From the NCBI GenBank assembly GCA_039630055.1, contig JBCNVN010000001.1, positions 96,001 to 160,000 of the forward strand: 64,000 nt of DNA. The letters run 5' to 3'. Of this stretch, positions 1 through 64,000 are shown in pieces. Each line of letters begins with the position of its first letter. Positions within the stretch are counted from its first letter, which is position 1. The notes beneath the pieces are model-generated. The model had not been told where the DNA came from. It ran no database searches and saw only the letters and a list, made by a program, of their open reading frames with translations. The position numbers and the translations under genes are program-made. Origin of the DNA: Candidatus Caldarchaeales archaeon. GTDB taxonomy: Archaea > Thermoproteota > Nitrososphaeria_A > Caldarchaeales > Wolframiiraptoraceae.

Positions 1-150
1 GGTACTGAAAGTATGGAGACTAGAGCCCTCGTAGAAAATGCTCTAGCGGTAATCTCTAAAGTCTCAGATAGATTAGAGAAGCATTTCAAGAATATAAAAT
101 CAATATATGTTAAGAAGAGTATGGGTAAGCCTATCAAGATAACACTTTAA
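1..150 (+). CDS. rpl1: 50S ribosomal protein L1, 3' end (partial)
   Basis: Frame 1 translates GTESMETRALVENALAVISKVSDRLEKHFKNIKSIYVKKSMGKPIKITL*, matching the archaeal L1 C-terminus (GTE.M...EN...V...NI.SIYVK..MG). Not in the ORF track. Confidence 0.88.
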   Translation, partial: GTESMETRALVENALAVISKVSDRLEKHFKNIKSIYVKKSMGKPIKITL

Positions 151-221
151 AGATAAAAATCATCTCTCAGAGTATAGTTAGAGAAAGTTTATCAACTTAC
201 ATGTTGATGTAGATCTAGAAC

Positions 222-839
222 TTGAAGCAGAAGTTGGGATTAAAGATCTCAAAGATCTTGATACGTAATAGTGATTGTAGAGTTGTAAGGTGGTTGGAGA
301 GTAAAGGGGTTGAAGCAGAATTTAAGATTGTTAAGATAAGTGAGAATACTTCTACACATCTATTAAGATTTCCCAAACCGATAGAGTTTGACAAACAGAT
401 GGATATCCATGGTTCATACATGGTCTTGCCAGGCAACTATCTCTGGATAAATACAGAAAGCTGTACAGCATGTAGAACCTTCTCAAAACTACCTGTAATA
501 ATGAGATCTATATCATATGCTAAATCCTCAGGCATTATCGTAAGATTAATAGTTCCAGGGAGATTATTTCATAGACAGCTTATAGAGTGCTTAGAGAATT
601 CTGGTCTAGAAGTAGAATCAATCTCGATCAGAGAATATGAAGATTATGAGTTGACTGAAAGACAGATGGAGGTTCTCATAACGGCCTTAAAGTTAGGATA
701 TCTAGGAAGTAGGAGAAGCGCAAAGCTGAAAGACATAGCATCCTTTATAGGCTCAGATCCCTCTACAGTCTCACGGATTATTAGAGACGGCATCAAAAAG
801 ATAATAAAAAGAACTTTAGATGAAGAACATATTTATTAG
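222..839 (+). CDS. HTH_10 (bacterio-opsin activator-type) transcriptional regulator with N-terminal CxxC
   Basis: C-terminal LTERQMEVLITALKLGY...KLKDIASFIGSDPSTVSRIIR is a typical HTH_10; the N-terminal domain has ESCTAC. Confidence 0.85.
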   Translation: MKQKLGLKISKILIRNSDCRVVRWLESKGVEAEFKIVKISENTSTHLLRFPKPIEFDKQMDIHGSYMVLPGNYLWINTESCTACRTFSKLPVIMRSISYAKSSGIIVRLIVPGRLFHRQLIECLENSGLEVESISIREYEDYELTERQMEVLITALKLGYLGSRRSAKLKDIASFIGSDPSTVSRIIRDGIKKIIKRTLDEEHIY

Positions 840-843
840 TATA

Positions 844-863
844 TCATACAACATTTTGTATGA
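844..863. promoter_or_regulatory. Perfect inverted repeat TCATACAA-N4-TTGTATGA, candidate operator
   Basis: 8-bp arms read directly from the sequence. It lies immediately upstream of an AT-rich BRE/TATA-like tract (aaaatattat) about 25-30 nt before the subunit II start. Confidence 0.6.
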
Positions 864-895
864 AAATATTATCTTTAATCATGAATAAACATTAA

Positions 896-1474
896 TTGAT
901 GGCACCCCAGATAATTATAGAAGTAGTCTATCTTGTAATAATATCGATAGTCATAGGGTTCATTATAGTCTTCTACATATTGACTCAGAGAGGTAAGAGT
1001 AGAGGTCAGAATTCAAGTGGTGAAGAGCATGGGATAAAGAAGGGTATGGAGAAAGGAGAGAAACGATGGCTGGTCTTCTTATTCATAATAGCTTTGATCG
1101 GAAATATGGTGATGCTGTCTCCACTTCTCCCATCTACGAGATACACTTTATGGTTAGAAGAAAAACCAAAATTAACGATAAAAATAGAAGTGATAAACTA
1201 TGAATTTATACTTCCTGAAAAGCCTATAACTATCCCAGCAGGTACTCCAGTAGAGTTTATAGTAGTATCTCAAGACCTAGTATATGGTTTCGGGGTATTC
1301 AGAAAGGATGGGCTCATGGTATTCCAGATGCAGGTGGTTCCTAAACCATATGAAAATCGAATAGTATGGGTATTCGATGAGCCTGGGTACTATGATATAA
1401 GGTCTACAGAATATAGTGGTCCTAAGCATCCCTACATGTATGTTCCCGATGCAATAAAAGTAGTGGGAGGATGA
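896..1474 (+). CDS. Heme-copper oxidase superfamily subunit II-like protein lacking CuA cysteines
   Basis: Two TM helices plus a cupredoxin fold (ITIPAGTPVEF, PGYYDIR). The CuA motif reads STEYSGPKHPYM instead of CxExCGxxHxxM. Start is TTG 896 or ATG 899. Confidence 0.85.
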   Translation: MMAPQIIIEVVYLVIISIVIGFIIVFYILTQRGKSRGQNSSGEEHGIKKGMEKGEKRWLVFLFIIALIGNMVMLSPLLPSTRYTLWLEEKPKLTIKIEVINYEFILPEKPITIPAGTPVEFIVVSQDLVYGFGVFRKDGLMVFQMQVVPKPYENRIVWVFDEPGYYDIRSTEYSGPKHPYMYVPDAIKVVGG

Positions 1475-1480
1475 GAATGT

Positions 1481-3049
1481 ATGAATGAAGAAGAGAGGAA
1501 GGTTCTCTCGATAAGGTTTGTAGTGATCTCATTGATCTTCTTAGCATTAGCTGGGATTGAAGGAATACTGATGAGGTTTAGAATAGTAAATACTCTTGTA
1601 GAACTCTTTGATGAAAAGCATTTCTACTCTATGATGACAGCCCACCCATTTATCGGAGTATATGGATGGGCTTATATGGCTGTTATGGGTGCATTCTACT
1701 TTCTCGTACCCTATATTCTCAAGAAAGATATCTACAGTAAGAAGGCTGCATACTTGAGTTTCTGGCTGATGATTATAGGTTTGGCAACTGTCTGGACAAC
1801 TACATTTTTAACTCATTATGCACCCCTCTACACTCTCTACTGGCCTATACCGGTGGCATACGATATAATTGGATGGAACATATACTCTATACTCTCTTTT
1901 GGTTTAGGTGTCGCATTGATCTTAGGAGGTGTACTCACATTCTTTGGGAACATGTTTGCTACAATATTCCTATCTCAGCGGCAGACAGATGGAGGATCTG
2001 CCAGCCCATGGTACATAATCAAAGAACTAATTATAACAGCATTCAATCTAGATAAGGTTAGGGCAAATATACTAAGACTACCGCAATATACTTCGAAGGC
2101 CTTCAGTTATCCAGTCTTTGTTGTAGCCGTTTTTAGAGGATGTGTAGATACGACATTAAACGCGTTTGTTATAGGAGGTGTAGGAGTACTCTTGATAGTG
2201 TTTGCTATAGGAAACGTGATCCCGAATCTTTCTATATCCCATACTATACTAGATCCATTAATATACAAGAATATCTTCTGGTGGGGGCTAGACCTTATAG
2301 CTGATGGGAACGTCCTCATCTTCACCGCTGGAACATGGTATCTTCTCGTACCACTACTACTCAATAGGACTTTATACGGAGAGAGTGTTGTGAGAACTGT
2401 TATCCTTGCAGACCTTGTAATCTCTCTCTTCGTCTGGAATCACCATATGCTGGCAGATACTCCTCAGCCCTTAGCTCTACAGATACAAGGTCAGATATTC
2501 ACTTGGGGAGAGCTGCTGACGATGGGGTTGACAATGTTCGCTGTTCTAGCAACGATATGGTATGCGAGACCTGTAAAATATTCTATGCCCTTGAAGTTTA
2601 TTCTCGTATCTATTGTAGGATATGCTGTAGGTGGTTTAGCTGGAATAATACAAGCGAACTATGCATCAAACAGATTCTTCCATAATACTCAGTGGGTTAT
2701 AGGGATCCATGGACATATACAACTGCTTGTAGGGTTATCTTCAACTCTGTTTGCAGCGGTTTATGCTCTCTTCCCATTACTTACAGGTAAGTCGCTTAGT
2801 GAAAGATTGGGAAATGTTCATTTGATACTCTGGACTGTTGGTGGACTGGTGATGGGATTAAGCATGGGGTTGGCTGGAACACAGGGGATGTTGAGGAGAA
2901 CTCTCTACCCGATGGGATTAGGACCTTTCGAACCATATATGAACATAGCGATCATAGGAGCTTTGATGATGGCAACGGCCTTCATAATCTTCCTTGTAAA
3001 TATCATTAGAACGGTAAAGCTTGGCAACCTACTAAAGATACTCTTTTAA
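1481..3049 (+). CDS. Heme-copper oxidase superfamily subunit I, gNOR-like (putative nitric oxide reductase)
   Basis: About 12 TM helices; heme His in MMTAHP, WNHHM, IHGH and GMLRR; helix VI reads FWWGLDLIAD instead of FWxxGHPxVY. Confidence 0.8.
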   Translation: MNEEERKVLSIRFVVISLIFLALAGIEGILMRFRIVNTLVELFDEKHFYSMMTAHPFIGVYGWAYMAVMGAFYFLVPYILKKDIYSKKAAYLSFWLMIIGLATVWTTTFLTHYAPLYTLYWPIPVAYDIIGWNIYSILSFGLGVALILGGVLTFFGNMFATIFLSQRQTDGGSASPWYIIKELIITAFNLDKVRANILRLPQYTSKAFSYPVFVVAVFRGCVDTTLNAFVIGGVGVLLIVFAIGNVIPNLSISHTILDPLIYKNIFWWGLDLIADGNVLIFTAGTWYLLVPLLLNRTLYGESVVRTVILADLVISLFVWNHHMLADTPQPLALQIQGQIFTWGELLTMGLTMFAVLATIWYARPVKYSMPLKFILVSIVGYAVGGLAGIIQANYASNRFFHNTQWVIGIHGHIQLLVGLSSTLFAAVYALFPLLTGKSLSERLGNVHLILWTVGGLVMGLSMGLAGTQGMLRRTLYPMGLGPFEPYMNIAIIGALMMATAFIIFLVNIIRTVKLGNLLKILF

Positions 3050-3237
3050 GATATCTAACCCTCAAACTTCATATTTTTCAGTTATATTTAGACTAGTTAC
3101 TATAAAGTAACTCTGAAAGTTAAGAGATGAATATTTAAGATCTTTAGAGTCCTATCCTACAACACTTTAAGTTTTTTAACTAGGTGAAAGTATAGACAGA
3201 CTGAGTTAGTAGAGTTTAAAGGAGTGTTGGTTTAGAC

Positions 3238-4107
3238 TTGAATGGACAGACCGTGATCTCGAGGGTGCAGAGATGGAAGATTGAAGAAGTCGAGGAATTG
3301 GCAAGTTTAATCGGAAAGCATCGAGTAATCGCTGTCTTTAGTTTATCCGGCTTGAGAACAAACCTAATACATGAGATTCGGAAGAAGCTTAGAGGCTTCT
3401 GCACTATAAGAGTTGCAAAAAAGACCCTCTTTATCAAGGCCGTAGAGCGGGCGGGTAGAAAAGATCTGGCTAAGCTTGTAGAAGATATTAAAGAAAGCGT
3501 TGGGTTCATATTCTCAGATCTTAACATATTCAAGCTTAAAATGCTGCTGGATAAGAATAAGGTACTCATGCATGCTAAAGCAGGAGAGAGATCAGATATA
3601 GATGTAATAGTGCCTGAGATGAATACTGGACTTCCTCCGGGACCTATCTTGAGCGATTTCGGAAAGTTAAAGATACCTACGAGGATCGAGGGAGGTCAGA
3701 TATGGATCGCTAAAGATACTCTAGTAGCTAAGAAAGGTGATGAAATATCAGCTCCTCTGGCCTCACTTCTATCAAGGCTTGATATAAAAGCGGTGATGAA
3801 AGGGATAACGATCGATAAAGGCTATGAAGATGGAGTGATATTATCTGGAAAAGACCTTGAATTAGATCTAGAGATGTTCAAGAATAACATTATAGAGGCC
3901 AGTAGCACAGCCATGAAGTTAGCGTTAGAGATAGGATATGTAACAAGAGAGACTATACAGCCTCTAATAATCAAAGCATATAGAGAGGCTAGGTCTCTCG
4001 CAATTGAATCAGGGTTCCCAGATAAAGAAGTGATAGGAGAGATGATTATCAAGGCTGAAGTAATAGCTAGAAGGCTGGAAGAGTTGATAGAGGCTAAGAG
4101 GACCTAA
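3238..4107 (+). CDS. rpl10: 50S ribosomal protein L10 (P0)
   Basis: WKIEEVEEL, VAKKTL, NTGLPPGPILSDF, KIPTRIEGGQI are typical archaeal P0 motifs; no acidic C-terminal tail. Confidence 0.95.
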   Translation: MNGQTVISRVQRWKIEEVEELASLIGKHRVIAVFSLSGLRTNLIHEIRKKLRGFCTIRVAKKTLFIKAVERAGRKDLAKLVEDIKESVGFIFSDLNIFKLKMLLDKNKVLMHAKAGERSDIDVIVPEMNTGLPPGPILSDFGKLKIPTRIEGGQIWIAKDTLVAKKGDEISAPLASLLSRLDIKAVMKGITIDKGYEDGVILSGKDLELDLEMFKNNIIEASSTAMKLALEIGYVTRETIQPLIIKAYREARSLAIESGFPDKEVIGEMIIKAEVIARRLEELIEAKRT

Positions 4108-4118
4108 CCCTCTATTGA

Positions 4119-6884
4119 TCACTTGGCCAATATCTGGATGATTAGATCGTTGACAGTTTTTCTTAAATCTTCTTCATCGACATCTCTTCCCAAGTTTCCC
4201 TGACCAAGCCTAGATTGTCCACCACCCTTTCCACCAAGCTTTGATGATATCGCATCGGCTAGTCGTCCAGCATGAATTCCTAGATCCTGAGCCTCTTCAC
4301 TAGATACTATAAGCAATTTTGGTTTCCCCACATCGAATGCTATCACGACGCATTTCGGACCCTTTTTCTCCATCAATATATCCGAGATCATGAATGCATA
4401 ATCCCTATCACCCTCTACTTCCCTGGCTACAAATACTTCGATCCCCCCGATTATAGACCGTCTATCGAATAATTCTTGAGCTCTATATTTTGCAACCATT
4501 CTTTCAAGCGAGTTGATCTTCCTCCTCAGTTCTTTAACCTGATCCAATTCTTCCTTTAACTTCTCTAAGATATCTACTGGAGATGATTTAAGAAGTATAG
4601 ATGCCTCATTTATTATTCTATCGTTTTCTTGGAGGTATGGTAAAGCTGATGGACCTGCAGCGAAGATGAGTCTTTCCACACCATCTTGTATTCTCTCCGT
4701 CTTCAATATCTTTATCAATCCTACGTCTTCAGTGTTTTCACAGTGCATTCCACCACATGCTTCTACATCCCAACCTAATATCCCTACAACTCTAATCGTA
4801 GCAGAGGGTACCTCGCCTCCTTGATATAGGGTGAATCCATAAATCCTCTCCGCCTCATTTCTATCCATCCACTTGATGACGACCGGTATCCTACTCATAA
4901 CGATCCTATTCGCTTCCCTCTCTATCTTCTCAATATCTTCTCTGGTCAACCTCTTATGATGGTATATGTCTAATCTAGCTTTATCTGGTTCCTTCTCTGC
5001 ACCGGCTTGCCAAGCATGCTTACCTAAGACCCTTCTCGCAGATCCCAGAATTATATGTGTGGCAGTATGGTGTCTCATCAATGTAAGCCTCCTCTCTCTG
5101 TCTAACTCTGCATCTACTATGGTTCCTACCTCTGGTGTAGGACCCTCGATCTTATGGAGAATTACACCACCACTCAATAGACTGGTCTCGACAACTCTTG
5201 CTTGATTATTTTGACCCCATCTTATGAAACCTATATCGGTGGCTTGACCTCCTCCAGTAGGATAAAACAATGTCTGATCGAGAATTACATAATTATCTAG
5301 AACGCCTATGACCTTTGCCCTGAACTTGAACTCAAAAGGTTGCTCATAGTACAGCTTCCTCGTTGGAGGATAGTTTTTCACTCTTTCCTCTAGAATTTTG
5401 AGCTCATCATGGATTGGAGGTTCAATGGATCTGAGATGTCGTGATGCTACAAGCTCATAGAAGTTCTCGGGGACCGATATTTTTACATCTTCTCTTTCAG
5501 CGATCTGTCTTACAAAATCGGGGGTGAGCCCTCTCTCATCATACATTCTAACCAAGAAATCTACTGGAACCTCTCCATGACTATCCTTCAACCGCTTGAT
5601 CTCTCTCTCAACATAAGTAGCTCCACGGAAGATTGTCTCTTTAAACTTCTTTATCTCAGACTCTATTATCTCGAGAGCTTCATCCCTCATCTCTATGAGA
5701 TGTGGAAAATCCTTTCCCCAGAAGTTTAGCTGTAGATCTACCAGCTCGAGCAGTTTATCAGATGAAGATATGGAGTCTATCAGTCTGTATGCCTTCCTAA
5801 TCAGTAACCTTGCTAGATAGCCTACCTTTACATTTGATGGTACAACCCCCTCACTTATTATAAATGCTATAGACTTTGTGTAATCAAGTAGTGCATAGAC
5901 TTTCTCCAGTGCTGCTATCTCCTCCTCTATAAACCTGAGGGGGATCTCAGATTTTTCTGATATTAGTCTCCTCACTTCAGAGATCGTTTGTCCAGACTTT
6001 GGGATGACGAGAGCCGTATATGGTGAGTATCTCTCGAGAAGCTTTCTATCAGGCTTAGGGAATGGTAGGATCTTCTCAATCCTCGGATAGAGCTCACCAT
6101 ATACTGCATCGAAGCAGCTGGGTGTTCCTTGGCTGAACCATGCAAACCTCTCGATGCCATAACCTGTATCTACAGTTCTTATCGGTAGCTCTATCAACTC
6201 GCTATCAAGTGTCTTATACTGCATAAAGACGAGTGTTGCTAACTCTAGTCCATAAGAGATGGTTTCAAAGCATGGTCCAGCATTTCCGCCACCACTCCAA
6301 ACAGACTCTTTGTAGACTATCTGATCTTCAGGTATGCCGAATTCCTCCATAACATATTCATGATAATATCTTACTGTATCCTCTTTCCAGTAGATCTCCT
6401 TGTCTGGATAGTTGAATGCATGGGCTCCACCCATCTCGAATATCGTTAGATGTCTTCCGAAAGTTAATCCAACCTTGTCTATGTCTACCAGTCTTATACA
6501 TGGCTGACTAATTACTAGGGGGTTGGCTGGGGGTGGGGCTATTCCAGAAGTCACGAAGGGTTGGAAGTCTACGATGCTAGCATCGGTTAAGAACATGTCG
6601 GTCCTCCATCTAGCAACGACTGGATATGGCTTTATCACTGTATGACCTCTCTTCTCGAAGAATCTGAGAAAGGTCTCTCTAGAACCTTTAACGTCAACCT
6701 TCTTCTTTGCTAGACTTCTACCGATAAATTTGTATTCTTCACAAGGTGACTCTCCACAGACTTCTCTATCTAGATCGACTGTCCAAAAATATTCTCCACA
6801 ATACTTACATCTTCTTCTGACGTAACCTCTCTCTTTAAAGAATTCTAGACTATAAACTTCTTCGCTGAACCTCATACCATCCAT
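4119..6884 (-). CDS. alaS: Alanine--tRNA ligase (archaeal type)
   Basis: RRCKYCGEYFWT, PYPVVARWR, QPCIR, GGGNAGP, VDTGYGIER; editing domain HTATH and CGGMH; DHHA1 GGKGGG. Confidence 0.97.
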   Translation of the reverse strand: MDGMRFSEEVYSLEFFKERGYVRRRCKYCGEYFWTVDLDREVCGESPCEEYKFIGRSLAKKKVDVKGSRETFLRFFEKRGHTVIKPYPVVARWRTDMFLTDASIVDFQPFVTSGIAPPPANPLVISQPCIRLVDIDKVGLTFGRHLTIFEMGGAHAFNYPDKEIYWKEDTVRYYHEYVMEEFGIPEDQIVYKESVWSGGGNAGPCFETISYGLELATLVFMQYKTLDSELIELPIRTVDTGYGIERFAWFSQGTPSCFDAVYGELYPRIEKILPFPKPDRKLLERYSPYTALVIPKSGQTISEVRRLISEKSEIPLRFIEEEIAALEKVYALLDYTKSIAFIISEGVVPSNVKVGYLARLLIRKAYRLIDSISSSDKLLELVDLQLNFWGKDFPHLIEMRDEALEIIESEIKKFKETIFRGATYVEREIKRLKDSHGEVPVDFLVRMYDERGLTPDFVRQIAEREDVKISVPENFYELVASRHLRSIEPPIHDELKILEERVKNYPPTRKLYYEQPFEFKFRAKVIGVLDNYVILDQTLFYPTGGGQATDIGFIRWGQNNQARVVETSLLSGGVILHKIEGPTPEVGTIVDAELDRERRLTLMRHHTATHIILGSARRVLGKHAWQAGAEKEPDKARLDIYHHKRLTREDIEKIEREANRIVMSRIPVVIKWMDRNEAERIYGFTLYQGGEVPSATIRVVGILGWDVEACGGMHCENTEDVGLIKILKTERIQDGVERLIFAAGPSALPYLQENDRIINEASILLKSSPVDILEKLKEELDQVKELRRKINSLERMVAKYRAQELFDRRSIIGGIEVFVAREVEGDRDYAFMISDILMEKKGPKCVVIAFDVGKPKLLIVSSEEAQDLGIHAGRLADAISSKLGGKGGGQSRLGQGNLGRDVDEEDLRKTVNDLIIQILAK

Positions 6885-6918
6885 CTAGTGACAACTACTT
6901 ATAGATAAAAATAATCCT

Positions 6919-7233
6919 CTAACCAAAGAGAGCGCTTAATCCTGCTAAAGCCTCTTCTTCTCTCTCTTCTTTCTTCTCTTCTTTCTTTTCAGCTGGTTTT
7001 ACTTCTGGAGCAGGAGCCTGGGCCGCAGAGCTCGGACCTGCCGATATTATAGGAGTAGCTGAAGCCGACTTCAAGACTTCTTCAATATTGATCTCTGAAA
7101 CTGCTGCTACTAGAGATTTAATCCTAACTTCATCTGGAGTGATCCCGGCGGCTGATAGGACCCTCTTCACATTCTCTTCATTAATCGGCTTACCAGCCTT
7201 GTGGAGAAGTAAGACTGTATATATGTACTCCAT
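6919..7233 (-). CDS. rpl12: 50S ribosomal protein L12 (archaeal P1)
   Basis: [19 protein letters not shown]...[13 protein letters not shown]. Start moved to the MEYIY Met (the ORF track begins at 7266). Confidence 0.96.
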
Positions 7234-7389
7234 CTCTAGTCTAACATAGTCTAGGTTAGCCTGCATTTAAAGATTATCCAGACCACCATTTTATACATCT
7301 CTATTTAATCGAGAATAGTTAGCCCTCAAATTTTTGTGAATATTGAATAGTAATATCGTATATAAACTGGACCTAGTCTATAGATTGGC

Positions 7390-8823
7390 ATGGATCGGGA
7401 AGGCTATAGGGTTGAGAGAGATTTATTTGGAGAGGTCCTGATACCTGTAGAAGCATACTATGATACTAGCACTGTCAGAGCAATAGAGAATTTTCCAATA
7501 TCTGGATTGAGATTTCCTAGAGCTTTCATAAGAGCTTTAGGATTGATAAAGTATTCCGCTGCTAAGGTCAATCTAAAGCTAGGACTATTGGATAGAGATA
7601 GAGCTGAAGCAATAATGAGAGCAGCTCTCGAGGTTGTGGATGGAAGATACGATGATCAGTTTGTCGTTGACATATTCCAAACAGGTTCAGGTACATCGAC
7701 AAATATGAATGCAAACGAGGTTATAGCTAATCGAGCTGCAGAGTTGTTGGGTGGAAAAAAGGGAGATAAGAAGCTAATACATCCAAATGACCATGTAAAT
7801 ATGTGTCAATCGACAAACGATGTGTTTCCCACCGCTATCCACATCTCGGTAGCTGAAAGTATTATCAAGATGCTGCTACCCAGCTTGAAGATTTTGGAAG
7901 AATCTTTAAGGATGAAGGCTTCGGAGTTCGAATCGATTGTAAAATGTGGTAGAACCCATCTACAGGATGCTGTCCCGATAACGCTTGGACAAGAGTTCAG
8001 TGGTTACGCATCTATGATTAGACATGGGATCCAGAGGCTGGAGAGGAATATGGAAGAGATATTAGAGCTACCTATAGGTGGAACAGCGGTTGGAACAGGC
8101 TTAAATGCTCATCCAGATTTTGGAAGAATGGTTGTAGAAGAGATTAGCAATATCACCAACATTATGTTCAAGGTCTCTGAAAATAGATTTGAACAACTCC
8201 AGCTTAGAGATTCTTGTGTTTCAATAAGTGGATGCTTGAGAACAATAGCTGGAAGCATATTGAAGATTATTAGAGATTTGAGACTTCTCAGCTCTGGACC
8301 GAATACCGGGCTTGGAGAGATAGAAGTACCGGCCACACAGCCAGGCTCATCTATAATGCCTGGAAAAGTTAACCCTGTAATACTTGAGAGTTCTATGCTT
8401 GTATGTGTAAAGATCTTTGGAAGTGATCTGACGATCGCACTCTCGAACCAGCTTGGAGAGCTTGAACTCAATATGGGTATGCCTCTAATCGCATATGAAT
8501 TGCTCGAATCGATCCGACTACTATCTAACATGTCTAAGAATTTAGCTGTCAAGTGTATCAATGGATTGAGGGCAAACGTTGAGAGATGCCGTTACTATGC
8601 AGAGGTTAGCCCAGCTCTAGTAACAGCATTGACTCCTATCATCGGATATGATAGAGGAGCATTGATAGCTAAAAAAATCGTAGATGAGAAGAAGACTATA
8701 ACACAAGCATTGATAGAGGAAGGATATTCAGTCGATGATTTGAAGGATGTAATAGATCCGTTAAGGTTGACTAAGGGTGGGATAATCTCAAAGACCTCTA
8801 TCAAGAGAGGGGAAAGCCTTTAA
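7390..8823 (+). CDS. fumC: Class II fumarate hydratase (fumarase/aspartase superfamily)
   Basis: QTGSGTSTNMN, HPNDHVN, GRTHLQDA and the GSSIMPGKVNP signature. Aspartase cannot be fully excluded. Confidence 0.8.
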   Translation: MDREGYRVERDLFGEVLIPVEAYYDTSTVRAIENFPISGLRFPRAFIRALGLIKYSAAKVNLKLGLLDRDRAEAIMRAALEVVDGRYDDQFVVDIFQTGSGTSTNMNANEVIANRAAELLGGKKGDKKLIHPNDHVNMCQSTNDVFPTAIHISVAESIIKMLLPSLKILEESLRMKASEFESIVKCGRTHLQDAVPITLGQEFSGYASMIRHGIQRLERNMEEILELPIGGTAVGTGLNAHPDFGRMVVEEISNITNIMFKVSENRFEQLQLRDSCVSISGCLRTIAGSILKIIRDLRLLSSGPNTGLGEIEVPATQPGSSIMPGKVNPVILESSMLVCVKIFGSDLTIALSNQLGELELNMGMPLIAYELLESIRLLSNMSKNLAVKCINGLRANVERCRYYAEVSPALVTALTPIIGYDRGALIAKKIVDEKKTITQALIEEGYSVDDLKDVIDPLRLTKGGIISKTSIKRGESL

Positions 8824-8872
8824 ACCTTCACGAAAAACTCAAATTATGAAATCTTGAAGATACCTTGAATTA

Positions 8873-10057
8873 TTGGATAGAAGATTAGTATATGTATTCA
8901 TCGCTTTAGGCATAGTTTCCCTACTGGCAGATATAACATATGAAGGTGCCAGATCGATCTCGGGAGCATACTTAAACTTTTTAGCTGCACCAGCGATAGC
9001 AGCGGGATTACTGGCCGCTGGAGAGTTCTTAAGCTACTTGATAAGATTTCTCAGTGGACTGATCGCTCAGAAGACTTACTCAGCAAAAACATTCTGGAGC
9101 CTCATCTATATCGGTTATGCAGTAAATCTATTCGCTATCCCTCTACTAGCATTCACAAATTATTGGTTCCTAGCATTAATCCTATATTTCGTGGAGAGGA
9201 TGGGAAAAGGTCTAAGAACACCTATTAGAGATGTATTAGTTGCAGAGATATCTGAGGGGATAGGCAGAGGTAAGGGATTCGGAATCCATGAAGTAGTAGA
9301 CCAGGTTGGAGCCATAGCTGGGCCTGCAATCATAGGACTATCCCTTACATACTTTGGGGATAATGTATCGTTAGGATATAGATACTCATTTATAATACTT
9401 GGAGTTCCAGCAGCGCTTAGCTTGATTACTCTAACATATGTTTACAGTAGATATCCAGTGCCTAGAGCTGTTGATGTTAGAAGATCAGTCGTGGAGGTTA
9501 GAGATCTAGGTAGAGTCTACTGGTTATACCTAGCCGGCTCATCTATAGCTATGGCTGGATTGATTCATTGGGGTTTGGTATCTTATTATCTTGAAGACTT
9601 AGCAAGAACCGGTGAGATATTCTCATCTGAGATCCCGATCTTCTATCTTATAGCCATGGCCTCGGATGCGATAATTGCTTTACCTTTAGGGATTATCTAT
9701 GATAGGTATAAGTATTTTTCCTTATCCCTCGTACCCATAACCGCAATCCCAATACCAATATTGTTATTTATCTATCCAGATCGGTTGGGACTGTATGCTA
9801 TGTCTATTATTTGGGGAGCCTCTATGGGTGGGGCTGAGACGATTATGAGAGCGGCGGTCGCCGATATAACCAGAGAGTCTTCAAGACTTATAGCATATGG
9901 CTTATCCTCTATGCTACATGGCGCATCGATGTTTCTAAGTGGAATAGTTTTTTCATATCTATACCAGATAAGAGCAATATATTTGATAATCTTTTTAATC
10001 ATTATCATCGAAATAATTGCATTAACTCTCTATAGTACTTTGATGATTAAAAGATAA
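8873..10057 (+). CDS. MFS transporter
   Basis: About 12 TM helices; VSLLADITYEG, ERMGKGLRTP.RD and GKGFGIH..DQ.GA motifs. Confidence 0.88.
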   Translation: MDRRLVYVFIALGIVSLLADITYEGARSISGAYLNFLAAPAIAAGLLAAGEFLSYLIRFLSGLIAQKTYSAKTFWSLIYIGYAVNLFAIPLLAFTNYWFLALILYFVERMGKGLRTPIRDVLVAEISEGIGRGKGFGIHEVVDQVGAIAGPAIIGLSLTYFGDNVSLGYRYSFIILGVPAALSLITLTYVYSRYPVPRAVDVRRSVVEVRDLGRVYWLYLAGSSIAMAGLIHWGLVSYYLEDLARTGEIFSSEIPIFYLIAMASDAIIALPLGIIYDRYKYFSLSLVPITAIPIPILLFIYPDRLGLYAMSIIWGASMGGAETIMRAAVADITRESSRLIAYGLSSMLHGASMFLSGIVFSYLYQIRAIYLIIFLIIIIEIIALTLYSTLMIKR

Positions 10058-10073
10058 GGATTGAATAGTTAAG

Positions 10074-11024
10074 CTATATGCTGATCAGCATCAGCAGATT
10101 TACGATGTGTGAAATAAAGTAAACTATTAGTATTACGAGTGCAGCCGATGTACCGCTCAATCTTCTACCGAAGGCCGTTAGAGCTATGATGAATGGAAGA
10201 GATATTGCTTGAGCTACCGTCATGTATAAATCTCTTATCTGGTAGAATCCCGGTTCACTGGGCTTGGGGATCAAGTTGAGCTGGAAAAATCTATCTAAAG
10301 CTAAGATGCCTGGATAGAATACTAAGGGAAGTACTGCAATAAATAATGACAAGATAAATTTTATTTCATCCTCAAGAGAACTCCATGCAACATCTCTAAT
10401 CCTATCGAGAACCTTCCCCTCTCTTAAATGAAACAGTCTACCCGAGAATATTATAGAGATAAACGTTATCAATAAATATAGTATAAGGATGTTGAAGAAA
10501 TATTTTCCAGTGATCTCTATAATGTTAGGCTGAGAACTGTACATATGGAGTATTAATGGAGATGTTCTACTATATATCATCAAGGTTAAACTTACTAAGA
10601 CTGAGAGGGTTGGAACAACTATTCTCAAACCTGTACTTTGATATATTGGAGAAAATAACCATATAGGAAAGAAAACATCATTGATGATTGTAGTAATCTT
10701 GCTAGGAGTTCTTGGTCTAAAAATATCTGGAGAGATGACCCCTCCCTCTTTCAATATCTTATATACTCTTTCCCCCTCTTCTGTTAAGACATAGTTTCTA
10801 TCTTGGTCTTGAGCTACGAAATCTTTAAGTTGCCTGAGATTGTAATAGAGAGATCCTGTACTTATGTTGAGAGCATCTCTTAGAGATGTGGCACTGATCT
10901 TTCCAGCGTTCCCTATGGCCAACAAGATCTTCCTCCTAGTCCTCTGTCTAAGAAGCCAGACTAGTTCATCTTCACTACTAAATCTTATGGTCTCTGAAGG
11001 CAAACTAATCTCCTCTCTGAACAT
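10074..11024 (-). CDS. Winged-helix (ArsR/HTH_20-like) domain fused to a multi-TM membrane domain
   Basis: TRRKILLAIG...ISTGSLYYNLRQL...YVLTEEG followed by about 5 hydrophobic segments. Confidence 0.7.
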   Translation of the reverse strand: MFREEISLPSETIRFSSEDELVWLLRQRTRRKILLAIGNAGKISATSLRDALNISTGSLYYNLRQLKDFVAQDQDRNYVLTEEGERVYKILKEGGVISPDIFRPRTPSKITTIINDVFFPIWLFSPIYQSTGLRIVVPTLSVLVSLTLMIYSRTSPLILHMYSSQPNIIEITGKYFFNILILYLLITFISIIFSGRLFHLREGKVLDRIRDVAWSSLEDEIKFILSLFIAVLPLVFYPGILALDRFFQLNLIPKPSEPGFYQIRDLYMTVAQAISLPFIIALTAFGRRLSGTSAALVILIVYFISHIVNLLMLISI

Positions 11025-11142
11025 GAAGATAGACAGTAAATTTTAAACTTGTCTCCTCAATAAACATGACTAGGATTTATTTCTTAAGTTAAATATATCT
11101 TTTTCGAGTAATATTACTAGAGTTTAGAGGTTTCGGAATAGA

Positions 11143-11718
11143 ATGGATTGGGTTGAAGATAGTGTTGTATTTAGAGGGGCTATTAGGAGGAGTGGTAATA
11201 GTCTTGTCATAACTATTCCAGCAGAACTCTCCCAGAGACTTCTTCTAAGAGAAGGGCAAGACTTCATCATATATGGTATAGGGAGAAGGAGGCCTGATTT
11301 CGAGGGAGGGCTCCAAGTATATCTAGGATACTTTATAGTTAATGAGAAAGTTCCTGTTATGAGATTCAAGATTGACATAAACGGTGGGAGCCTTGAAAAG
11401 CTTATCCCATTGATAAGAGAGATAAGAGATACTTACTCTCTATCGGACATAAGGTATAGACAGCTGGATAGTAAGACGATAGAGGTTGAACTATTCTTCG
11501 GAGCAATAAGTGAGAAAGGGATTACCAGGTTGAAGACAAGGGAAGAAATAGAAGATGCTGCCTCATCTATAGAGTTTAAATTAAGGCTTGAAGGTTTTAA
11601 GATCCTGGAGAAAGAACTAGTAGACAAGATAATAGAATGGAGGAGTATTGATCCATCTATTATATCGAGAGCACCTTACAAGATTACTGAGATAGTGAGG
11701 TGGCGGTGGGAGATCTAA
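11143..11718 (+). CDS. AbrB/MazE/SpoVT-like N-terminal DNA-binding domain protein
   Basis: IRRSGNSLVITIPAEL...LREGQ is the AbrB-type swapped-hairpin motif; the C-terminal ~140 aa are unassigned. Confidence 0.65.
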   Translation: MDWVEDSVVFRGAIRRSGNSLVITIPAELSQRLLLREGQDFIIYGIGRRRPDFEGGLQVYLGYFIVNEKVPVMRFKIDINGGSLEKLIPLIREIRDTYSLSDIRYRQLDSKTIEVELFFGAISEKGITRLKTREEIEDAASSIEFKLRLEGFKILEKELVDKIIEWRSIDPSIISRAPYKITEIVRWRWEI

Positions 11719-11760
11719 AATTATCTAAAAGTAACTCCTATCTAATCTTGAAAGATAGAG

Positions 11761-13065
11761 GTGGTAGGTATAGAGTTAATTGCAGATCTACATATCCATA
11801 GTAAATATTCAGGAGCTACCTCTCAGAGGATGAATATTGCTGAGTTGGTAGAGTTTGCCAAGATGAAGGGATTGAATATTCTAGGTACAGGTGATGCACT
11901 CCATCCTCAATGGGTTAAAGAACTTACAAGAGAGCTAAACTACATCGGTGATGGATTATATTCATCGAATAACGGTAAGGTATACTTTATAGCACAAGTT
12001 GAAGTAGCTACGATACATAAGTTCAACGGTAAATCAAGGCGGATACATCATGTAATACTGATGCCCAGTTTAGAAGTAGCAATACAGCTGTCAGATGTCT
12101 TGAAGAACTATGGAGACAATCAGTCTGATGGTCGACCTATCTTAAACATCGAACCAGCTGAACTGGTAGAGAAAGTGATAGAATTGGAGAGGTCAAATAT
12201 TGTCTTTCCTGCTCATGCTTGGACCCCATGGTGGAGCATGCTTGGAGCATTCAGTGGTGTAGACAATATTAAAGAATGTTATGGAGATATGGTTAAGTAT
12301 ATTTATGCTATAGAGACTGGTCTAAGTAGTGACCCACCTATGAACTGGAGAGTTAGCTGGCTTGATGACTATACTCTATTAAGCTTTAGTGACTCCCACA
12401 GTCCTTACCCATATAGAATCGGGAGAGAAGCAGTAGTATTCAATCTATCTAAACCAAGTTATAGAGAGATATTTGAAGCTATAAAGAATAAAGATCCAGA
12501 AAAGATTCTGATGACTATTGAAGTTCCACCAGAATATGGAAAATATCATTGGAGCGGTCATAGAAACTGTAACTTTGGACCGGTAGAACCTAGAGAAGCT
12601 AGGAGACTCAATTATGTATGTCCCGTATGTAGAAAGAAGCTTACGAAAGGAGTAGATGATCGTGTAGAAGAGCTTGCAGATAGACCTAGAAACCATATGC
12701 CGGATAAGCGTATAAATTATGTACATCTTATACCACTACAAGAGTTGATAGCATTAAGTATGGGTCTAGAAGTGGAAAACGAGTCCAAGCTTAACAGTGT
12801 TAAAGTATGGAGGGAATATGAGAAGTTGGTTAAGATATTCAGAAACGAGTTTAATATATTATTGAAAGTCCCAGAAGAAGAGATAGGAAAGGTTGCTGGT
12901 ATCAAGCTTGCCAGAATAATCTCGATTATGAGGGAGAAGAAGGTTAAGATTAAGCCAGGGTATGATGGAGTCTATGGACGGATCATCATAGATGAAGAAG
13001 ATAGTAAGGAAGAATATATGAAGATCAAAAGCCTTGAAGACTACATTAAAGATAATGGGGAATAG
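11761..13065 (+). CDS. Endonuclease Q family protein (PHP domain + Zn finger)
   Basis: ADLHIHSKYSGATS, GTGDALHP, PAHAWTPW, ETGLSSD, SDSHS, GKYH..GHRNC...CPVC, PGYDGVYG. Confidence 0.88.
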   Translation: MVGIELIADLHIHSKYSGATSQRMNIAELVEFAKMKGLNILGTGDALHPQWVKELTRELNYIGDGLYSSNNGKVYFIAQVEVATIHKFNGKSRRIHHVILMPSLEVAIQLSDVLKNYGDNQSDGRPILNIEPAELVEKVIELERSNIVFPAHAWTPWWSMLGAFSGVDNIKECYGDMVKYIYAIETGLSSDPPMNWRVSWLDDYTLLSFSDSHSPYPYRIGREAVVFNLSKPSYREIFEAIKNKDPEKILMTIEVPPEYGKYHWSGHRNCNFGPVEPREARRLNYVCPVCRKKLTKGVDDRVEELADRPRNHMPDKRINYVHLIPLQELIALSMGLEVENESKLNSVKVWREYEKLVKIFRNEFNILLKVPEEEIGKVAGIKLARIISIMREKKVKIKPGYDGVYGRIIIDEEDSKEEYMKIKSLEDYIKDNGE

Positions 13066-13277
13066 ATAGAATGAATTGTGTTAGTGAAGATCAGAGGATA
13101 GTGAGAGAAATGGGGAGACAGACCTACAATCTTATCACCATGGTAGGAGACAATGTATCTTAACAAGGCAAGCGATTTTATAACAAGCCTACAAATATCA
13201 CTATGTACAGACCAACAAAATGCGAATCTAATTATAATTCTTAAGAATTTTAAGAATTACAGTTTGTAAGAATTTAG

Positions 13278-13365
13278 AGCCCCGGGCGGGATTTGAACCC
13301 GCGACCTGCGGCTTTCTTGACTTGTATTTACAAGGCCGCCGCTCTACCCGCTGAGCTACCGGGGC
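13278..13365 (-). tRNA. tRNA-Thr(UGU) with 15-nt intron at 37/38
   Basis: Reverse complement GCCCCGG TAGCTCAGCGGGTAGAGC G GCGGC CT TGT A [AATACAAGTCAAGAA] A GCCGC AGGTC GCGGG TTCAAAT CCCGC CCGGGGC T; BHB helix CUUG/CAAG. Confidence 0.93.
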
Positions 13366-13577
13366 CAGCCTTATTTGACACATCCCTTGATATATGTTTT
13401 TACTCATTCTAGTTAACCGTCTATGTTAACCATTAATTATATCGTTATTAGAGATCTGTAAGATTCTTTGGAGTTATCATTTATAGAAGTTGATGAATCG
13501 AGTGTAGTGGTCTCTCATAGTGGGAGTTTCTAGACGACTAAGATAGTTTTATTATGGTTTTTAGGCTTATTCTATAG

Positions 13578-14315
13578 ATGTTTGAGGTCGTAATCGTTAT
13601 TCCTACATATAATGAGGCTGAGAATGTTAAGAAGATTATTCCAAGCTTGGCAGATATTTTGGAGAAGGCTGGATGGAAAGCAATGGTATTGGTTGTCGAT
13701 GATTCAAGCCCAGATGGTACCGCTGAGGTTGTTGAAGAGATCTCAAAAAAGATTGAAGGTGTTAAGATCTTGAAGAGGCCTCGAAAGCTTGGTTTAGGCT
13801 CTGCCTACATAGATGGATTCAAGTATGTTATTGAGAAGATGGATTCTGTAAAGTATGTATGTGAGATGGATGCAGATGGTAGCCACCCCCCTGAGATTAT
13901 GCCCAGCATGCTCGAGATAGCTGAGGAGGGGGGATACGATGTGGTTATAGCCTCTAGATATATTGAGGGTGGAAGATGGGGGGAGGGAACTATTATTAGG
14001 AGGTTGATTAGCAAGGGGGCAAACTTTTTGGGAAGAGTCTCTACAGGTTTGAAGGTTAGAGACATAACATCTGGATACAGAGTGATAAGGTTAAACACAT
14101 TGAAGAAGGTTGTTGATAGTCTTACCGAGCTCCACTCAGGATACGTATTCCAAGTAGAGCTACTATACCTACTCCATAAGGTTGAAGCTAAGATAACTGA
14201 GTATCCACTAATATTTAGACCTAGGCTACATGGTAGATCGAAGCTCGGGAAGTCCGAGATCATCTCATTCGCTTCATGGTGTATAAAGAAGCTTTTTGGG
14301 AGGATATTTTCATGA
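13578..14315 (+). CDS. Polyprenol-phosphate mannose synthase (GT2, DPM1-like)
   Basis: IPTYNEAEN, VVDDSSPDGT, GLGSAY, EMDADGSHPP, D.TSGYR, GYVFQVE. Confidence 0.9.
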   Translation: MFEVVIVIPTYNEAENVKKIIPSLADILEKAGWKAMVLVVDDSSPDGTAEVVEEISKKIEGVKILKRPRKLGLGSAYIDGFKYVIEKMDSVKYVCEMDADGSHPPEIMPSMLEIAEEGGYDVVIASRYIEGGRWGEGTIIRRLISKGANFLGRVSTGLKVRDITSGYRVIRLNTLKKVVDSLTELHSGYVFQVELLYLLHKVEAKITEYPLIFRPRLHGRSKLGKSEIISFASWCIKKLFGRIFS

Positions 14316-15298
14316 AGAAGCTTAGAGATCTGGGAGAGAGATCATTAATAAAATACATTAACTCGACTCTGAAGAGGTTTCCCGGATCTATTTTACCTGT
14401 AGGTGATGATGCAGTCGATATGTTAATTCAAGGCAGATTTTTGGTCTCGGTAGATATGATGGTCCAAAGTACGGATATTCCAGAAGGAGTAGGTTGGAGG
14501 GTAGTAGGATATAGGGCTGTGACAAGCACTACGAGCGATATAGCTGCAAAAGGGGGAAGACCGAAAGCATATCTCATATCTATGGCGCTTCCACCAAATA
14601 TGGATGAAGAAGATTTTAAAGATCTTTGGAGTGGAATCTTGGAAGCTGTAGAGCAGTATGGAGGGATCGTGGTTGGAGGAGATACGAATGAAGGAGACCA
14701 GGTATTAATCGATGTAATCTGTATAGGAGAAGTACCAGGAAAGTTAATTACTAGAAGTGGTGCTAAGCCTGGAGATATAGTTGCGGTGACAGGTCTCTTC
14801 GGAGTGGAAGCTGCAGGATTACATGCTTTGATTAATAAGGTGAAGAATGATGTCTCTAGAAGGGTTGTCGATAAGATGTTGAAACCGGTTGCAAGAGTTA
14901 GAGAGGGTGAGGTTCTATCTAAGTTAGCAACATCCTCGATAGATTCAAGTGATGGTCTCGCTGAATCATTGTTCTTATTAGGTGAATCGAGTAACGTGGG
15001 ATTTAGAATAGATAATCCTCCTATAGATCCGCTTGCTGAAGAGTATTCGAGAGAATGTAGGGTAGACCTACTGGAGTTGGTTTTCTTCGGGGGAGAAGAA
15101 TACGAGCTAGTTGTAACTATTAGTCCAGAGAATTGGGATAAAGCATGTAAAGATATTGAAGATCTGGGTGGAAGGCTCATCAAGATAGGCCATGTGATAG
15201 ATGCTCCAAACATCGTAGAGGTCTTATGGAACGATGAATACATTAGACTGCCTAGAAGAGGGTATGCTCATTTTACAGATCGAGCTCTACCAAGATAG
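14312..15298 (+). CDS. thiL: Thiamine-monophosphate kinase
   Basis: LGERSLI, GDDA, SDIAAKGG.P, GGDT, RSGAKPGD, IDSSDGL, GGEEYELV. Start set at the ATGA overlap with the upstream gene. Confidence 0.93.
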   Translation: MKKLRDLGERSLIKYINSTLKRFPGSILPVGDDAVDMLIQGRFLVSVDMMVQSTDIPEGVGWRVVGYRAVTSTTSDIAAKGGRPKAYLISMALPPNMDEEDFKDLWSGILEAVEQYGGIVVGGDTNEGDQVLIDVICIGEVPGKLITRSGAKPGDIVAVTGLFGVEAAGLHALINKVKNDVSRRVVDKMLKPVARVREGEVLSKLATSSIDSSDGLAESLFLLGESSNVGFRIDNPPIDPLAEEYSRECRVDLLELVFFGGEEYELVVTISPENWDKACKDIEDLGGRLIKIGHVIDAPNIVEVLWNDEYIRLPRRGYAHFTDRALPR

Positions 15299-15807
15299 AG
15301 GTATTTATAGTATAAGAGTGCGAGGAAGGTTTTCCCATCGACCTCCCCACCTCTCACCAACTCTCTAATCGCTTCATCTACATCCATCTCGACTAAAATT
15401 ATCTCTTCATCCTCCTCTAACCTTTGCGACATCTTCACTAGCCCCGATGCTAAATATAGGTGGATATATTCTGTGGAGTATCCAGGGCTTGGAGTCATCG
15501 TCAAGATCTTCTCTAATATTCTTGCTCTGTATCCGGTCTCCTCTTCTAGCTCTCTTAGAGCGCATTCCTCTGGAGATTCATTCTCTTTTAATGTTCCAGC
15601 GGGGATCTCGATGATCCACTTGTCCAAAGGATATCTGTACTGTCTGATAAGAATAACTGTATTGTCTTTTATTATCGGAAGAACCGCGACGGCTCCAGGA
15701 TGTTCTACAACCTCTCTCACCTTCACTACATCGTCCTCAATTATATCAACCCTCAAATTTACCACTCTACCACTATATATCCGTCTACTCTCTTTTACCT
15801 CTACCAT
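15268..15807 (-). CDS. NUDIX hydrolase (ADP-ribose pyrophosphatase-like)
   Basis: REVVEHPGAV, RQYRYP, Nudix box G.L..NESPEECALRELEEETG, SPG. Confidence 0.92.
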   Translation of the reverse strand: MVEVKESRRIYSGRVVNLRVDIIEDDVVKVREVVEHPGAVAVLPIIKDNTVILIRQYRYPLDKWIIEIPAGTLKENESPEECALRELEEETGYRARILEKILTMTPSPGYSTEYIHLYLASGLVKMSQRLEEDEEIILVEMDVDEAIRELVRGGEVDGKTFLALLYYKYLYLGRARSVK

Positions 15808-15865
15808 TTTGTTGAATAATATTATATGCTATGCCAAAAAGATTAACAGTCGGCTCGTATATGAT

Positions 15866-16966
15866 ATGCTTATGAAGGTTAGGGAATTATTTAGCTATTT
15901 TAAACCATATGAATGGGAGACACCTGACTGGAAGATAGCTGAAGAGTATAATCTTAAGCTTGACCAGATCATTAGAATGGATCTGAATACTTCTCCATAC
16001 CTCCCTCAAAAATGGTTGAAGAATCTAGAATCGAAGATTAAGATGATGAAGATAAATGGTTATCCTGATGCTACCTATCGAGAGCTTGTAAACGAGATAT
16101 CAAACTATGTTGGAGTGAGGTCTGATAAGATAATACCTACCAATGGTGCAGATGAAGCTATCGATATAATAGTGAGGACATTTGTGGACTCTGGCTCTGA
16201 AGTAATATTGTCATCTCCAACTTACGACTATTTTAGAGTCTCAGTAGAGCTTCAAGGTGGCAGGATAATAAATATACAGAGAAAGAATGATTTCAAGGAT
16301 GACGTAGATAGAATAATCTCATCGATCACTGATAAGATTAGGGCCATATTCTTATGTAGTCCAAACAATCCAACCGGAAACACCATCGAGTATAATGATA
16401 TTGTTAGGATCCTCGATGAAGTTACAGATACAGCGGTAATAGTTGATGAAGCATACTATGAGTATTCTGGAAGAACCTTTATCGAGCTTACAGATTCCTA
16501 TGATAACCTCATAATTATTAGAACCTTATCTAAAGCCTTCGGACTAGCTGGTGCGAGAATCGGATACATAGTCGCATCAAGAGAGACTGCTAAATTGATA
16601 AGTAAAGTTAGACCTCCTAATAGTCTAAGCATCCCATCTATTGAATTGGCGATAATAGCATTAAAAGACTCGGAGACAGTTATAAGAAATGCTAGAAAGA
16701 TTGTAAAGGAGAGGGAAAGGGTTAGAGAGCTTCTATCAGCTCTTCCCAAATTGAAGGTCTACCCATCAGAAGCAAACTTCATATTATTCAAGCTGGTTAG
16801 AGGTAACCCGAAAAATCTTCATAGAAGATTGATGGAGAGAGGGATCATCATAAGAGACTTAGATCATGTCCCCGGCCTCCAATCACATTTTAGAGTAACA
16901 GTCTCTGTACCAGAAAACAATAATAGGTTCTTAAAACTACTTGAGAAATTACTTGAAGAAGTATAG
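15866..16966 (+). CDS. hisC: Histidinol-phosphate aminotransferase (PLP class I/II)
   Basis: YPD, NGADEAI, CSPNNPTG, VDEAYYEY, RTLSKAFGLAGARIGY, PSEANF. The first ~131 aa of the tracked ORF are antisense shadow of the Nudix gene; the true start is near 15866 or 15872. Confidence 0.82.
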   Translation: MLMKVRELFSYFKPYEWETPDWKIAEEYNLKLDQIIRMDLNTSPYLPQKWLKNLESKIKMMKINGYPDATYRELVNEISNYVGVRSDKIIPTNGADEAIDIIVRTFVDSGSEVILSSPTYDYFRVSVELQGGRIINIQRKNDFKDDVDRIISSITDKIRAIFLCSPNNPTGNTIEYNDIVRILDEVTDTAVIVDEAYYEYSGRTFIELTDSYDNLIIIRTLSKAFGLAGARIGYIVASRETAKLISKVRPPNSLSIPSIELAIIALKDSETVIRNARKIVKERERVRELLSALPKLKVYPSEANFILFKLVRGNPKNLHRRLMERGIIIRDLDHVPGLQSHFRVTVSVPENNNRFLKLLEKLLEEV

Positions 16967-17397
16967 ATAGATGGATCTGGTAAGATATAGATAGTTTCAA
17001 CAAATCTTTAATCTTCATACTGTTTCATAGTGAACCCTGGAAGAGGCGAGTATCAGGAAATCCAGTAATAGTTTCTTCGAAAAATTAGAAATTAGCTTTA
17101 TGAGTATTATGGGATGGATCTTCTTCTAGATCTAGAAGAGGGTTGTAACTTTGATTACTTACCAGGTCTCTCTGGTTCGGAGTAGACAATATAGGCTAAA
17201 ACAGTGAAGATTAAATCTACTGAGATAGAATTATATTTTATCTATATCGTGACCCGGCTCAAGTTGAAGACTCCATGTTATATAGAAATAAACTTGATGA
17301 AGTAATCTATAGATCAACCTCTAAATATTAGGAGCACACACTCCAAGATGTGAGAGAACAATAGGTGATGATAATCTCAAAGATTGATAAATAGAAG

Positions 17398-17495
17398 GGG
17401 CCTGTAGCTCAGCATGGATAGAGCGCCGGATAAGCTTTAACGCTTAGGTGAGCCTGCGGAGCCGAAGGTCGGGGGTTCAAGTCCCCCCAGGCCCA
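17398..17495 (+). tRNA. tRNA-Arg(GCG) with 23-nt non-canonical intron at position 30/31 (17430-17452)
   Basis: GGGCCTG TAGCTCAGCATGGATAGAGC G CCGG [ATAAGCTTTAACGCTTAGGTGAG] C CT GCG GA GCCGA AGGTC GGGGG TTCAAGT CCCCC CAGGCCC A; BHB helix CGCC/GGUG with inner stem UAAGC/GCUUA. Confidence 0.88.
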
Positions 17496-17585
17496 TAATA
17501 GAATAATAATCTCATGAATAACTATCTTGGAATATTTTTGTTCTATCGAGGCAAGAATTGGTAGAATAGTATTCTTTGAGATTTA

Positions 17586-17678
17586 TGGGGCCGCTGGGAT
17601 TTGAACCCAGGACCTCGCGGGTTCCCGTAGATTGTATAGCCCGAGCCGCGTATCATAACCATGCTAGACCACGGCCCC
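17586..17678 (-). tRNA. tRNA-Pro(CGG) with 18-nt intron at 37/38 (17622-17639)
   Basis: Reverse complement GGGGCCG TGGTCTAGCATGGTTATGAT A CGCGG CT CGG G [CTATACAATCTACGGGAA] C CCGCG AGGTC CTGGG TTCAAAT CCCAG CGGCCCC A; BHB helix CUCG/CGGG. Confidence 0.92.
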
Positions 17679-17918
17679 TTCTTAGATTGAGCTCAAGTTA
17701 GGTTATAAATTTTAATTATCACATGATTAGATTCTCCAATTATAATATGGAGAATAACATTATATTGTAATTATCCTTATATGTGAACGGGGAACTAATT
17801 ATCTAGAGTCGGTATGGTCTCACTATATAAAAGATTCATAGAGGCTTGTATCTCTATCTGGAGGCATGGTTCTTAGGAAGGAAAATGAAAACGGCTAAGT
17901 CTCTAGTATCGTCTCCCA

Positions 17919-18377
17919 CTAATCCTTAGGCATCCGCTTTAATTCATCCAGAGCTATAAGCGATTCTTTAACGTGTTTTCCAGGCATAACCCCTGATATA
18001 ATCTTTCTTATGATCCCATTCTCATCTATGACGAATGTCTTCCGCTGAGATCTTCCTCCAAAACCTAGTGCACCATATTTCTTCGAAACCATGCCATCAG
18101 TATCACTGAGAAGTAGATGGGTTAACCGATACTTATCAGCAAATCGGTTATGGCTATCTATCCCGTCTACGCTAATACCTATAGCAACTGCTCCTCTCTT
18201 CTCAAACTCTTCAATGTTATCTCTTATCAGACAGTTCTCACGAGTACAACCTGGAGTATCATCTTTAGGGTAGAAGAAGAGAACAACTGGTCTCCCTAAC
18301 ATCGATGACAGCTTGAAACGATCTCCCTTATGTGATATGAGCTCGAAATCTGGAGCCTTATCACCTTCCTTAACCAT
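17919..18377 (-). CDS. bcp: Peroxiredoxin, BCP/PrxQ family (CxxxxC)
   Basis: GDKAPDF, FFYPKDDTPGCTRENC, GISVD, RKTFVID. Confidence 0.93.
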   Translation of the reverse strand: MVKEGDKAPDFELISHKGDRFKLSSMLGRPVVLFFYPKDDTPGCTRENCLIRDNIEEFEKRGAVAIGISVDGIDSHNRFADKYRLTHLLLSDTDGMVSKKYGALGFGGRSQRKTFVIDENGIIRKIISGVMPGKHVKESLIALDELKRMPKD

Positions 18378-18730
18378 ACTATTCCGAGAATCGATGAATA
18401 ATTTATTTATTTCTAGTTTACCAGTATTTTTAGTGGATTACGTCAAATTTTATATTCTATTAATGGTTGTTGAAGCTTCTTTCCCATATCATAATGCAGG
18501 TGAAATTATGATTTAGCCGCCGATGGTATAGTCTCATACGGATCAGTGGAGTGTATTAACATCTACTTACAATTTCAAGAATAAAATTGCATCAATATAT
18601 TTAGTTTAAGTAGCTTGAGCAAATTTTTTAAGAAGATGTTATCTTAAGCTTTAATCTTTAGTATTTATCCTATTTTTTTGATGTTGGAGTATTTTCTTTA
18701 AAACGGCGTTATAACATAAAATGAAAAGAT

Positions 18731-19339
18731 ATGGTAAAGAAATATGAGCTTCCACCTCTTCCGTATAGCTATAATGCATTAGAACCAGTAATAATAGAAG
18801 AGATAATGAGGCTTCACCACACAAAGCATCATCAAGCATATGTTACGGGGGCCAACACTGCACTAGAGAGATTGGAAAAAAATAGGAAAGGAGAGAACCC
18901 TGAAAATATAAGAGGAATACTAAGAGACTTAAGTTTTAATCTAAGTGGACATAAATTGCATACTGTATTCTGGCATAACATGGCTTCTCCTGGAAAGGGT
19001 GGTGGGAAACCTGGAGGTCGGATAGCCGACCAGATAGAGACAGACTTTGGAGGATTTGATTCATTCAAGAAACAATTCAGTGATGCGGCTAAGAACGTTG
19101 AAGCCGTAGGGTGGGCAGTATTAACATACGACCAAGAGATCGACTCCTTGGTGATATACCAAGTAGAGAAGCAGAACTTTATGCATCCTCCAAACTTGCC
19201 ACTGATTCTAACTTTAGATGTATGGGAGCATGCATACTATCTACAGTATAAGAATGATAGAGCAAGCTATGTTGATAGTTGGTGGCAAGTGGTAAACTGG
19301 GATGATGTAGAGAAGAGATTCAACAAAGTAAAAATTTAA
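18731..19339 (+). CDS. sod: Fe/Mn superoxide dismutase
   Basis: LPPLPY..NALEP, LHH.KHH..YV, GH.LH..FW, DVWEHAYY. Confidence 0.96.
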   Translation: MVKKYELPPLPYSYNALEPVIIEEIMRLHHTKHHQAYVTGANTALERLEKNRKGENPENIRGILRDLSFNLSGHKLHTVFWHNMASPGKGGGKPGGRIADQIETDFGGFDSFKKQFSDAAKNVEAVGWAVLTYDQEIDSLVIYQVEKQNFMHPPNLPLILTLDVWEHAYYLQYKNDRASYVDSWWQVVNWDDVEKRFNKVKI

Positions 19340-19459
19340 TTGGAAAGTCCGCTGTTGGCTCAGCTCACTTGAAATCCACCAGACTTAAACAATTTTTTAT
19401 TAAAGTCTTCCTAAGATTCAATACGTTAAAATTTCTCTCAGATCCGAGATAGATGTTCG

Positions 19460-21508
19460 TCAGCATATAATCTTCTCTAACTCTTCTAGCGTTGTTACAG
19501 GCTTCTTACATGAATAGTTCTCACATACATAGACAGTGGGCTTTCCCTCTACCTCAACCTTGCCAGCCACAACTTGTGATAGCTCTTCAAGCTCTTCTCT
19601 ATTCCAGCTTCCAATACTGATTATCGTTCTAAAAGGCATATATATCTTGTATATAATGTCGAGGAAGGGTTTTACTTCCATCATCTCTCCCACGATAACG
19701 ATCTCTCTTCTTGTTCTAAAGTTAGCGGCCAGGCACTGAAGCATAAATGTATAATCTCCTGGACTCTCAGAGATATCACCATAGAAAGCTTTCAAAGTCT
19801 TCTCAAAAAATTCCCAGTACTTATCTAATCCAGTAATCTCATATAATCTTAGAAGCGTATGAGCTGCCACTGAGTTTCCCGATGGCATTACTCCATCGTG
19901 TGCATCCTTGATTCTCGATATTCCTCCAACATCCTCAATGCTGAAGAAAAATCCATCTTCCTCCCTATCCCAGAAATTGTCGATCATGGAGTCAGTTATC
20001 GTGATAGCTCTACTAAGCAACTGTGGATCAAAAGTTGACTCGAAAAGGTCTAGTAGCCCAAAGACAAAGTAAGAGTAATCTTCTAGACAGCCTTCTGCTC
20101 TAGCTACTCCACTTCTATAATATCTGTACATGCGTCCCTCTCTCCACAGCTTACTGTAGATAAAGTCAGCTGTTCTCTGAGCAGTCCTAAGATATTTTTC
20201 TTCACCGGTGACTTGGTATCCTAAGCTTAGAGCTGAGATCGCCAGCCCATTCCAAGATGCGATTATCTTATCGTCTACTGTAGGCTTCGGCCTCTTTCTT
20301 CTAGCATCCAACAAGATTCGACTACATAGTTCTAGTTTTTCTTCAATATCCTCGATTTTCATAGAGAAGTATGAGGCTAGACTGGATGTATCCATGCTTA
20401 TAGTAGGTATTGAACGGCCATGCTCGAAATTTCCAACATCACTTATTCCAAAGGCTTTACAGAAGATCTCTCCAAGCTCCCGTCCCAAAATATCTAGAAC
20501 CTCTTTCTTTGTCCAGGTATAGAATATTCCCTCACCTTCAGAACTATCTGCATCAACTGCAGAGTAGAATCCTCCTTCAGGACTAAGCATTTCATTTATC
20601 ATCCAGTCTAGAGTAGATATAGCAACCCTCTTCATGAAGGGATTGCCGGATATTTGATATGATTGTAGATATACACGGGATAAGAGGGCGTTGTCGTAAA
20701 GCATTTTCTCGAAGTGGGGTATGGTCCAGAATCTATCTGTTGAGTATCGGTGGAAGCCGCCACCCAGCTGTTCTCTTATACCTCCTTTCGCCATATTCTC
20801 TAAAGTCATCCTAGCCATGTTTAACGCAAGTGAGATATTCTCCAGTTTATAGAACATGTGTAGAAACTCGATGTAGTTTGGCATCGGAAATTTAGGTGCA
20901 GTCCCAAACCCTCCATAAACCTTGTCAAAATTTGAAACAAGAGATTCGAAACCTCGATAAACTACATCATAAGATATCTCATCCTCAACAGATCCTTTAA
21001 TATTCATGCGTTTTAGAATCGATACTATCTGTTCTGCATTTTTCTCAACCTCTTCAGGATTGTTCCTCCAAATCTCTATGATTGACGTCAATATCTCATC
21101 TAACCCTACCATTCCACCTCTCCTCCTAGGTGGAAAGTATGTGCCTCCGAAAAATGGCTTAAGACTAGGTGTCAAGAAAACGTTTAGTGGCCAGCCTCCA
21201 GAACCAGAAATCAACATAACTGCTTTCATGTAGATTTCATCTATGTCAGGTCTCTCTTCTCTATCAACCTTAACGGGGACAAAGTATTCGTTAAGTAACT
21301 TGGCAATATGCTCATCTTCGAATGATTCTTTCTCCATTACATGGCACCAGTGACATGATGCATAGCCTATGCTTAGGAAGATAGGTTTATTCTCTTCTCT
21401 CGCCTTCTTTATTGCCTCTTCACCCCAAGGATACCAGTCGACTGGATTATATGCATGCTGGAGAAGATAAGGGCTGAGCTCTCTAGCTAATCTATTAGGT
21501 TTATTCAC
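19460..21508 (-). CDS. Thioredoxin-domain YyaL/SPATA20-family protein
   Basis: [55 protein letters not shown]. Confidence 0.93.
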
Positions 21509-21856
21509 GCCCCTCCAAGAACTTAAAGCTGCTAAAGAGGATTCTGCAACTACATATCATTTAGTAGTATGTGTAGGGTTGGTCAACTCTATTAATTATC
21601 TAGGATAAGGTTCTCAGAAGCCTAGAGATGTTTATTATTGATAGGATTCCATGTAAGGCTTAGGTGAGAACTATTTAGAGGCTAAAGATTTCGAAGAAGA
21701 TGGCAGAGATACTCTGATGATAAACCCTACTAAGCTTCTGATTCACTACTGGAATACATGAATAATATTTCCTAAGACTCTAAAAAGATAACAAATATAA
21801 CTCATAATCTAACCCATTCTATAGTAATAGGTTATATCCGGCTCTTCCCTAAAAGA

Positions 21857-22921
21857 TTACTGGTATTGGTCTACCCTTTCAGGCATCTCTGGAGTTGTAG
21901 GATATTTTGGAGGCCACTGTACTGAGCGTCGACTATCTAGAAGTCTAAGATTATCTTCTATCCTCTTTCTCTCAGCCTCGAGCCATGGTGGAAGTATTAG
22001 TTTCGAGCCTAAAGATTCAGGCGGCTCATCTATAGTATATCCAGGCTTTTCGGTAGCTACTTCTAGAAGGTTTCCGAACGGGTCTCTAAAATAAAGAGAC
22101 TTGAACCAGAACCTATCGATTATCCCCGAATGTATTATGCCCATATTATCAAGAATCTTCATTACCTCTCTCTGCTCTTCCTCATCTACAACCTTTACCG
22201 CTATATGATGGATGCTTCCCACACCTAAGAATCCTGATGGAGTATTTGACTTAACAATATATCTGAGAAAACCATATTCTTCTAAGCCGAAGCTTAAAAT
22301 TAAACTTGAAGGGTCGTGAGGATTTCTCCATCGAGCCAAGAGCTTTAGGCCGAATATCTTAGAGAGAAAACGTTCTAGTAGATTAGGATCGGTGGCGAGA
22401 GGAGAGCCATGATCTAAGATCTTCAAGTTCATGTCAGACGATATAGACTTGGCTGAGAACCCCTCAGAGAACATCTCAACTAGATACGCTGAGTCAATCC
22501 CACTCTCTACTTTACATGTTAACTCGAGCAGGACACCATCCGGATCTCTAAAATATATTGAGACCCTATCCTCAAACAAGTATGGTCTAGATACATGTAC
22601 TCCATGAACTTTAAGCCAAGCCGACCACTTCTGTAATGCCTCGATCCGGCTAACAGAGTAAGCCAGATGATGGGGGAATCCTAACCCCACCCTCCCCTCA
22701 TATAGATGGGGCCACTCGAAGAAGGTAACCACCGAGCCGCTCGATCCTCTCTCATCACCATAGAAGATATGTCTATGGAAGATGTCATCCTGGTTTACAG
22801 ATAGTTTGACACGCCTAAGACCGAGGACTTCGGTATAGAATCGTCTGTTAATCTGCTCATTATCGGTGACGAGGGTTATATGGTGAAGTCCCTTAACGAG
22901 GCCTTCAGACATTTCGGCCAT
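21857..22921 (-). CDS. VOC-family ring-cleaving dioxygenase (MhqA/MhqO-like)
   Basis: GLHHIT, FYT.VLGLR.VK.SVNQDD, TFFEWP, GSIHHIA, DRFWFKSLYFRDP, EVATE.PG, LG.KL.LPPWLE. Confidence 0.9.
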   Translation of the reverse strand: MAEMSEGLVKGLHHITLVTDNEQINRRFYTEVLGLRRVKLSVNQDDIFHRHIFYGDERGSSGSVVTFFEWPHLYEGRVGLGFPHHLAYSVSRIEALQKWSAWLKVHGVHVSRPYLFEDRVSIYFRDPDGVLLELTCKVESGIDSAYLVEMFSEGFSAKSISSDMNLKILDHGSPLATDPNLLERFLSKIFGLKLLARWRNPHDPSSLILSFGLEEYGFLRYIVKSNTPSGFLGVGSIHHIAVKVVDEEEQREVMKILDNMGIIHSGIIDRFWFKSLYFRDPFGNLLEVATEKPGYTIDEPPESLGSKLILPPWLEAERKRIEDNLRLLDSRRSVQWPPKYPTTPEMPERVDQYQ

Positions 22922-23153
22922 CTATCTTTCCAAATACCAATCCTGCCTCTTAAATGTAAGCTAATTTGAAATTCTCATGTAGCTCCGAATAATCCATATA
23001 TTATCATATCCTGAAAGACCTATCTATCCATCAAGTATGTACCCTCTCCATGTGAACATGCACTAATATTAAAGAGCTAAAATAAGATTGATATTCTTTT
23101 TCGAGGTAAATAATAAGGATAATCTTAAATCTGGCGTAGAAAAGATAAGTGTA

Positions 23154-23243
23154 GCCCCGGTAGCTCAGCGGGTAGAGCGGCGGCCTCGTATCAATCTAAG
23201 TCAAGAAAGCCGCAGGTCGCGGGTTCAAATCCCGCCCGGGGCT
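23154..23243 (+). tRNA. tRNA-Thr(CGU) with 17-nt intron at 37/38 (23191-23207)
   Basis: GCCCCGG TAGCTCAGCGGGTAGAGC G GCGGC CT CGT A [TCAATCTAAGTCAAGAA] A GCCGC AGGTC GCGGG TTCAAAT CCCGC CCGGGGC T. Confidence 0.93.
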
Positions 23244-23797
23244 TCAAAGACAGTTAACGCCCCCTCCACATTAATATTAGGAAAATTTCCAGTCTTCACA
23301 TCTTATAATATTTTATGCCTCTTCTAGATTTCTCTAAATGTTAAGTTGAGGTCTATCAAAGTATGGTCTTCTTAGATATTATTTATTTTATCATAGTCAA
23401 AGTTTTAGAGGTTCGTTTTATTTAACCTGTAATAAGTGTATAGACATGAACTCTCTGTTTATAGATTATGAAGTTGTCTAAAATAAGAACGGACACCACC
23501 ATCATTATCCTCCAATCTTCGTTAAAATATACGTGAACATTGTTATAGCTGAGATAGGGTCTGCTAGTACATTTCTCCAAGAAGAATTTTTAGATTAAAC
23601 CATGCTATAGTAAAGGAAAGAACTTCAAAATTATGTTTATCATGGAGATCAATGCTGGCATAAACCCTACTTCCTCATTTCAGTCTGCTAAGCTGATCCA
23701 AATACATGATGTATTAGATAAATATCTGATGTATTCCATTACCCAATTAAAAGAATTAAGAAATGTTAATAATTCCCTCTATCAGATTATCTTCTAG

Positions 23798-24163
23798 ATG
23801 AACAGAGTTTTTAAATATAGGAAAAGCTCGATGTTTAACCTACCAGTAGAAGAGTTTGAATATGTTGAAGATTTTGGGAGGCTTATCCGTGAAGCTAGGG
23901 AGAGGATGGGTTTAACACAGGAAGAATTTGCTAAACAATTAAATGAGAAGGTTACTATTATCAAGAAGATTGAAGCTGGTGAGTTTAATCCATCGATCGA
24001 ATTATCTAAGAAGATTGAGAGGTTGCTTAAGATAAAGATACTGGTCCCATCGATCGAAGAAGATCTTGAACAGATCTCAAAATATGTAGAAAAAGGAGAG
24101 AAGCAGAAAAGTGTATCTTTAGGATTATTCTTTAAAAAGATTGATGAAAAATCTAAGAGATAG
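23798..24163 (+). CDS. mbf1: Archaeal multiprotein bridging factor 1 (HTH; no Zn ribbon)
   Basis: VEDFG.LIREARE.MGLTQEE.A..LNEK...IKKIE.G.F.P...L..K.E..L.I.., C-terminal SLG; located upstream of hflX. Confidence 0.82.
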   Translation: MNRVFKYRKSSMFNLPVEEFEYVEDFGRLIREARERMGLTQEEFAKQLNEKVTIIKKIEAGEFNPSIELSKKIERLLKIKILVPSIEEDLEQISKYVEKGEKQKSVSLGLFFKKIDEKSKR

Positions 24164-24228
24164 TATAAATTTATGTAAAGAGTTTTAAAGAAGCTCTAGA
24201 ATTAGTAGGGATGGAAGGTACATAGAGA

Positions 24229-25479
24229 GTGAAGGTTGCAATCGTTCATAGAGTTAACCCGGGAGAAAATGATAATCTAGAAGAACTCAGCGAGCTTTGT
24301 CATACTGCTAACTATGAAGTAGTGTATAGGGTACGGCAAGAGAGACCTCCACATCCAGAATATAATATTGGTCCAGGGAAGGTGGAAGAGCTTAAAAAGG
24401 CTGTTCAAGAGCTGGATATAGAGAAGGTAATATTTGAGAACGAGTTGAAGCCTGTTCAAGAATATAATCTTGCTAAGAAGCTAGGCGTACAGGTAATTAG
24501 TAGAACTCAGCTCATCTTAGAGATATTTACTCTACATGCTAACAGTATCGAGGCTAAACTCCAGATAAAACTAGCAGAATTAAAGTATGAGCTATCTAGA
24601 GCTAAGGAGAAAGTTAGACTGGCGAAGAAGGGAGAGCAGCCTGGATTTCACGGTCTAGGAGCCTACGAAGCAGACGTGTATTATGATGAGATCCATAAGA
24701 GGATAGTTTCAATTAATAGAAAGCTTGAATCAATTAAAAAACATATGGATCTGATAAGGTTTGAGAGGAAGAAGCTAGGTATACCTCTAGTCTCACTATC
24801 TGGATATACCAATGCTGGCAAATCTTCTCTATTCAACCTCTTAGCATCAGAAGATGTTGAAGTAAATTCCCAGCTTTTCACGACTTTAACGCCGACCACG
24901 AGGATCGTGAGATTGGGAGGCAAACCGGTATTCTTATCAGATACTGTAGGATTCATCAGCAATCTTCCAACGCTACTGATAGAGGCATTCTATGCAACTC
25001 TTCGAGAGATTGCTTTATCAGACTTAATATTATTGATGGTCGATATATCTGAACCTCTACCTATAGTAGAGAAGAAGCTTGGAACATCTATTGATGCGTT
25101 AAACAGTATCGGTGCCAATGGTGTCCCAGTCTTAGTTGTCTTTAACAAGATAGACTTGGTAGATGAATCTGAATTAAATAAAAAGATTGAGAGGTTGGGT
25201 CTACCATATCAACATGTAGTGATATCTGCAAAGAATGGCATTAATATCGATAAGCTGGAGAAGACGGCATCAGAGATGTTGAGAGGCTTTATCAAGGTTA
25301 AAGCTACAATCCCCCATGATAGAAGATATATGAAGATAGTTAAAGAATTGTATAGAAAGTCAAAGGTAATGAGTATCGAATACGATGATAGCCATGTGAA
25401 GATAGAGGTGGAGACTACTGTGGATTTAGCGGAAAAGTTGAAGAGATTATCTATCGAAGGAGGATTTAGAGTTGAATGA
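24229..25479 (+). CDS. hflX: GTPase HflX
   Basis: IG.GK..E, LILEIF, EAKLQ..LA.L.Y, GYTNAGKSSLFN, LFTTL.P, DTVGFI, NKID. Confidence 0.95.
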   Translation: MKVAIVHRVNPGENDNLEELSELCHTANYEVVYRVRQERPPHPEYNIGPGKVEELKKAVQELDIEKVIFENELKPVQEYNLAKKLGVQVISRTQLILEIFTLHANSIEAKLQIKLAELKYELSRAKEKVRLAKKGEQPGFHGLGAYEADVYYDEIHKRIVSINRKLESIKKHMDLIRFERKKLGIPLVSLSGYTNAGKSSLFNLLASEDVEVNSQLFTTLTPTTRIVRLGGKPVFLSDTVGFISNLPTLLIEAFYATLREIALSDLILLMVDISEPLPIVEKKLGTSIDALNSIGANGVPVLVVFNKIDLVDESELNKKIERLGLPYQHVVISAKNGINIDKLEKTASEMLRGFIKVKATIPHDRRYMKIVKELYRKSKVMSIEYDDSHVKIEVETTVDLAEKLKRLSIEGGFRVE

Positions 25480-25963
25480 TCAAGATCTTCTAGAAGCTGT
25501 TAGACTTATAGCCGATTACCAGTTCGGCTTTAGAGTAGGATCAAGACTCTTTCCAAATGAGTCTAAAATCCAAGTATCTAAGAAGACTGGTAGACCTAGA
25601 TACATCTTACTTGGAGATAAACTATTAGCAACTGTAAGGAGTAGTGATGGAATGTTGGCTTTAACATTATATGGTGGTGAGAGACTTTCCCATATAATCG
25701 AATGGCCAAGACGTAGGATCATAGTTAAAGACAGTCATCTAGATAAAGTTTTAGAAATGAAGGTTGTAAAGGCAGACTGGGTATCTTATGTAGATGAGAA
25801 CCTGGCTCCAAATGAAGAAGTATTGGTCTACAACTCTTCTAGAAGATTGATAGGTGTTGGGAGAGTAACTACATCTGGTAAAACCATCCTCACTGTTAGC
25901 GGTGGGACGGTCGTAAAGATAAGAGAAGTTGATGAGAAAATAAGACCTGATCCTGTACCCTGA
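25472..25963 (+). CDS. PUA-domain protein (aTGT C-terminal-like)
   Basis: IADYQFG, SKKTGRPR, LATVR..DG.L.LT..G, EEVLV....LIGVG. Confidence 0.8.
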   Translation: MNDQDLLEAVRLIADYQFGFRVGSRLFPNESKIQVSKKTGRPRYILLGDKLLATVRSSDGMLALTLYGGERLSHIIEWPRRRIIVKDSHLDKVLEMKVVKADWVSYVDENLAPNEEVLVYNSSRRLIGVGRVTTSGKTILTVSGGTVVKIREVDEKIRPDPVP

Positions 25964-26086
25964 TATCTTATTCCTTCCATGATATTGAGATAGGCAATAT
26001 ATTATTTTATTTAAAAAATATAGGAAAGAATATTATACGACCTAGAACATAAGACTTAACAGAAGCCAAGTATAGGTGTTAAGGGT

Positions 26087-26467
26087 ATGAAAAAGCTCTC
26101 CCCTCGGCAATTGAGACGGATGCAGGCCCGCATGCTTGGAAACCTTGGATTAGATCTAAAAGAGTTGGGAATAGCTGAAGAAGTGGTTATCAGACTCCAA
26201 GACAAGGAGTTGAAGATTAAGAATCCAACAGTCATGTCCATGAAGATTGAGAATGAGACAGTGTACCAGATCCTAGGAGGAGAGGTTGAAGAAGTCTCAC
26301 CGACTATTGGTAGAGAGGTTGAAGAGGCTTACACTCCATCTGAGGAGGATTTGATGCTCGTGGCAGCCCAGGCTGGAGTAAGTGAGGAGGAAGCTAGGGA
26401 AGCCTTAGTAGAGACTCGTGGAGATCTAGCCAAAGCGATACTATTATTAAAGTCTAGGAAAACCTAG
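26087..26467 (+). CDS. nac: Nascent polypeptide-associated complex protein (aNAC)
   Basis: PRQLRRM...LG, EEVVI, NP.V..M.....YQI.G, UBA-like EED..LVA.QAGVS.EEA..AL....GDLA.AIL.L. Confidence 0.93.
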   Translation: MKKLSPRQLRRMQARMLGNLGLDLKELGIAEEVVIRLQDKELKIKNPTVMSMKIENETVYQILGGEVEEVSPTIGREVEEAYTPSEEDLMLVAAQAGVSEEEAREALVETRGDLAKAILLLKSRKT

Positions 26468-26473
26468 ACGGGC

Positions 26474-28273
26474 TCAATCTTCAAATCTTATAATGAATGG
26501 GTTTCCAGTCTCTGAAAGATATCTAAAAAGTACTATAGCTTCGTCAAGGATCTTTCTCTTTCTAAGATTTTTAACAATAGAGATATATCCTCCATCGATC
26601 TGAGAAGCTATCTCAGATTCTAGACTCGCTCTCTCTTCAATATTCTTAAATTTTTCCATAGGTGGATATACTAGGAAACTATAATCACTGATATCTTTAG
26701 GCTCCTTTAATCCTAGTCTACGATACGTTGATTTAAGCATTCTTCTAGCTGAGGATCTAGCAGTTCGAGAAGATAGGGATATTTTCCCAATTAGACTTGA
26801 ATCTTTCTTCAGTGAGTCTTTAAATATTCTTAAAACCTCATTAATAAAATTGTATGATTCTTTTGAAGCTTGTGGCCCAGCTTCATAGACGGTTCTCGCA
26901 GCATCGAGGACTCCATATAAAGATGAAGTATAGGCGATCTCTCCAAGATATCTTCTACCATATATCTGTTTAAAGAACTTCGTTCTTCTACTTAATGCAG
27001 TGAGACCGTGCATGGTTAACTCTCTAACTCTCCTCATGATGTATTCAATGTCTTTACCTGATACTAGAGCAAGAGATAGTACATTTATAGTAAAGATTGC
27101 ATGAATATCTGAAGGGTTTTCTCTAGGTGGAAGCTTGAAGCCAGAGTATAGTATATCAGGTGAATTAGCGACGGCATATTCGTGGTTAAAATTCTTAAAG
27201 ACTTCGCTGAGCTTCTGAAGGTCTTGATGCTTTAGATTATCTAAGACTACGGTAAACTTTATCTTATCTTCTGATCCATCGATCCTCTTAACAAAATCGA
27301 TCATCTTTTCATAATTTTCCAGTAGATCTTCAATGCTTATAGTTATACTGAAGTATCTCCTCCTTAGTAAACCAGCATGGAACACATGCTTAATCATCTT
27401 AAAAGTATTTTCAAATTCTTCTTTTCCACCAACTCTAATATTTAATTCATGTTTAATATTAATAATATAGCTAGATATATCTGAGATGATCTCTAGAGAT
27501 TCTTCTACATCGCTTGGAGCATGATAGCTTCTAGCTAAGATACAGGTTAGCCAACCCTCTAAAGGATATAGGTCTATCTCTCCTGAAAGATGCATCTCTG
27601 CAATATTTCTTGGGAGTAAGCTTTGTAGACAGTATTCTTTCATAATCGATTCTGAAGATTTTTCAATGAACTCTCTTAGATCTCCTGTATTCGAGATATT
27701 TTTTAAAGTTTTAGAAACATCATATATCGGCATCCCAATCCTTGTTAATCTATGTCTATACTTTTCCAAACCCATATCTAAAAGTATGTTGTTGACAAGC
27801 TCTCTTATGAGAGAAGATGTTAGATACTCTATTTTCAGATCTTTTAACTTCTCTTCAGCTATTGAAGCTATCTCCGAGGCCAATTTTAAACTAATGTTTG
27901 CTTCTCTCACTAGTGATCGAGCTATCTTAGACTTGTCAAACGGTTCTACGAGATTATCACTTCTCCTTACAATCATTAAATCTCTAGACCCTAAAGCTTT
28001 CCTAAGCTCTTCTAGAATTTCTAGCATCGTCAGACCAATCCTTGACAATTTATATTTACCAGAATCTTTATCAACTTCAATTAAACTCACATTTAGCATC
28101 TTCTTTAAATGATATGAAAATTTTCCAGCATCTTTATTCTTCTCTAATCCAAGCGAAGCCATCAACTCTGAGTAACCCATCTCTCTCTTAGATAGAAGCC
28201 TTAAGATCTCTGATCTTGTAGGAGATGCGATAGCGTCCAAGATATTATTGACATCGTTTGCAGTCTTATCCAT
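26474..28273 (-). CDS. Fusion: ArsR-like winged helix + ATP-cone + degenerate class III ribonucleotide reductase (NrdD) body
   Basis: HTH: ASPTRSEILRLL...GKFSYHLKKM. ATP-cone: VRRSD...EPFDKSKI..SL.RE...IRELVN..L. NrdD-like: TRIGMPIYDV, LLPRNIAEMHLSGEI, TINV, ERASLE.EI...DGGYI. No C-terminal Zn site or glycyl-radical motif. Confidence 0.75.
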   Translation of the reverse strand: MDKTANDVNNILDAIASPTRSEILRLLSKREMGYSELMASLGLEKNKDAGKFSYHLKKMLNVSLIEVDKDSGKYKLSRIGLTMLEILEELRKALGSRDLMIVRRSDNLVEPFDKSKIARSLVREANISLKLASEIASIAEEKLKDLKIEYLTSSLIRELVNNILLDMGLEKYRHRLTRIGMPIYDVSKTLKNISNTGDLREFIEKSSESIMKEYCLQSLLPRNIAEMHLSGEIDLYPLEGWLTCILARSYHAPSDVEESLEIISDISSYIINIKHELNIRVGGKEEFENTFKMIKHVFHAGLLRRRYFSITISIEDLLENYEKMIDFVKRIDGSEDKIKFTVVLDNLKHQDLQKLSEVFKNFNHEYAVANSPDILYSGFKLPPRENPSDIHAIFTINVLSLALVSGKDIEYIMRRVRELTMHGLTALSRRTKFFKQIYGRRYLGEIAYTSSLYGVLDAARTVYEAGPQASKESYNFINEVLRIFKDSLKKDSSLIGKISLSSRTARSSARRMLKSTYRRLGLKEPKDISDYSFLVYPPMEKFKNIEERASLESEIASQIDGGYISIVKNLRKRKILDEAIVLFRYLSETGNPFIIRFED

Positions 28274-28466
28274 ATTTCTCCAAGAATAGAATTAGAGTAT
28301 TCGCTCTAAAAAATTTGTACTCATTGTTGTAAAAGATATTATTTCGAGAATCTCAAGATAATTCAAGAATATTCTACCTATGGAAAATTACTAAAGACTA
28401 CAGGATAGATTGTAAGACTATGATACCTTATATATTCTCTATTCTTTATTTACTGAGAGGTCCTAT

Positions 28467-29348
28467 ATGGAAGAATTTTATAGTGGAATTCGAGAGATTG
28501 TAAACGATAAAGTTCATGGTTCAACCCAGATTGCTATAAACTTAATGAGGTTTCTATCAAGAAATTTAGAGAATGTTGATCTATACAAACTTAGAGAGAT
28601 ATTTGACGAAGTATTGAGTATTGCTGAAACTAGGACTTCCATAATCCTACCGATAAACATGCTACATATACTGAGAGAAGCTGTCGAATCATCTATAAGT
28701 AGAGATGTGAGATCAAATGTGAAGAGATTGATAGACTCTCTCCTTTCATATTATAGTCAAGATCTAGAATGGTCGGCAGAGAATGGGGCGAAGGCTTTAG
28801 AGGGTTACAGAAGAATCTTTACTTTAAGTTATAGCTCACAGGTATTAAAGGTTCTGAGAAAGATTAAAGATATAGAAGTATCTATTGTGGCTGGATGGCC
28901 TCTCTTAGATGGGTTAAGGGCTTCAAGAGAATTGAGATCAGTCGGTGTTAAAACTTTCCTCTATCCAGACTCCTCCATATATGAGGCCATAAATTCATCA
29001 GATGCCATCTTCCTAGGATGTGACGCTATTCTCATAGATGGTTCAATAATAAATAGATCAGGCTCTAGAATAGCCACATTGATTTCTAACTACGAGTCTA
29101 TACCCTCGTATGTGATCGGTGAGAGTCTAAAGTTAGATATTAGGTCTATATGGAAGCCTGAGGTATGGAAATATGTTTTTGAAGATGTAGAGACGGAGTT
29201 TCAAGTATTCGAAAAGGTTGAGTTTGAACTTATCTCGAAACACATCTCAGAGCTGGGCATAGATACTCCAAGAAATTTTGTAAATAAAGCCTTGAGAAAG
29301 ATGGAAGAATATACTAGAAAACTTTTAGAGAGTGTTCTCAGCAACTAG
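28467..29348 (+). CDS. eIF-2B alpha/beta/delta-like protein (R15P isomerase-like fold)
   Basis: D..HGS, TLSYSS.V, LGCDAIL.DG..INRSGS, FE.V...LI..HISELG. Confidence 0.75.
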   Translation: MEEFYSGIREIVNDKVHGSTQIAINLMRFLSRNLENVDLYKLREIFDEVLSIAETRTSIILPINMLHILREAVESSISRDVRSNVKRLIDSLLSYYSQDLEWSAENGAKALEGYRRIFTLSYSSQVLKVLRKIKDIEVSIVAGWPLLDGLRASRELRSVGVKTFLYPDSSIYEAINSSDAIFLGCDAILIDGSIINRSGSRIATLISNYESIPSYVIGESLKLDIRSIWKPEVWKYVFEDVETEFQVFEKVEFELISKHISELGIDTPRNFVNKALRKMEEYTRKLLESVLSN

Positions 29349-29388
29349 GTTAAGTTGTCTGTATACACGTTAGCAAACTAACTATCAT

Positions 29389-29994
29389 TCAATCTTGTAT
29401 TAAACTATCCCAGAAATCCAACTCATACCGCTGGATAGTCTTCGCAATAAACCTATATCTATCCCAATCCAGATACCTTTCAGCGATCTTCTCAGCCTTC
29501 TCATCTAACACGTTATATGGACCTGAAAACAATTCAAAGATCTTTGTAGATCTTATCGATATCCTCTTGACGTATTCTCCGAGATTCTTGACGTTCTCGC
29601 CCCAAACGGGAAGGTTTACGATTAAAGCTATGGCCACATCCCCTGGAGAACCATTCAATGCTAGCCATGAAAGAAAGTGTGTGTAGGATACTGCTTTGGG
29701 AGATACCTTACTATAGTCTAATTTGATATTGAGCTCATCTGAGAGCATGTATAGTGCTCTTAGAGCTTCGTAATCACCATCAACTAAGAGTTTGAAGAAC
29801 TCGAGCTCATCCATCCTACTAGCCTTAGAGAGTATATGTGAGAGAGCTTTCAGATCGTGTGGAATTATATATAGCTGATTCTCTACAAATCTTCTAAGTA
29901 TCTCATTGCTTGGTTCACGAATAGAAGGATGTTGAAGTATCTTCTTGTTCAGTTCTTCCAACTCTTCTCTCAGCTTATTTATTATGTAACCCAT
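29389..29994 (-). CDS. TenA-family protein (non-Cys type)
   Basis: FVENQLYII.HD, SYTHFLSWLA, NLPVWG, QRYELDFWD. Confidence 0.8.
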   Translation of the reverse strand: MGYIINKLREELEELNKKILQHPSIREPSNEILRRFVENQLYIIPHDLKALSHILSKASRMDELEFFKLLVDGDYEALRALYMLSDELNIKLDYSKVSPKAVSYTHFLSWLALNGSPGDVAIALIVNLPVWGENVKNLGEYVKRISIRSTKIFELFSGPYNVLDEKAEKIAERYLDWDRYRFIAKTIQRYELDFWDSLIQD

Positions 29995-30635
29995 TCCTCT
30001 TCACCATATGCTGCGCTCCAAAATAGGTATTCATATTTTGTAGAGAGCTCGAAATATGGCCACATCTCTTCTATGGATAAGCTGGAAGAGTCGACCTCGC
30101 TCTTAAATACCTCGACTATCTCCCTATATTCTTTCGTTAGATAGGCTGTTGCCCACTTCTTATAGAGGGCTGATGGATTTGATTCTAGCTTGTCTCTATG
30201 CTTTTCCGCGATCTCTTGATATGTCCAATAGCATGGTAGTAGTGATGCGATAGTAGTCCAATAGTCTTTTGAGTAGCTTGTAGAGATAAGATAATTCATG
30301 TAGGCGATATTTGTAGGGTTTGGAACCGTGTTTACCGCATCTCTTATTGAGAGCCCCATCTCAGAGAGGAGTTTTTCATAATTCGCCATCTCTCCCTCTA
30401 CAGTCATATATGCTAACTTTAACGCTATCTTGGAACGGTTGATATCAGGCGCTTTAGCTGAAACTATGCTTAAAACCTTAACGATACTTGTAAGATAGTT
30501 GTAGTCTTGGAGGATATAGTACTTGAACTTAGAGTATGGTAAAACCCCAGAGTAGAGCTCTACAACGAATGGATGTTCAATTATCTTCTCCCATATCTTG
30601 GAAGCCCGTTCCCTCAGTATAGATGATCTACCCAT
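29982..30635 (-). CDS. tenA: Thiaminase II / TenA (Cys type)
   Basis: HPFV..L..G.L....F..Y..QDY.YL, catalytic LLPCYWTY, Y..W...Y, YEYLFW. Confidence 0.88.
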   Translation of the reverse strand: MGRSSILRERASKIWEKIIEHPFVVELYSGVLPYSKFKYYILQDYNYLTSIVKVLSIVSAKAPDINRSKIALKLAYMTVEGEMANYEKLLSEMGLSIRDAVNTVPNPTNIAYMNYLISTSYSKDYWTTIASLLPCYWTYQEIAEKHRDKLESNPSALYKKWATAYLTKEYREIVEVFKSEVDSSSLSIEEMWPYFELSTKYEYLFWSAAYGEEEWVT

Positions 30636-30677
30636 CTCTCTACACTAGATTTTAACTTTTAGACCATATATCTCTTT

Positions 30678-32534
30678 CTACCTGAAGCTAGGTCTCTTTG
30701 AAAGATGCTTGGGTAAAGTAAGCGGTCTGAATGGTTTTCCCTCCGTATCTTTCTTCAATTTCATAATGAGCTCATCTAGATTCATGTACTCGATTCTTCC
30801 AGTCTCCCTAATCCTTACCGAGAGTTTTCCCATCTCTCTTTCTTTATCACCGAAGACCACTATGTATGGTATCCACTCTACTTCTGCATCTTTAATCTTC
30901 TTATCCACAGTCTCTTCCCTATCATCGATATCTACTCTAATCCTTCCATCTTCCAGAATTTTAAGAATTTTTTGAGAATCTTCTAGATGTCTCTCTGCAA
31001 CAGGTATTATCCTCACCTGTGTAGGCGACAACCATACAGGTAGCATGGGTTTCCCACCACTCTGCATTATCATGTACGATTTTTCAAGTAGTGCATAGAT
31101 AACTCTTTCTATCGCACCGCTTGGAGAGCAATGTAAGATTATTGGATACTTCTTAACTCCGTCTTCATCTACGAATGTTATTCCATATTGTTTAGAGTTT
31201 TCTATATCTATCTGGTCCGTTGATAGGGCGGCAGCCTTCTTCTGGCTATCTATAAAATTGAGCTCCCACTTTAGTATGAAGTAGAAGAATTTCTCCTCCC
31301 ACATCTCTGCAAGAACTGGTTTACCGAACTCTCTTACAAGCTCATGTATGAACTCTTTATTTTCATGATAGAATTCTTTTGTAAATCTAATCGCCATCTC
31401 CAAGTCATCTTTAGTTAACCCTATTCCTTCAAGTACTTCCAAGCTTAGTCTAAGCCTCTTCTTCATCTCTACTTTTGCCTGCTCAATATCTTTACAGAAT
31501 GCATGAACATCAGGCATTGTAAAAGCTCTAAGTCTTTTTAGACCTGCAAGCTCTCCACTCTTCTCCCTCCTAAAACTGTATCTAGTCAATTCATATAACC
31601 ATAATGGTAGATGACGGTAAGAGATAACCATATCACTAGCCATCAAGAACTGTCCAAAGCAAGCTGCAAACCTTAAGAAGTATTCTTTATCTTCGCTCTT
31701 AATAATGTACTGTCTTGCGGGGAACCTATTCAGATACCTCTCCAAGCTTGGATGATGCATATCGTACATTATAGGTGTCTCAACCTCTATTCCACCATAC
31801 TCGACCACTTTCTCTGTAACATACTGTTCTAGAAGAGATTTTATGAGCCTACCTTTGCCCGGCCAACGCATATTTCCAGGATCGCTACCGCTCTCATAAT
31901 CTGCTATCTCTAGCTTTCTCATCAATTGGACATGGGGTGGCTGCTCCAAGACGGCTCTAGACTTAGAGATCTCGTAACGTGCTAGATTCTCCAAGTTTCC
32001 ATAATTTTTGAAATCGAATTCTTGGATAGGGATCATTTCACCCTCGGGTTTTATTATGAACCAGTAAGACTTCAGCTTCTCCTCCATTAAGAGGGCTTTC
32101 GAGACCGGTTCCTCCCTCTTAGATGTAAGACCTCCATAGCTTCTAAGCTGTTCAGCGAGAGGATGACCCTTAACCGCTACTACTAGTCGTTTATTCCATC
32201 CAAATGGAGCATTATGAACTTCAAAATTCTTTGATGCTTCTTCTCTAATCTTCTTAATTATCGATAATGCTTTTTGAGGTGATGCTAGATCTGTACTCAG
32301 ATGTGCATAGGGATATATTACAAGCTTCTCAATCTTCATCTTATCCATGAATTCGGCAACGTCTCTAACTAATTCTAGAGCTAAGCTTTCTTCATCATCT
32401 CTCTCGACGCTTACAAGAACTAGAAGAGCATCGTGGATCCTGTAAGTTCTCTTCTCTACATCTTCATATATGCTACTCTCTTTCTCTATAGGCTCGTATT
32501 CTACATAATCGACATGAAGCTGAAGTATCTTCAA
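30678..32534 (-). CDS. thrS: Threonine--tRNA ligase (archaeal type)
   Basis: MKILQLH.DY, YPYAHLS, PFGW.K, GHPLAE, LRFAACFGQF, RAFTMPD.H, LHCSPSGA.ER, LP.WLSP.QV. Confidence 0.97.
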   Translation of the reverse strand: MKILQLHVDYVEYEPIEKESSIYEDVEKRTYRIHDALLVLVSVERDDEESLALELVRDVAEFMDKMKIEKLVIYPYAHLSTDLASPQKALSIIKKIREEASKNFEVHNAPFGWNKRLVVAVKGHPLAEQLRSYGGLTSKREEPVSKALLMEEKLKSYWFIIKPEGEMIPIQEFDFKNYGNLENLARYEISKSRAVLEQPPHVQLMRKLEIADYESGSDPGNMRWPGKGRLIKSLLEQYVTEKVVEYGGIEVETPIMYDMHHPSLERYLNRFPARQYIIKSEDKEYFLRFAACFGQFLMASDMVISYRHLPLWLYELTRYSFRREKSGELAGLKRLRAFTMPDVHAFCKDIEQAKVEMKKRLRLSLEVLEGIGLTKDDLEMAIRFTKEFYHENKEFIHELVREFGKPVLAEMWEEKFFYFILKWELNFIDSQKKAAALSTDQIDIENSKQYGITFVDEDGVKKYPIILHCSPSGAIERVIYALLEKSYMIMQSGGKPMLPVWLSPTQVRIIPVAERHLEDSQKILKILEDGRIRVDIDDREETVDKKIKDAEVEWIPYIVVFGDKEREMGKLSVRIRETGRIEYMNLDELIMKLKKDTEGKPFRPLTLPKHLSKRPSFR

Positions 32535-32760
32535 TTATTAACACCTATCTAGAATCTTATCTTAACATTACTTTAAAAGCTTTCCATCACTCAACATATA
32601 TCTACGAGAGCTCTAAGATGAGATACTATTAAATAGTATTCTAGATAATCCGGTGAGACAACAAAAATATCGAGGATTCAACGGTCACATGTATACCCAT
32701 TGTAGAATAAGGTTACTCTTAAAAGAATAATAATAAGTGAGCTCGTAAAAGGTTCTATAA

Positions 32761-34335
32761 ATGGTGAGAGATAGGCTTATTCCTCGGACCATGGCCTCTC
32801 AACATCCGGACAATGCTAGGACACCAAGCTGGAGTCGTAGTGAAGTAATAGCTGGTGAAGAAGAAGTTTACGAAGCATACTATTGTTATTCTGTGCTAGG
32901 TTGTCAAGAAGTAATGTGGGATGCAGAAGGTAAAGATATAGATCCACAGGTTGTGAGAAAACTCTTAACTAATTTCAGCGACTACTTTAGAAAGAAGAAG
33001 CTGGGTGAAGATGTGTTTTTAACGCTAAGATTGCCGAATCCAATGATAGAGACTTCTGAGAAGAAGGTCTTTATAGAGACGCTTGAATCAATACCTAAAC
33101 ATAATGATGTAGCCGGCGTCTTCTATGGAGAACCCTCAACCGACTACGTATTCGAAGTAATCTTTCCATTTACAGCTAGTCATCATGATCTGATAAGAGT
33201 TAAAGAAACATATAGAAAGGCTATTGTAAGACCTTTAGATGAGCAGGTCGATTATCATGGTCTCAAGCTTAAGGAGCTTGTTGGAGAAGTCCATCCAAGA
33301 GATATAGAGGTTATCCCTCTACTAGAAGACATGGCCACGATGATGATATGCGACCAGATAGTATCTAGATACATAGAATTGACCTCACCAAGCTATGTAA
33401 GAGTTTTTATCGCAAGGTCAGATCCTGCCTTAAACTATGGCATAGTATCCGCTGTACTACTAGCTAAACTATCCCTATCTAAATTATCGAAGATTGAAGA
33501 GAGATTCGGTATACCGATATACCCTATAATAGGAGCAGGATCCCTACCTTTTAGAGGTCATAACTCTCCAGATAACATTGAAGGATTTCTAGAAGAGTAT
33601 AGAGGGGTCTGGACGGTTACTATACAGTCGGCTTTTAGATACGATTATCCAGAAGAAAAAGTAGTCGAAGTTATAAGAAGATTTAACAGTTTGCTCCCAT
33701 ACGGAAGACCAAGGGATATATCAGAGCTTGAGCCAGAAATATATCGATTGGTCCAGAAGTTCACATCAAGATATCAAGAATCTCTAGAGCTATGTATAGA
33801 TGCCATAAACTATGTGGCGACTTATATTCCAAGCAGGAGAAGCAGGAAGCTTCATATAGGTCTTTACGGATACTCTAGGAGAGCATTCGGTAAGTCTCTT
33901 CCAAGAGCAATACCATTTACTGGAGCATTCTACTCGTTAGGTATTCCTCCAGAGTTTATAGGTTTAAGAATGTTAAAAGATTTGAGCGAGACGGAGCTAG
34001 ATATCTTTAATGAGATTTATACTAAGTTAAGAGAAGACCTAGAGCTAGCTGGTAGAAGGGTTGTATGGGAATCGATCTCATTATTTTCAGATTATAGAGA
34101 TGAGCTATCAAGAAAAATCCCACCAGAATTCTTTAAAAAATTTATCCCATTATACTTGGAAGATCTAGAAACTGCATCTAACATCCTCGGAATAAAAATA
34201 GGACCTAGAACATTGTCCGATAGAAGATATGCGAATACTATAGAAAACTTTGTAATCTCGCTTATCGAAGGAGAGCATGATAGAGCTAGAGAAGAGATTG
34301 TAGAGGCAGCTAAGATAAGGAGATCTATTGGATAG
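32761..34335 (+). CDS. ppcA: Phosphoenolpyruvate carboxylase, archaeal type
   Basis: IPRTMASQHPDNA, MWDAEGK, VIPL.ED, RVFIARSDPALNYG, G.GSLPFRGH, LPRAI.F. Confidence 0.95.
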   Translation: MVRDRLIPRTMASQHPDNARTPSWSRSEVIAGEEEVYEAYYCYSVLGCQEVMWDAEGKDIDPQVVRKLLTNFSDYFRKKKLGEDVFLTLRLPNPMIETSEKKVFIETLESIPKHNDVAGVFYGEPSTDYVFEVIFPFTASHHDLIRVKETYRKAIVRPLDEQVDYHGLKLKELVGEVHPRDIEVIPLLEDMATMMICDQIVSRYIELTSPSYVRVFIARSDPALNYGIVSAVLLAKLSLSKLSKIEERFGIPIYPIIGAGSLPFRGHNSPDNIEGFLEEYRGVWTVTIQSAFRYDYPEEKVVEVIRRFNSLLPYGRPRDISELEPEIYRLVQKFTSRYQESLELCIDAINYVATYIPSRRSRKLHIGLYGYSRRAFGKSLPRAIPFTGAFYSLGIPPEFIGLRMLKDLSETELDIFNEIYTKLREDLELAGRRVVWESISLFSDYRDELSRKIPPEFFKKFIPLYLEDLETASNILGIKIGPRTLSDRRYANTIENFVISLIEGEHDRAREEIVEAAKIRRSIG

Positions 34336-34366
34336 GATAAGTGCTTGATCTATAAGGCTATCCGAT

Positions 34367-34482
34367 CGCCGGGGGTGGGATTTGAACCCACGAGCCCCGA
34401 AGGGGCATCGGCTTCCCTGTTCATTCTAACCATCTTCCCTAGATCTCGAGGCCGACCCTTTACCTGACTAAGGTACCCCGGC
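34367..34482 (-). tRNA. tRNA-Ser(CGA) with 31-nt intron (about 34414-34444)
   Basis: Reverse complement GCCGGGG TACCTTAGTCAGGTAAAGG G TCGGC CT CGA G [31 nt] A GCCGA, long variable arm GCCCC TTCG GGGC, GTGGG TTCAAAT CCCAC CCCCGGC G. Confidence 0.9.
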
Positions 34483-34530
34483 CTATATCACCATGACTCC
34501 GACGAGTATTTATTCTTAAAGAATAATACA

Positions 34531-35127
34531 CTATATCCTTGATGTAAATCCTTCAAGGTCTGGATAGATTTGTCCAAAAAACTGTATTAGTAGATATTCT
34601 ATAGTGGCAGCTAGTAAGAGTAGTAATGCTGTAGCTCCAAGAGATATCAGTATCCATCTAGACTCTCTTCTAACATTTCTCCTAAATATACTATAAGTAA
34701 GTAGTATGCTTTCGGTGAAGGCGGTACCATATGCTAGAAACTCAAGAAGCCCATAGAAGGTTAATATGGTTAGAGAGATCAAGAGGATAGATGGTACTCC
34801 AGTAGAATTAGCCACGACGCCTATCACTCTGCCTGTTACATAGATTATATATCCACCTACTAAAGGTCCAGCAACTGGGATAAACATTATTAGAGAGATT
34901 AAGAAGTTGTTGAGAAATATGTCTAATACAGTGTATCTTCTCTTTAAGATCTCTTCAGCTTCTCTCATTAGAGTTTTCAGCTCCTCGTCAGAGAAGGCGA
35001 GTATGGATGCAAAGTATAGAACTGAGAACAGTATAACAGTAAATATTAAGATTAATGCTATCCTCTTCTTAACCTCTATAACTCCACTCTGGATAATATT
35101 ACCATGCATCAAGCTTCTCGTCAACAC
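34531..35127 (-). CDS. SpoIIM/DUF95-family membrane protein
   Basis: IFLNNF.ISL.MFIP..G, YGLLEF.AY, LLAA.IE; multi-TM. Confidence 0.8.
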   Translation of the reverse strand: MLTRSLMHGNIIQSGVIEVKKRIALILIFTVILFSVLYFASILAFSDEELKTLMREAEEILKRRYTVLDIFLNNFLISLIMFIPVAGPLVGGYIIYVTGRVIGVVANSTGVPSILLISLTILTFYGLLEFLAYGTAFTESILLTYSIFRRNVRRESRWILISLGATALLLLLAATIEYLLIQFFGQIYPDLEGFTSRI

Positions 35128-36187
35128 TCCTCAAAATCTCTTCATATGCTTTGTTCTCTTGCTTAAGTTTTGGAATCGCCAACAATACCATAGGATCTAC
35201 ATCTCTAAGGACCGCTAAATAGAGACTTATGTAATCTACAAGGAGCAGCATTGACAATACTTCCTCTATCAGGACGCCTCCATCCAATTTCAGCTCGATA
35301 TATCTATCTCCGAGATATCTTGATAATGCTCGGTAGACTCCCTCCACATGATTATCATAATGGGAGATGCGGGGAGCTATCAAGATCGAATCTTCATCGA
35401 GTGCTTCAATATCATTATGGAGAGCTTCTGGAAGCTCTGATAGATGGGCGAAGATTTTAGAATTTTCATTTAATTGACATTTAAACCTATATGCTATAGG
35501 TAGAGTTCTTCCATAAGCATATATTATAGGGGTCCTGCCATATATTCGGGTAGCAGTATTCTTTGCCAAGTTATCTCTAGTTGGAATATTATAATCTAAC
35601 TTTTCATGGAATCTTCTTACATCTCCTATAGAATCATGTAGGTTCTCAACCTTGATATCTAAACTCTCAAGGATGCCAAGTATGGCTCCAAAGGTATGTG
35701 GAAAAGAGTATCTAGGCGGTATCCCTGGCTCAAGTAATACTATAGGAAGATTCTTCTTCTCAGCAAGCTTCTTCAACCTACCTCCTGATGTAACCACTAT
35801 TATGTTGGGATTACTATCTATGTTTTGTAGAAGAGTTGGAAACACTTCTGCACTATCCCCTGAATAGCTTACAGCGATTATTAATTTATCTGAAGATATT
35901 TTTATTGGAGTGTAATCTCTATGGACATGGATCTTAATCTCCTCGATGATGGATGATGCAACGTCTCCTGCTATAGCTGAACCTCCTATACCTAGATATA
36001 CTATGCTCGAAGGTTTAAACATAATATATCTTCTTCCAAGATCTAAACCTAGCTCGACATATCTATTAAAAGAGTCTATGTATCTTCTAGTAATGTTAAA
36101 TGCTCTCTGATACCAGTCTCTAGAATAAGCCTCAGGATCATCTAAGATACCGATATTGTCCACCTCAACCATTGATAATCCCGCCAA
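35099..36187 (-). CDS. Bifunctional phosphoglucose/phosphomannose isomerase (SIS)
   Basis: G.GGSAI.GD, SYSG, TSGG.L, PPR, RFKCQLNENSK, PE..HN.IE. Confidence 0.88.
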   Translation of the reverse strand: MAGLSMVEVDNIGILDDPEAYSRDWYQRAFNITRRYIDSFNRYVELGLDLGRRYIMFKPSSIVYLGIGGSAIAGDVASSIIEEIKIHVHRDYTPIKISSDKLIIAVSYSGDSAEVFPTLLQNIDSNPNIIVVTSGGRLKKLAEKKNLPIVLLEPGIPPRYSFPHTFGAILGILESLDIKVENLHDSIGDVRRFHEKLDYNIPTRDNLAKNTATRIYGRTPIIYAYGRTLPIAYRFKCQLNENSKIFAHLSELPEALHNDIEALDEDSILIAPRISHYDNHVEGVYRALSRYLGDRYIELKLDGGVLIEEVLSMLLLVDYISLYLAVLRDVDPMVLLAIPKLKQENKAYEEILRSVDEKLDAW

Positions 36188-36470
36188 AATATAATCATAT
36201 ACTTAGTTAACTTGTATCATTGAGATTATCTCACTCTACTCTAAGTTAAAGAAGAAAAAATATGGAGTCTCATAAAGGTCTCGGAAAACCTCTGAAGCAT
36301 TCTATATTAGACCAATCTCCATGTTCGAGATAAGTTATCGGAAGAGGGTAGTTCAGAGATATTGGTAAAGTATATTTAATCGATGGATTGGATCTATGAA
36401 TTGAAAAACAGATATGCATATATAGCATGAATTCTAGAATATAATCTTATTTTTCTCCCATTATATAAGC

Positions 36471-36965
36471 ATGGTTTTATCTTCAAGCGTCTCTTTAATG
36501 GATAAAGCCTACCAAGTTCATAGTTATCTAGACATGGGCCTTAATCGTCTTGAGAGGACTGTTGAAGAATTGAAACATAGAGTAGAGATGCTTGAATTAG
36601 CCCTTGATACAATATTGAAAAAGATACCCGAGATAAGGATAGTCTTAGAAGTTCCAAAGGTGATATTAGAGAAGAAACCGGTCTATGTAAAGATAAGAAG
36701 TAGCGAGCTCCATGGAAGAGTTATACTACTCGCACTAGACGGGTTCTTGAATACTTGGAGAACTGCAGGAGATATAACATCAGAACTTGTTAGGAGAGGA
36801 TGGGCACCCAAAGACTTTAAAGAGGTTAGACCAATATTGGAACATCTCGTATCTCTCGGGATCATTGAGAGGATCCGGTCGAATAGAAGAAGTAGAGGGA
36901 GGAGAGCCAAATGGTTGTATAAAGCATTTGATAATATTAGAGAGAAGGTGGAGTTGATACATTAA
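36471..36965 (+). CDS. Hypothetical protein: N-terminal coiled coil + C-terminal winged-helix-like domain
   Basis: Heptad LERTVEELKHRVEMLE; RTAGDITSELVRRGW...LEHLVSLGIIERI...WLY resembles a wHTH. Confidence 0.55.
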   Translation: MVLSSSVSLMDKAYQVHSYLDMGLNRLERTVEELKHRVEMLELALDTILKKIPEIRIVLEVPKVILEKKPVYVKIRSSELHGRVILLALDGFLNTWRTAGDITSELVRRGWAPKDFKEVRPILEHLVSLGIIERIRSNRRSRGRRAKWLYKAFDNIREKVELIH

Positions 36966-37077
36966 AGATAGATGTGGAAGAGGTGAGAAGAATAAGACTA
37001 ATTACAAGATGATATTCTCATCGTAATGTAGAAAACGGTAAGTAAATGGTTGATATCTATCTCTATATTTTTCAATC

Positions 37078-37611
37078 TTATATCGTTTCTTGTCCATAAT
37101 CAGTTTTAGAGATCTGCCTCATCCTCTCAACCCCATTTATCATCTTAATATACTCTACGACAGAACTTGAAGTATAACTCTTCCAGTCTTCACCCTCGAT
37201 CATCTTCTTCCTAATCAATGTTCCCACCAACTCATCTCTTCTATAGAGTTCTATGGACTTAACGGTGTAGCCTTCATCCATGAACAGTTTCTGTACAAGC
37301 GGATTATTTGAGTAGACTACATCGAATCTAGGTGTAAATGTTCTTACTCTTGAAACCCATAGAGAATGCTCACCGATGTCTGGTATCGGTATTAGGATCA
37401 CCTTCTCCAAAGGAATGCCCTCCTCTTTAAGCATCAGCCTGATCATCTCTATTCTCTCCCCAGCTGTAAATGGATTCATGAGTGTATAGCTAAACTGTGC
37501 ACTTCCGATAACGATAATGAGCTCATCACATTCTTCAAGTATCTTTTTTATAGCTTTTAGATGACCGATATGTGGTGGCTGAAACCTACCTATAAATAAT
37601 CCCCGCTTCAA
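37078..37611 (-). CDS. nadM: Nicotinamide-nucleotide adenylyltransferase
   Basis: GRFQPPHIGH, IGSAQ, NPFTAGER, W.S.V, NN.LV..LF, GT.IR. Confidence 0.95.
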   Translation of the reverse strand: MKRGLFIGRFQPPHIGHLKAIKKILEECDELIIVIGSAQFSYTLMNPFTAGERIEMIRLMLKEEGIPLEKVILIPIPDIGEHSLWVSRVRTFTPRFDVVYSNNPLVQKLFMDEGYTVKSIELYRRDELVGTLIRKKMIEGEDWKSYTSSSVVEYIKMINGVERMRQISKTDYGQETI

Positions 37612-37652
37612 AGATCATCCGCCTAAAAACCATTGCACCGATATTTTAGGTA

Positions 37653-38744
37653 TTAGCCTCTCTTCAAACCAACTCCCTCTATAGTTATCTTGGCAGGCTC
37701 ACCTTCAGCACCATCCACCTTTACATCTTTATTGGTGAATATTCTACATAGTTCGAGACTTGTCAATGTATGTTGAGTTAGATTTGTTACTCTATACTCA
37801 GATACACCATCTGCCAGACATGCCCAGATAACAAGCTGGTCTCCCAGATGTCTATCTACTGGGGCACTCCTCTCTATCTCTTCTAGCAGTTCTCTGGAAG
37901 CTTCTTCACCTATCTTCTCTGCAGGCACACCTTTCTCACCTAGTTTATCTACACCTATCACTGGACCATCATTCAATTCAGCGAATAGTACTATTCCGCA
38001 TCCGGGGTCGAGAGAGCATTTAGGATCATTCGGTTGTAGAGCTTCCCTTATAATATCTACATCGTATCCCTCGTCTCCGAGGATCGTCTCCACAGTCTTC
38101 GCCATCCTCTCTACAATATGGCCTGGAAGTCTACAGCTGTAGCTGAGCCCTCTTATCTTCTTAACACCTTTAAAATCTACCAATCTTATAGGTTTCAATC
38201 TATCTACAGGCTTAGACTCCACCTTAACTATTCCTCCACCTCTAGGGTAGAAGCCTCTCTTGACTAGGTCTATCTCAAATCTTCCACCAGCCTCTCTTAT
38301 AACAGGCAGTAAGACTTGTTGTAAATACTCTACAGGTGGGGCCATTGGATTATTTGTTCCTCCCCTAAGCTCTATAAAGACTGGACCCGAAGTAAAACAC
38401 ATTGTAGGCATCAAGCTTTGGAGCATCAGAGTAGTACTTCCAGCCGTTCCTGCATCAAATCTGTGAGTACCTCCCTGGAGTCTCTTCATAGGTTTAAAAG
38501 TTATTTCTAGAGAGCCTACTGATAGGCCTGATACTTCAGCTGAAGCCAACGTAGCTACGGCTTTCACGGCCGTTAGATGCTGAGGTCTAAGACCAGGATT
38601 ACTCCGTTTAACTCTAATATTCTTTATCTTTATAGGTTTAAGTAAGACTGCAGATAATGTTACAGCATTTCTCAGTATCTGGCCTCCACCTTCACCCATA
38701 GATCCATCGATCTCTAACAGCATCTCTAGAGACTGAATCATCAA
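37653..38744 (-). CDS. rtcA: RNA 3'-terminal phosphate cyclase
   Basis: IDGS.GEGGGQILR, R.NPGLRPQH, AGS.TL..Q, GFYPRGGG, D.HL.DQL, T.HT.T. Confidence 0.95.
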   Translation of the reverse strand: MMIQSLEMLLEIDGSMGEGGGQILRNAVTLSAVLLKPIKIKNIRVKRSNPGLRPQHLTAVKAVATLASAEVSGLSVGSLEITFKPMKRLQGGTHRFDAGTAGSTTLMLQSLMPTMCFTSGPVFIELRGGTNNPMAPPVEYLQQVLLPVIREAGGRFEIDLVKRGFYPRGGGIVKVESKPVDRLKPIRLVDFKGVKKIRGLSYSCRLPGHIVERMAKTVETILGDEGYDVDIIREALQPNDPKCSLDPGCGIVLFAELNDGPVIGVDKLGEKGVPAEKIGEEASRELLEEIERSAPVDRHLGDQLVIWACLADGVSEYRVTNLTQHTLTSLELCRIFTNKDVKVDGAEGEPAKITIEGVGLKRG

Positions 38745-38988
38745 GCCTATTTTTAAATTAGACTCTCTTGAAATACTATACCTTATGATCTTTCAGAAAG
38801 ACAAGTAAATAATAAATGACCTAGAACCTTCCTCTACATATACTGAAAAATGCTCTCCACCTTATAGTATCGGTAGAATCTACCTAATATATTCAAGATT
38901 TAGTGTAGGCAGAGAATAGCTTAAGATAAAAAGACTATTTCCAAGTTATAGGTTATATAAGTGATCAGGATCGATATAGTGGAGCTCT

Positions 38989-39795
38989 ATGAGTAATTTA
39001 ACTCCGATAATTGCTTTAATTACAGACTATGGGCTTAAAGATACATACGTGGCCCAGCTTAAAGGGGTAATCCTCTCATATAGAAGAGACGTCATAATAG
39101 TAGATGTAACCCATGAGGTTGAACCTTTCAACGAGCTTGAAGCAGCATTTCTCCTATTAACCTATGTGAAATATATGCCTCCCGAGACCATCCATCTCTG
39201 CATAGTCGACCCTAAAGTCGGAGGTGAGAGGAGACCGATAATAATTAAAACCGTTAGGGGAGACTGCTTTATAGGTCCGGATACAGGGATCATGGCCCCA
39301 GCCGCAGAGAGTCTAGGCATCATGAATATCTATGAGATTGATCAGTCTATGCTTCCGAAGAGATTTAGTGAAACCTTTCATGGGAGAGATGTCTTCGCAC
39401 ATGCTGCAGGTAAGCTTTCTATCGGATTAAGCTTGGATAAGATCGGCAAGCTTATATCAGACTATGAGCGTATAGAGATCCCTAAACCCCTCTTTAGAGA
39501 AGACTTTATCGAGTCTACAGTATTACATGTGGATAGGTTCGGGAATATAATAACAAACCTCAAGTACAATGAGATAAACGTTGGGTTCGGAGATATAGTT
39601 GAGATATACATGCCTGATACTGTCGTAAGATGCCCTCTAGTCCAATATTATAGTAGAGTGGAGGAAGGGTCCCTGCTTACAACTATTGGAGGATCAGGCT
39701 ACTTAGAGATCTCCATCAATAAAGGAAGAGCCTCTGAAAAACTCCGTCTTAGACCTGGAGATAGACTTAAAGTCAAACTAGTTAAAAATATTTAA
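38989..39795 (+). CDS. SAM hydrolase / SAM-dependent halogenase family (DUF62)
   Basis: TDYG..D.YV, D.TH, VDP.VG..R, GPD.G, SETFHGRDVFA, DRFGN.ITN, LEI.IN.G.A. Confidence 0.9.
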   Translation: MSNLTPIIALITDYGLKDTYVAQLKGVILSYRRDVIIVDVTHEVEPFNELEAAFLLLTYVKYMPPETIHLCIVDPKVGGERRPIIIKTVRGDCFIGPDTGIMAPAAESLGIMNIYEIDQSMLPKRFSETFHGRDVFAHAAGKLSIGLSLDKIGKLISDYERIEIPKPLFREDFIESTVLHVDRFGNIITNLKYNEINVGFGDIVEIYMPDTVVRCPLVQYYSRVEEGSLLTTIGGSGYLEISINKGRASEKLRLRPGDRLKVKLVKNI

Positions 39796-39835
39796 GAATT
39801 GGAAAGAGTAGTGATGGATGGAGAAGGGTGGTTGA

Positions 39836-40441
39836 ATGGCATTCCAATACCCATACCCTGGAGCAACCACTATCGGATTAAAAGGTAGAGATGCAATAGT
39901 TCTAGCTTCTGAGAAGAGGCTTACATATGGACATTTTGTAGTAAGTAAGACTGTTAAGAAAGTATTCCAGATTACTCCAAAGATAGGGATAGCATGTGCA
40001 GGTTTTGTTGGAGATATGCAGAATCTAGTAAGGAGTGCTCAAGCCGAGATAAACCTCTACAGATTCTCATATCAGAAAGAGCCTGAGGTAAGGACTGTGG
40101 CTAAAGTTTTATCGAATTATCTATTTAGCAGCAGGTTTTTCCCATACTTGGCTGAGAGTATTGTTGGAGGATTCGATGATACGGGAGGCCACGTGCTGGT
40201 ACTCGACCCACTCGGATCAATACTTGAAGATGATTATGCAGTAGTAGGTTCTGGCGCAGAGATAGCGATTGGGGTCATAGAGCTCTCATATCGACCAGAC
40301 CTAAATGAGAATGATCTTAGAGATTTAGCGATCAAAGCCATAAAAGCATCCATATCGAGAGATGCAGCAAGTGGAAATGGGATAGACTTTCTACTAATTA
40401 CAAATAATGGTATAAAGATGGCCGAAACAATACAAATCTGA
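39836..40441 (+). CDS. psmB: Proteasome beta subunit (probably the non-catalytic paralog)
   Basis: G-ATTIGL, LASEKR, KKVF, AG.VGD.Q, DPLGS, GSGA..A.G, RDAASG.GID. Confidence 0.92.
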   Translation: MAFQYPYPGATTIGLKGRDAIVLASEKRLTYGHFVVSKTVKKVFQITPKIGIACAGFVGDMQNLVRSAQAEINLYRFSYQKEPEVRTVAKVLSNYLFSSRFFPYLAESIVGGFDDTGGHVLVLDPLGSILEDDYAVVGSGAEIAIGVIELSYRPDLNENDLRDLAIKAIKASISRDAASGNGIDFLLITNNGIKMAETIQI

Positions 40442-40588
40442 TGGGTTAGACTAAAGTTAACCCCTCCTTTTAAAATTTGAGAACTTGTATAACTATTCTC
40501 CTCTATAAAAACTTTCCTCAATTTATTTTGTACATTAACTAGTAGTTGAAAAATATTTATAAATAACTTTAAAGAATATAACACTGTA

Positions 40589-41305
40589 ATGAATCTATTA
40601 AATTTAAAGGAAAAGTTGTTAATATTTTTAGCACAGAGTGGAACATATACTAGAAGTCTAAGTATATCGACTTCAGCGATCGCCCAGAATCTAGGAACAT
40701 CGCAACAATCAGTCTCTAGAATACTTATACAACTAGAGCAAGAAGGATATATTGAGAAGGTAATAGTAGGAAAGACAACTCTGATAAGATTAACTGATAG
40801 GGGTCTTGATGAATTAAGAAACCTATATATTGTATTGAAGAATATTCTTGAGAAGCCTATGGAGATAGTTTTAGAGGGAAGGGTCTTCTCAGGATTGGGA
40901 GAAGGATTCTACTACATGAGTCTACCACAATATTTTGAACAGATAAAAGAACGTGTAGGATTTACACCTTATCTTGGAACACTGAATATACAGCTACTAT
41001 CTAAAGATTCGATAGAAAATCGAATGCTGCTTGAGAAGAATGCAGACATAATTATCGAAGGGTTCAGTAACGGTCAAAGAACTTATGGTGGAGCAAAATG
41101 TATAAAAGCATTATTTAATGGAGAACAAGAAGCAGCATTAATATTTGCCGAGAGAACTCATTATGGGAGAGATGTCATAGAGGTTATTGCACCAGTATAT
41201 CTCCGAGGGAAATATGGTTTAAGAGATGGTGATAAAGTATTCGTAAAAGTAATCCTGAAAACCTCTTCTCAGAATGATAAAGTGATCGCCGCCCAGGCAA
41301 AGTGA
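40589..41305 (+). CDS. ribK: HTH-fused CTP-dependent riboflavin kinase (RbkR-type)
   Basis: N-terminal HTH SQQSVSR.L..LE..G; G.V.SGLGEG.YY, GF.PY.GTLN, ERTHY, E.IAP..LR. Confidence 0.93.
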   Translation: MNLLNLKEKLLIFLAQSGTYTRSLSISTSAIAQNLGTSQQSVSRILIQLEQEGYIEKVIVGKTTLIRLTDRGLDELRNLYIVLKNILEKPMEIVLEGRVFSGLGEGFYYMSLPQYFEQIKERVGFTPYLGTLNIQLLSKDSIENRMLLEKNADIIIEGFSNGQRTYGGAKCIKALFNGEQEAALIFAERTHYGRDVIEVIAPVYLRGKYGLRDGDKVFVKVILKTSSQNDKVIAAQAK

Positions 41306-41308
41306 AGT

Positions 41309-41758
41309 CTAATCTCTCATCATCTTTTTCAACTTCTTTATTATATCACTCGTACTGTTTATGTCTCCAAACTTGTAACGTCTAGCCCTATATATTTTAA
41401 TCTTTAAATTCCTCTCTTTTAAGAACTCCTTAAAATTCTTCATCAAGTTTTCTTGATCGTATCCGAAGACAACGATGTCTGGCTTAACCTTCTTTATCAC
41501 CTTCTCAAATGAGAACTTCTTGTAGCCTACAATAACTTCATCTACAGGTTTAAGATTAGAGATTATAAAGGTTCTAGACTTTTCATCGAATAGTGGTTCC
41601 CTCTTCTTCCTTATCCTTATAGTCCTATCCGTAGCGAGGACAACTACCAGTTTAGAGTTCTTACCACCGATCTTCTTAGCCTCCCAAAGCATCTTGATAT
41701 GTCCTGGATGTATTATATCAAATGCTCCAGATGTTAATACTACTTTCCCTTTCCTCAT
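41309..41758 (-). CDS. ribL: FAD synthase (cytidylyltransferase family)
   Basis: G.FDIIHPGH, VV.A.D, R...I..LK.VD, PDIV..GYDQ, STS.II; adjacent to ribK. Confidence 0.82.
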   Translation of the reverse strand: MRKGKVVLTSGAFDIIHPGHIKMLWEAKKIGGKNSKLVVVLATDRTIRIRKKREPLFDEKSRTFIISNLKPVDEVIVGYKKFSFEKVIKKVKPDIVVFGYDQENLMKNFKEFLKERNLKIKIYRARRYKFGDINSTSDIIKKLKKMMRD

Positions 41759-41788
41759 TCTCCAACCACCGTAACTATAAATCGAGAT

Positions 41789-42817
41789 TTAAGGCCATTC
41801 AAAATCTATCTTTCCAATAATCCTTAGACAATCTAATAATCCTTCCGCATAAGCTATAGATCCTAAAGCATTATATATTTCTCCAGATGACCAGAATCTG
41901 CTAGCATCTTCAAGATAGCTTCTAGCCAGACCGATCACTCTCTTAACATCATCATTCACATCCTCAACTTTTAAACTTTCCAGTACTTGTCTAGTCTTTA
42001 AAATATATCTTAGTGTTCTATCCTTCTCAAATCTTGGAAGCTTATGTTGTTTTATTAATTCTTCTCTTACATTATATAATCTGATCAGTGCTTCGGCCTC
42101 CATGAAATGGAGCTCTCCTGGAAATACTAGCATATGAGGTGGAGGAGGATAATCTGTTTGGATTAGTTCTCTTATAGAGCCTGCTTTTACCATTTCTCCA
42201 TCCATGCCGATTCCTGCTAAAGCTACCGCTAAAGTATCTTCACGTACTACGCCTCTCCCCAAATCTTCCTCAGCATCAAGAAGTTTCTTAAGTGCCTCAA
42301 TTATAGTTAGACCACCTTCTGATGTATCTAGGAGTACTAGAGTATGTAGACCTCTCTCAATATTATCTTGGATTATCCTATAAGCCTCTCTAGGATCACC
42401 TTCTCGAGATAGAGTTGTAGTCTTCCCAAACCTATATGATTGGAGCCCAGTAATACTTGGAGCAGCAGAATGTGCAGAGACGCCATGCACTATCTTGAAC
42501 TGTACACCTCTCTTAACAGCTTCTACAATTAGTGATATATGGGTTGTAGCGATTAGAGGGTCTCCTTGGACAAGTATCGCAACCTCTCTATCTCTCGCTC
42601 TCTCAACTATCTCCTCCAGATTATCTTCAAGATCTCTCCTACTCGCTACTATCAACCTATCGCCTACTAATTTCTTTAATCGTTTCATCAACTCTCTCGA
42701 GATAAAGCCTGTATAGCTATCGAGATATACTTCATCGCATCTCTCTATTTCTTCAACAACAGCAAATGTAAGATATCTTACCGACCCTAATCCTAAACCA
42801 AGTAGATAGAGAGCCAT
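41789..42817 (-). CDS. dph5: Diphthine synthase fused to C-terminal DUF357
   Basis: GLGLG, D.YT, GDPLIATTH, GLQ.YRFGKT.T, GLHTL.LLD, PPH.L..PG.LH.ME; tail A.SYLEDA..F...G....AL....YAEGLLD is DUF357-like. Confidence 0.92.
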   Translation of the reverse strand: MALYLLGLGLGSVRYLTFAVVEEIERCDEVYLDSYTGFISRELMKRLKKLVGDRLIVASRRDLEDNLEEIVERARDREVAILVQGDPLIATTHISLIVEAVKRGVQFKIVHGVSAHSAAPSITGLQSYRFGKTTTLSREGDPREAYRIIQDNIERGLHTLVLLDTSEGGLTIIEALKKLLDAEEDLGRGVVREDTLAVALAGIGMDGEMVKAGSIRELIQTDYPPPPHMLVFPGELHFMEAEALIRLYNVREELIKQHKLPRFEKDRTLRYILKTRQVLESLKVEDVNDDVKRVIGLARSYLEDASRFWSSGEIYNALGSIAYAEGLLDCLRIIGKIDFEWP

Positions 42818-42887
42818 CTCTATACCTTCCTATCTAAATCGTCAATAGTTTATAGATTTAAATTCTATATTAGAGAAATGTTCTCAT

Positions 42888-43958
42888 GTGAAAGGAGTTG
42901 TCTTTGCTGCGGGTCTAGGTAAGAGGCTTAAACCTCTAACTCTCTCTAGACCTAAGCATCTTCTACCTATCGCTGGTAAACCTATCTTGAAGAGGGTTCT
43001 TGAATCTCTATTATCAAATAATATAAGAGAGATAGGTGTCGTAGTATCATATATGAAGGAGTTAATCATGAGCAATGTTTCGAGTTATAACCTGGATATT
43101 AAGATAGATTGGATTATACAAGAAGAGCCGAGAGGAACTGGGCAAGCTCTACAAGTATGTGAAGAATACTTGAAAGATGAAGACTACTTCATAGTAACCT
43201 ATGGAGATATAACGTTGAACCATAAGGTAGTTAAAGAGATGTTGACCTTTTTTAGTAAGAATAAATGTGATGGAGTGGTTGAGGGTGTTCTGGTAGATGA
43301 CACTTCGAGATTTGGGAGAATAATCTCAAGGAATGGTTTATTGGAGATGATCGAGGAGAAGTCGAGTTCAGGTTCTGGAATGGTAAACTCTGGATTGTAC
43401 ATTCTTCCAAGGGAAGCTTTAGACGTAGCTAAAGAGATAAAGCCATCTAGTAGAGGTGAGTATGAGCTAACAGATATCTTGAATATCTTGGCTTCTAGAG
43501 GCTACAAAATCCTTATACATAGTTACTATAACCCGTATCAGGATATTCCTACTAGAAGCTGGTGGATTGACATTGGGAGTCCAAGAGATTATCTAAAAGC
43601 GAATATTGTAGTATTTACAGAAGAATTCGGTAATGAGATAGTCTGTGGATCAGAAGTCGATAGCTCCATCCATATTAGACCACCATCACTAATAAATGAG
43701 AATGTGAAAATAGGTGGAGACTCTATTATTGGCCCACATGTATTCATTATGGAGGATGTCGAGATAAGTCCAAACTCGATGATAGAGAATTCGATATTAT
43801 TAGAAGGATGTAAAGTGGGCTCGAAAACAATTATAAGAAATACGATCTTGGGAGAGTATACAGAAGTTGGAGAAGAAGTCTATATCGAAGGGGGAGAAGA
43901 TGTTTTAGTAGTTACTCCCCATACAGTCATCTCTGATAAAACAGTGCTAAAGAGATAG
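42888..43958 (+). CDS. Sugar-phosphate nucleotidyltransferase with hexapeptide repeats (GlmU-like)
   Basis: AAGLGKRL.PLT..RPK.LLPIAGKP, Q.EP.GT, YGD, EK, S.RGEYELTD, W.DIG. Confidence 0.88.
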   Translation: MKGVVFAAGLGKRLKPLTLSRPKHLLPIAGKPILKRVLESLLSNNIREIGVVVSYMKELIMSNVSSYNLDIKIDWIIQEEPRGTGQALQVCEEYLKDEDYFIVTYGDITLNHKVVKEMLTFFSKNKCDGVVEGVLVDDTSRFGRIISRNGLLEMIEEKSSSGSGMVNSGLYILPREALDVAKEIKPSSRGEYELTDILNILASRGYKILIHSYYNPYQDIPTRSWWIDIGSPRDYLKANIVVFTEEFGNEIVCGSEVDSSIHIRPPSLINENVKIGGDSIIGPHVFIMEDVEISPNSMIENSILLEGCKVGSKTIIRNTILGEYTEVGEEVYIEGGEDVLVVTPHTVISDKTVLKR

Positions 43959-43963
43959 TTGTA

Positions 43964-44545
43964 CTATGAAGTATAACCATGTTGAAATACTGAATGAGCG
44001 ATTAGTCTCGCCAGTCTAAGAGGTTCAGGTATCTTACCGAATAATGTATACTTATTGATTAAGTTGAGGGCTGTCTCGACATCTACTCCAATGACCCTTA
44101 GATAGATCTTGAATCGATTCTTATTAACCACCTCGATCCTTGGCCCATTCTCTTCATAGACTCTAACCCTCTCAATCCAATCTTCTGGAAAATACTTGAT
44201 GAAGTAGTCTCTTATGCCTGCTGATGGATGATAGGTTAAGCAGACCAGTGGTATGTTTATTTCTTTATACATTCTTTTTAAGTCTATAACGTTAAACCAG
44301 CTTATAATACATCCGTTTAAGATCATTGCAGATATATCTGTCCTCTCAAGTTTATGGTACATCTTAATAATCGAATCGGTTGCATCCATTCCACCCACCT
44401 TACATCTTCCTAGAACTATTCCATCAACAACCAAGTCGCTTCTCATCACAACCCCTACAAGCAATGCATCTTGATTCAAGCCCTTCTTAAAACTCTCAGC
44501 TACACCCATTACCCTGATAGCTTTCTTCTCTAAGCTTAACCTCAA
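43964..44545 (-). CDS. DUF99-family (endonuclease V-like) protein
   Basis: R.MGVAESF, GVVMR.D..VDG, VGG.DAT, WFNVID, PEPLR.A.LIA. Confidence 0.85.
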   Translation of the reverse strand: MRLSLEKKAIRVMGVAESFKKGLNQDALLVGVVMRSDLVVDGIVLGRCKVGGMDATDSIIKMYHKLERTDISAMILNGCIISWFNVIDLKRMYKEINIPLVCLTYHPSAGIRDYFIKYFPEDWIERVRVYEENGPRIEVVNKNRFKIYLRVIGVDVETALNLINKYTLFGKIPEPLRLARLIAHSVFQHGYTS

Positions 44546-44621
44546 TCAGTTAATCCTCCAAATAGAGATCTCAACAAGATTATATATTATTTATTAGCTA
44601 AGAATATATTCTAGAGAACTA

Positions 44622-44933
44622 TTATAGTTCTAACTGAGTCTCCGTCTTCAAGTTTACAAACTGGATTCTGCGACCATACTTCTTCTTCAAGGCAAGTATC
44701 GGCAAAGCCCCTGCAGCATCGGCTAACATACATAATCTAGATTTATCTACTTTTAGAATCCTAGAACTATACTTACACTCAACCATCAGGATCCTCCCAT
44801 TCTTTAGAGCGATGAGATCTACAGGCTTACTTCTAGCAGCCCTTATAACGATCCAGCTCTTCTTCTCTAAAAGATTCTTAACCTCCCACTCGAACCTCCT
44901 ACCCTTTGGATAACTCAATACAACACTCTCCAA
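44622..44933 (-). CDS. Holliday junction resolvase-like PD-(D/E)xK nuclease (Hjc family)
   Basis: KGRRFE.EV..LL....W.V.R.A.S.PVDLIALK.G.I..VECK. Confidence 0.8.
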   Translation of the reverse strand: MESVVLSYPKGRRFEWEVKNLLEKKSWIVIRAARSKPVDLIALKNGRILMVECKYSSRILKVDKSRLCMLADAAGALPILALKKKYGRRIQFVNLKTETQLEL

Positions 44934-45144
44934 AAATCTTTACAAGATAACAATAGAATATAATAATATAATTCTTTTCAAAATCGGTATCTATACACTA
45001 TGCTAGTCTCACGACATACCCACTATATCGGCTAGAAACAGAACATAGTCTCTAGTCTACTAGTAAGCGCTTTTCTAAAGATTCGTGTATGGGAAGATTG
45101 GGAAAATTCTATGACGGAAAACATTATGAGTGGATGTATCTGGA

Positions 45145-46428
45145 TTAGAGACCAAGTTTCTTAGACTTTTTCAACCTATCCAGTATCTCTTGAGCCTTAT
45201 CCAGTCTTACCGTTCTCTCCCTTATCATCTCTTCCGCTACCCTGTCTATCTCTTCACCTACCGCTCCAGCCATCACCGCTATATTCTTTGCATGAAGAGA
45301 CATGTGGCCTGCCTGTATACCCTCTGCTGCTAATGCTCGGAGAGCAGCTAAATTCTGTACAAGCCCTACCGCTCCTATTACCTCTGATAGTTCTTGAGCC
45401 GTCTCGACACCTAGAATCTTTAATGAGATCCTAGCTAGTGGATGAGTCTTTGTAGCTCCTCCAACTATCCCGACCGCTAATGGCATCTCCAAGACCCCAT
45501 ATAGATAGTTTCCATCCGTCTCCCATCTACTCAAGGGTCGATATCTCCCATCTCGAGCAGCGTATGAGTGTGCTCCCGCCTCTATCGCTCTCCAATCATT
45601 TCCAGTAGCTATCACAACTGCATCTACTCCATTCATAATCCCCTTATTATGTGTTGCAGCTCGGTAAGGGTCGGCATCTGCAAAAGCCCAAGCCTCTACG
45701 ATCCCCTCTGCAACATCTCTACCTCCTACGGATTCTACAGGTACCTTTGTCCAAGCTCTTACAATCCTCCTATCTGCAAGGTTAGATATTATTCTCAATC
45801 TAAAAGTTCCTCCAGATAATGAGGCTAAACGTGGTGCGATCGCCTCAGCCATCGTATTAACAGCATTGGCCCCCATCGCATCTCTCACATCAACCAATAA
45901 GTGTACTATCAACATGGTTCCGATGCTGGTCTCTACAATTCTAACTTCAAGGTCTCTCGCACCTCCTCCTAATTTCACGAGTACTGGATCACATTGATTA
46001 GCCAATTCGATGATCTCGTTCTTCTTCTTCAGTATCTCAAGTCTTGCAAAACTAGGTTGAGGAACCTTCACCAACTGTACTTGACCGATCATTAGTGGAC
46101 CAGTACTCATAGTGTATACTCCGCCTCCATCTCTCGTCATCTTTGCAGCATTAGATGCTGCCGCTACAACTGATGGTTCCTCGATAACCATTGGGATTAA
46201 GTAGTCTCTATTATTTATCAGGAAGTTGACTGCTATGCCCAGAGGTAATTGATAGGTTGAGATAACGTTCTCTATCATCCTGTTTGCAGTATCTAAGTCT
46301 AAAGCTCCATATCTCTTCAATAACTCTATTTCCTCACTGTTCAGTTTAGCATACTCGGAGACTATTCTCAATCTCTCCTCTACTGGTAATCTATAGAATC
46401 CGGGGATCCTAGAACTGTCCCTCACCAT
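45145..46428 (-). CDS. mvaA: Class II HMG-CoA reductase
   Basis: SRIPGFY, ENVI, EEPSVVAAAS, DAMGAN.VNT, RI.SN, THNKGIMNG, GNDWRA.EAG.H, EGIQ.GHM.LH. Confidence 0.93.
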   Translation of the reverse strand: MVRDSSRIPGFYRLPVEERLRIVSEYAKLNSEEIELLKRYGALDLDTANRMIENVISTYQLPLGIAVNFLINNRDYLIPMVIEEPSVVAAASNAAKMTRDGGGVYTMSTGPLMIGQVQLVKVPQPSFARLEILKKKNEIIELANQCDPVLVKLGGGARDLEVRIVETSIGTMLIVHLLVDVRDAMGANAVNTMAEAIAPRLASLSGGTFRLRIISNLADRRIVRAWTKVPVESVGGRDVAEGIVEAWAFADADPYRAATHNKGIMNGVDAVVIATGNDWRAIEAGAHSYAARDGRYRPLSRWETDGNYLYGVLEMPLAVGIVGGATKTHPLARISLKILGVETAQELSEVIGAVGLVQNLAALRALAAEGIQAGHMSLHAKNIAVMAGAVGEEIDRVAEEMIRERTVRLDKAQEILDRLKKSKKLGL

Positions 46429-46568
46429 TTTATCAGAGTTGTACCATATATCTCCACTTTTATCTATTTCTCAAATAATTATGTCTCTTGACGTAACTAT
46501 ATAGTAAAAATCCTTAAAAGGGACTTGCATATTCTATAAATAGAGTTAATATTTTGGAGGTTTATGTC

Positions 46569-47909
46569 TTGGCTAAAGAAGAATTATTAAAGAAAGCTCA
46601 ACTTCCTTCTCAGCTCGCTATGAAATATCATCCATTCTATAGGGGGAAGATCCAGATCACGTTAAAGGCCCCAGTCAGGAGTTATGACGACTTCGCTATA
46701 TGGTATACTCCAGGAGTTGCAGAACCATGTAAAGCAATTAAAAATAACAAAGATCTGGTCTTCGAGTATACTAATAGAGCCAACATGATCGCTGTAATAA
46801 GTGATGGAACTAGAGTACTAGGATTAGGTGATATAGGACCTGAAGCGGGGCTACCAGTCATGGAGGGTAAGGCTCTACTCTTCAAGTATCTTGGAGGGGT
46901 TGATGCAGTTCCAATAGTTCTAAATGTTAGAGATGCGGATGAGATAATTAAAGTTGTAAAAGCTCTAGAGCCAAGCTTCGGTGGAATAAATTTAGAAGAT
47001 ATTGAGAAACCTAAATGTTTCTACATCTTGGAGACCTTGAGGAGGGAGATGAGCATACCTGTTTGGCATGATGACCAGCAAGGAACGGCAACCGTAACCA
47101 CAGCAGCTCTCATAAATGCGTTAAAATTAGTTAATAAGAAGATCAACGACGTGATAGTAGCTATGATTGGTGCAGGTGCTGCGAATATAGCTATTGCAAG
47201 ATTGATCATCGCTGCTGGGGTGGATCCCGGCAAAATAAGAATGGTTGATAGTAAAGGGATCCTATACTCTGAGAGAGAAGATGTAGATAAACTTCAGTTT
47301 AGCGATCCTTGGAAGTATGAAATGGCTATAAAAACAAATCGCGAGAGAGTTGTTGGAGGCATCCCTGAATCATTGAAAGGAGCAGACGTAGTTATAGGCA
47401 TGTCTCAACCTGGACCAGGAGTTATCAAGAAAGAATGGATTAAAGATATGGCAGATGATAGCATAGTGTTTGCATGTGCTAACCCTATACCTGAGATATG
47501 GCCCTGGGAAGCCAAAGAAGCTGGAGCAAGAATAGTTGCTACTGGAAGATCCGATTTCCCAAATCAAGTCAATAACTCTCTAGGCTTTCCAGGAATATTT
47601 AGAGGTGCATTAGATGTTAGAGCGAAGACTATAACGGACGAGATGTGTCTAGCCGCTGCCACCGAACTCGCAAAAGTGGCAGAAGAGAAAGGACTATCCG
47701 AGGATTATATTATACCAACTATGGAGGACTGGGAGGTTTATCCGAGAGAAGCAGTAGCGGTAGGGATGAAAGCGATAGAACAAAATGTTGCAAGGATTAA
47801 GATGAGTAGAGATGAGCTCTATGAACTAGCATACAGAACTATCAGGAACGCACGAGAGATGGTCCACTTAATTATGAGGGAAGGGTTTATCTGCTCTCCA
47901 CCCGTATAA
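46569..47909 (+). CDS. NAD(P)-dependent malic enzyme
   Basis: YTPGVAEPC, DGTRVLGLGDIG, PVMEGKALLFK, INLEDI, HDDQQGTA, GAGAA, ATGRSD.PNQVNN. TTG start placed 8 nt after GGAGG. Confidence 0.93.
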   Translation: MAKEELLKKAQLPSQLAMKYHPFYRGKIQITLKAPVRSYDDFAIWYTPGVAEPCKAIKNNKDLVFEYTNRANMIAVISDGTRVLGLGDIGPEAGLPVMEGKALLFKYLGGVDAVPIVLNVRDADEIIKVVKALEPSFGGINLEDIEKPKCFYILETLRREMSIPVWHDDQQGTATVTTAALINALKLVNKKINDVIVAMIGAGAANIAIARLIIAAGVDPGKIRMVDSKGILYSEREDVDKLQFSDPWKYEMAIKTNRERVVGGIPESLKGADVVIGMSQPGPGVIKKEWIKDMADDSIVFACANPIPEIWPWEAKEAGARIVATGRSDFPNQVNNSLGFPGIFRGALDVRAKTITDEMCLAAATELAKVAEEKGLSEDYIIPTMEDWEVYPREAVAVGMKAIEQNVARIKMSRDELYELAYRTIRNAREMVHLIMREGFICSPPV

Positions 47910-48101
47910 TCAAAATCAGTATCCCCTCGAACAAAGAGCTCCTATCTACCAAGATATCTTATCTATCTGGTCTTATATGTAAGAAAATCTGGAAAAAATT
48001 TTCTTACTAAGGCTTTTTATTCGATTAAAGATGATAATGATACGATGTGGCTTAATTAAAGGTAAGTTTATCTATTACTTTAAGAGGGTTAAAGATTTGG
48101 A

Positions 48102-48866
48102 ATGATAGAGGAATTGGGGGAGATAGTAGAGATAGTTGAGGTTGAGCCAACCATTGGTGAGGGTTTCATAATTGTAGAAGGATTTCCAGATGTCGGCCTT
48201 GTCGGAACCATTGCTGCATCATTCTTAGCTGATAGGCTTCAGATGAAAGAAATAGGACACATAGAATCTGATGCTCTACCCCCTATAATATCTGTGAAGA
48301 ATGGTAAGGTTCTCGACCTAGTAAGATTGTATAGAAAGAACAATCTGATAGTAATTGTCTCCGAGATACCTATTCCATCACCTATTATTAGACCTATAAG
48401 CCAGAAGATCGTAGAGTGGGCCATCTCAAAGAATGCCAAGATCATTATCAGTTTAACCGGGATGCCTGAGCCAGCCCGGATCGATATCGATGTACCGAAA
48501 GTCTACGTTCTAGGAAGCAATCAGAAGGTCTCTGAAGATGCATTAAAGATAGAGGGAGCAGAAGCCTTCACAGATGGGTATATTGCAGGAATAAAAGGAA
48601 TGATCTTAAGAGAGAGCATTAAGAGAGATTTCAACGCCTTGCTTATACTGTCCCAATCACACTTCAATTATCCAGATCCAGGGTCTGCTGCAGAAACATT
48701 AAAATATCTATCCAAACTATTATCAATAAGTATAGATGTTAGACCATTACTTGAGAGTGCGGAAGAGTTAAAGCTAAGGCTTAGAGATTTGATGAGGAGG
48801 ACGAGTCAAGCTATGCAAGATGTTCAGAAATCTCGTGAATTGGAGTTGCCCGCGGTCTACTTGTAG
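48102..48866 (+). CDS. PAC2-family proteasome assembly chaperone
   Basis: EGFPDVGLVGTIA, SE.P, G.IAG..G, YPDP.SA, IDV.PL...AE; C-terminal VYL (HbYX-like). Confidence 0.85.
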   Translation: MIEELGEIVEIVEVEPTIGEGFIIVEGFPDVGLVGTIAASFLADRLQMKEIGHIESDALPPIISVKNGKVLDLVRLYRKNNLIVIVSEIPIPSPIIRPISQKIVEWAISKNAKIIISLTGMPEPARIDIDVPKVYVLGSNQKVSEDALKIEGAEAFTDGYIAGIKGMILRESIKRDFNALLILSQSHFNYPDPGSAAETLKYLSKLLSISIDVRPLLESAEELKLRLRDLMRRTSQAMQDVQKSRELELPAVYL

Positions 48867-48878
48867 GAGGGAGGATGA

Positions 48879-49292
48879 ATGACGTATAGAAGATCGATCT
48901 GGAAGCTAATGATAGATGAGTTTAAGAGGCTTGAGCAGGAATTAAGAAATGTTGAAGAAGATTTCTTTATGAAGATTAAAGGTTTAGAATCGATGAGAGG
49001 ATGTATAACCCCGCTCTACAATGTCTATGAGTCAGGAGATGAACTTATAGTTACCGCAGATCTACCTGGAACAAGTAGAGATGAGATAGACTTAACGGTT
49101 GGTGAAGACTATTTGAAGATAGAAGCACCATGTCGTTCTCCAGCTAGAAGAGTGAAGGAAGGAAGATATCTTTTACATGTAAGGTTGCCTGTAGAGATTG
49201 AGCCAGAGTCTGTTAAAGCAAGATATAAGGAAGGTGTTCTAGAGATAAACGCAAAGAAGAAGATTAGAGGTTTCAAGATCAAAGTTACTTAA
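48879..49292 (+). CDS. Small heat shock protein (Hsp20)
   Basis: P..V.E....L.V.ADLPG, LP..IEPE.VKA.Y..GVLEI. Confidence 0.9.
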   Translation: MTYRRSIWKLMIDEFKRLEQELRNVEEDFFMKIKGLESMRGCITPLYNVYESGDELIVTADLPGTSRDEIDLTVGEDYLKIEAPCRSPARRVKEGRYLLHVRLPVEIEPESVKARYKEGVLEINAKKKIRGFKIKVT

Positions 49293-49353
49293 ATTCTATA
49301 GGTTCATAAACGTCTAACTATGGATATGCATAGTTTCAAAGATAGAGCTTATT

Positions 49354-50307
49354 CTAAGGATTGAGAAGGTTTTGTAAAACCATTCTCCAAGCTTTCAGAA
49401 TATTCTCTCTATTATATCCTCCACCACCTAGAGCTAAGAGTCTACCACTACATCGTTCTTCAGATATCTTATGCAATCTTGAAGTCACATGTTCATGTAC
49501 TTTCTCACTATACATTAAGCCCGTTAAGGGGTCTCCGGAAAGTCCATCGGCTCCCGCCTGGAGTATTATAAACTCTGGGCTAAATCTATCGATAAACTCT
49601 TCAGCCATCCTCCAAGCTTCTAGAAACTCTTCATCCGATGAACCAGGCATTAATGGTATATTGAGCTTTGTCCCCTCAGCTTCTCCTCCACCTCTTTCAT
49701 GAGCGAAGCCTGTACCCGGATACAATGTTCTACCATCTTGATGTATATCGACCATTATCAGTTTTTTATTGAAGTAGTAATCGTAGAAGACCCCATCTCC
49801 ATGATGTGCATCTATATCTACGTAAAGAACTTGATCGAGCTTAACTATCTTGAGCAGATAACTTATCGCGACTGAAGCATCATTGAAGATGCAGAATCCT
49901 GCAGCCCTATCTCTACGAGCATGATGTAGTCCTCCTACGGGGTTGAACCCATGGTCTATTTCATCTTTGAGGATCATCTTCACTAGCTTGAGCGTCGAGC
50001 CAACAATATATGCCGATGCATCATAACATCCTTTGAAAGCAGGAGTATCTCCATAGTCTAGATATCCATATCCAGATTCAGACTTTCTCTTCACAAAGTC
50101 TATGTAATCGAGATCGTGATGTAGTAAGAGATCTTCTTCACTCGCCGATTCTAGATCAACGGTAAGAAGCTTATCAGGGTAGAGCTTTAAGAATTCTGAT
50201 AATACTTCTTCATAGAATCGCTTAACTCTATCATATCTGAATGGATGCGGGTCTGGGAAGGAGTAGAGAAAAGCCTTCTCACCGAAAATTACTCCAACTC
50301 TACACAT
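49354..50307 (-). CDS. Histone deacetylase family protein (AcuC-like)
   Basis: HP, DYGDTP, GGLHHA, GFCIFND, DIDAHHGDG, PGTG, GADG...DPL, GGGGY. Confidence 0.92.
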   Translation of the reverse strand: MCRVGVIFGEKAFLYSFPDPHPFRYDRVKRFYEEVLSEFLKLYPDKLLTVDLESASEEDLLLHHDLDYIDFVKRKSESGYGYLDYGDTPAFKGCYDASAYIVGSTLKLVKMILKDEIDHGFNPVGGLHHARRDRAAGFCIFNDASVAISYLLKIVKLDQVLYVDIDAHHGDGVFYDYYFNKKLIMVDIHQDGRTLYPGTGFAHERGGGEAEGTKLNIPLMPGSSDEEFLEAWRMAEEFIDRFSPEFIILQAGADGLSGDPLTGLMYSEKVHEHVTSRLHKISEERCSGRLLALGGGGYNRENILKAWRMVLQNLLNP

Positions 50308-50574
50308 AGTTTAATCTACTAATAAAGACCATGGAAATACGTTTATAAAATCTTATCTTATCCTACCATTATTACACTCATTAGAATATTTGTCAGCTTT
50401 TACATTTAATCAGTAGGTTAAAGAAAAAATATAAGATTGATTAGATAAGATGGGAAGATTTAGATTAGAATGATATGTGTAATAGCTATAGAGGGAGATC
50501 TTTATGGAAATAGAGATTCAAGGTAGAAACATTGAGTAAACATATATTTTTCTCTATCAATAACATATTGTTAG

Positions 50575-51045
50575 ATGAAGCCTACATATGATGAGAAGGA
50601 TCTAGAGATACTAAAGATTCTTCAAGAGAATGGTAGAGCATCTTACTCAGAGATAGCGAGGAAGCTGGGGCTGAGCGAGGCTGCAGTATATACTAGGATA
50701 CAGAAACTAATTAAGCAAGGGATCATAAAAGGATTTCAAGCGATACTAGACTCAGAGAAGATCGGGCTCAATCTTACAGCAATAATCGCTATAAAAGCAC
50801 AACCAACCAAGTATGAGAACGTTCTAAAAGAGCTCTCCCAGATGTCTGAGATATCTGAGATCTATGATGTAACGGGAGATTACTACTGCTTGATAAAGTT
50901 GAAGGTATCCAATAGAGAGTCTCTAGCAAAGTTTCTTGACAGAGTTGGCACCATGGATGGGGTTGTGGCCACAGACACGAGGATAGTATTACGAACCATT
51001 AAAGAATCACACGTGTTACCCTTAGACAGAATCATGAATCAATAG
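50575..51045 (+). CDS. Lrp/AsnC-family transcriptional regulator
   Basis: D..D..IL..LQ.NGR.SY.EIA..LG.SE..V..RI..L...GII; TG.Y in the RAM domain. Confidence 0.93.
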   Translation: MKPTYDEKDLEILKILQENGRASYSEIARKLGLSEAAVYTRIQKLIKQGIIKGFQAILDSEKIGLNLTAIIAIKAQPTKYENVLKELSQMSEISEIYDVTGDYYCLIKLKVSNRESLAKFLDRVGTMDGVVATDTRIVLRTIKESHVLPLDRIMNQ

Positions 51046-51083
51046 GTTTAAACTTCTCACTAACCGAGTCTTGTAAAAATAAC

Positions 51084-51890
51084 CTATATGAGTCCTCTAC
51101 TATCAAGTAGTTTGTATAGCTCCATTAAGTTCTCAGATGTATATTGGGGTCTATCATGAGGGGGAGCTCTCTCCAAGTCTTCTCTCCTCGTAACCCCTGA
51201 TAAGACTAGTGCGGTATCGGCTCCGATACTCTTACCTGAAGCTACATCGGTCTCAAGCCGATCACCTACAACCAATGTTCTCTCAGGACTGGCTGCAAAT
51301 CTCTCAAGAGCTAGATCCATAATGATCCTTGAAGGTTTACCGATAACGATCGGCTCTATACCCACGGAATACTTTACCGCTATAGCTATCGCTCCAGCTC
51401 CTGGATCTATTCCATCTTCAGAAGGTATCGTTAGATCAATGTTGGTTGCTAAGAATCTAGCTCCATTCATTATTGCTCTCGCAGCCGCCTTCAATTTTAA
51501 ATATGTTAATTCTCTATCCAATCCTACAACAACGTATTCTGCCTCTCTCCACTCCTCGATATTTAGAACTCTATGTTTCATTCTTCCACAGTACTCTATG
51601 AAGCCTCTCTCAGTTATAGGTAAGATCTTACTCGGCCCAGACTCTCTGAGTATGTATAATGAAGTTGCTTCACCAGATGTTAAGATCTCTTCTGGAGAAG
51701 ATTCTATTCCCATCTGCTTAAGTTTTAGAGCATAATCTTCAGAGGTTAACGTTGAATTATTTGTAAGAAACAATATCTTTAAGCCTCTTCTTCTAAAAAG
51801 ATCTAGAGCCTCTCTAGATCCCTTTATCAATTGATTTCCAATGTATACACAGCCATCGAGATCTAAGATTATCGCCTCATACTTCTTCAT
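51084..51890 (-). CDS. HAD-superfamily subfamily IIA hydrolase (NagD-like)
   Basis: DLDGC, LTNNS, ATN.D, GKPS, VGDRLETD, LV.SG.T. Confidence 0.92.
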   Translation of the reverse strand: MKKYEAIILDLDGCVYIGNQLIKGSREALDLFRRRGLKILFLTNNSTLTSEDYALKLKQMGIESSPEEILTSGEATSLYILRESGPSKILPITERGFIEYCGRMKHRVLNIEEWREAEYVVVGLDRELTYLKLKAAARAIMNGARFLATNIDLTIPSEDGIDPGAGAIAIAVKYSVGIEPIVIGKPSRIIMDLALERFAASPERTLVVGDRLETDVASGKSIGADTALVLSGVTRREDLERAPPHDRPQYTSENLMELYKLLDSRGLI

Positions 51891-52072
51891 AAATTCTCTA
51901 TTATTTCCTTGCCATAATCTTAAATCTTAAATTTTACTGTTATTAAATAGTCTCTAAAAAAATCTTAATCAACTTCTAATTAGATATGCAAATAGCATCA
52001 ATCTTCTTTCAAGAAATAAAAGAGAATTATATAAAGATTTGAGAAATTAGATGATTCGTTTTCTTAATATTT

Positions 52073-53842
52073 TTAGCTACGTACCGCATTCTTCCCCGCA
52101 ATGTATCCGAAGGTTACAGCTCTACTATGGCTTAGACCTGGAATTACAACAAGGGAATAATACTGTGAATAGAAACTTCCAGCAGCATTTCCCGCAGCAT
52201 ATAGTCCTGGTATAGGCTTACCCTCTTTATCTAATACTTGTAGCTTATTATTTACTTTTAATCCTCCACCTACCATGTTCAATAATACTACGATAGCTTG
52301 AATAGCGTAGAATGGTGGTTTTTCAACAGGTAACATGTATCTAGATGGCTTACCAAAATCTTCATCGACACCCTTCCTACATAACTCATTGTATCTCTCA
52401 ACCGTTTTCTTGAAAGTCTCTACAGGTACTTCCATCTTTTGTGCAAGTTCTTCTATAGTATTAGCTGTCACCGCTGCTTTATTCTGTAATACTCCTTCAA
52501 GAAACTCTCTACCAAGTGCTGGGTCGGTTATTCTTCGATAACCGCCTCCATGCCTGGTAACCTGTTCCTCCCAAGTAGAATCTAGTATAGCCCAGTACAT
52601 AGCTTTAGGCTGTTGTAAGACTCGATTGATAACCCACATCCAAGGAAGAGCTTCATTTGTAAAACGCTCTCCTAAAATGTTTACGAATAGGAATGGATTG
52701 CATATCAGCATGTATCCTTTGCCAGGACCGAAGCCTGCTAGAGAGCTTATAGCGAATCCTAAATCACCCCCTGTCATTATGTAGCAGAGTGGGCAATGTG
52801 GTGGTTCATCTAATGCGGCACCCACCCACAAACTCATTAACTGTCCATCTCCCGTATTTGTTGGAGTGATCATTGGATAGATTACCCTATTGGGCATATC
52901 TACCAGTCTTGCAACTTCAGGCGGAGCCCAAAGCTTTAAGAGGTCTTTGTTCGATGAATAATCACCTGTACAGAGGATTACTGCTTTATTAGCGTTAAAC
53001 TTTATATATCTTCCATTAGCATCTTGTGCAATAACTCCTGTAACTCTACCGGCCTTCACTCGAACAAGTTGAACAGCCGTTGTATTGTAATAGAATTTAG
53101 CTCCTTTATCTTTAGCTATCTTCTCCAGTAGTGGTGCAAGTTGAGCTACACCATCAAAATCTGTTTCATCACTAAATTTATATGTTGGTCTAGGCCAATC
53201 TTTCCACGCCTCTTCAAGATATGTCTTTGATCTAAGTACTTGAGCTGGGATACCATTAGCTCTTGCAAGGTCAGCAATAAAATCTACAATTTTTGAAGAA
53301 TTAGCCAACCATAGTCTAACAAGAGATTCATCAACCTTATTCCCTGATATTATATCAACCTGCTCTCGGACAGCCTTCTCGTAATCCACAGTGATCCCTG
53401 CCTCTTTAAAGAGCTTGCCAGCTGGCCCAGGATTAATGTGTGCTCCTCTAACATTAGGACCTTTATGCTTCTCTATAACGACTGTTGCAGCCTTCTCCTC
53501 AGCTGCTGAATATGCAGCCATCAATCCAGCTAGACCAGCACCTACGATTACAACATCAGCAGTAATTGTTTCAGCTATCCTTTCATCTGGTATTGGTGGT
53601 GGAGGAGTGAGTATCCCAGGCTCAGCTGTAACCGTTGTTGTAGTAGTTGATATTTGAGTTATAGTTGTTGGCTTAGTTAAAGTTGTTGTCTCAGTCTTTG
53701 TCTCAGTAATTTTTATCTCTCTTGGAAATGCTTGACTTCCAATTATTCCACCAACAACTAGTCCTGCAACACCTGCAGCAGTTGCAGATAAGAAAACTCT
53801 ACGAGAAACACTAGCTTTCTTCTCAGAAGCTTCTCCGCTCAT
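52073..53842 (-). CDS. Tat-exported FAD-dependent oxidoreductase (fumarate reductase/flavocytochrome c flavoprotein superfamily), substrate unknown
   Basis: SRRVFL + hydrophobic helix, Thr-rich linker, DVVIVGAGLAG, LCTGD, NTGDG, G.RF.NE, T..RYN, D.DFGK, PPFYA, IPGLYAAGN. Confidence 0.88.
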   Translation of the reverse strand: MSGEASEKKASVSRRVFLSATAAGVAGLVVGGIIGSQAFPREIKITETKTETTTLTKPTTITQISTTTTTVTAEPGILTPPPPIPDERIAETITADVVIVGAGLAGLMAAYSAAEEKAATVVIEKHKGPNVRGAHINPGPAGKLFKEAGITVDYEKAVREQVDIISGNKVDESLVRLWLANSSKIVDFIADLARANGIPAQVLRSKTYLEEAWKDWPRPTYKFSDETDFDGVAQLAPLLEKIAKDKGAKFYYNTTAVQLVRVKAGRVTGVIAQDANGRYIKFNANKAVILCTGDYSSNKDLLKLWAPPEVARLVDMPNRVIYPMITPTNTGDGQLMSLWVGAALDEPPHCPLCYIMTGGDLGFAISSLAGFGPGKGYMLICNPFLFVNILGERFTNEALPWMWVINRVLQQPKAMYWAILDSTWEEQVTRHGGGYRRITDPALGREFLEGVLQNKAAVTANTIEELAQKMEVPVETFKKTVERYNELCRKGVDEDFGKPSRYMLPVEKPPFYAIQAIVVLLNMVGGGLKVNNKLQVLDKEGKPIPGLYAAGNAAGSFYSQYYSLVVIPGLSHSRAVTFGYIAGKNAVRS

Positions 53843-54106
53843 GTATCTTTATTGTTTCATGTTTAATTTAAGATTTGTGATATATAATGTTCTTATCTCA
53901 AAGGTAAATAATGTAAATACATGTTAAAGATAAGATTTTCTTTCTAATAGAGTTGATTCCACACGAACCCCCTAGATTTAATACAACTTTTGAAAATAAA
54001 GACGTTATCTATATGATATTTGCTGATAGAATACAAAATATTTTTCCACTATAGAAACATGATCATCTTCTTGATAGTTAATAGAATTGAATTTTTTAGA
54101 TGATAT

Positions 54107-54457
54107 CTAATAACATTTTAGAAAAATCGGGTATGGTGCTGTCCCTATCCCATGCCATGCATGAACCATCACACAATGAGGTCTAGGCTCAATTTGTGCA
54201 CCTATCCAATAAGCCATTAGATGACCGTCACCTATAGGTGTAGGCATTCCAAAAATGTTCCTTAAATCTAGTAGCTTAGCAAATTCTTCTGATAGAAAAT
54301 ATTCAACCATCGCTCTATTGCCGCCATAATCTCCAGTTGAAAGTATTATACTTCTTCTAGCTTTGAATCTTACATATTTTTCATCTTTTGTTTGAGCTAT
54401 TACAGCTTTAACTCTACCGTTATCAGGTCTTTCAAGTCTTACTGTTTTTGTATCATA
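54107..54457 (-). pseudogene. Internal fragment of a second FAD-dependent oxidoreductase paralog
   Basis: In-frame YDTKTVRLERPDNGRVKAVIAQTKDEKYVRFKARRSIILSTGDYGGNRAMVEY...GDGHLMAYWIGAQIEPRPHC aligns to the middle of the 52073-53842 protein. It has no N-terminus (upstream in-frame TGA) and ends prematurely. Confidence 0.82.
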
Positions 54458-55272
54458 GCTTCTCCTATCTCTTCAATTAATTGAATGCCCTCAACTGGAT
54501 CCATAGCACATAGACTTGTAGCTAGAGCATCTGCTACCGAGGCTTTTTTGTAATTACAGTTGCACTAACTACTTAACTACTTGCTAATTTCTTTATATGG
54601 GAATTCAAAATATGAGGAAAAATTCCTTTACTATCTTGCGTTCATAATTACCACTTGACGCAATAGAACAATTAAATATCTTTAATCTTGAGATAGATAC
54701 TTTTATCTTTCTTAAATGGATTTCTTATCACTATTCTCCAAGATTCTTTATCTGTTCTTCCACCTATGGCTCTCAAATCTCCTCCTGCAATTATCAACGC
54801 ATGGTTAACCTTTTGTTTTACTAAATACTCTGATACTAAATCGACAGCATATCCTTTTGCTATACTATTCAAAACTATCTTCATGCCTTTCTTTAGGAAT
54901 TTTATGTTTTCTCCATGTATTTCAATGGATGAATAGTCAACTAGATCTAGAATACTATCCAATTCTTCTTCATTTAAATAATCGCTCTTTTTATCAACAT
55001 ATTCTAAAAGTGGAAGTATGGATACATCATACACTCCTCTAGTTATTTTGCTAATCCTTATAGCTTCTCTTAAAACAGATATCAACTCCATACTAGCAGA
55101 TTCTAGAAATCCCTGTTTACTTAATCTACCAACCTCCCTGTTATCATCATATATACTCATGATGTTCTCGATGTGTTTAAATTCGTTAAATGCTTCATCG
55201 ATTCATTTTTTTAGCATAATCTATGTTATCATTGATGATAGTTATTGAAATGACTGTGCCCATCAAGAACAT
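54455..55272 (-). pseudogene. apbE: FAD:protein FMN transferase (ApbE) pseudogene
   Basis: Pieces in shifting frames: LMGTVISI, a shift near 55203, then IDEAF..IE..MS, G.YDVSI.PL, IAKGYAVD, GGDL, W.I.I.NP, then IASSGNYER, PHILN, an in-frame TAA, SATVI, ADALAT. Confidence 0.88.
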
Positions 55273-55461
55273 AGATTTCTTAATATTAACATGGTTATTT
55301 ATCCGATATTATGAAAACAAATTCCAGCTAAAACTCCATGTAGAGATTGAGACATTTTTATCTATAGACTTAAAGTTATGCCCCTTCACGAGTAATCTTT
55401 TTTACTACATGTTTAGGCTAAGTGTAGAGGATGAACCCGAGTTTTTAGGAGAAGAGTTTTT

Positions 55462-55794
55462 ATGAAGTATGGAGAGAGCAGGGCAGTAAGCAGGTTTATT
55501 AGAAAGATAACGGTCGAGAACCTCTGGATATATGTATTGAGTTTATTGAAAGAAGAACCAGTATATGGTTATGAGATAAGAGATAAGATCTTTAAAAAGT
55601 TTAACTTTAAACCAGGTAAAATAACATGTTATGTCGTACTCTATAAACTTGAGAGAGAAGGTCTTATCTCATCTAAAGAAATAGATGAGAAAAGTAGGGG
55701 CGCGCCTCGAAGATACTATACAATCACTGATAAGGGTTTGAGAGAACTTGAGAGAGCTAAGAAATTCTTAAAAGTGATTTTAAGCTCTATCTGA
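55462..55794 (+). CDS. PadR-family transcriptional regulator
   Basis: VLSLL...P.YGYEI, Y.VLYKLE.EGLI, RRYY.IT.KG. Confidence 0.9.
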   Translation: MKYGESRAVSRFIRKITVENLWIYVLSLLKEEPVYGYEIRDKIFKKFNFKPGKITCYVVLYKLEREGLISSKEIDEKSRGAPRRYYTITDKGLRELERAKKFLKVILSSI

Positions 55795-55821
55795 TATCTC
55801 ATATTTGAGAAAAGAAGAGTC

Positions 55822-55859
55822 CCGTGACCGGTATTTTATAATACTATTTCACGGTCATG
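55822..55859. promoter_or_regulatory. Imperfect inverted repeat upstream of the ino1 TATA box
   Basis: CCGTGACCG-GTATT TTAT AATAC-TATT-TCACGGTCATG. The arms can pair as TGACCG/CGGTCA or CCGTGA/TCACGG; TATA-like cttatat follows at about 55865. Confidence 0.45.
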
Positions 55860-55895
55860 AAATACTTATATCCCACTAACAACATATGATAATAT

Positions 55896-56975
55896 ATGCC
55901 GAAAGTAAAAGTCGCTATTATAGGTGTAGGTAACTGTGCCTCAGCCTTGGTTCAAGGAGTCTATTATTATAGAGATGTAGATGAGGACGCCTTTGTACCA
56001 GGACTCATGCATGTTAGACTAGGACCATACCATGTGGGAGATATAGAATTTGTAGCTGCATTCGACATCGATAAAAATAAGGTTGGTAAAGATATTTCTG
56101 AAGCGATCTTCTCTCCACCAAACTGTACGTTAAAATTTTCAGAAGTACCAAAATTAGGGGTCTATGTATCTCGAGGGATGACTCATGATAGTCTCGGAAA
56201 ATATCTATCACAGGTAATAGAGAAGCATCCATCTCCCACGGTAGATGTTGTAGATGTCTTAAAGAGTAGTGGAGCTGAAGTCGTGGTTAACTTCCTCCCA
56301 GTTGGAAGTGAATCAGCAACAAAGTGGTATGTAGAACAAGTACTTGATGCGAAAGCTGCATTCGTTAATGGTATTCCTGTCTTTATAGCTAGGGAACCGA
56401 GATGGCAAGAGATATTCACTAAGAGAGGTGTACCTATTATCGGAGATGATGTTAAGAGTCAGGTTGGGGCCACAATACTTCATAGATATCTGGTGAAACT
56501 ATTTCTGGATAGAGGTGTAAAAATAGAGAGAACTTATCAATTGAACTTTGGAGGAAATACCGATTTTCTAAACATGCTGGAAAGAGAGAGGCTTACATCT
56601 AAGAAGATTTCTAAGACGGACGCTGTGAAGAGCTTGATACCCTATAACCTTCCCGATGAGAATATCCATATAGGTCCAAGCGACTATGTTCAATGGCTTA
56701 CAGATAGGAAATGGGCATACATAAGGATTGAGGGATCAGCTTTTGGGGGAGCCCCATTAAGCATTGAAGCAAAGCTCGAAGTATGGGATAGCCCGAATTC
56801 AGCAGGCGTAGTCATAGATGCAATCAGATGTGCGAAGATCGGTCTAGATAGAGGTATATCAGGACCCCTCATAAGCCCTTCAGCATACTTCATGAAGTCT
56901 CCTCCTATCCAGTATCCAGACGAAGTTGCAAGAGAGATGGTTGAAGAATTTATTCAAGGTAAGAGAGAAAGATGA
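55896..56975 (+). CDS. ino1: myo-Inositol-1-phosphate synthase
   Basis: [59 protein letters not shown]. Confidence 0.95.
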
Positions 56976-57030
56976 GAAAATTCCAGCATTCCTGAATACA
57001 AGATTGCATATCTCACATTTTTTAAACCAG

Positions 57031-58119
57031 CTAATTGCTAGCATTAATCATGGTGAGAAGTTCATCTAACCTGTTACAGCATACTCTTTTTAAGAACATC
57101 TCTAAAGATGATTCTTTCACTGCATCCATAATCTCATATATATATTTATCGTTAATATTTTCCATGGACTTGTAAGCTTCTTCAAAAGATATGGCTGGAT
57201 CTCTGAAACTGGGATAGACTCCGTAAAGCTGGATAGATGCAACTACTAGAAATCTTAGAGTCTGTAGACCAACCCCTCTCCATGATAATAATTCCTCAAA
57301 ATTTCTAGGCTGTACCTCTGCCAGAGACTGTATAATCTTCCATTTGATCCTAGGTATATCGAGTCTAACCTCTCCCTCAACTTCTTCTAGATTTGTTAAG
57401 GTTAGCTGACCTCCATCTAGTCGGGTCTCATAAAATTTCTTTAATTTCCTAAAATCACAAGTTACCAACTCTAAACATGTCTTCTGACAGTCTCTACTTT
57501 TAGTACTAGTCATGTCTACTACTACTCTCTCCCTCTGTGTTGAGATTATCCCGGTATGCGGTTCTTCTACGAAGCTTTTAACTTTAATGGATGACCAGTG
57601 GTATCTTCTAACAAGCCCCTCCAGACTTCTTATGCCCTGCTGGATCACAGTCCACTCTCCATCTTTCGATATTATCATTAGATGAAAGTATAGGGGGAAG
57701 CCATCCTGAATCGCTACATCGTCAACTTTAGCAACCATGCGGCTTGCATATTTGAGATACTCTAAGATTTCATGGTCGAATGCAAAAGCTTCTGAAATAC
57801 TATCTAGCTCTGCGGGAACCCTGTAGCCTTCAAGCCTCTTTCCTCCCACTATGGCCAAGCCCACTACAGGTCTTAATGTATTCTTTAGAATAGTTGCTAT
57901 TATCGTGGTTGCGCCTCCTTGTAGCTCATCTAGGAATGAGGCTACTGATAGAGCATCGAAAAATATTGGTGAAGCAAGATTTCTCTGAAATCTCTTTACA
58001 CCATATAGATTAATATATGATTCGACTGTAGCGGTTAAGATCTTCTCAGCTCTTCTAAAATACCATTTAGGCCGAGGTCTATAATGTATCTCTAGTTCTC
58101 TTAAGCCACTTCTATACAT
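57031..58119 (-). CDS. DUF763-family protein (divergent)
   Basis: GGK, SRMVAKVD..AIQDG..LY.H, G.W.VIQQG, RRYHW, SFVEEPH.GI, P.NFEELL...GVG..T.R.L, S..DPA. Confidence 0.78.
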   Translation of the reverse strand: MYRSGLRELEIHYRPRPKWYFRRAEKILTATVESYINLYGVKRFQRNLASPIFFDALSVASFLDELQGGATTIIATILKNTLRPVVGLAIVGGKRLEGYRVPAELDSISEAFAFDHEILEYLKYASRMVAKVDDVAIQDGFPLYFHLMIISKDGEWTVIQQGIRSLEGLVRRYHWSSIKVKSFVEEPHTGIISTQRERVVVDMTSTKSRDCQKTCLELVTCDFRKLKKFYETRLDGGQLTLTNLEEVEGEVRLDIPRIKWKIIQSLAEVQPRNFEELLSWRGVGLQTLRFLVVASIQLYGVYPSFRDPAISFEEAYKSMENINDKYIYEIMDAVKESSLEMFLKRVCCNRLDELLTMINASN

Positions 58120-58224
58120 CCATGATCTATAGAATGTGGGAGAGATTAATCTCTTCCTTTTTTAGAAGGCTCGATAATATACGCTGGTACTACATCTTTA
58201 TCCTAATACATTTCTCGAAGAAAA

Positions 58225-58470
58225 TTAAAGATATTTATCGGGGTCATTATCACGTGTTTGACATGATTTATATTGAATTTTTACATATCTCTTTACAATA
58301 ACATAATACAAAATTATTACAAGACTTATAATCGAGGGAAGCTGGAAAGCAAAAAATAGAAAGATAGGTTGTATTATAGGAGACCCAAAGACTTGGTACA
58401 TTGTTAAGAATAGGGTTAATATGGAGAGCACAAGGAAGGCTAGGATCCATGATAGTAATTGTTCATCCAC
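58225..58470 (-). CDS. Small 2-TM membrane protein
   Basis: Two hydrophobic segments; starts 2 nt after the rpoK stop, so probably co-transcribed. Confidence 0.5.
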   Translation of the reverse strand: MDEQLLSWILAFLVLSILTLFLTMYQVFGSPIIQPIFLFFAFQLPSIISLVIILYYVIVKRYVKIQYKSCQTRDNDPDKYL

Positions 58471-58472
58471 CG

Positions 58473-58745
58473 CTATTCAGCCTTCTGCTCGATCGGTTTC
58501 GGTTTAATTATTTCATTGACGGGTATATCAACACTAGTTCCATCAGGTTTTCTTCTACGGATGATGATAGGCAGGACGCCTGCCTCAAGTTCTCTCTTAG
58601 CGATATCGATGGGAGTGTCTCCGGGCTCTACTTTTACGAGTGGAAAGGCACCTAGAGATAATTGAAGCGCTCTTCCTCCAACGATCCTAGCAATCTCATA
58701 TCTTGTTAGAGGTCTCCTATAGTATTCGTTTTCAATCTTCTCCAA
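58473..58745 (-). CDS. rpoK: DNA-directed RNA polymerase subunit K (Rpo6)
   Basis: [27 protein letters not shown]....LP.IIRR..PDG. The likely TTG start overlaps the thermosome 3' end (the ORF track starts at 58793). Confidence 0.93.
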
Positions 58746-60381
58746 GCTCGGTTTCTTCCTTCTCTTTCTCCTTTCCAGGCTTCTTTTCTTCAAGTTTAGA
58801 TGCAGCTATAATATCATCGATCTTCAATATCATCGAGGCTGCTTCAACCGCAGACTTTACTACCTGCTTTTTAACTAGTACTGGCTCAATCACATCTAGC
58901 TTCCACATATCTTCTATCTTTCCAGCGAAGACGTTTACTCCATCCCACTTATGGCCTTCCTTATGTCTAGCTCTCAAGTTTACTATGGTCTCGATAGAAT
59001 CCATCCCTGAGCTCTCGGCCAACTGGCTTGGAACAATCTCTAAGGCGTCAGCGAACTTCTCTACAGCCAGCTGCTCTTTACCTGCTAACGTCTTAGAATA
59101 GTCTCTCAAGCCTAAGGCTACTTCTATCTCTGGAGATCCTCCACCTGCAACTACCTTACCCTCTACGACTACATCTTTAACAACGTTCAATGCATCCTTA
59201 ACAGAGCGTTCAGCCTCATCGACTATCCTCTTAGTTCCACCTCTTATTAATATTGTGATAGACTTCGGATTATCGCACCCCTCGATAAAGACCATCTTGT
59301 CTTCGCCAACCCTCCTCTCCTCAACCAGACTTGCCTTGCCAAGATCTTTCTCTGTCAGCTCTTCGATTCTTGTAACAACTCTTCCACCAGCGGCCTTAGC
59401 CAATTTATCCATATCGGATTTCTTTATTCTTCTAACAGCCATTATTCCCTTTCTCGCTAGGAAGTGTTGAGCTATATCATCTATGCCTTTTTGACATAAT
59501 ACTACATTTGCTCCTGTAGCTGCTATCTTCTCAACCATCTCCCTAAGCATATCTTCTTCTTGCTTCATGAAGGCTCTCATCTGCTCCGGACTCTCTATGT
59601 TGAGTTTAGCATCGAACTCTGTCTTCTCGATCTCTAGGGAAGCATCTAGTAAAACTATCTTAGCATTACGAACTATCTTCGGCATTCCAGGATGAACTAC
59701 TTCCTTGTCAAGTACTATACCTTCAATTAGAGTTGTGTCTCTCAGTGAACCTCCTTCCTTCTTCTCAATCTTTACATCATCTAGATCTACTCTCCATTTA
59801 CCTTCCACCTGTTCTGCCACCTTCAAGACTGCCTCCACAGCAATCTGAGCAAGATAATCTGCTTCTTCACCGACGAGTTTACTGATCATCGCTGTTTTAG
59901 CTACTTTCTTGAGTATCTCTCTATCCGTCGGATTTACTGGAACCGCTATATTATCGTAGAGTTCCAATGCTTTAACAGCTGCTTTCTTATAACCTTCTAT
60001 TATTAAGCTTGGATGGACTTCTTTCTCGATCAAGTCTTCAGCCTTTGCAAGTAGTTCTCCTGCAAGTACTACTGAGGTTGTGGTGCCGTCTCCGACTTCA
60101 GCATCCTGTGCCTTAGCCACTTCTACAAGCATCTTTGCAACAGGATGCTCTACATCCATCTCTTTCAAAATTGTAGCTCCATCATTTGTTATTACTACAT
60201 CTCCAAAGCTATCTACCAGCATCTTATCCATGCCTCTAGGCCCGAGAGATGACCTCATGGTTTCAGCGATGACTTTTGCCACCATAATATTTGATAGTTG
60301 GGCATCTCTACCCCTTGATCTGGCTGTCCCCTCTTTTAAAACTATTACAGGTACCCCTCCACTTGCAGAAGGTGCTGCCAT
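58732..60381 (-). CDS. ths: Thermosome (group II chaperonin) subunit
   Basis: [47 protein letters not shown]. Confidence 0.97.
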
Positions 60382-60931
60382 AAAATCACCTCAACCCATT
60401 ACTCTGTAAGAAATACATCTTCAACCATGTTATAAGCCTTTGTCTATTAAACTTAAATAAACCCCTATTATGCAAAATAGTCTAACCATTATCTATAGTT
60501 TCATCAATAACTTTTCCTGTATTTTCCAAAATAGTCTAGATATAATAGAAAGTGTTTATGATAGAAAAGTTATAGATGTATATCCTCACGATTAGAGATG
60601 CTTATATCTTCGAGACTATCTACTTAGAGGAAGATGAACTTTTCCCTTTCAGCATCTGGGTTGAATCTATTCCCAAGAGATCATAATATATTTAGGAATA
60701 TATATTTAGGTAGGAGATGAAGTAAAGATGCAGTCCTCCTCTTATATTAAGATTTCTATTTATCATCTTCACAAGTATAGTGGGATATTGATATTCATAG
60801 TTAGCAAAACATGAAGATCTCAAAACTAGAAAACTATTTTTTAATCATATTTTAATCGGTTTCCAATTTACTATGTTAGAAAATTTTATGAATAGGTAAT
60901 GATACTTTCGACTACTCGGAGGGATAAATTT

Positions 60932-61075
60932 ATGAAACTCATCTCTGTAAAGATGCCGGAGGCCCTAATAGAAGGGATGGATGAACTGGTTAATCGAGGC
61001 GTATATCCCAGTAGAAGCTCGCTGATGAGGACCGCTGTTAGAGACCTACTTAAGAAAGAATTGTGGAAGCAGTAA
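60932..61075 (+). CDS. Small ribbon-helix-helix (CopG/CdrS-like) protein, 47 aa
   Basis: MKLISVKMPEALIEGMDELVNRGVYPSRSSLMRTAVRDLLKKELWKQ*, preceded by GGAGG. Below the ORF-track size cutoff. Confidence 0.85.
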   Translation: MKLISVKMPEALIEGMDELVNRGVYPSRSSLMRTAVRDLLKKELWKQ

Positions 61076-61084
61076 AGACCTAGA

Positions 61085-61795
61085 CTAACCTCTTCCCCTA
61101 CTTCTTTCTATAAAGGGCATAGATACTACTGTAACTATCCTCCCATAAAAATACTTCATATCTGTAATATACTGTGTAAAAGAGATCTCTTCTACCGAGT
61201 TCGAAGATAGATATCTTATGAAGGGATATTTTGGTGGTTCTCTACTTTCTATGTAGAAGAAGACTGGTAGAGCATTAGCCTCATAATAATCGAAGAATGG
61301 AACAATAATGCCGAGGATATGATCATTTTCTTTACCATGATGCCACACTGGAGGAGAGACCGATGCATCACTTATCATTACGAGCACTCTCATCAATGAA
61401 TTGAGGTCTCTAGCTTTGATCATTAAGGGTTTCTCCATCAACTGTCTCCGTCTACTGATAGCCCTAGCTATGAGTTCAGGCTCCTCCTCGGTCTCAACTA
61501 CTGGGCCATAGAAGTATCTTGTATCATCGGGGCTTGTAGTAAAGAATGCCTCTTCCTTACCTAGACTAGTATAAGCTACATATCCTTTAGGCTCTTCATC
61601 TAGATATGTGTAGGCAAATATTGGTAGATTTCCTCGCCAGTATGGTATGGATGAGAGATGCCCGATTATCTTTCTTTCACCTATTGGAAAAGCCCAGAAG
61701 AGTGGCTGGATATCAGTCCTCGACATACCTAATCTTGCTAGATTTATCAGGTCAGCCACCTGTATCGCTATTGGAGGTTTATGAATCCTCCTCAC
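61085..61795 (-). CDS. Hypothetical protein with internally duplicated ~115-aa domain
   Basis: PIAIQVADLINLARL...LPIFAYT...EEAFFT...RYFYGPVVET aligns with PLMIKARDLNSLMRV...LPVFFYI...EEISFT...KYFYGRIVTV. Confidence 0.7.
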   Translation of the reverse strand: MRRIHKPPIAIQVADLINLARLGMSRTDIQPLFWAFPIGERKIIGHLSSIPYWRGNLPIFAYTYLDEEPKGYVAYTSLGKEEAFFTTSPDDTRYFYGPVVETEEEPELIARAISRRRQLMEKPLMIKARDLNSLMRVLVMISDASVSPPVWHHGKENDHILGIIVPFFDYYEANALPVFFYIESREPPKYPFIRYLSSNSVEEISFTQYITDMKYFYGRIVTVVSMPFIERSRGRG

Positions 61796-61899
61796 ACCTT
61801 TATCCTCATACTATAAAACATAAGGCAATAATATTAATTTTGATCAGATACTTCATTTCTAATCTCAAGGTTTTCTCAAGAACTCTTTAAGATACTGTA

Positions 61900-62343
61900 C
61901 TAAATCTTTCTAACAGAGTTTTTCGCACCACAGATTTCACATAGTATAAACCTAAACCTCTTCTCTGCAATTATCTTAGTATCTAGTCCTCCACAAACAG
62001 GACATTTTACAAACTCTTTAACATAAAGCTCTAAAAGCCTCCTCAATTCTTCATTCAAGATCTTCCCCTGTATCAAGAGCCTCTCTCCTTCTAGTGTCCC
62101 AGGTTTTCCAGACTCTTTGAAGATGAATCTAGCAAGGTGTGAAGGTTCTCTATTTAGTACGTCAGATATCTGTGTAAAGTTGGTTATAATAGTCCTCTTC
62201 GTCTCATGTACTATGATGGGGTTAACTACTAGTATTCTATCACCAATCTTACCTAGAGTTTGTGGAAGATTGGCCATAACATTATCTAAGAGCTTTTCAT
62301 ATCCTTCTCTTGTCTTCGCGAATTTACCCCAGTCTTCAACCAT
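61900..62343 (-). CDS. eif2b: Translation initiation factor aIF-2 beta
   Basis: YE.LLD, TIITNF..I...LNR...H, L..YV.EFV.CPVCG..DT, CEICGA. Confidence 0.93.
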   Translation of the reverse strand: MVEDWGKFAKTREGYEKLLDNVMANLPQTLGKIGDRILVVNPIIVHETKRTIITNFTQISDVLNREPSHLARFIFKESGKPGTLEGERLLIQGKILNEELRRLLELYVKEFVKCPVCGGLDTKIIAEKRFRFILCEICGAKNSVRKI

Positions 62344-62466
62344 TGCTCTACATACACCCGTGAATGGTATACTGAGACTGTAAATTAAACTTTCAGTTGA
62401 ACGAATCTATCTATAACTTGAAATAGGAATGTTAATGAGTAGCTGAAGCCTAATATGATCAAGTGA

Positions 62467-63795
62467 GTGAATGTGGGGATAAGACCCTACTGGATAAAAG
62501 ATCCGAGTATTAGTAGTCTGGGTAAGAAGAAGATATACTGGGCTGAGCGGGAGATGCCTGTCCTAGCATCGATTAGAAAAAGATTCTCTATTGAAGAGCC
62601 TTTAAAGAATCTAAGGATTGGCGCCTGCCTCCACATAACTAAAGAGACAGCTGTACTTGTTAAGACGCTGAGGGATGCTGGTGCAGAGGTTTATCTTTGT
62701 GCATCAAATCCGTTGAGCACTCAAGATGATGTCGCTGCAGCCCTTGTAGATGATGGATTTCACGTATTTGGATGGAGGGGTATGGGTCAGAGAGAATACT
62801 ATGAATCCATAGGATATGTATTAAGGAGTAGACCAAACATAACTATAGATGATGGAGCAGACCTCGTCTCATCCATACATAAAATATACTATGGTAAACT
62901 AACAGATGAAACATCTTTTGTTAAGAGTGTTTTAGGAGATCTATCAATTGAGATGATCTTGAAGAATATTATAGGTGGATGCGAGGAAACCACTACTGGA
63001 GTATACCGTCTTAAATCTTTAGCGAGAGAAGGTGCCCTTCTCTATCCTATCATAGCTGTAAATGATGCTCTTTCCAAGAGCCTCTTTGATAACCCGATCG
63101 GTACAGGACAATCAACTCTAGACGGAGTTATGAGGGCCACGAATATACTTATTGCTGGAAAAGATGTCGTAATAGTAGGATATGGAAGGGTTGGCTCTGG
63201 GATAGCTAACAGATTTAGAGGGCTTGGTGCGAGGGTAACGATTGTAGAAGTAGACCCTATAAATGCTTTGAGAGCCGCTATGGAAGGATTCAATGTAGAA
63301 TCAATGCTTAAGGCCTCGAATCATGGAGATATATTCATAACAGCCACCGGTAATATAAACGTAATCAGAAGAGAACATTTCCAGGTTATGAAGGATGGTG
63401 CAATATTAGCGAATGCTGGACATTTCGATGTAGAGATATGTAAAAAAGATCTGGAAGATTTAAGTGTAAAAGTTGAGAAGCCATCTGATCATATAACTAC
63501 GTATGTGATGAAGGATGGGAGAAGGTTGCATCTACTAGGAGAGGGTAGGCTTGTAAACCTTGCATGTGCCGAGGGCCATCCAAGCACGGTCATGGATATG
63601 TCCTTCAGCCTCCAAGCGCTATCAGCCGAATACATAGCAAGAAACGTTGGAAAACTGCCTAGAGATGTACTGCCTGTACCGAGGGAGATAGATCTCAAGG
63701 TTGCTAAACTTAAACTAGATTCGATGGGGCTGGAATTGGAAGAGATGACCGAGGAACAGAGAATTTACTTAGAGTCTTGGCATATGGGAACATAG
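62467..63795 (+). CDS. ahcY: Adenosylhomocysteinase
   Basis: WA..EMPVL, ACLH.T.ETA, SNPLSTQD, DDGAD, EETTTG, FDN..GTGQS, GYG.VG, NAGHFD.E, GRLVNL..AEGHP. Confidence 0.96.
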   Translation: MNVGIRPYWIKDPSISSLGKKKIYWAEREMPVLASIRKRFSIEEPLKNLRIGACLHITKETAVLVKTLRDAGAEVYLCASNPLSTQDDVAAALVDDGFHVFGWRGMGQREYYESIGYVLRSRPNITIDDGADLVSSIHKIYYGKLTDETSFVKSVLGDLSIEMILKNIIGGCEETTTGVYRLKSLAREGALLYPIIAVNDALSKSLFDNPIGTGQSTLDGVMRATNILIAGKDVVIVGYGRVGSGIANRFRGLGARVTIVEVDPINALRAAMEGFNVESMLKASNHGDIFITATGNINVIRREHFQVMKDGAILANAGHFDVEICKKDLEDLSVKVEKPSDHITTYVMKDGRRLHLLGEGRLVNLACAEGHPSTVMDMSFSLQALSAEYIARNVGKLPRDVLPVPREIDLKVAKLKLDSMGLELEEMTEEQRIYLESWHMGT

Positions 63796-64000
63796 CTACA
63801 TTATTTTTCCAGACTCTTTCTCTCTAATCTGAGCTGAAAGAGCATCAATAATATTTTTCAGCTCATTCTCTCTCCTTACATATTGTTCTAGCCTCTGTTC
63901 ATATGATTGGATTAGCTTCACTATGTTCTCCTTCCTCCTCTCCACGATCTCCCTACCTTCTTGAAGAGTCTTCGTAACTATCACACCTGCACCTATGCTT
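63796..64000 (-). CDS. pfdA: Prefoldin subunit alpha, 3' part (partial)
   Basis: Open frame from the window end: SIGAGVIVTKTLQEGREIVERRKENI followed by a coiled coil, typical of the prefoldin-alpha beta-hairpin and second helix. Confidence 0.75.
   Translation of the reverse strand, partial: SIGAGVIVTKTLQEGREIVERRKENIVKLIQSYEQRLEQYVRRENELKNIIDALSAQIREKESGKIM

Follow-up and report, generated by a model that had tools for sequence, protein, structure and literature searches.

An open reading frame near the start of the window, by which is meant the whole 64,000-nucleotide stretch of Candidatus Caldarchaeales DNA that was analysed, encodes an oxidase-like heme-copper protein in which an active-site histidine and the tyrosine of the His-Tyr cofactor have both been lost, and the question it raises is which reaction such a rebuilt site would catalyse. 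The most probable answer, to which a probability of roughly 0.6 is given, is that this gene and the one preceding it (Table 1) encode a two-subunit gNOR, most likely an NO reductase that removes exogenous NO. The gNOR family, for which PMC8756737 cites Sievert et al. 2008 and Hemp & Gennis 2008, has its active-site residue tabulated in the same source as D, with Sulfurimonas, Sulfurovum, and Persephonella as its taxa; Murali et al. 2024 (PMC11214002) present it as the first heme-copper family with an active-site histidine replaced, namely by aspartate, and describe it from both bacteria and archaea. According to the available portions of the latter paper, gNOR has a cupredoxin subunit without CuA, may depend on quinol, and is tied to sulfidic environments, its NO reductase function is a proposal, and NO reduction has been observed with a bioinorganic mimic of the site. 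The family is among the last heme-copper families without a purified member and the only one reported with a replaced active-site histidine, and a compact two-gene gNOR of thermophilic origin should lend itself reasonably well to expression and structural studies.

Table 1. Positions in the window of the putative gNOR cassette, its candidate operator, and the residues discussed in the text
Feature	Coordinates	Strand	Evidence or remark
HTH_10-family transcription regulator	222..839	+	205 aa; PF04967 E 6.7e-11, residues 144-196
Perfect inverted repeat CATACAA-CATT-TTGTATG	845..862	.	34 bp upstream of subunit II start; candidate operator
Subunit II	896..1474	+	N-terminal membrane helices and cupredoxin domain lacking the CuA ligands; translation may instead begin at the ATG at 899
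gNOR-type heme-copper subunit I	1481..3049	+	522 aa, about 12 membrane helices
H55, helix II low-spin heme ligand	1643..1645	+	41/41 family rows, 44/44 filled outgroup rows; role by homology
Helix VI motif FWWGLDLIAD	2276..2305	+	Translation, MAFFT columns, homologue counts
D271	2291-2293	+	CuB-His place (MAFFT alignment)
D275	2303-2305	+	Cross-link Tyr place (MAFFT alignment)
H321-H322, helix VII pair	2441..2446	+	Family 41/41 rows; outgroup 52/56 and 55/56 rows
E344, helix VIII carboxylate	2510..2512	+	Glu in 41/41 family rows vs 1/58 outgroup rows
H410 and H412 (H-G-H), helix X	2708..2716	+	Family 41/41 rows; outgroup 57/58 and 58/58 rows

The subunit I frame is open, and its product matches the COX1 profile PF00115 over residues 10-496 (E 2.3e-61, Pfam profile search); an AlphaFold2 model of it (pLDDT 82.6, pTM 0.86) reaches a Foldseek TM of 0.80 against subunit I of the aa3 and bo3 oxidases, a resemblance that concerns the overall fold only. 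The original prediction that an automatic pipeline would mislabel such a gene was correct, for near homologues are named 'cbb3-type cytochrome c oxidase subunit I' by NCBI and 'cytochrome c oxidase subunit 1' by JGI. As a result of cytochrome c oxidase labels on gNOR genes, genome papers infer aerobic respiration and report no NO reductase; for instance, the available text of one Caldarchaeales study (PMC10547907) gives this reading and reports nirK in Ca. [quoted passage not shown] Among the matches listed, that MAG carries a 72%-identical homologue (L011) of the window protein, and the closest named MAGs are those of Ca. Geocrenenecus, at 84–87% identity. Read correctly, these genes change what is inferred about oxygen and nitrogen metabolism in Caldarchaeales, Bathyarchaeia, Anaerolineae, and other groups.

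The peculiarity of the protein resides in helix VI. The motif anticipated there is present, with its start one codon earlier than had been claimed (positions 2279-2305 cover only WWGLDLIAD), and the further claim that the CuB-His and tyrosine positions are both Asp is upheld by a MAFFT alignment of 99 sequences, 41 of them from the family and 58 from elsewhere among the heme-copper proteins. In this alignment, the D271 column holds Asp in all 41 family rows and His in 54 of the 55 filled outgroup rows, while the D275 column holds Asp in 41/41 family rows and Tyr (45/55) or Asn (8/55) in outgroup rows; the Asp pair is shared by 0/55 outgroup rows. The pattern WWG[LIVM]D..ADG is found in 120/120 database homologues and in 80/80 of the genome loci listed, from archaea and bacteria, which is well beyond chance, and histidine occurs in none of the 120 homologues between 10 residues before and 18 residues after the motif. 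Loss of the helix VI His and Tyr is common to the MAFFT, HMMER, and hhalign alignments; the exact register appears less settled, as two of the three methods place it elsewhere, the pairwise HMMER alignment with aa3-600 putting the His and Tyr places at L270 and A274 and hhalign (A1 vs A3) putting them at N277 and F281. The MAFFT register is preferred because of the i, i+4, i+8 spacing of W267, D271, and D275 and because its KN...W anchor is conserved, so that D271 and D275 are treated below as the probable substitutes.

The other canonical ligands, namely the helix VII histidine pair and the heme histidines, are intact, as had been foreseen. H55 is located within TAHPF, the pair H321-H322 within NHHM (2438-2449), and H410 and H412, assigned to the high-spin and the low-spin heme, respectively, within IHGHI (2705-2719); in relatives, the helix VII pair binds CuB or FeB. 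A His-to-Glu heme ligand, which the available text of preprint 10.1101/592808 ascribes to gNOR, was not seen, given that H55, H410, and H412 are histidine in 41/41 family rows. In helix VIII, the column of E344 is occupied in the outgroup mostly by Ile, Val, or Leu, and the glutamate forms part of a polar stripe, T341-E344-T347-T/S351, of which the first three residues are invariant and the last is Thr or Ser; judged from its position in the helix only, E344 may lie near the metal site. Together with E27, R219, D223, Q391, and Q404, it belongs to a set of family-specific invariants without equivalent elsewhere among the heme-copper families.

From these residues, a bis-His low-spin heme (H55 and H412), a high-spin heme on H410, and a rebuilt non-heme metal site would be expected, the last composed of H321, H322, and Asp271, near which Asp275 and probably Glu344 would lie. 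Such a site would take the place of the three histidines and the His-Tyr cofactor and would resemble the His/carboxylate FeB site of NO reductases; presumably, it could not perform the four-electron O2 chemistry of oxidases. Alternatively, the same family may perform chemistry other than NO reduction, in which a heme and a 2-His/2-3-carboxylate site would serve a reaction of benefit to anaerobes living where it is hot and sulfidic, for example two-electron scavenging of peroxide or low-level O2, a dismutation-type reaction of N2O or NO, or the reduction of some other small oxidant. This tentative and rather unlikely alternative is favoured by the unmatched invariants named above, by the link of gNOR to sulfidic environments, and by the fact that the function of the family is only proposed in the available text of PMC11214002, and it is opposed by the synthetic mimic of the site, which reduces NO.

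Placement among the heme-copper families was addressed with a quick-search tree, whose outgroups are database representatives, four of them labelled via solved structures, and which was built after removal of 14 fragmentary rows from the outgroup and 15 redundant rows from the family. All 26 motif-bearing rows form one clade in it (SH-aLRT 100, stem length 1.10), and the window protein groups, with support of 100, with proteins of Sulfurovum, Nitratifractor, Sulfurospirillum, Persephonella, and a Methylomirabilota MAG, gNOR having been named for taxa that include Sulfurimonas, Sulfurovum, Persephonella, and Ca. Methylomirabilis. The nearest tree neighbours of the family sit on long branches, C-family rows among them, and a long-branch warning applies to rows in this neighbouring group but not to the attachment of the family itself; the ba3-like rows P0180 and P0226 lie on the family's side of the tree and join at supports of 83–95. 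On this quick-search tree, the derivation of gNOR from the B family that the original prediction assumed is no more than tentative. In the database search, no family member scores below 394 bits, against 114 bits for the next full-length protein. Among the matches listed, Sulfurimonas MAG proteins are 78–81% identical to the Sulfurovum protein; the type-strain gNOR genes that were sought (Ca. M. oxyfera Damo_1118-1119 and those of S. denitrificans and P. marina) were not among the matches listed in three genome scans (80 per scan in two of them).

The window protein shares with gNOR the Asp at the helix VI His and Tyr places, the helix VII His pair, the three heme histidines, and a cupredoxin partner without CuA, and differs from it in no family-defining feature. 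With these gNOR features present and the clade supported at 100, the gNOR-like identity first proposed for the gene is sustained, and the alignments and tree support its assignment as a further member of the published family and a presumed NO reductase. The hallmark named in the original prediction, loss of the His-Tyr cofactor with Asp in place of a CuB histidine, agrees with the available texts of PMC11214002 and PMC8756737; its description of the clade as best known from bacteria is fair, except that archaeal members had already been reported by Murali et al. in 2024, which makes the present find less new. Literature linking gNOR with Aigarchaeota was searched for and none was found among the papers listed; the gNOR taxa and the active-site alignment given in PMC11214002 (datasets S1 and S6-S8, Figure 1B) may already cover the lineage. 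The present case is set apart from gNOR elsewhere, among other things, by its host, a thermophilic Caldarchaeales archaeon in which it is the sole heme-copper enzyme found and in which no nitrite reductase was found.

The partner subunit provides the evidence on the electron donor. A subunit II homologue stands directly upstream of subunit I, on the same strand, in 172/195 of the loci listed. In the window, its product matches the CoxB profile TIGR02866 under the cut-off (E 3.2e-9), and the best and second-best solved matches of the subunit II family profile are subunit II of Thermus thermophilus ba3 (1ehk_B, 1.7e-10) and subunit II of Escherichia coli bo3 (2.5e-7). In the ba3 alignment, the CuA His, Cys, and Cys correspond to Tyr130, Ser170, and Ser174, while the CuA Met corresponds to Met181. 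Because the CuA ligands are missing, membrane quinol is the most likely donor, and electrons would probably not be delivered by cytochrome c or a copper protein. The window enzyme resembles E. coli bo3 in its CuA-less cupredoxin subunit II, in the presumed quinol donor, and in the heme O synthase encoded in the host genome; bo3, in contrast, belongs to the A family, pumps protons, and reduces O2 at a site whose CuB and His-Tyr pair are intact. The B-family ba3 enzyme likewise has a two-subunit core and, on an alignment reading of T/S351, the same replacement of the K-channel Lys by Ser or Thr, but it retains the GHPxVY His-Tyr pair, a three-His CuB, and CuA and reduces O2, whereas in the window enzyme the His, Tyr, and CuA ligands are replaced. 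In pairwise comparison, the best scores of subunit I are with A-family chains, subunit II being closest to ba3; the ba3 subunit I is not among the matches of the window protein at E <= 0.001, where the only B-type match is 7deg_A (5.2e-5).

A canonical A- or B-family O2 reductase was rejected for want of the GHPxVY His-Tyr cofactor and the three-His CuB, and an A- or B-family cytochrome c oxidase for want of a CuA centre in subunit II. A less conventional version, an unusual oxidase that would act at low efficiency as terminal O2 reductase or would scavenge O2, guarding an anaerobe against traces of oxygen, would accord with the status of the protein as the sole heme-copper enzyme of its genome, with the heme O synthase gene present there, and with the naming of such genes as cytochrome c oxidase by pipelines and in the available text of PMC10547907. 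This version is nevertheless improbable, as the His-Tyr cofactor, which the available text of PMC11214002 describes as required for O2 reduction in the heme-copper superfamily, is absent in every member, one CuB ligand and CuA are both lost, and a cytochrome bd-like oxidase is already encoded for O2 removal. It is scarcely credible that the pair is a decayed oxidase without catalytic function, as the disappearance of two canonical catalytic residues and of all CuA ligands (other than the aligned Met181) might suggest: the residues substituted at these places do not vary either, 76 residues, all heme ligands among them, are the same in the 41 family members of two domains, and the two-gene operon is kept at most of the loci listed, as counted above. 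Moreover, subunit I is under purifying selection, with dN/dS of 0.05–0.08 against four relatives; the corresponding value for subunit II is 0.13, and both are rough, with dS saturated at 1.2–1.7.

If gNOR reduces NO, the most likely reaction would be 2 NO + 2 e- + 2 H+ -> N2O + H2O, which it would share with cNOR and qNOR. These enzymes are similar in the presumed reaction, in having no Tyr cofactor, and in a carboxylate-ligated non-heme site, and qNOR also in its quinol donor; they differ in keeping three histidines with an added Glu and in having, instead of a cupredoxin, either a subunit of cytochrome c type or an N-terminal fusion domain. Assignment to cNOR or qNOR was rejected, as the helix VI His is missing, the partner is a cupredoxin, and NorB structures, solved as 3o0r and 3ayf-type enzymes, are absent from the solved-structure matches of the window protein. 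NorB-type sequence is related to the C family. Similarly, sNOR, bNOR, and eNOR derive from oxidases through loss of the Tyr, and Asn occupies the Tyr column in the 8/55 outgroup rows mentioned above; what distinguishes them are three metal-site histidines and, according to the available text of PMC11214002, CuA-type subunits and conserved proton channels. Such channels are given there for eNOR, bNOR, sNOR, and nNOR only, by implication leaving gNOR without a fully conserved one.

Whether NO reduction would serve respiration or detoxification depends on the host genome, an assembly of 1.54 Mb and 91.9% completeness to which all absences reported here are scoped. It contains a single PF00115 match, and profile searches for nirK, nirS, and narG in this 91.9%-complete genome returned no match. 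For nosZ, the clade-II profile TIGR04246 had no match in the host, its controls matching only under the cut-off, and the blank of a second profile, PF18764, is void, since it was silent in every control genome. Hence, the survey of nirK, nirS, and nosZ recommended with the original prediction found none of the three within these limits, and nirK-like genes were found in 0/8 genomes of the host's genus. The heme O synthase CtaB is present over the cut-off (255 bits), while CtaA (PF02628) had no match in the host genome and none in a Sulfolobus control, such that an archaeal-type heme A synthase could be missed; the cytochrome bd-like enzyme is a quinol oxidase, and a quinol pool is therefore implied.

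Given that no nirK, nirS, narG, or nosZ was found, NO detoxification is favoured over denitrification: the NO would come from neighbouring organisms or hot-spring chemistry, and the enzyme most likely removes it without serving a denitrification chain of its own. Alternatively, the enzyme might be an energy-conserving terminal reductase, through which an otherwise fermentative, tungsten-dependent-type thermophile respires exogenous NO or another small oxidant by means of a heme/2-His/2-Asp/Glu344 site whose metal and chemistry would be unlike those of every characterised NO reductase, with protons entering via T341-E344-T347. This is unlikely, and a respiratory role is unsupported here, the host having no detectable NO source and its genus no nirK-like gene among the eight genomes. 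That the enzyme stands in the host genus as the only heme-copper enzyme, with no nitrite reductase found beside it, would also suit chemistry other than NO reduction, as would the spread of the family, among the matches listed, over Anaerolineae, Bathyarchaeia, Methanomethylicia, and Bacteroidales, which are generally regarded as anaerobes; against it, same-order relatives (G025, G028, and G039) possess NirK-like genes together with a gNOR-type enzyme.

Among the loci listed, an Rrf2 regulator lies upstream at 30/156 bacterial loci, Crp/Fnr is present at 16/156, and a hemerythrin-HHE protein, weakly YtfE-like, is downstream at 30/195, all of them superfamily-level or sub-threshold model matches at a minority of loci. 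These surroundings appear typical of nitrosative-stress genes, and the regulators beside bacterial members come from families that include classic NO sensors, which tells against a reaction other than NO reduction. None of the three kinds of neighbour occurs in this window, and a hemerythrin gene was not found in the 91.9%-complete host genome; an HTH_10 regulator stands here where bacterial loci have Rrf2 or Crp/Fnr, and the three-gene cassette lies between the ribosomal genes L1 and P0 within the L11-L1-P0 string. Base composition shows no sign of recent transfer, since the GC content of the cassette (0.389) matches that of the window (0.390).

An HTH_10 homologue is found no more than 3.5 kb from the enzyme genes at 17/37 archaeal as opposed to 0/156 bacterial loci among those listed, and the adjacent protein in the window is the likely regulator of the cassette, probably acting through the palindrome just upstream of subunit II as its predicted binding site. 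In alignment, this regulator has a conserved Cys19 and a conserved Cys81-x2-Cys84, for which a sensing role may be suggested. The palindrome itself, in the form (T/C)A/GCAA-N-TTG(C/T)A, aligns in all six of the closest relatives among the matches listed (the window, L001, L002, L003, L004, and L039).

The heme-copper subunit I of the window matches Pfam COX1 over residues 10-496 (E 2.3e-61), and every NCBIfam oxidase model returned sub-threshold matches only. Its helix VI reads FWWGLDLIAD at window positions 2276-2305; the original prediction had the sequence right and its start, given as 2279, one codon late. The histidine ligands outside helix VI, which had been described as intact, were all found, namely the helix VII pair in NHHM, the H-G-H of helix X, and H55. 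In a 20-sequence alignment, W267, W268, G269, L270, D271, A274, D275 and G276 are invariant, as are H55, H321, H322, H401, H410 and H412. An AlphaFold2 model (pLDDT 82.6, pTM 0.86) adopts the 12-helix subunit I fold, with a TM score of 0.80 against the subunits I of aa3 and bo3.

Features of the enzyme cassette and its downstream flank, in window coordinates
Feature	Positions	Strand	Remarks
HTH_10 regulator	222-839	+	Cys19 and Cys81-x2-Cys84 in N-terminal domain
Inverted repeat	845-862		CATACAA-CATT-TTGTATG, perfect 7+4+7, between regulator and subunit II
Subunit II	896-1474	+	Immediately upstream of subunit I
Subunit I, heme-copper	1481-3049	+	Open ORF, 522 aa
P0	3238-4107	+
Alanyl-tRNA synthetase	4119-6884	-	After P0, opposite strand
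Acidic stalk protein P1/L12	6919-7266	-	After alanyl-tRNA synthetase

The residues replacing the CuB His and the Tyr were located in a MAFFT alignment of 41 family members and 58 other heme-copper representatives. Of 55 filled outgroup rows, 54 have the CuB His in the column of D271; in the column of D275, 45 of 55 have Tyr and 8 have Asn. The stretch from the K/Q-N/H...W anchor to the motif is ungapped, and in our own reading of the alignment W267, D271 and D275 match the W, H and Y of the oxidases in their i, i+4, i+8 spacing. However, when HMMER aligns the protein with B. subtilis aa3-600, the His and Tyr places are taken by L270 and A274, and hhalign opens one 6-residue and one 5-residue gap at helix VI. 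The original claim of Asp at both places thus stands as to the loss, the CuB His and the Tyr being absent whatever the register; the exact register, D271 for His and D275 for Tyr, is likely, the aligners not being unanimous.

The window enzyme belongs to a conserved family and is no one-off. A word-indexed search returned 2682 homologues of subunit I, the best 120 of which, from archaea and bacteria, range from 87% down to 48% identity; all 120 carry the helix VI motif and are free of His throughout that segment, and the motif also occurs in all 80 genome loci listed. When 1.84 billion representatives were searched exhaustively, no family member scored below 394 bits, and the best full-length protein outside the family reached 114 bits (28% identity). 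The motif codons occur at no fewer than 116 loci in species genomes, and each of about 120 listed rows of the motif scan (L088 upward) has a homologue of 38-77% identity by blastp, a set that is circular for the motif itself, its loci having been selected by the motif codons. Purifying selection on subunit I is strong (dN/dS 0.05-0.08 against four relatives, dS saturated); for subunit II, dN/dS is 0.13 against one relative, again with saturated dS.

PMC11214002 describes gNOR as the first heme-copper family to swap an active-site His for Asp, with a subunit that is a cupredoxin without CuA, and as a possible quinol oxidiser; its 156 members in GTDB genomes span bacteria and archaea and are commonest in sulfidic settings, and its function is a proposal. 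A table in PMC8756737 gives the gNOR active-site residue as 'D' and names Sulfurimonas, Sulfurovum and Persephonella, and PMC6094997 assigns Damo_1118-1119 as the gNOR of Ca. M. oxyfera. All of the listed gNOR features are found in the window family, among whose members are MAGs of the three named genera and a Methylomirabilota MAG at 64% identity. With these published features and a clade shared with gNOR taxa, the gNOR interpretation first proposed is supported, and membership of the window enzyme in gNOR is judged to have a probability of roughly 95%. The archaeal member is new; the family, its function only proposed, was already known. A His-to-Glu heme ligand, attributed to gNOR in preprint 10.1101/592808, was not borne out, H55, H410 and H412 being invariant.

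Phylogenetic placement was obtained with a quick IQ-TREE run (LG+C20 PMSF, 70 rows) after 14 fragmentary rows of the outgroup and 15 redundant ones of the family had been removed, four outgroup rows being labelled by solved-structure matches: P0226 as ba3-type B family (6e-99), P0197 as cbb3-type C family, and P0151 and P0214 as distant ba3-like. The 26 motif-bearing proteins all group together in a single clade (SH-aLRT 100, stem 1.10), and the A family lies apart from it. Within the Caldarchaeales group, the sister of the window protein is an Aigarchaeota MAG protein (86% identity); beyond this group come a Bathyarchaeia and Methylomirabilota pair, then Geothermarchaeota and Thermoprotei. 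Persephonella, Sulfurovum, Nitratifractor, Sulfurospirillum, Bacteroidota and others make up a second subclade. Next to the clade in this quick tree lie long branches, C-family rows among them, and rows within that neighbouring group drew a long-branch warning. The original prediction had named, as counting against it, a position among the canonical A or B oxidases together with a different His or Tyr at the active site, and the enzyme does not show this arrangement. The outgroup protein P0152, a database representative placed close to the gNOR clade on a long branch, has Arg at the His place and Gln at the Tyr place of its helix VI (WVALRFYLQG), and QH instead of HH in helix VII; these residues mark it as a second lineage whose metal site has been rebuilt.

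In 172 of 195 loci, with about 10 contigs counted twice, subunit I is directly preceded by the subunit II gene in the same orientation. The family profile of subunit II best matches its counterpart in T. thermophilus ba3 (1.7e-10), followed by that of E. coli bo3 (2.5e-7); in the profile alignment, the CuA His, Cys and Cys are replaced by Tyr130, Ser170 and Ser174, and the Met is kept. As read from these residues, CuA cannot form, which by analogy with bo3 points to quinol as the electron donor. At 20 loci, 18 of them Campylobacterota (e.g., L180 3446-4051), a 201-aa protein without a Pfam match lies 3' of subunit I on the same strand and may be a lineage-specific third subunit or assembly factor.

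NO-stress genes are commonly found together with Rrf2 (NsrR) and Crp/Fnr (Dnr/NnrR) regulators and with YtfE-type di-iron proteins. Among genes within 3.5 kb of the enzyme genes, an Rrf2-family regulator lies upstream at 30 of 156 bacterial loci and a Crp/Fnr-family regulator occurs at 16; a weakly YtfE-like hemerythrin-HHE protein directly follows subunit I on the same strand at 30 of 195 loci (25 bacterial, 5 archaeal; mainly Chloroflexota, with a few Bathyarchaeota and Thermoproteota, e.g., L052 7781-8356), all three kinds of match being at superfamily level or below threshold. No hemerythrin gene was found in the window or its genome. The neighbour genes are consistent with an NO role and fall short of proof. 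An HTH_10 regulator accompanies 17 of 37 archaeal loci and no bacterial locus, and may be the archaeal stand-in for the bacterial Rrf2 and Crp/Fnr regulators.

The window's assembly (1.54 Mb, 91.9% complete) contains one PF00115 match, a CtaB heme O synthase above cut-off and a cytochrome bd-like gene, and nirK, nirS, narG and clade-II nosZ were not found in it. The cytochrome bd subunit I-like matches form two or three adjacent pieces at a contig's very start (G000:C11:65-1536), which may represent either tandem fragments or a bd-type quinol oxidase that has diverged. PF00115 was also matched in each of the genus's seven other genomes, at full length in five (204-216 bits), as fragments in G001 and only below threshold in G007; none of the seven yielded a canonical oxidase-type match, and a NirK-like gene was found in none of the eight genomes. 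Among sister genera, no heme-copper gene above the family cut-off was found in six g2 and three g5 genomes, and five g4 genomes gave one sub-threshold match. In other families of the order, A-type oxidases occur, as do NirK-like genes at 140-166 bits, under the cut-off, and some of the genomes (G025, G028, G039, G009) have a gNOR-type enzyme as well. In a Ca. Pelearchaeum maunauluense MAG, a gNOR-type subunit I of 72% identity is encoded (L011 6001-7581); PMC10547907, which reports nirK in that MAG, states that it identified an NO reductase in none of the MAGs it covers and takes cox genes as a sign of aerobic respiration. For the window organism, removal of external NO is a better fit than denitrification, and the full mechanistic reading, that of a quinol-dependent NO reductase used for detoxification, is judged somewhat more likely than not.

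The cassette is flanked by Spt5, L11 and L1 upstream and P0 downstream, all on the same strand (window 222-3049 and G000:C1; L202 3374-9107). The same L1/P0 placement is found in the close relatives L001, L003 and L004, and L039 shows the L11-L1 side only, its contig ending before P0. Since L1 and P0 are spaced by 50-110 bp in three sister genera without the enzyme, the regulator and two-gene cassette (~3.1 kb) is an insertion specific to the window's genus-level clade; its base composition is ameliorated. The inverted repeat is kept in 6 of 6 closest relatives and is a candidate operator, probably that of the HTH_10 regulator, whose tabulated cysteines are conserved across Nitrososphaerota and Geothermarchaeota homologues and may form a metal or Fe-S sensing site. 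With alanyl-tRNA synthetase between P0 and P1/L12, the window also departs from the usual P0-P1 pairing.

Follow-up and report, generated by a model that had tools for sequence, protein, structure and literature searches.

What is the role of a protein that carries a DNA-binding domain in front of what appears to be the body of an anaerobic, oxygen-sensitive (class III) ribonucleotide reductase (RNR), NrdD? This question is raised by a single open reading frame (ORF) in the window, i.e. the 64,000-nucleotide stretch of a contig from a hot-spring archaeon (Candidatus Caldarchaeales) that was analysed. To our knowledge, the transcriptional control of RNR genes in most archaea is an open question, and the gene, which is nearly universal in its class, joins a DNA-binding domain with two parts of a reductase that could each sense nucleotides. 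A preliminary description of the locus had interpreted the product as a transcription factor built from a dead NrdD, either coupling deoxyribonucleotide pools to transcription or pairing with an active NrdD. The ORF starts with ATG and is intact over 599 aa, as had been stated, and the six motif strings quoted in that description are all present in the translation. The features of the locus are listed in Table 1.

Table 1. Positions in the window of the pseudo-NrdD gene, its domains and its likely promoter
Feature	Position	Strand	Extent or basis
Whole gene, wHTH + ATP-cone + pseudo-NrdD	26474..28273	(-)	599 aa + stop codon
ArsR-type winged helix-turn-helix (wHTH)	28022..28243	(-)	residues 11-84; PF24038, PF01022, PF12840
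Divergent ATP-cone	27758..27976	(-)	residues 100-172; PF03477
Linker segment R-H-x-L-T-R-x-G-M-P-x-Y-D	27704..27757	(-)	residues 173-190; best conserved
NrdD-type alpha/beta barrel without radical chemistry	26477..27700	(-)	residues 192-599; VIA and NrdD alignment
Phe379 codon, thiyl-radical cysteine position of the finger loop	27137..27139	(-)	alignment with NrdDs
Asn397 codon, conserved Asn of the NrdD N-L-P-R motif	27083..27085	(-)	kept in the dead enzyme
Two helices, predicted symmetric dimer interface	27458..27679	(-)	residues 199-219 and 256-272; AlphaFold model, complex prediction
Likely promoter, TATA-like TTTTTTAGAG and overlapping palindrome	28293..28313	(-)	sequence

A winged helix, an ATP-cone and a catalytically dead NrdD barrel

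The N-terminus was matched by three Pfam models, namely HTH_5 (PF01022; residues 17-66, 27.9 bits, cut-off 22), HTH_20 (PF12840; residues 15-67, 27.8 bits, cut-off 27) and DUF7347 (PF24038), and by NF033788 at 31.8 bits, which is under the cut-off of 55. In a comparison with the PDB, the wHTH matched the ArsR structure 6j05 (E 0.0096). Its recognition helix carries the family signature D-A-G-K-F-S-Y-H-L, in which G50, F52, Y54, H55, and L56 show little or no variation among 150 sequences. The ATP-cone was recognized by PF03477 with an E-value of 7.5e-9 (36.5 bits, cut-off 25.8), and the structural model aligns with the cone-bearing NrdDs 9d3x and 8p2c from residue 97/98 onwards (VIA). This cone appears to contain V-R-R-S (with R103, R104, and S105) in place of the canonical V-x-K-R, a reading based on a weak alignment plus inspection. 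A narrow profile of 15 cone sequences matched no solved ATP-cone in the PDB at E<=1, and hhalign paired it with the cone of the genome's own NrdJ over 17 columns only, with a probability of 1%. The linker that follows, in which R173, R178, G180, P182, and D185 are (almost) invariant, is common to one subclass of working-type NrdDs and is present in the canonical NrdD L085.

The barrel stays under the cut-offs of the curated models: PF13597 (NRDD) reached 20.9 bits at residues 394-589, under its cut-off of 26.2, and the NCBIfam NrdD models (TIGR02487) gave no match to the protein at E<=1, whereas the control NrdDs L082 and L085 scored 574 and 503 bits, respectively, on TIGR02487. Profiles of the family, in contrast, matched solved NrdDs with E-values of 3e-21, 6e-42, and 2e-38, which places the NrdD ancestry far beyond chance. 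The AlphaFold (AF2) model of the protein (pLDDT 92.7, pTM 0.79) contains the ten-stranded alpha/beta barrel of the RNR/PFL type, and NrdD structures ranked first when it was searched with Foldseek (E 3e-15). The best VIA match was 8p27_A (Z 26.0, rmsd 3.7, 391 aligned residues), and 1h7b (Z 24.2) and 4con (Z 24.0) were matched as well. The C-terminal region has an RNR fold. According to the alignment with canonical NrdDs, the last element of the barrel is the strand after which the Zn ribbon would begin in a genuine NrdD.

The residues of radical chemistry are absent from this scaffold. When the protein was aligned directly with five working-type NrdDs from its class, the column of the thiyl-radical cysteine (canonical S-M-C-C-R-L or M-G-C-R-S) is occupied by Phe379, and that of the second active-site cysteine (the bottom Cys of strand A) by Ala248. 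In a 73-row alignment, cysteine is found in these two columns in 7/7 canonical NrdDs for each, versus 2/66 and 0/66 family rows, respectively. The eight commonest residues in the thiyl column among 150 family sequences are L (30), F (23), Y (23), I (22), V (11), S (11), E (7), and T (5), with no cysteine among them. Neither CxxC pairs nor the R-V/I-x-G-Y motif of the glycyl-radical loop occur in the 599-aa protein, and a profile of the long family forms places G-l-R opposite the G-C-R of 9d3x and r-l-s-a-k opposite the R-I-T-G-Y of 8p23. Other barrel motifs are kept: the Asn397 column contains N in 148/150 family sequences and is also invariant in the aligned canonical NrdDs, G454, E457, R511, Y531, and G562 are near-invariant, and G561 is invariant in alignments of 20 and 19 rows. 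The architecture of wHTH, ATP-cone and catalytically dead NrdD barrel is thus fully supported. The proposals made in the preliminary description, i.e. this domain order and a chain that stops before the CxxC pairs and the radical loop, are borne out by Pfam, the AlphaFold model, VIA, and the five-NrdD alignment with its column counts.

A homodimer was predicted with a score of 0.84, compared with 0.00 for the best of three controls; the mark used for this score was reached by 20/30 proteins solved as one-chain pairs and by 1/23 solved as single chains. The runs agreed in at least 96% of the contacts, with a partner pLDDT of at least 86, and linker residues 176-183 and 186-187 lie inside the predicted interface. 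The four-helix bundle of ribonucleotide reductases holds the specificity site, and the two interface helices are predicted to form that bundle. Since NrdD dimers have been solved, however, the positive dimer score may reflect likeness only.

A conserved archaeal family under purifying selection

Orthologs are present in 68/76 genomes of the class and in 41/43 of the high-quality ones, with no internal stops. One genus of the class is devoid of the gene (0/7 genomes), which was confirmed in 5/5 genomes by re-examination with a profile. The dN/dS ratios were 0.07-0.17 in 12 of 13 ortholog pairs, with the remaining pair saturated, and ranged from 0.03 to 0.21 in each of the four domains (0.03-0.21 in the ATP-cone and 0.06-0.20 in the barrel). 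All domains are under strong purifying selection with no neutral decay, and the gene is retained by selection, as follows from the open frames throughout and the low dN/dS. These data uphold the earlier view that the gene is not a decaying pseudogene. The loss of all catalytic features and the progressive C-terminal truncation across the family would suit a functionless, slowly decaying relic, but with open frames in all 68 carrier genomes, low dN/dS in every domain and high family-wide conservation we give this explanation practically no credence.

The protein belongs to a large family. Profile searches yielded 1011 representatives at E<=1e-3 and 466 at <=1e-10, and a scan by signature pattern found members in at least 556 genome stretches. 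The members have the three-domain order, the signature D/E-A/S-G-K/R-F-x-Y-H-L and a dead finger loop in common, and they fall into one clade: in a quick LG+G4 tree, the 66 family rows, with P0001 among them, were united with an SH-aLRT of 99, and the sister was the working-type NrdD L085, which has the same cone and linker. Longer members, which share the wHTH signature, cone, linker and dead finger loop with the protein of the window, measure ~700 aa in Nitrososphaera and Nitrosotalea and ~740-800 aa in Bathyarchaeia. They keep the CxxC...CxxC ribbon and the longest also keep a degenerate tail, both of which have been lost from the form in the window; even in the longest members, the radical glycine column contains G in only 12/41. 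The form in the window is the most reduced of this large archaeal family. The family displays the stepwise dismantling of a radical enzyme, apparently first of the tail and then of the Zn ribbon, with the scaffold kept, and provides a clear case of pseudoenzyme evolution.

A search of the openly accessible literature returned no description of an HTH-fused or dead NrdD. Term look-ups in PMC3019208, PMC2795772, PMC9669993, and PMC11226230 likewise brought up no HTH-bearing, winged or DNA-binding forms.

Reductase genes, neighbourhood and promoter

The source genome is 92% complete, and the only reductase found in it is a B12-dependent class II NrdJ (TIGR02504), encoded on another contig. No NrdD, no NrdB, no Gly_radical domain, and no NrdR (TIGR00244) were found in the genome, and the 599-aa protein itself also fails the NrdR model. 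A radical domain encoded separately, which could have restored activity, was rejected as no Gly_radical domain was found. The preliminary description had noted that no nrdG is adjacent to the gene; this is correct, and no NrdG match reached its cut-off anywhere in the genome (best matches, 26.8 bits for TIGR02491 with a cut-off of 126 and 53.1 bits for TIGR02495 with a cut-off of 131). Because the genome is 92% complete, the absence of NrdG is probable rather than proven. Two ATP-cones only were found in the genome, those of the pseudo-NrdD protein and NrdJ. One other PF13597 match was observed, which covers 27 columns (E 0.007) within a 1209-aa frame.

Outside the source lineage, an RNR gene lies within the examined flanks at 11/65 loci (in Bathyarchaeia and related archaea), mostly as a working-type nrdD directly downstream of the family gene. 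All five of the neighbours whose full frame could be read are NrdDs that have no wHTH but do have R-V/I-x-G-Y and the finger-loop Cys. Four are located directly downstream, and one is ~4 kb away and accompanied by nrdG. No RNR gene was found near the short-form loci of the source lineage (0/14). In three genomes in which both genes are located on one contig, the gene is separated from the reductase gene by 56-66 kb. Its conserved neighbours are the housekeeping genes for HflX, PUA, and NAC; secE-nusG-rpl11 is divergent to it in sister genera.

The likely promoter of the gene is located 20-40 nt before the ATG. The T-rich, TATA-like TTTTTTAGAG (28304-28313) overlaps a perfect palindrome, TAGAG-N6-CTCTA (28293-28308). 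Among seven congeners, TTTTTAGA is invariant in 7/7, and the palindrome is perfect in only 2/7. On sequence grounds, this palindrome is a candidate autoregulatory site. A 17-bp block before nrdJ (near 7640-7670 on contig 2 of the genome) is also conserved in 7/7 congeners, and Rfam detected nothing over noise in the long upstream region of nrdJ.

An operator shared between the two promoters was sought, but no significant candidate emerged. The palindrome of the gene's own promoter occurs 12 times in the genome and the one before nrdJ, CTCTA-N6-TAGAG, seven times, and 5+5 palindromes at neighbouring spacings occur 7-15 times; the other genomic sites are mostly located within ORFs or before unrelated genes. 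The sole motif common to the gene's promoter and the region upstream of nrdJ, the 9-mer TTTTTAGAG, was rejected as evidence: this sharing is not significant because 458/1708 upstream regions of the genome have a 9-mer or longer in common with the promoter. TTTTTAGAG itself has 53 genomic sites, five of which lie 15-60 nt before an ORF, with no obvious gene for nucleotide metabolism behind them.

Proposed function, alternatives and relation to known systems

We infer that the protein is a regulator. In the reading that we favour, with a probability of roughly 0.55, it is a non-catalytic descendant of a cone-bearing class III reductase and now acts as a DNA-binding, nucleotide-sensing regulator. 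The barrel would dimerize via the reductase four-helix bundle, as predicted, and the dimer would set two winged helices side by side, the arrangement needed for a palindromic operator. The ATP-cone, and perhaps also effector or substrate pockets retained in the barrel, would bind ATP/dATP or other (d)NTPs, and this binding would alter the geometry or the oligomeric state and in turn DNA binding, as is the case for NrdR of bacteria. The regulator would most likely target the gene's own promoter and genes for deoxyribonucleotide supply, here the B12-dependent nrdJ. A more specific version, which we regard as possible but somewhat short of probable, makes the protein an archaeal counterpart of NrdR that is built differently. 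Its cone would read ATP/dATP and its dimer-interface specificity site the four dNTPs, both sites being inherited from the reductase, and the protein would sense directly how large and how balanced the dNTP pool is and set the working reductase (nrdJ here and nrdD in Bathyarchaeia), and perhaps replication genes, across Nitrososphaerota and Bathyarchaeia.

Alternatively, the protein may sense nucleotides or energy charge and control a regulon that, in this lineage, is unrelated to ribonucleotide reduction (e.g. growth, translation, or replication), with the RNR link being ancestral only. The lack of RNR genes at the 14 lineage loci, the synteny with HflX, PUA, and NAC together with the divergent secE-nusG-rpl11 in sister genera, and the lack of a significant motif in common with nrdJ are all consistent with this explanation. 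The position of Bathyarchaeia members directly upstream of a working nrdD speaks against it, however, the near-invariant recognition helix across the family argues for a conserved target, and the housekeeping synteny, being on the convergent side, is hardly informative about regulation; we consider such a regulon unlikely.

It is more doubtful still that the protein has remained an enzyme, or that it binds or hydrolyses nucleotides, with a barrel pocket that performs non-radical chemistry and a wHTH that serves localization or autoregulation. The near-invariant NrdD motifs of the barrel, including N397 and G561, and the low omega of this domain would be expected of such a protein. All residues of known RNR chemistry are gone, however, the motifs that are kept may serve structure or ligand sensing, and no new conserved cluster of Cys, His or Asp is evident among the invariant columns.

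The preliminary description had also considered a heterodimer with active NrdD, and a regulatory subunit of this kind would titrate or modulate a working reductase. The RNR dimer interface is predicted to be kept, and the gene occurs together with a canonical NrdD in 9/76 genomes of the class. In most of the class, however, genomes have the gene without NrdD, the source genome yielded NrdJ as its only reductase, the usual barrel homodimer is confidently predicted, and the conserved wHTH would be left unexplained. Pairing with an active reductase is accordingly very improbable, and a heterodimer with NrdD is unlikely in this organism.

The favoured reading, a nucleotide-sensing regulator, has its closest parallel in bacteria. 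As outlined in PMC9110341, NrdR is an RNR-specific repressor composed of a Zn ribbon and an ATP-cone, whose assembly state, and with it the binding of DNA at reductase genes, responds to adenine nucleotides. Both proteins contain a DNA-binding module fused to an ATP-cone, and the same logic would be expected of the pseudo-NrdD protein, i.e. nucleotides would set the assembly state and this would set DNA binding at the reductase gene and its own gene. The N-terminus of NrdR is a Zn ribbon, whereas that of the pseudo-NrdD protein is an ArsR-type wHTH with no CxxC pairs, and NrdR binds paired boxes at RNR promoters in a nucleotide-dependent manner; for the pseudo-NrdD protein, no such boxes were found. 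The latter additionally possesses a dead barrel of 400 residues, the predicted provider of the dimer, and its cone is devoid of the K-R pair.

Compared with solved NrdDs (Prevotella copri 8p23/8p27, S. thermophilus 9d3x, T. maritima 4coi/4u3e, and phage T4 1h78), the protein shares the barrel fold (Z 22-26), the succession of ATP-cone, linker and barrel and, by prediction, the dimer helices. The Asn of the N-L-P-R type is kept, as are the motifs G-x-x-E, R, Y, and G-G. Unlike NrdD, it has no thiyl Cys, bottom Cys, Zn ribbon, glycyl-radical domain or activase and carries an extra N-terminal wHTH. A precedent for a transcription factor derived from an enzyme is NrtR, which combines a Nudix-like effector domain with a DNA-binding domain (PMC2330246). 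NrtR likewise reuses an enzyme fold as a ligand sensor and has been mis-annotated as an enzyme; the two cases are unlike in fold, ligand class and domain of life, and the donor in the present case ranks among the largest and most complex radical enzymes. The sensor proposed here, unlike NrtR, may have inherited two allosteric sites.

Many family members are called 'anaerobic ribonucleoside-triphosphate reductase' in the source annotations. Such names would wrongly credit aerobic ammonia oxidizers and other archaea with an anaerobic route to dNTPs.

Architecture, fold and active site of the protein

In Pfam searches, the 599-aa window protein begins with an ArsR-type winged helix (DUF7347, residues 11–84; HTH_5, 17–66, 27.9 bits, cut-off 22; HTH_20, 15–67), followed by an ATP-cone at residues 100–172 (E = 7.5e-9; 36.5 bits, cut-off 25.8) and a sub-threshold NRDD match at residues 394–589 (20.9 versus 26.2 bits). 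Its NCBIfam matches are of the wHTH and cone types only, and no NrdD or NrdR model of that collection matched it at E <= 1. As judged by inspection and a weak hhalign match, the cone retains the canonical positions E-x-F, K-I, and Y-R, and V-R-R-S replaces V-x-K-R. All of the motif strings quoted in the preliminary description are present in the translation.

The C-terminal body is a class III reductase fold. A profile built from 20 family members matched the solved NrdDs 9d3x (E = 3.2e-21) and 4coi (1.3e-16), and one built from 41 long members matched 8p23 (6e-42), 9d3x (2e-38), 4coi (4.5e-36), and the T4 enzyme 1h78 (5.6e-29). The barrel proposed from the sequence was also recovered in an AlphaFold2 model of the window protein (150 homologs as input; mean pLDDT 92.7, pTM 0.79), for which Foldseek placed NrdD structures at the top (E = 3e-15 to 1e-9) and class I enzymes below them. 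In VIA-align, residues 192–599 of the model were superposed on 8p27_A with Z = 26.0 (rmsd 3.7, 391 aligned), followed by T4 1h7b (Z = 24.2) and Thermotoga maritima 4con (Z = 24.0), and class I and II enzymes scored below the NrdDs (Z = 19–23.6).

The active site was read from an alignment of the window protein and family members with five canonical NrdDs of the class. The thiyl cysteine of the finger loop is replaced by Phe379 (S-M-C-C-R-L in canonical NrdD versus S-G-F-K-L), and the strand-A cysteine (Y-C-V-G-W-D-L in canonical NrdD) is Ala248. Because the chain ends at the strand preceding the Zn ribbon, neither that ribbon nor the R-V/I-V-G-Y glycyl-radical motif is present, in line with the preliminary reading that the sequence ends ahead of the CxxC pairs and the RVxGY loop. 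In a 73-row alignment, both active-site cysteines are present in all seven canonical NrdDs, whereas the strand-A cysteine is found in none of the 66 family rows and a cysteine in the thiyl column in only two (P0063 and P0072). In the thiyl column of 150 family sequences, the eight residues found most often are L (30), F (23), Y (23), I (22), V (11), S (11), E (7), and T (5); the preceding glycine is retained in 125 and the N-L-P-R-type asparagine in 148. Independent HMMER alignments concur, placing the family's G-l-R on G-C-R of 9d3x and r-l-s-a-k on R-I-T-G-Y of 8p23, and the radical-glycine column holds glycine in just 12 of the 41 longest members. The window protein is thus shown to be a pseudoenzyme with a DNA-binding head.

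Distribution, selection and origin of the family

With the window protein as query (E <= 1e-10), the family gene was found in 68 of 76 class genomes and in 14 of 15 genera; among high-quality genomes, 41 of 43 carry it. The sole genus without it is g11 (0/7 genomes, G022–G028), in which a family-profile search detected stand-alone wHTH proteins only (5/5 genomes examined). The matches in all 68 carriers are open frames of ~530–720 aa with zero stops. Nei–Gojobori dN/dS values were 0.07–0.17 in 12 of 13 pairs, including unsaturated ones (dS 0.13–0.85), the remaining pair being saturated; by domain, in five pairs, omega was 0.05–0.15 for the wHTH, 0.03–0.21 for the cone, and 0.06–0.20 for the two barrel halves. 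Open frames and dN/dS agree with the earlier view that the gene is not a decaying pseudogene and do not point to neutral decay.

Full-length canonical NrdD is encoded in nine of the 76 genomes (E = 1e-94 to 1e-205), one of which belongs to a congener (G050) carrying nrdD and then nrdG (TIGR02487, 574 bits, and TIGR02495, 165 bits, respectively). The main reductase found in the lineage is the B12-dependent NrdJ (32 of 35 family genomes). The window adds a near-universal family gene under selection in a setting where NrdJ is the main reductase found.

A phmmer search of 1.84 billion representatives yielded 1011, 466, and 121 proteins at E-value cut-offs of 1e-3, 1e-10, and 1e-30, respectively; the family is best conserved in its N-terminal 240 residues. 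With one genome per species, at least 556 stretches encode a relative; the closest named records among the matches listed are from Candidatus Geocrenenecus, Wolframiiraptor, and Terraquivivens. Many members carry the source name 'anaerobic ribonucleoside-triphosphate reductase'. Three size groups were distinguished in a word-index search: ~580–605 aa in Nitrososphaeria and 'Aigarchaeota', ~660–730 aa with a C-terminal CxxC...CxxC ribbon in Nitrososphaera and Nitrosotalea, and ~730–800 aa with ribbon and tail in Bathyarchaeia. Searches of openly available full-text literature, together with term look-ups in specialist RNR papers, did not turn up any account of a NrdD that is fused to an HTH or catalytically dead.

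A quick maximum-likelihood tree was computed from the barrel columns (73 rows x 467 columns, LG+G4, SH-aLRT only) and was rooted by choice on six canonical NrdDs; it is to be read with its few outgroups, short search, and composition warnings. Under this chosen root and these few outgroups, the family's 66 rows all group in a single clade (support 99), whose sister is the canonical, ATP-cone-bearing NrdD of genome G041 (L085; support 100). Long forms branch first, Zn-ribbon-only and short forms are nested, and the window protein falls among 21 short-form rows that group with support 98. L085 (G041:C26) is a 741-aa working-type NrdD (503 bits on TIGR02487) with a Zn ribbon, R-I-T-G-Y, and a Cys-rich finger loop, and it shares with the family an unusual cone start (V-R-T-T-D-G) and linker (S-A-P-L-I-R-E-L-V-N ... 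R-V-G-A-P-V-Y-D). Its sister position makes L085 a candidate for the donor subclass, and the data fit an origin of the family from an L085-type NrdD by stepwise loss, with the tail lost first and the ribbon next. The window contributes the family's most reduced form, which has no ribbon, along with a likely donor NrdD subclass.

Reductase genes and genomic neighbourhood

The source genome (1.54 Mb, 80 contigs) is 92% complete, so that absences are probable rather than certain; within it, no canonical NrdD, Gly_radical domain, NrdB, or NrdR was found, and nothing scored above the cut-off for NrdG. A radical domain encoded separately, which could restore activity, is therefore unsupported. A separate reductase is present: of the two ATP-cones found in the genome, one is that of the window protein and the other lies in a 903-aa adenosylcobalamin-dependent NrdJ on contig 2 (747 bits on TIGR02504, cut-off 400). 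In several relatives (L075–L078; G048, G052, G054, G073, G068, and G051), the nrdJ genes have open frames of 1144–1306 aa that match in two to three pieces, and these are probably intein-containing reductases.

Features of the window and of the region upstream of nrdJ
Feature	Position	Strand	Remarks
HflX-type GTPase	24229–25479	+	convergent to family gene
TGT_C2/PUA protein	25472–25963	+	convergent to family gene
NAC	26087–26467	+	convergent; ends 7 nt from family-gene stop codon
wHTH + ATP-cone + pseudo-NrdD gene	26474–28273	-	intact ORF, 599 aa, ATG start
IF-2B family protein	28467–29348	+	divergent neighbour; PF01008, E 1e-22
Two tandem overlapping TENA/THI-4 family genes	29389–30635	-	201 and 217 aa
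476-bp region before nrdJ (L048)	own genome contig 2, ~7528–8003		17-bp block, then several more conserved blocks

The convergent trio also accompanies the ortholog in two other genera. The divergent neighbour varies, i.e. an IF-2B-like gene in the window genus, secE-nusG-rpl11 in another, and a carbamoyltransferase gene in a third; sugar-phosphate isomerases of nucleoside salvage also belong to the IF-2B family.

The available flanks of 79 public loci were searched with the NrdJ of the source genome, four canonical NrdDs, and one NrdG. Within these flanks, no short-form locus of the window's own lineage (0 of 14) has a reductase gene, as against 11 of the 65 others, an enrichment judged by eye, given that kin are non-independent and flank lengths differ. 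At four of the 11 (L113, L115, L123, and L140), the next same-strand gene downstream is a wHTH-less NrdD with the Cys finger loop and R-V/I-x-G-Y; at L168, nrdD-nrdG lies ~4 kb from the family gene; and nrdJ is nearby at L114 and L132. L111 and L142 are cut by a contig end, L120 contains a masked stretch, and L134 has a second, split family-like copy only. In the three lineage genomes with both genes on one contig, the family gene and nrdJ are 56–66 kb apart. In Bathyarchaeia, a gene of ~280–335 aa with a product ending in ...ARYFQQVWNGIVVRMALLAL... recurs at L120, L123, L134, L140, and L168 beside the family gene or nrdD.

Putative nucleotide sensing and candidate DNA sites

For two copies of the barrel (residues 176–599), a symmetric homodimer was predicted via helices 199–219 and 256–272 and linker 176–187, with at least 96% contact agreement between runs and a partner pLDDT of at least 86. 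The score is 0.84, versus 0.00 for the best control out of three; among proteins solved as one-chain pairs, 20 of 30 reached this mark, and among those solved as single chains, 1 of 23. The result may reflect likeness only, because NrdD dimers have already been solved. The predicted interface of the two helices is the four-helix bundle forming the allosteric specificity site of RNR. Dimerization would juxtapose the two winged helices, an arrangement required by a palindromic operator. In the favoured mechanism, nucleotide bound at the cone, and possibly also in the inherited barrel pockets, would alter dimer geometry or oligomeric state and thereby DNA binding, by analogy with NrdR, for which a non-binding dodecamer favoured by ATP and a DNA-binding tetramer favoured by dATP plus ATP are reported (PMC9110341). 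The preliminary interpretation holds in part, with the pseudoenzyme and its DNA-binding head shown and the role as a nucleotide-sensing regulator inferred.

A candidate promoter lies within the 193-bp intergenic region between the family gene and the IF-2B gene. In seven congeners, TTTTTAGA is invariant ~35 nt before the start, and it overlaps a perfect palindrome, TAGAG-N6-CTCTA, in the source genome and in its nearest relative. All seven congeners share a conserved 17-bp block (C-W-C-T-A-N6-T-A-G-W-G) that lies ~130–150 nt before the nrdJ ATG; the further conserved blocks suggest that nrdJ has a promoter farther upstream or a long, regulated leader, and the 476-bp region matched no Rfam family. 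A shared operator of the two genes fell short of significance: such palindromes occur in 7–15 copies at unrelated places of the source genome, the 9-mer common to both upstream regions has 53 genomic copies, and 458 of 1708 upstream regions share at least a 9-mer with the family-gene promoter. Since these elements are so common, the palindrome and the nrdJ-upstream block are regarded as candidate sites only.

In the family promoters of Bathyarchaeia and others (L107–L171), TTTAAAC(T) was found in 36 of 69 cases versus 37 of 777 control upstream regions of the same loci, the controls being uncurated ORFs and kin non-independent; the motif is absent in the window genus. At these loci, repeated TATAC motifs precede the real nrdD genes located directly downstream of family genes.
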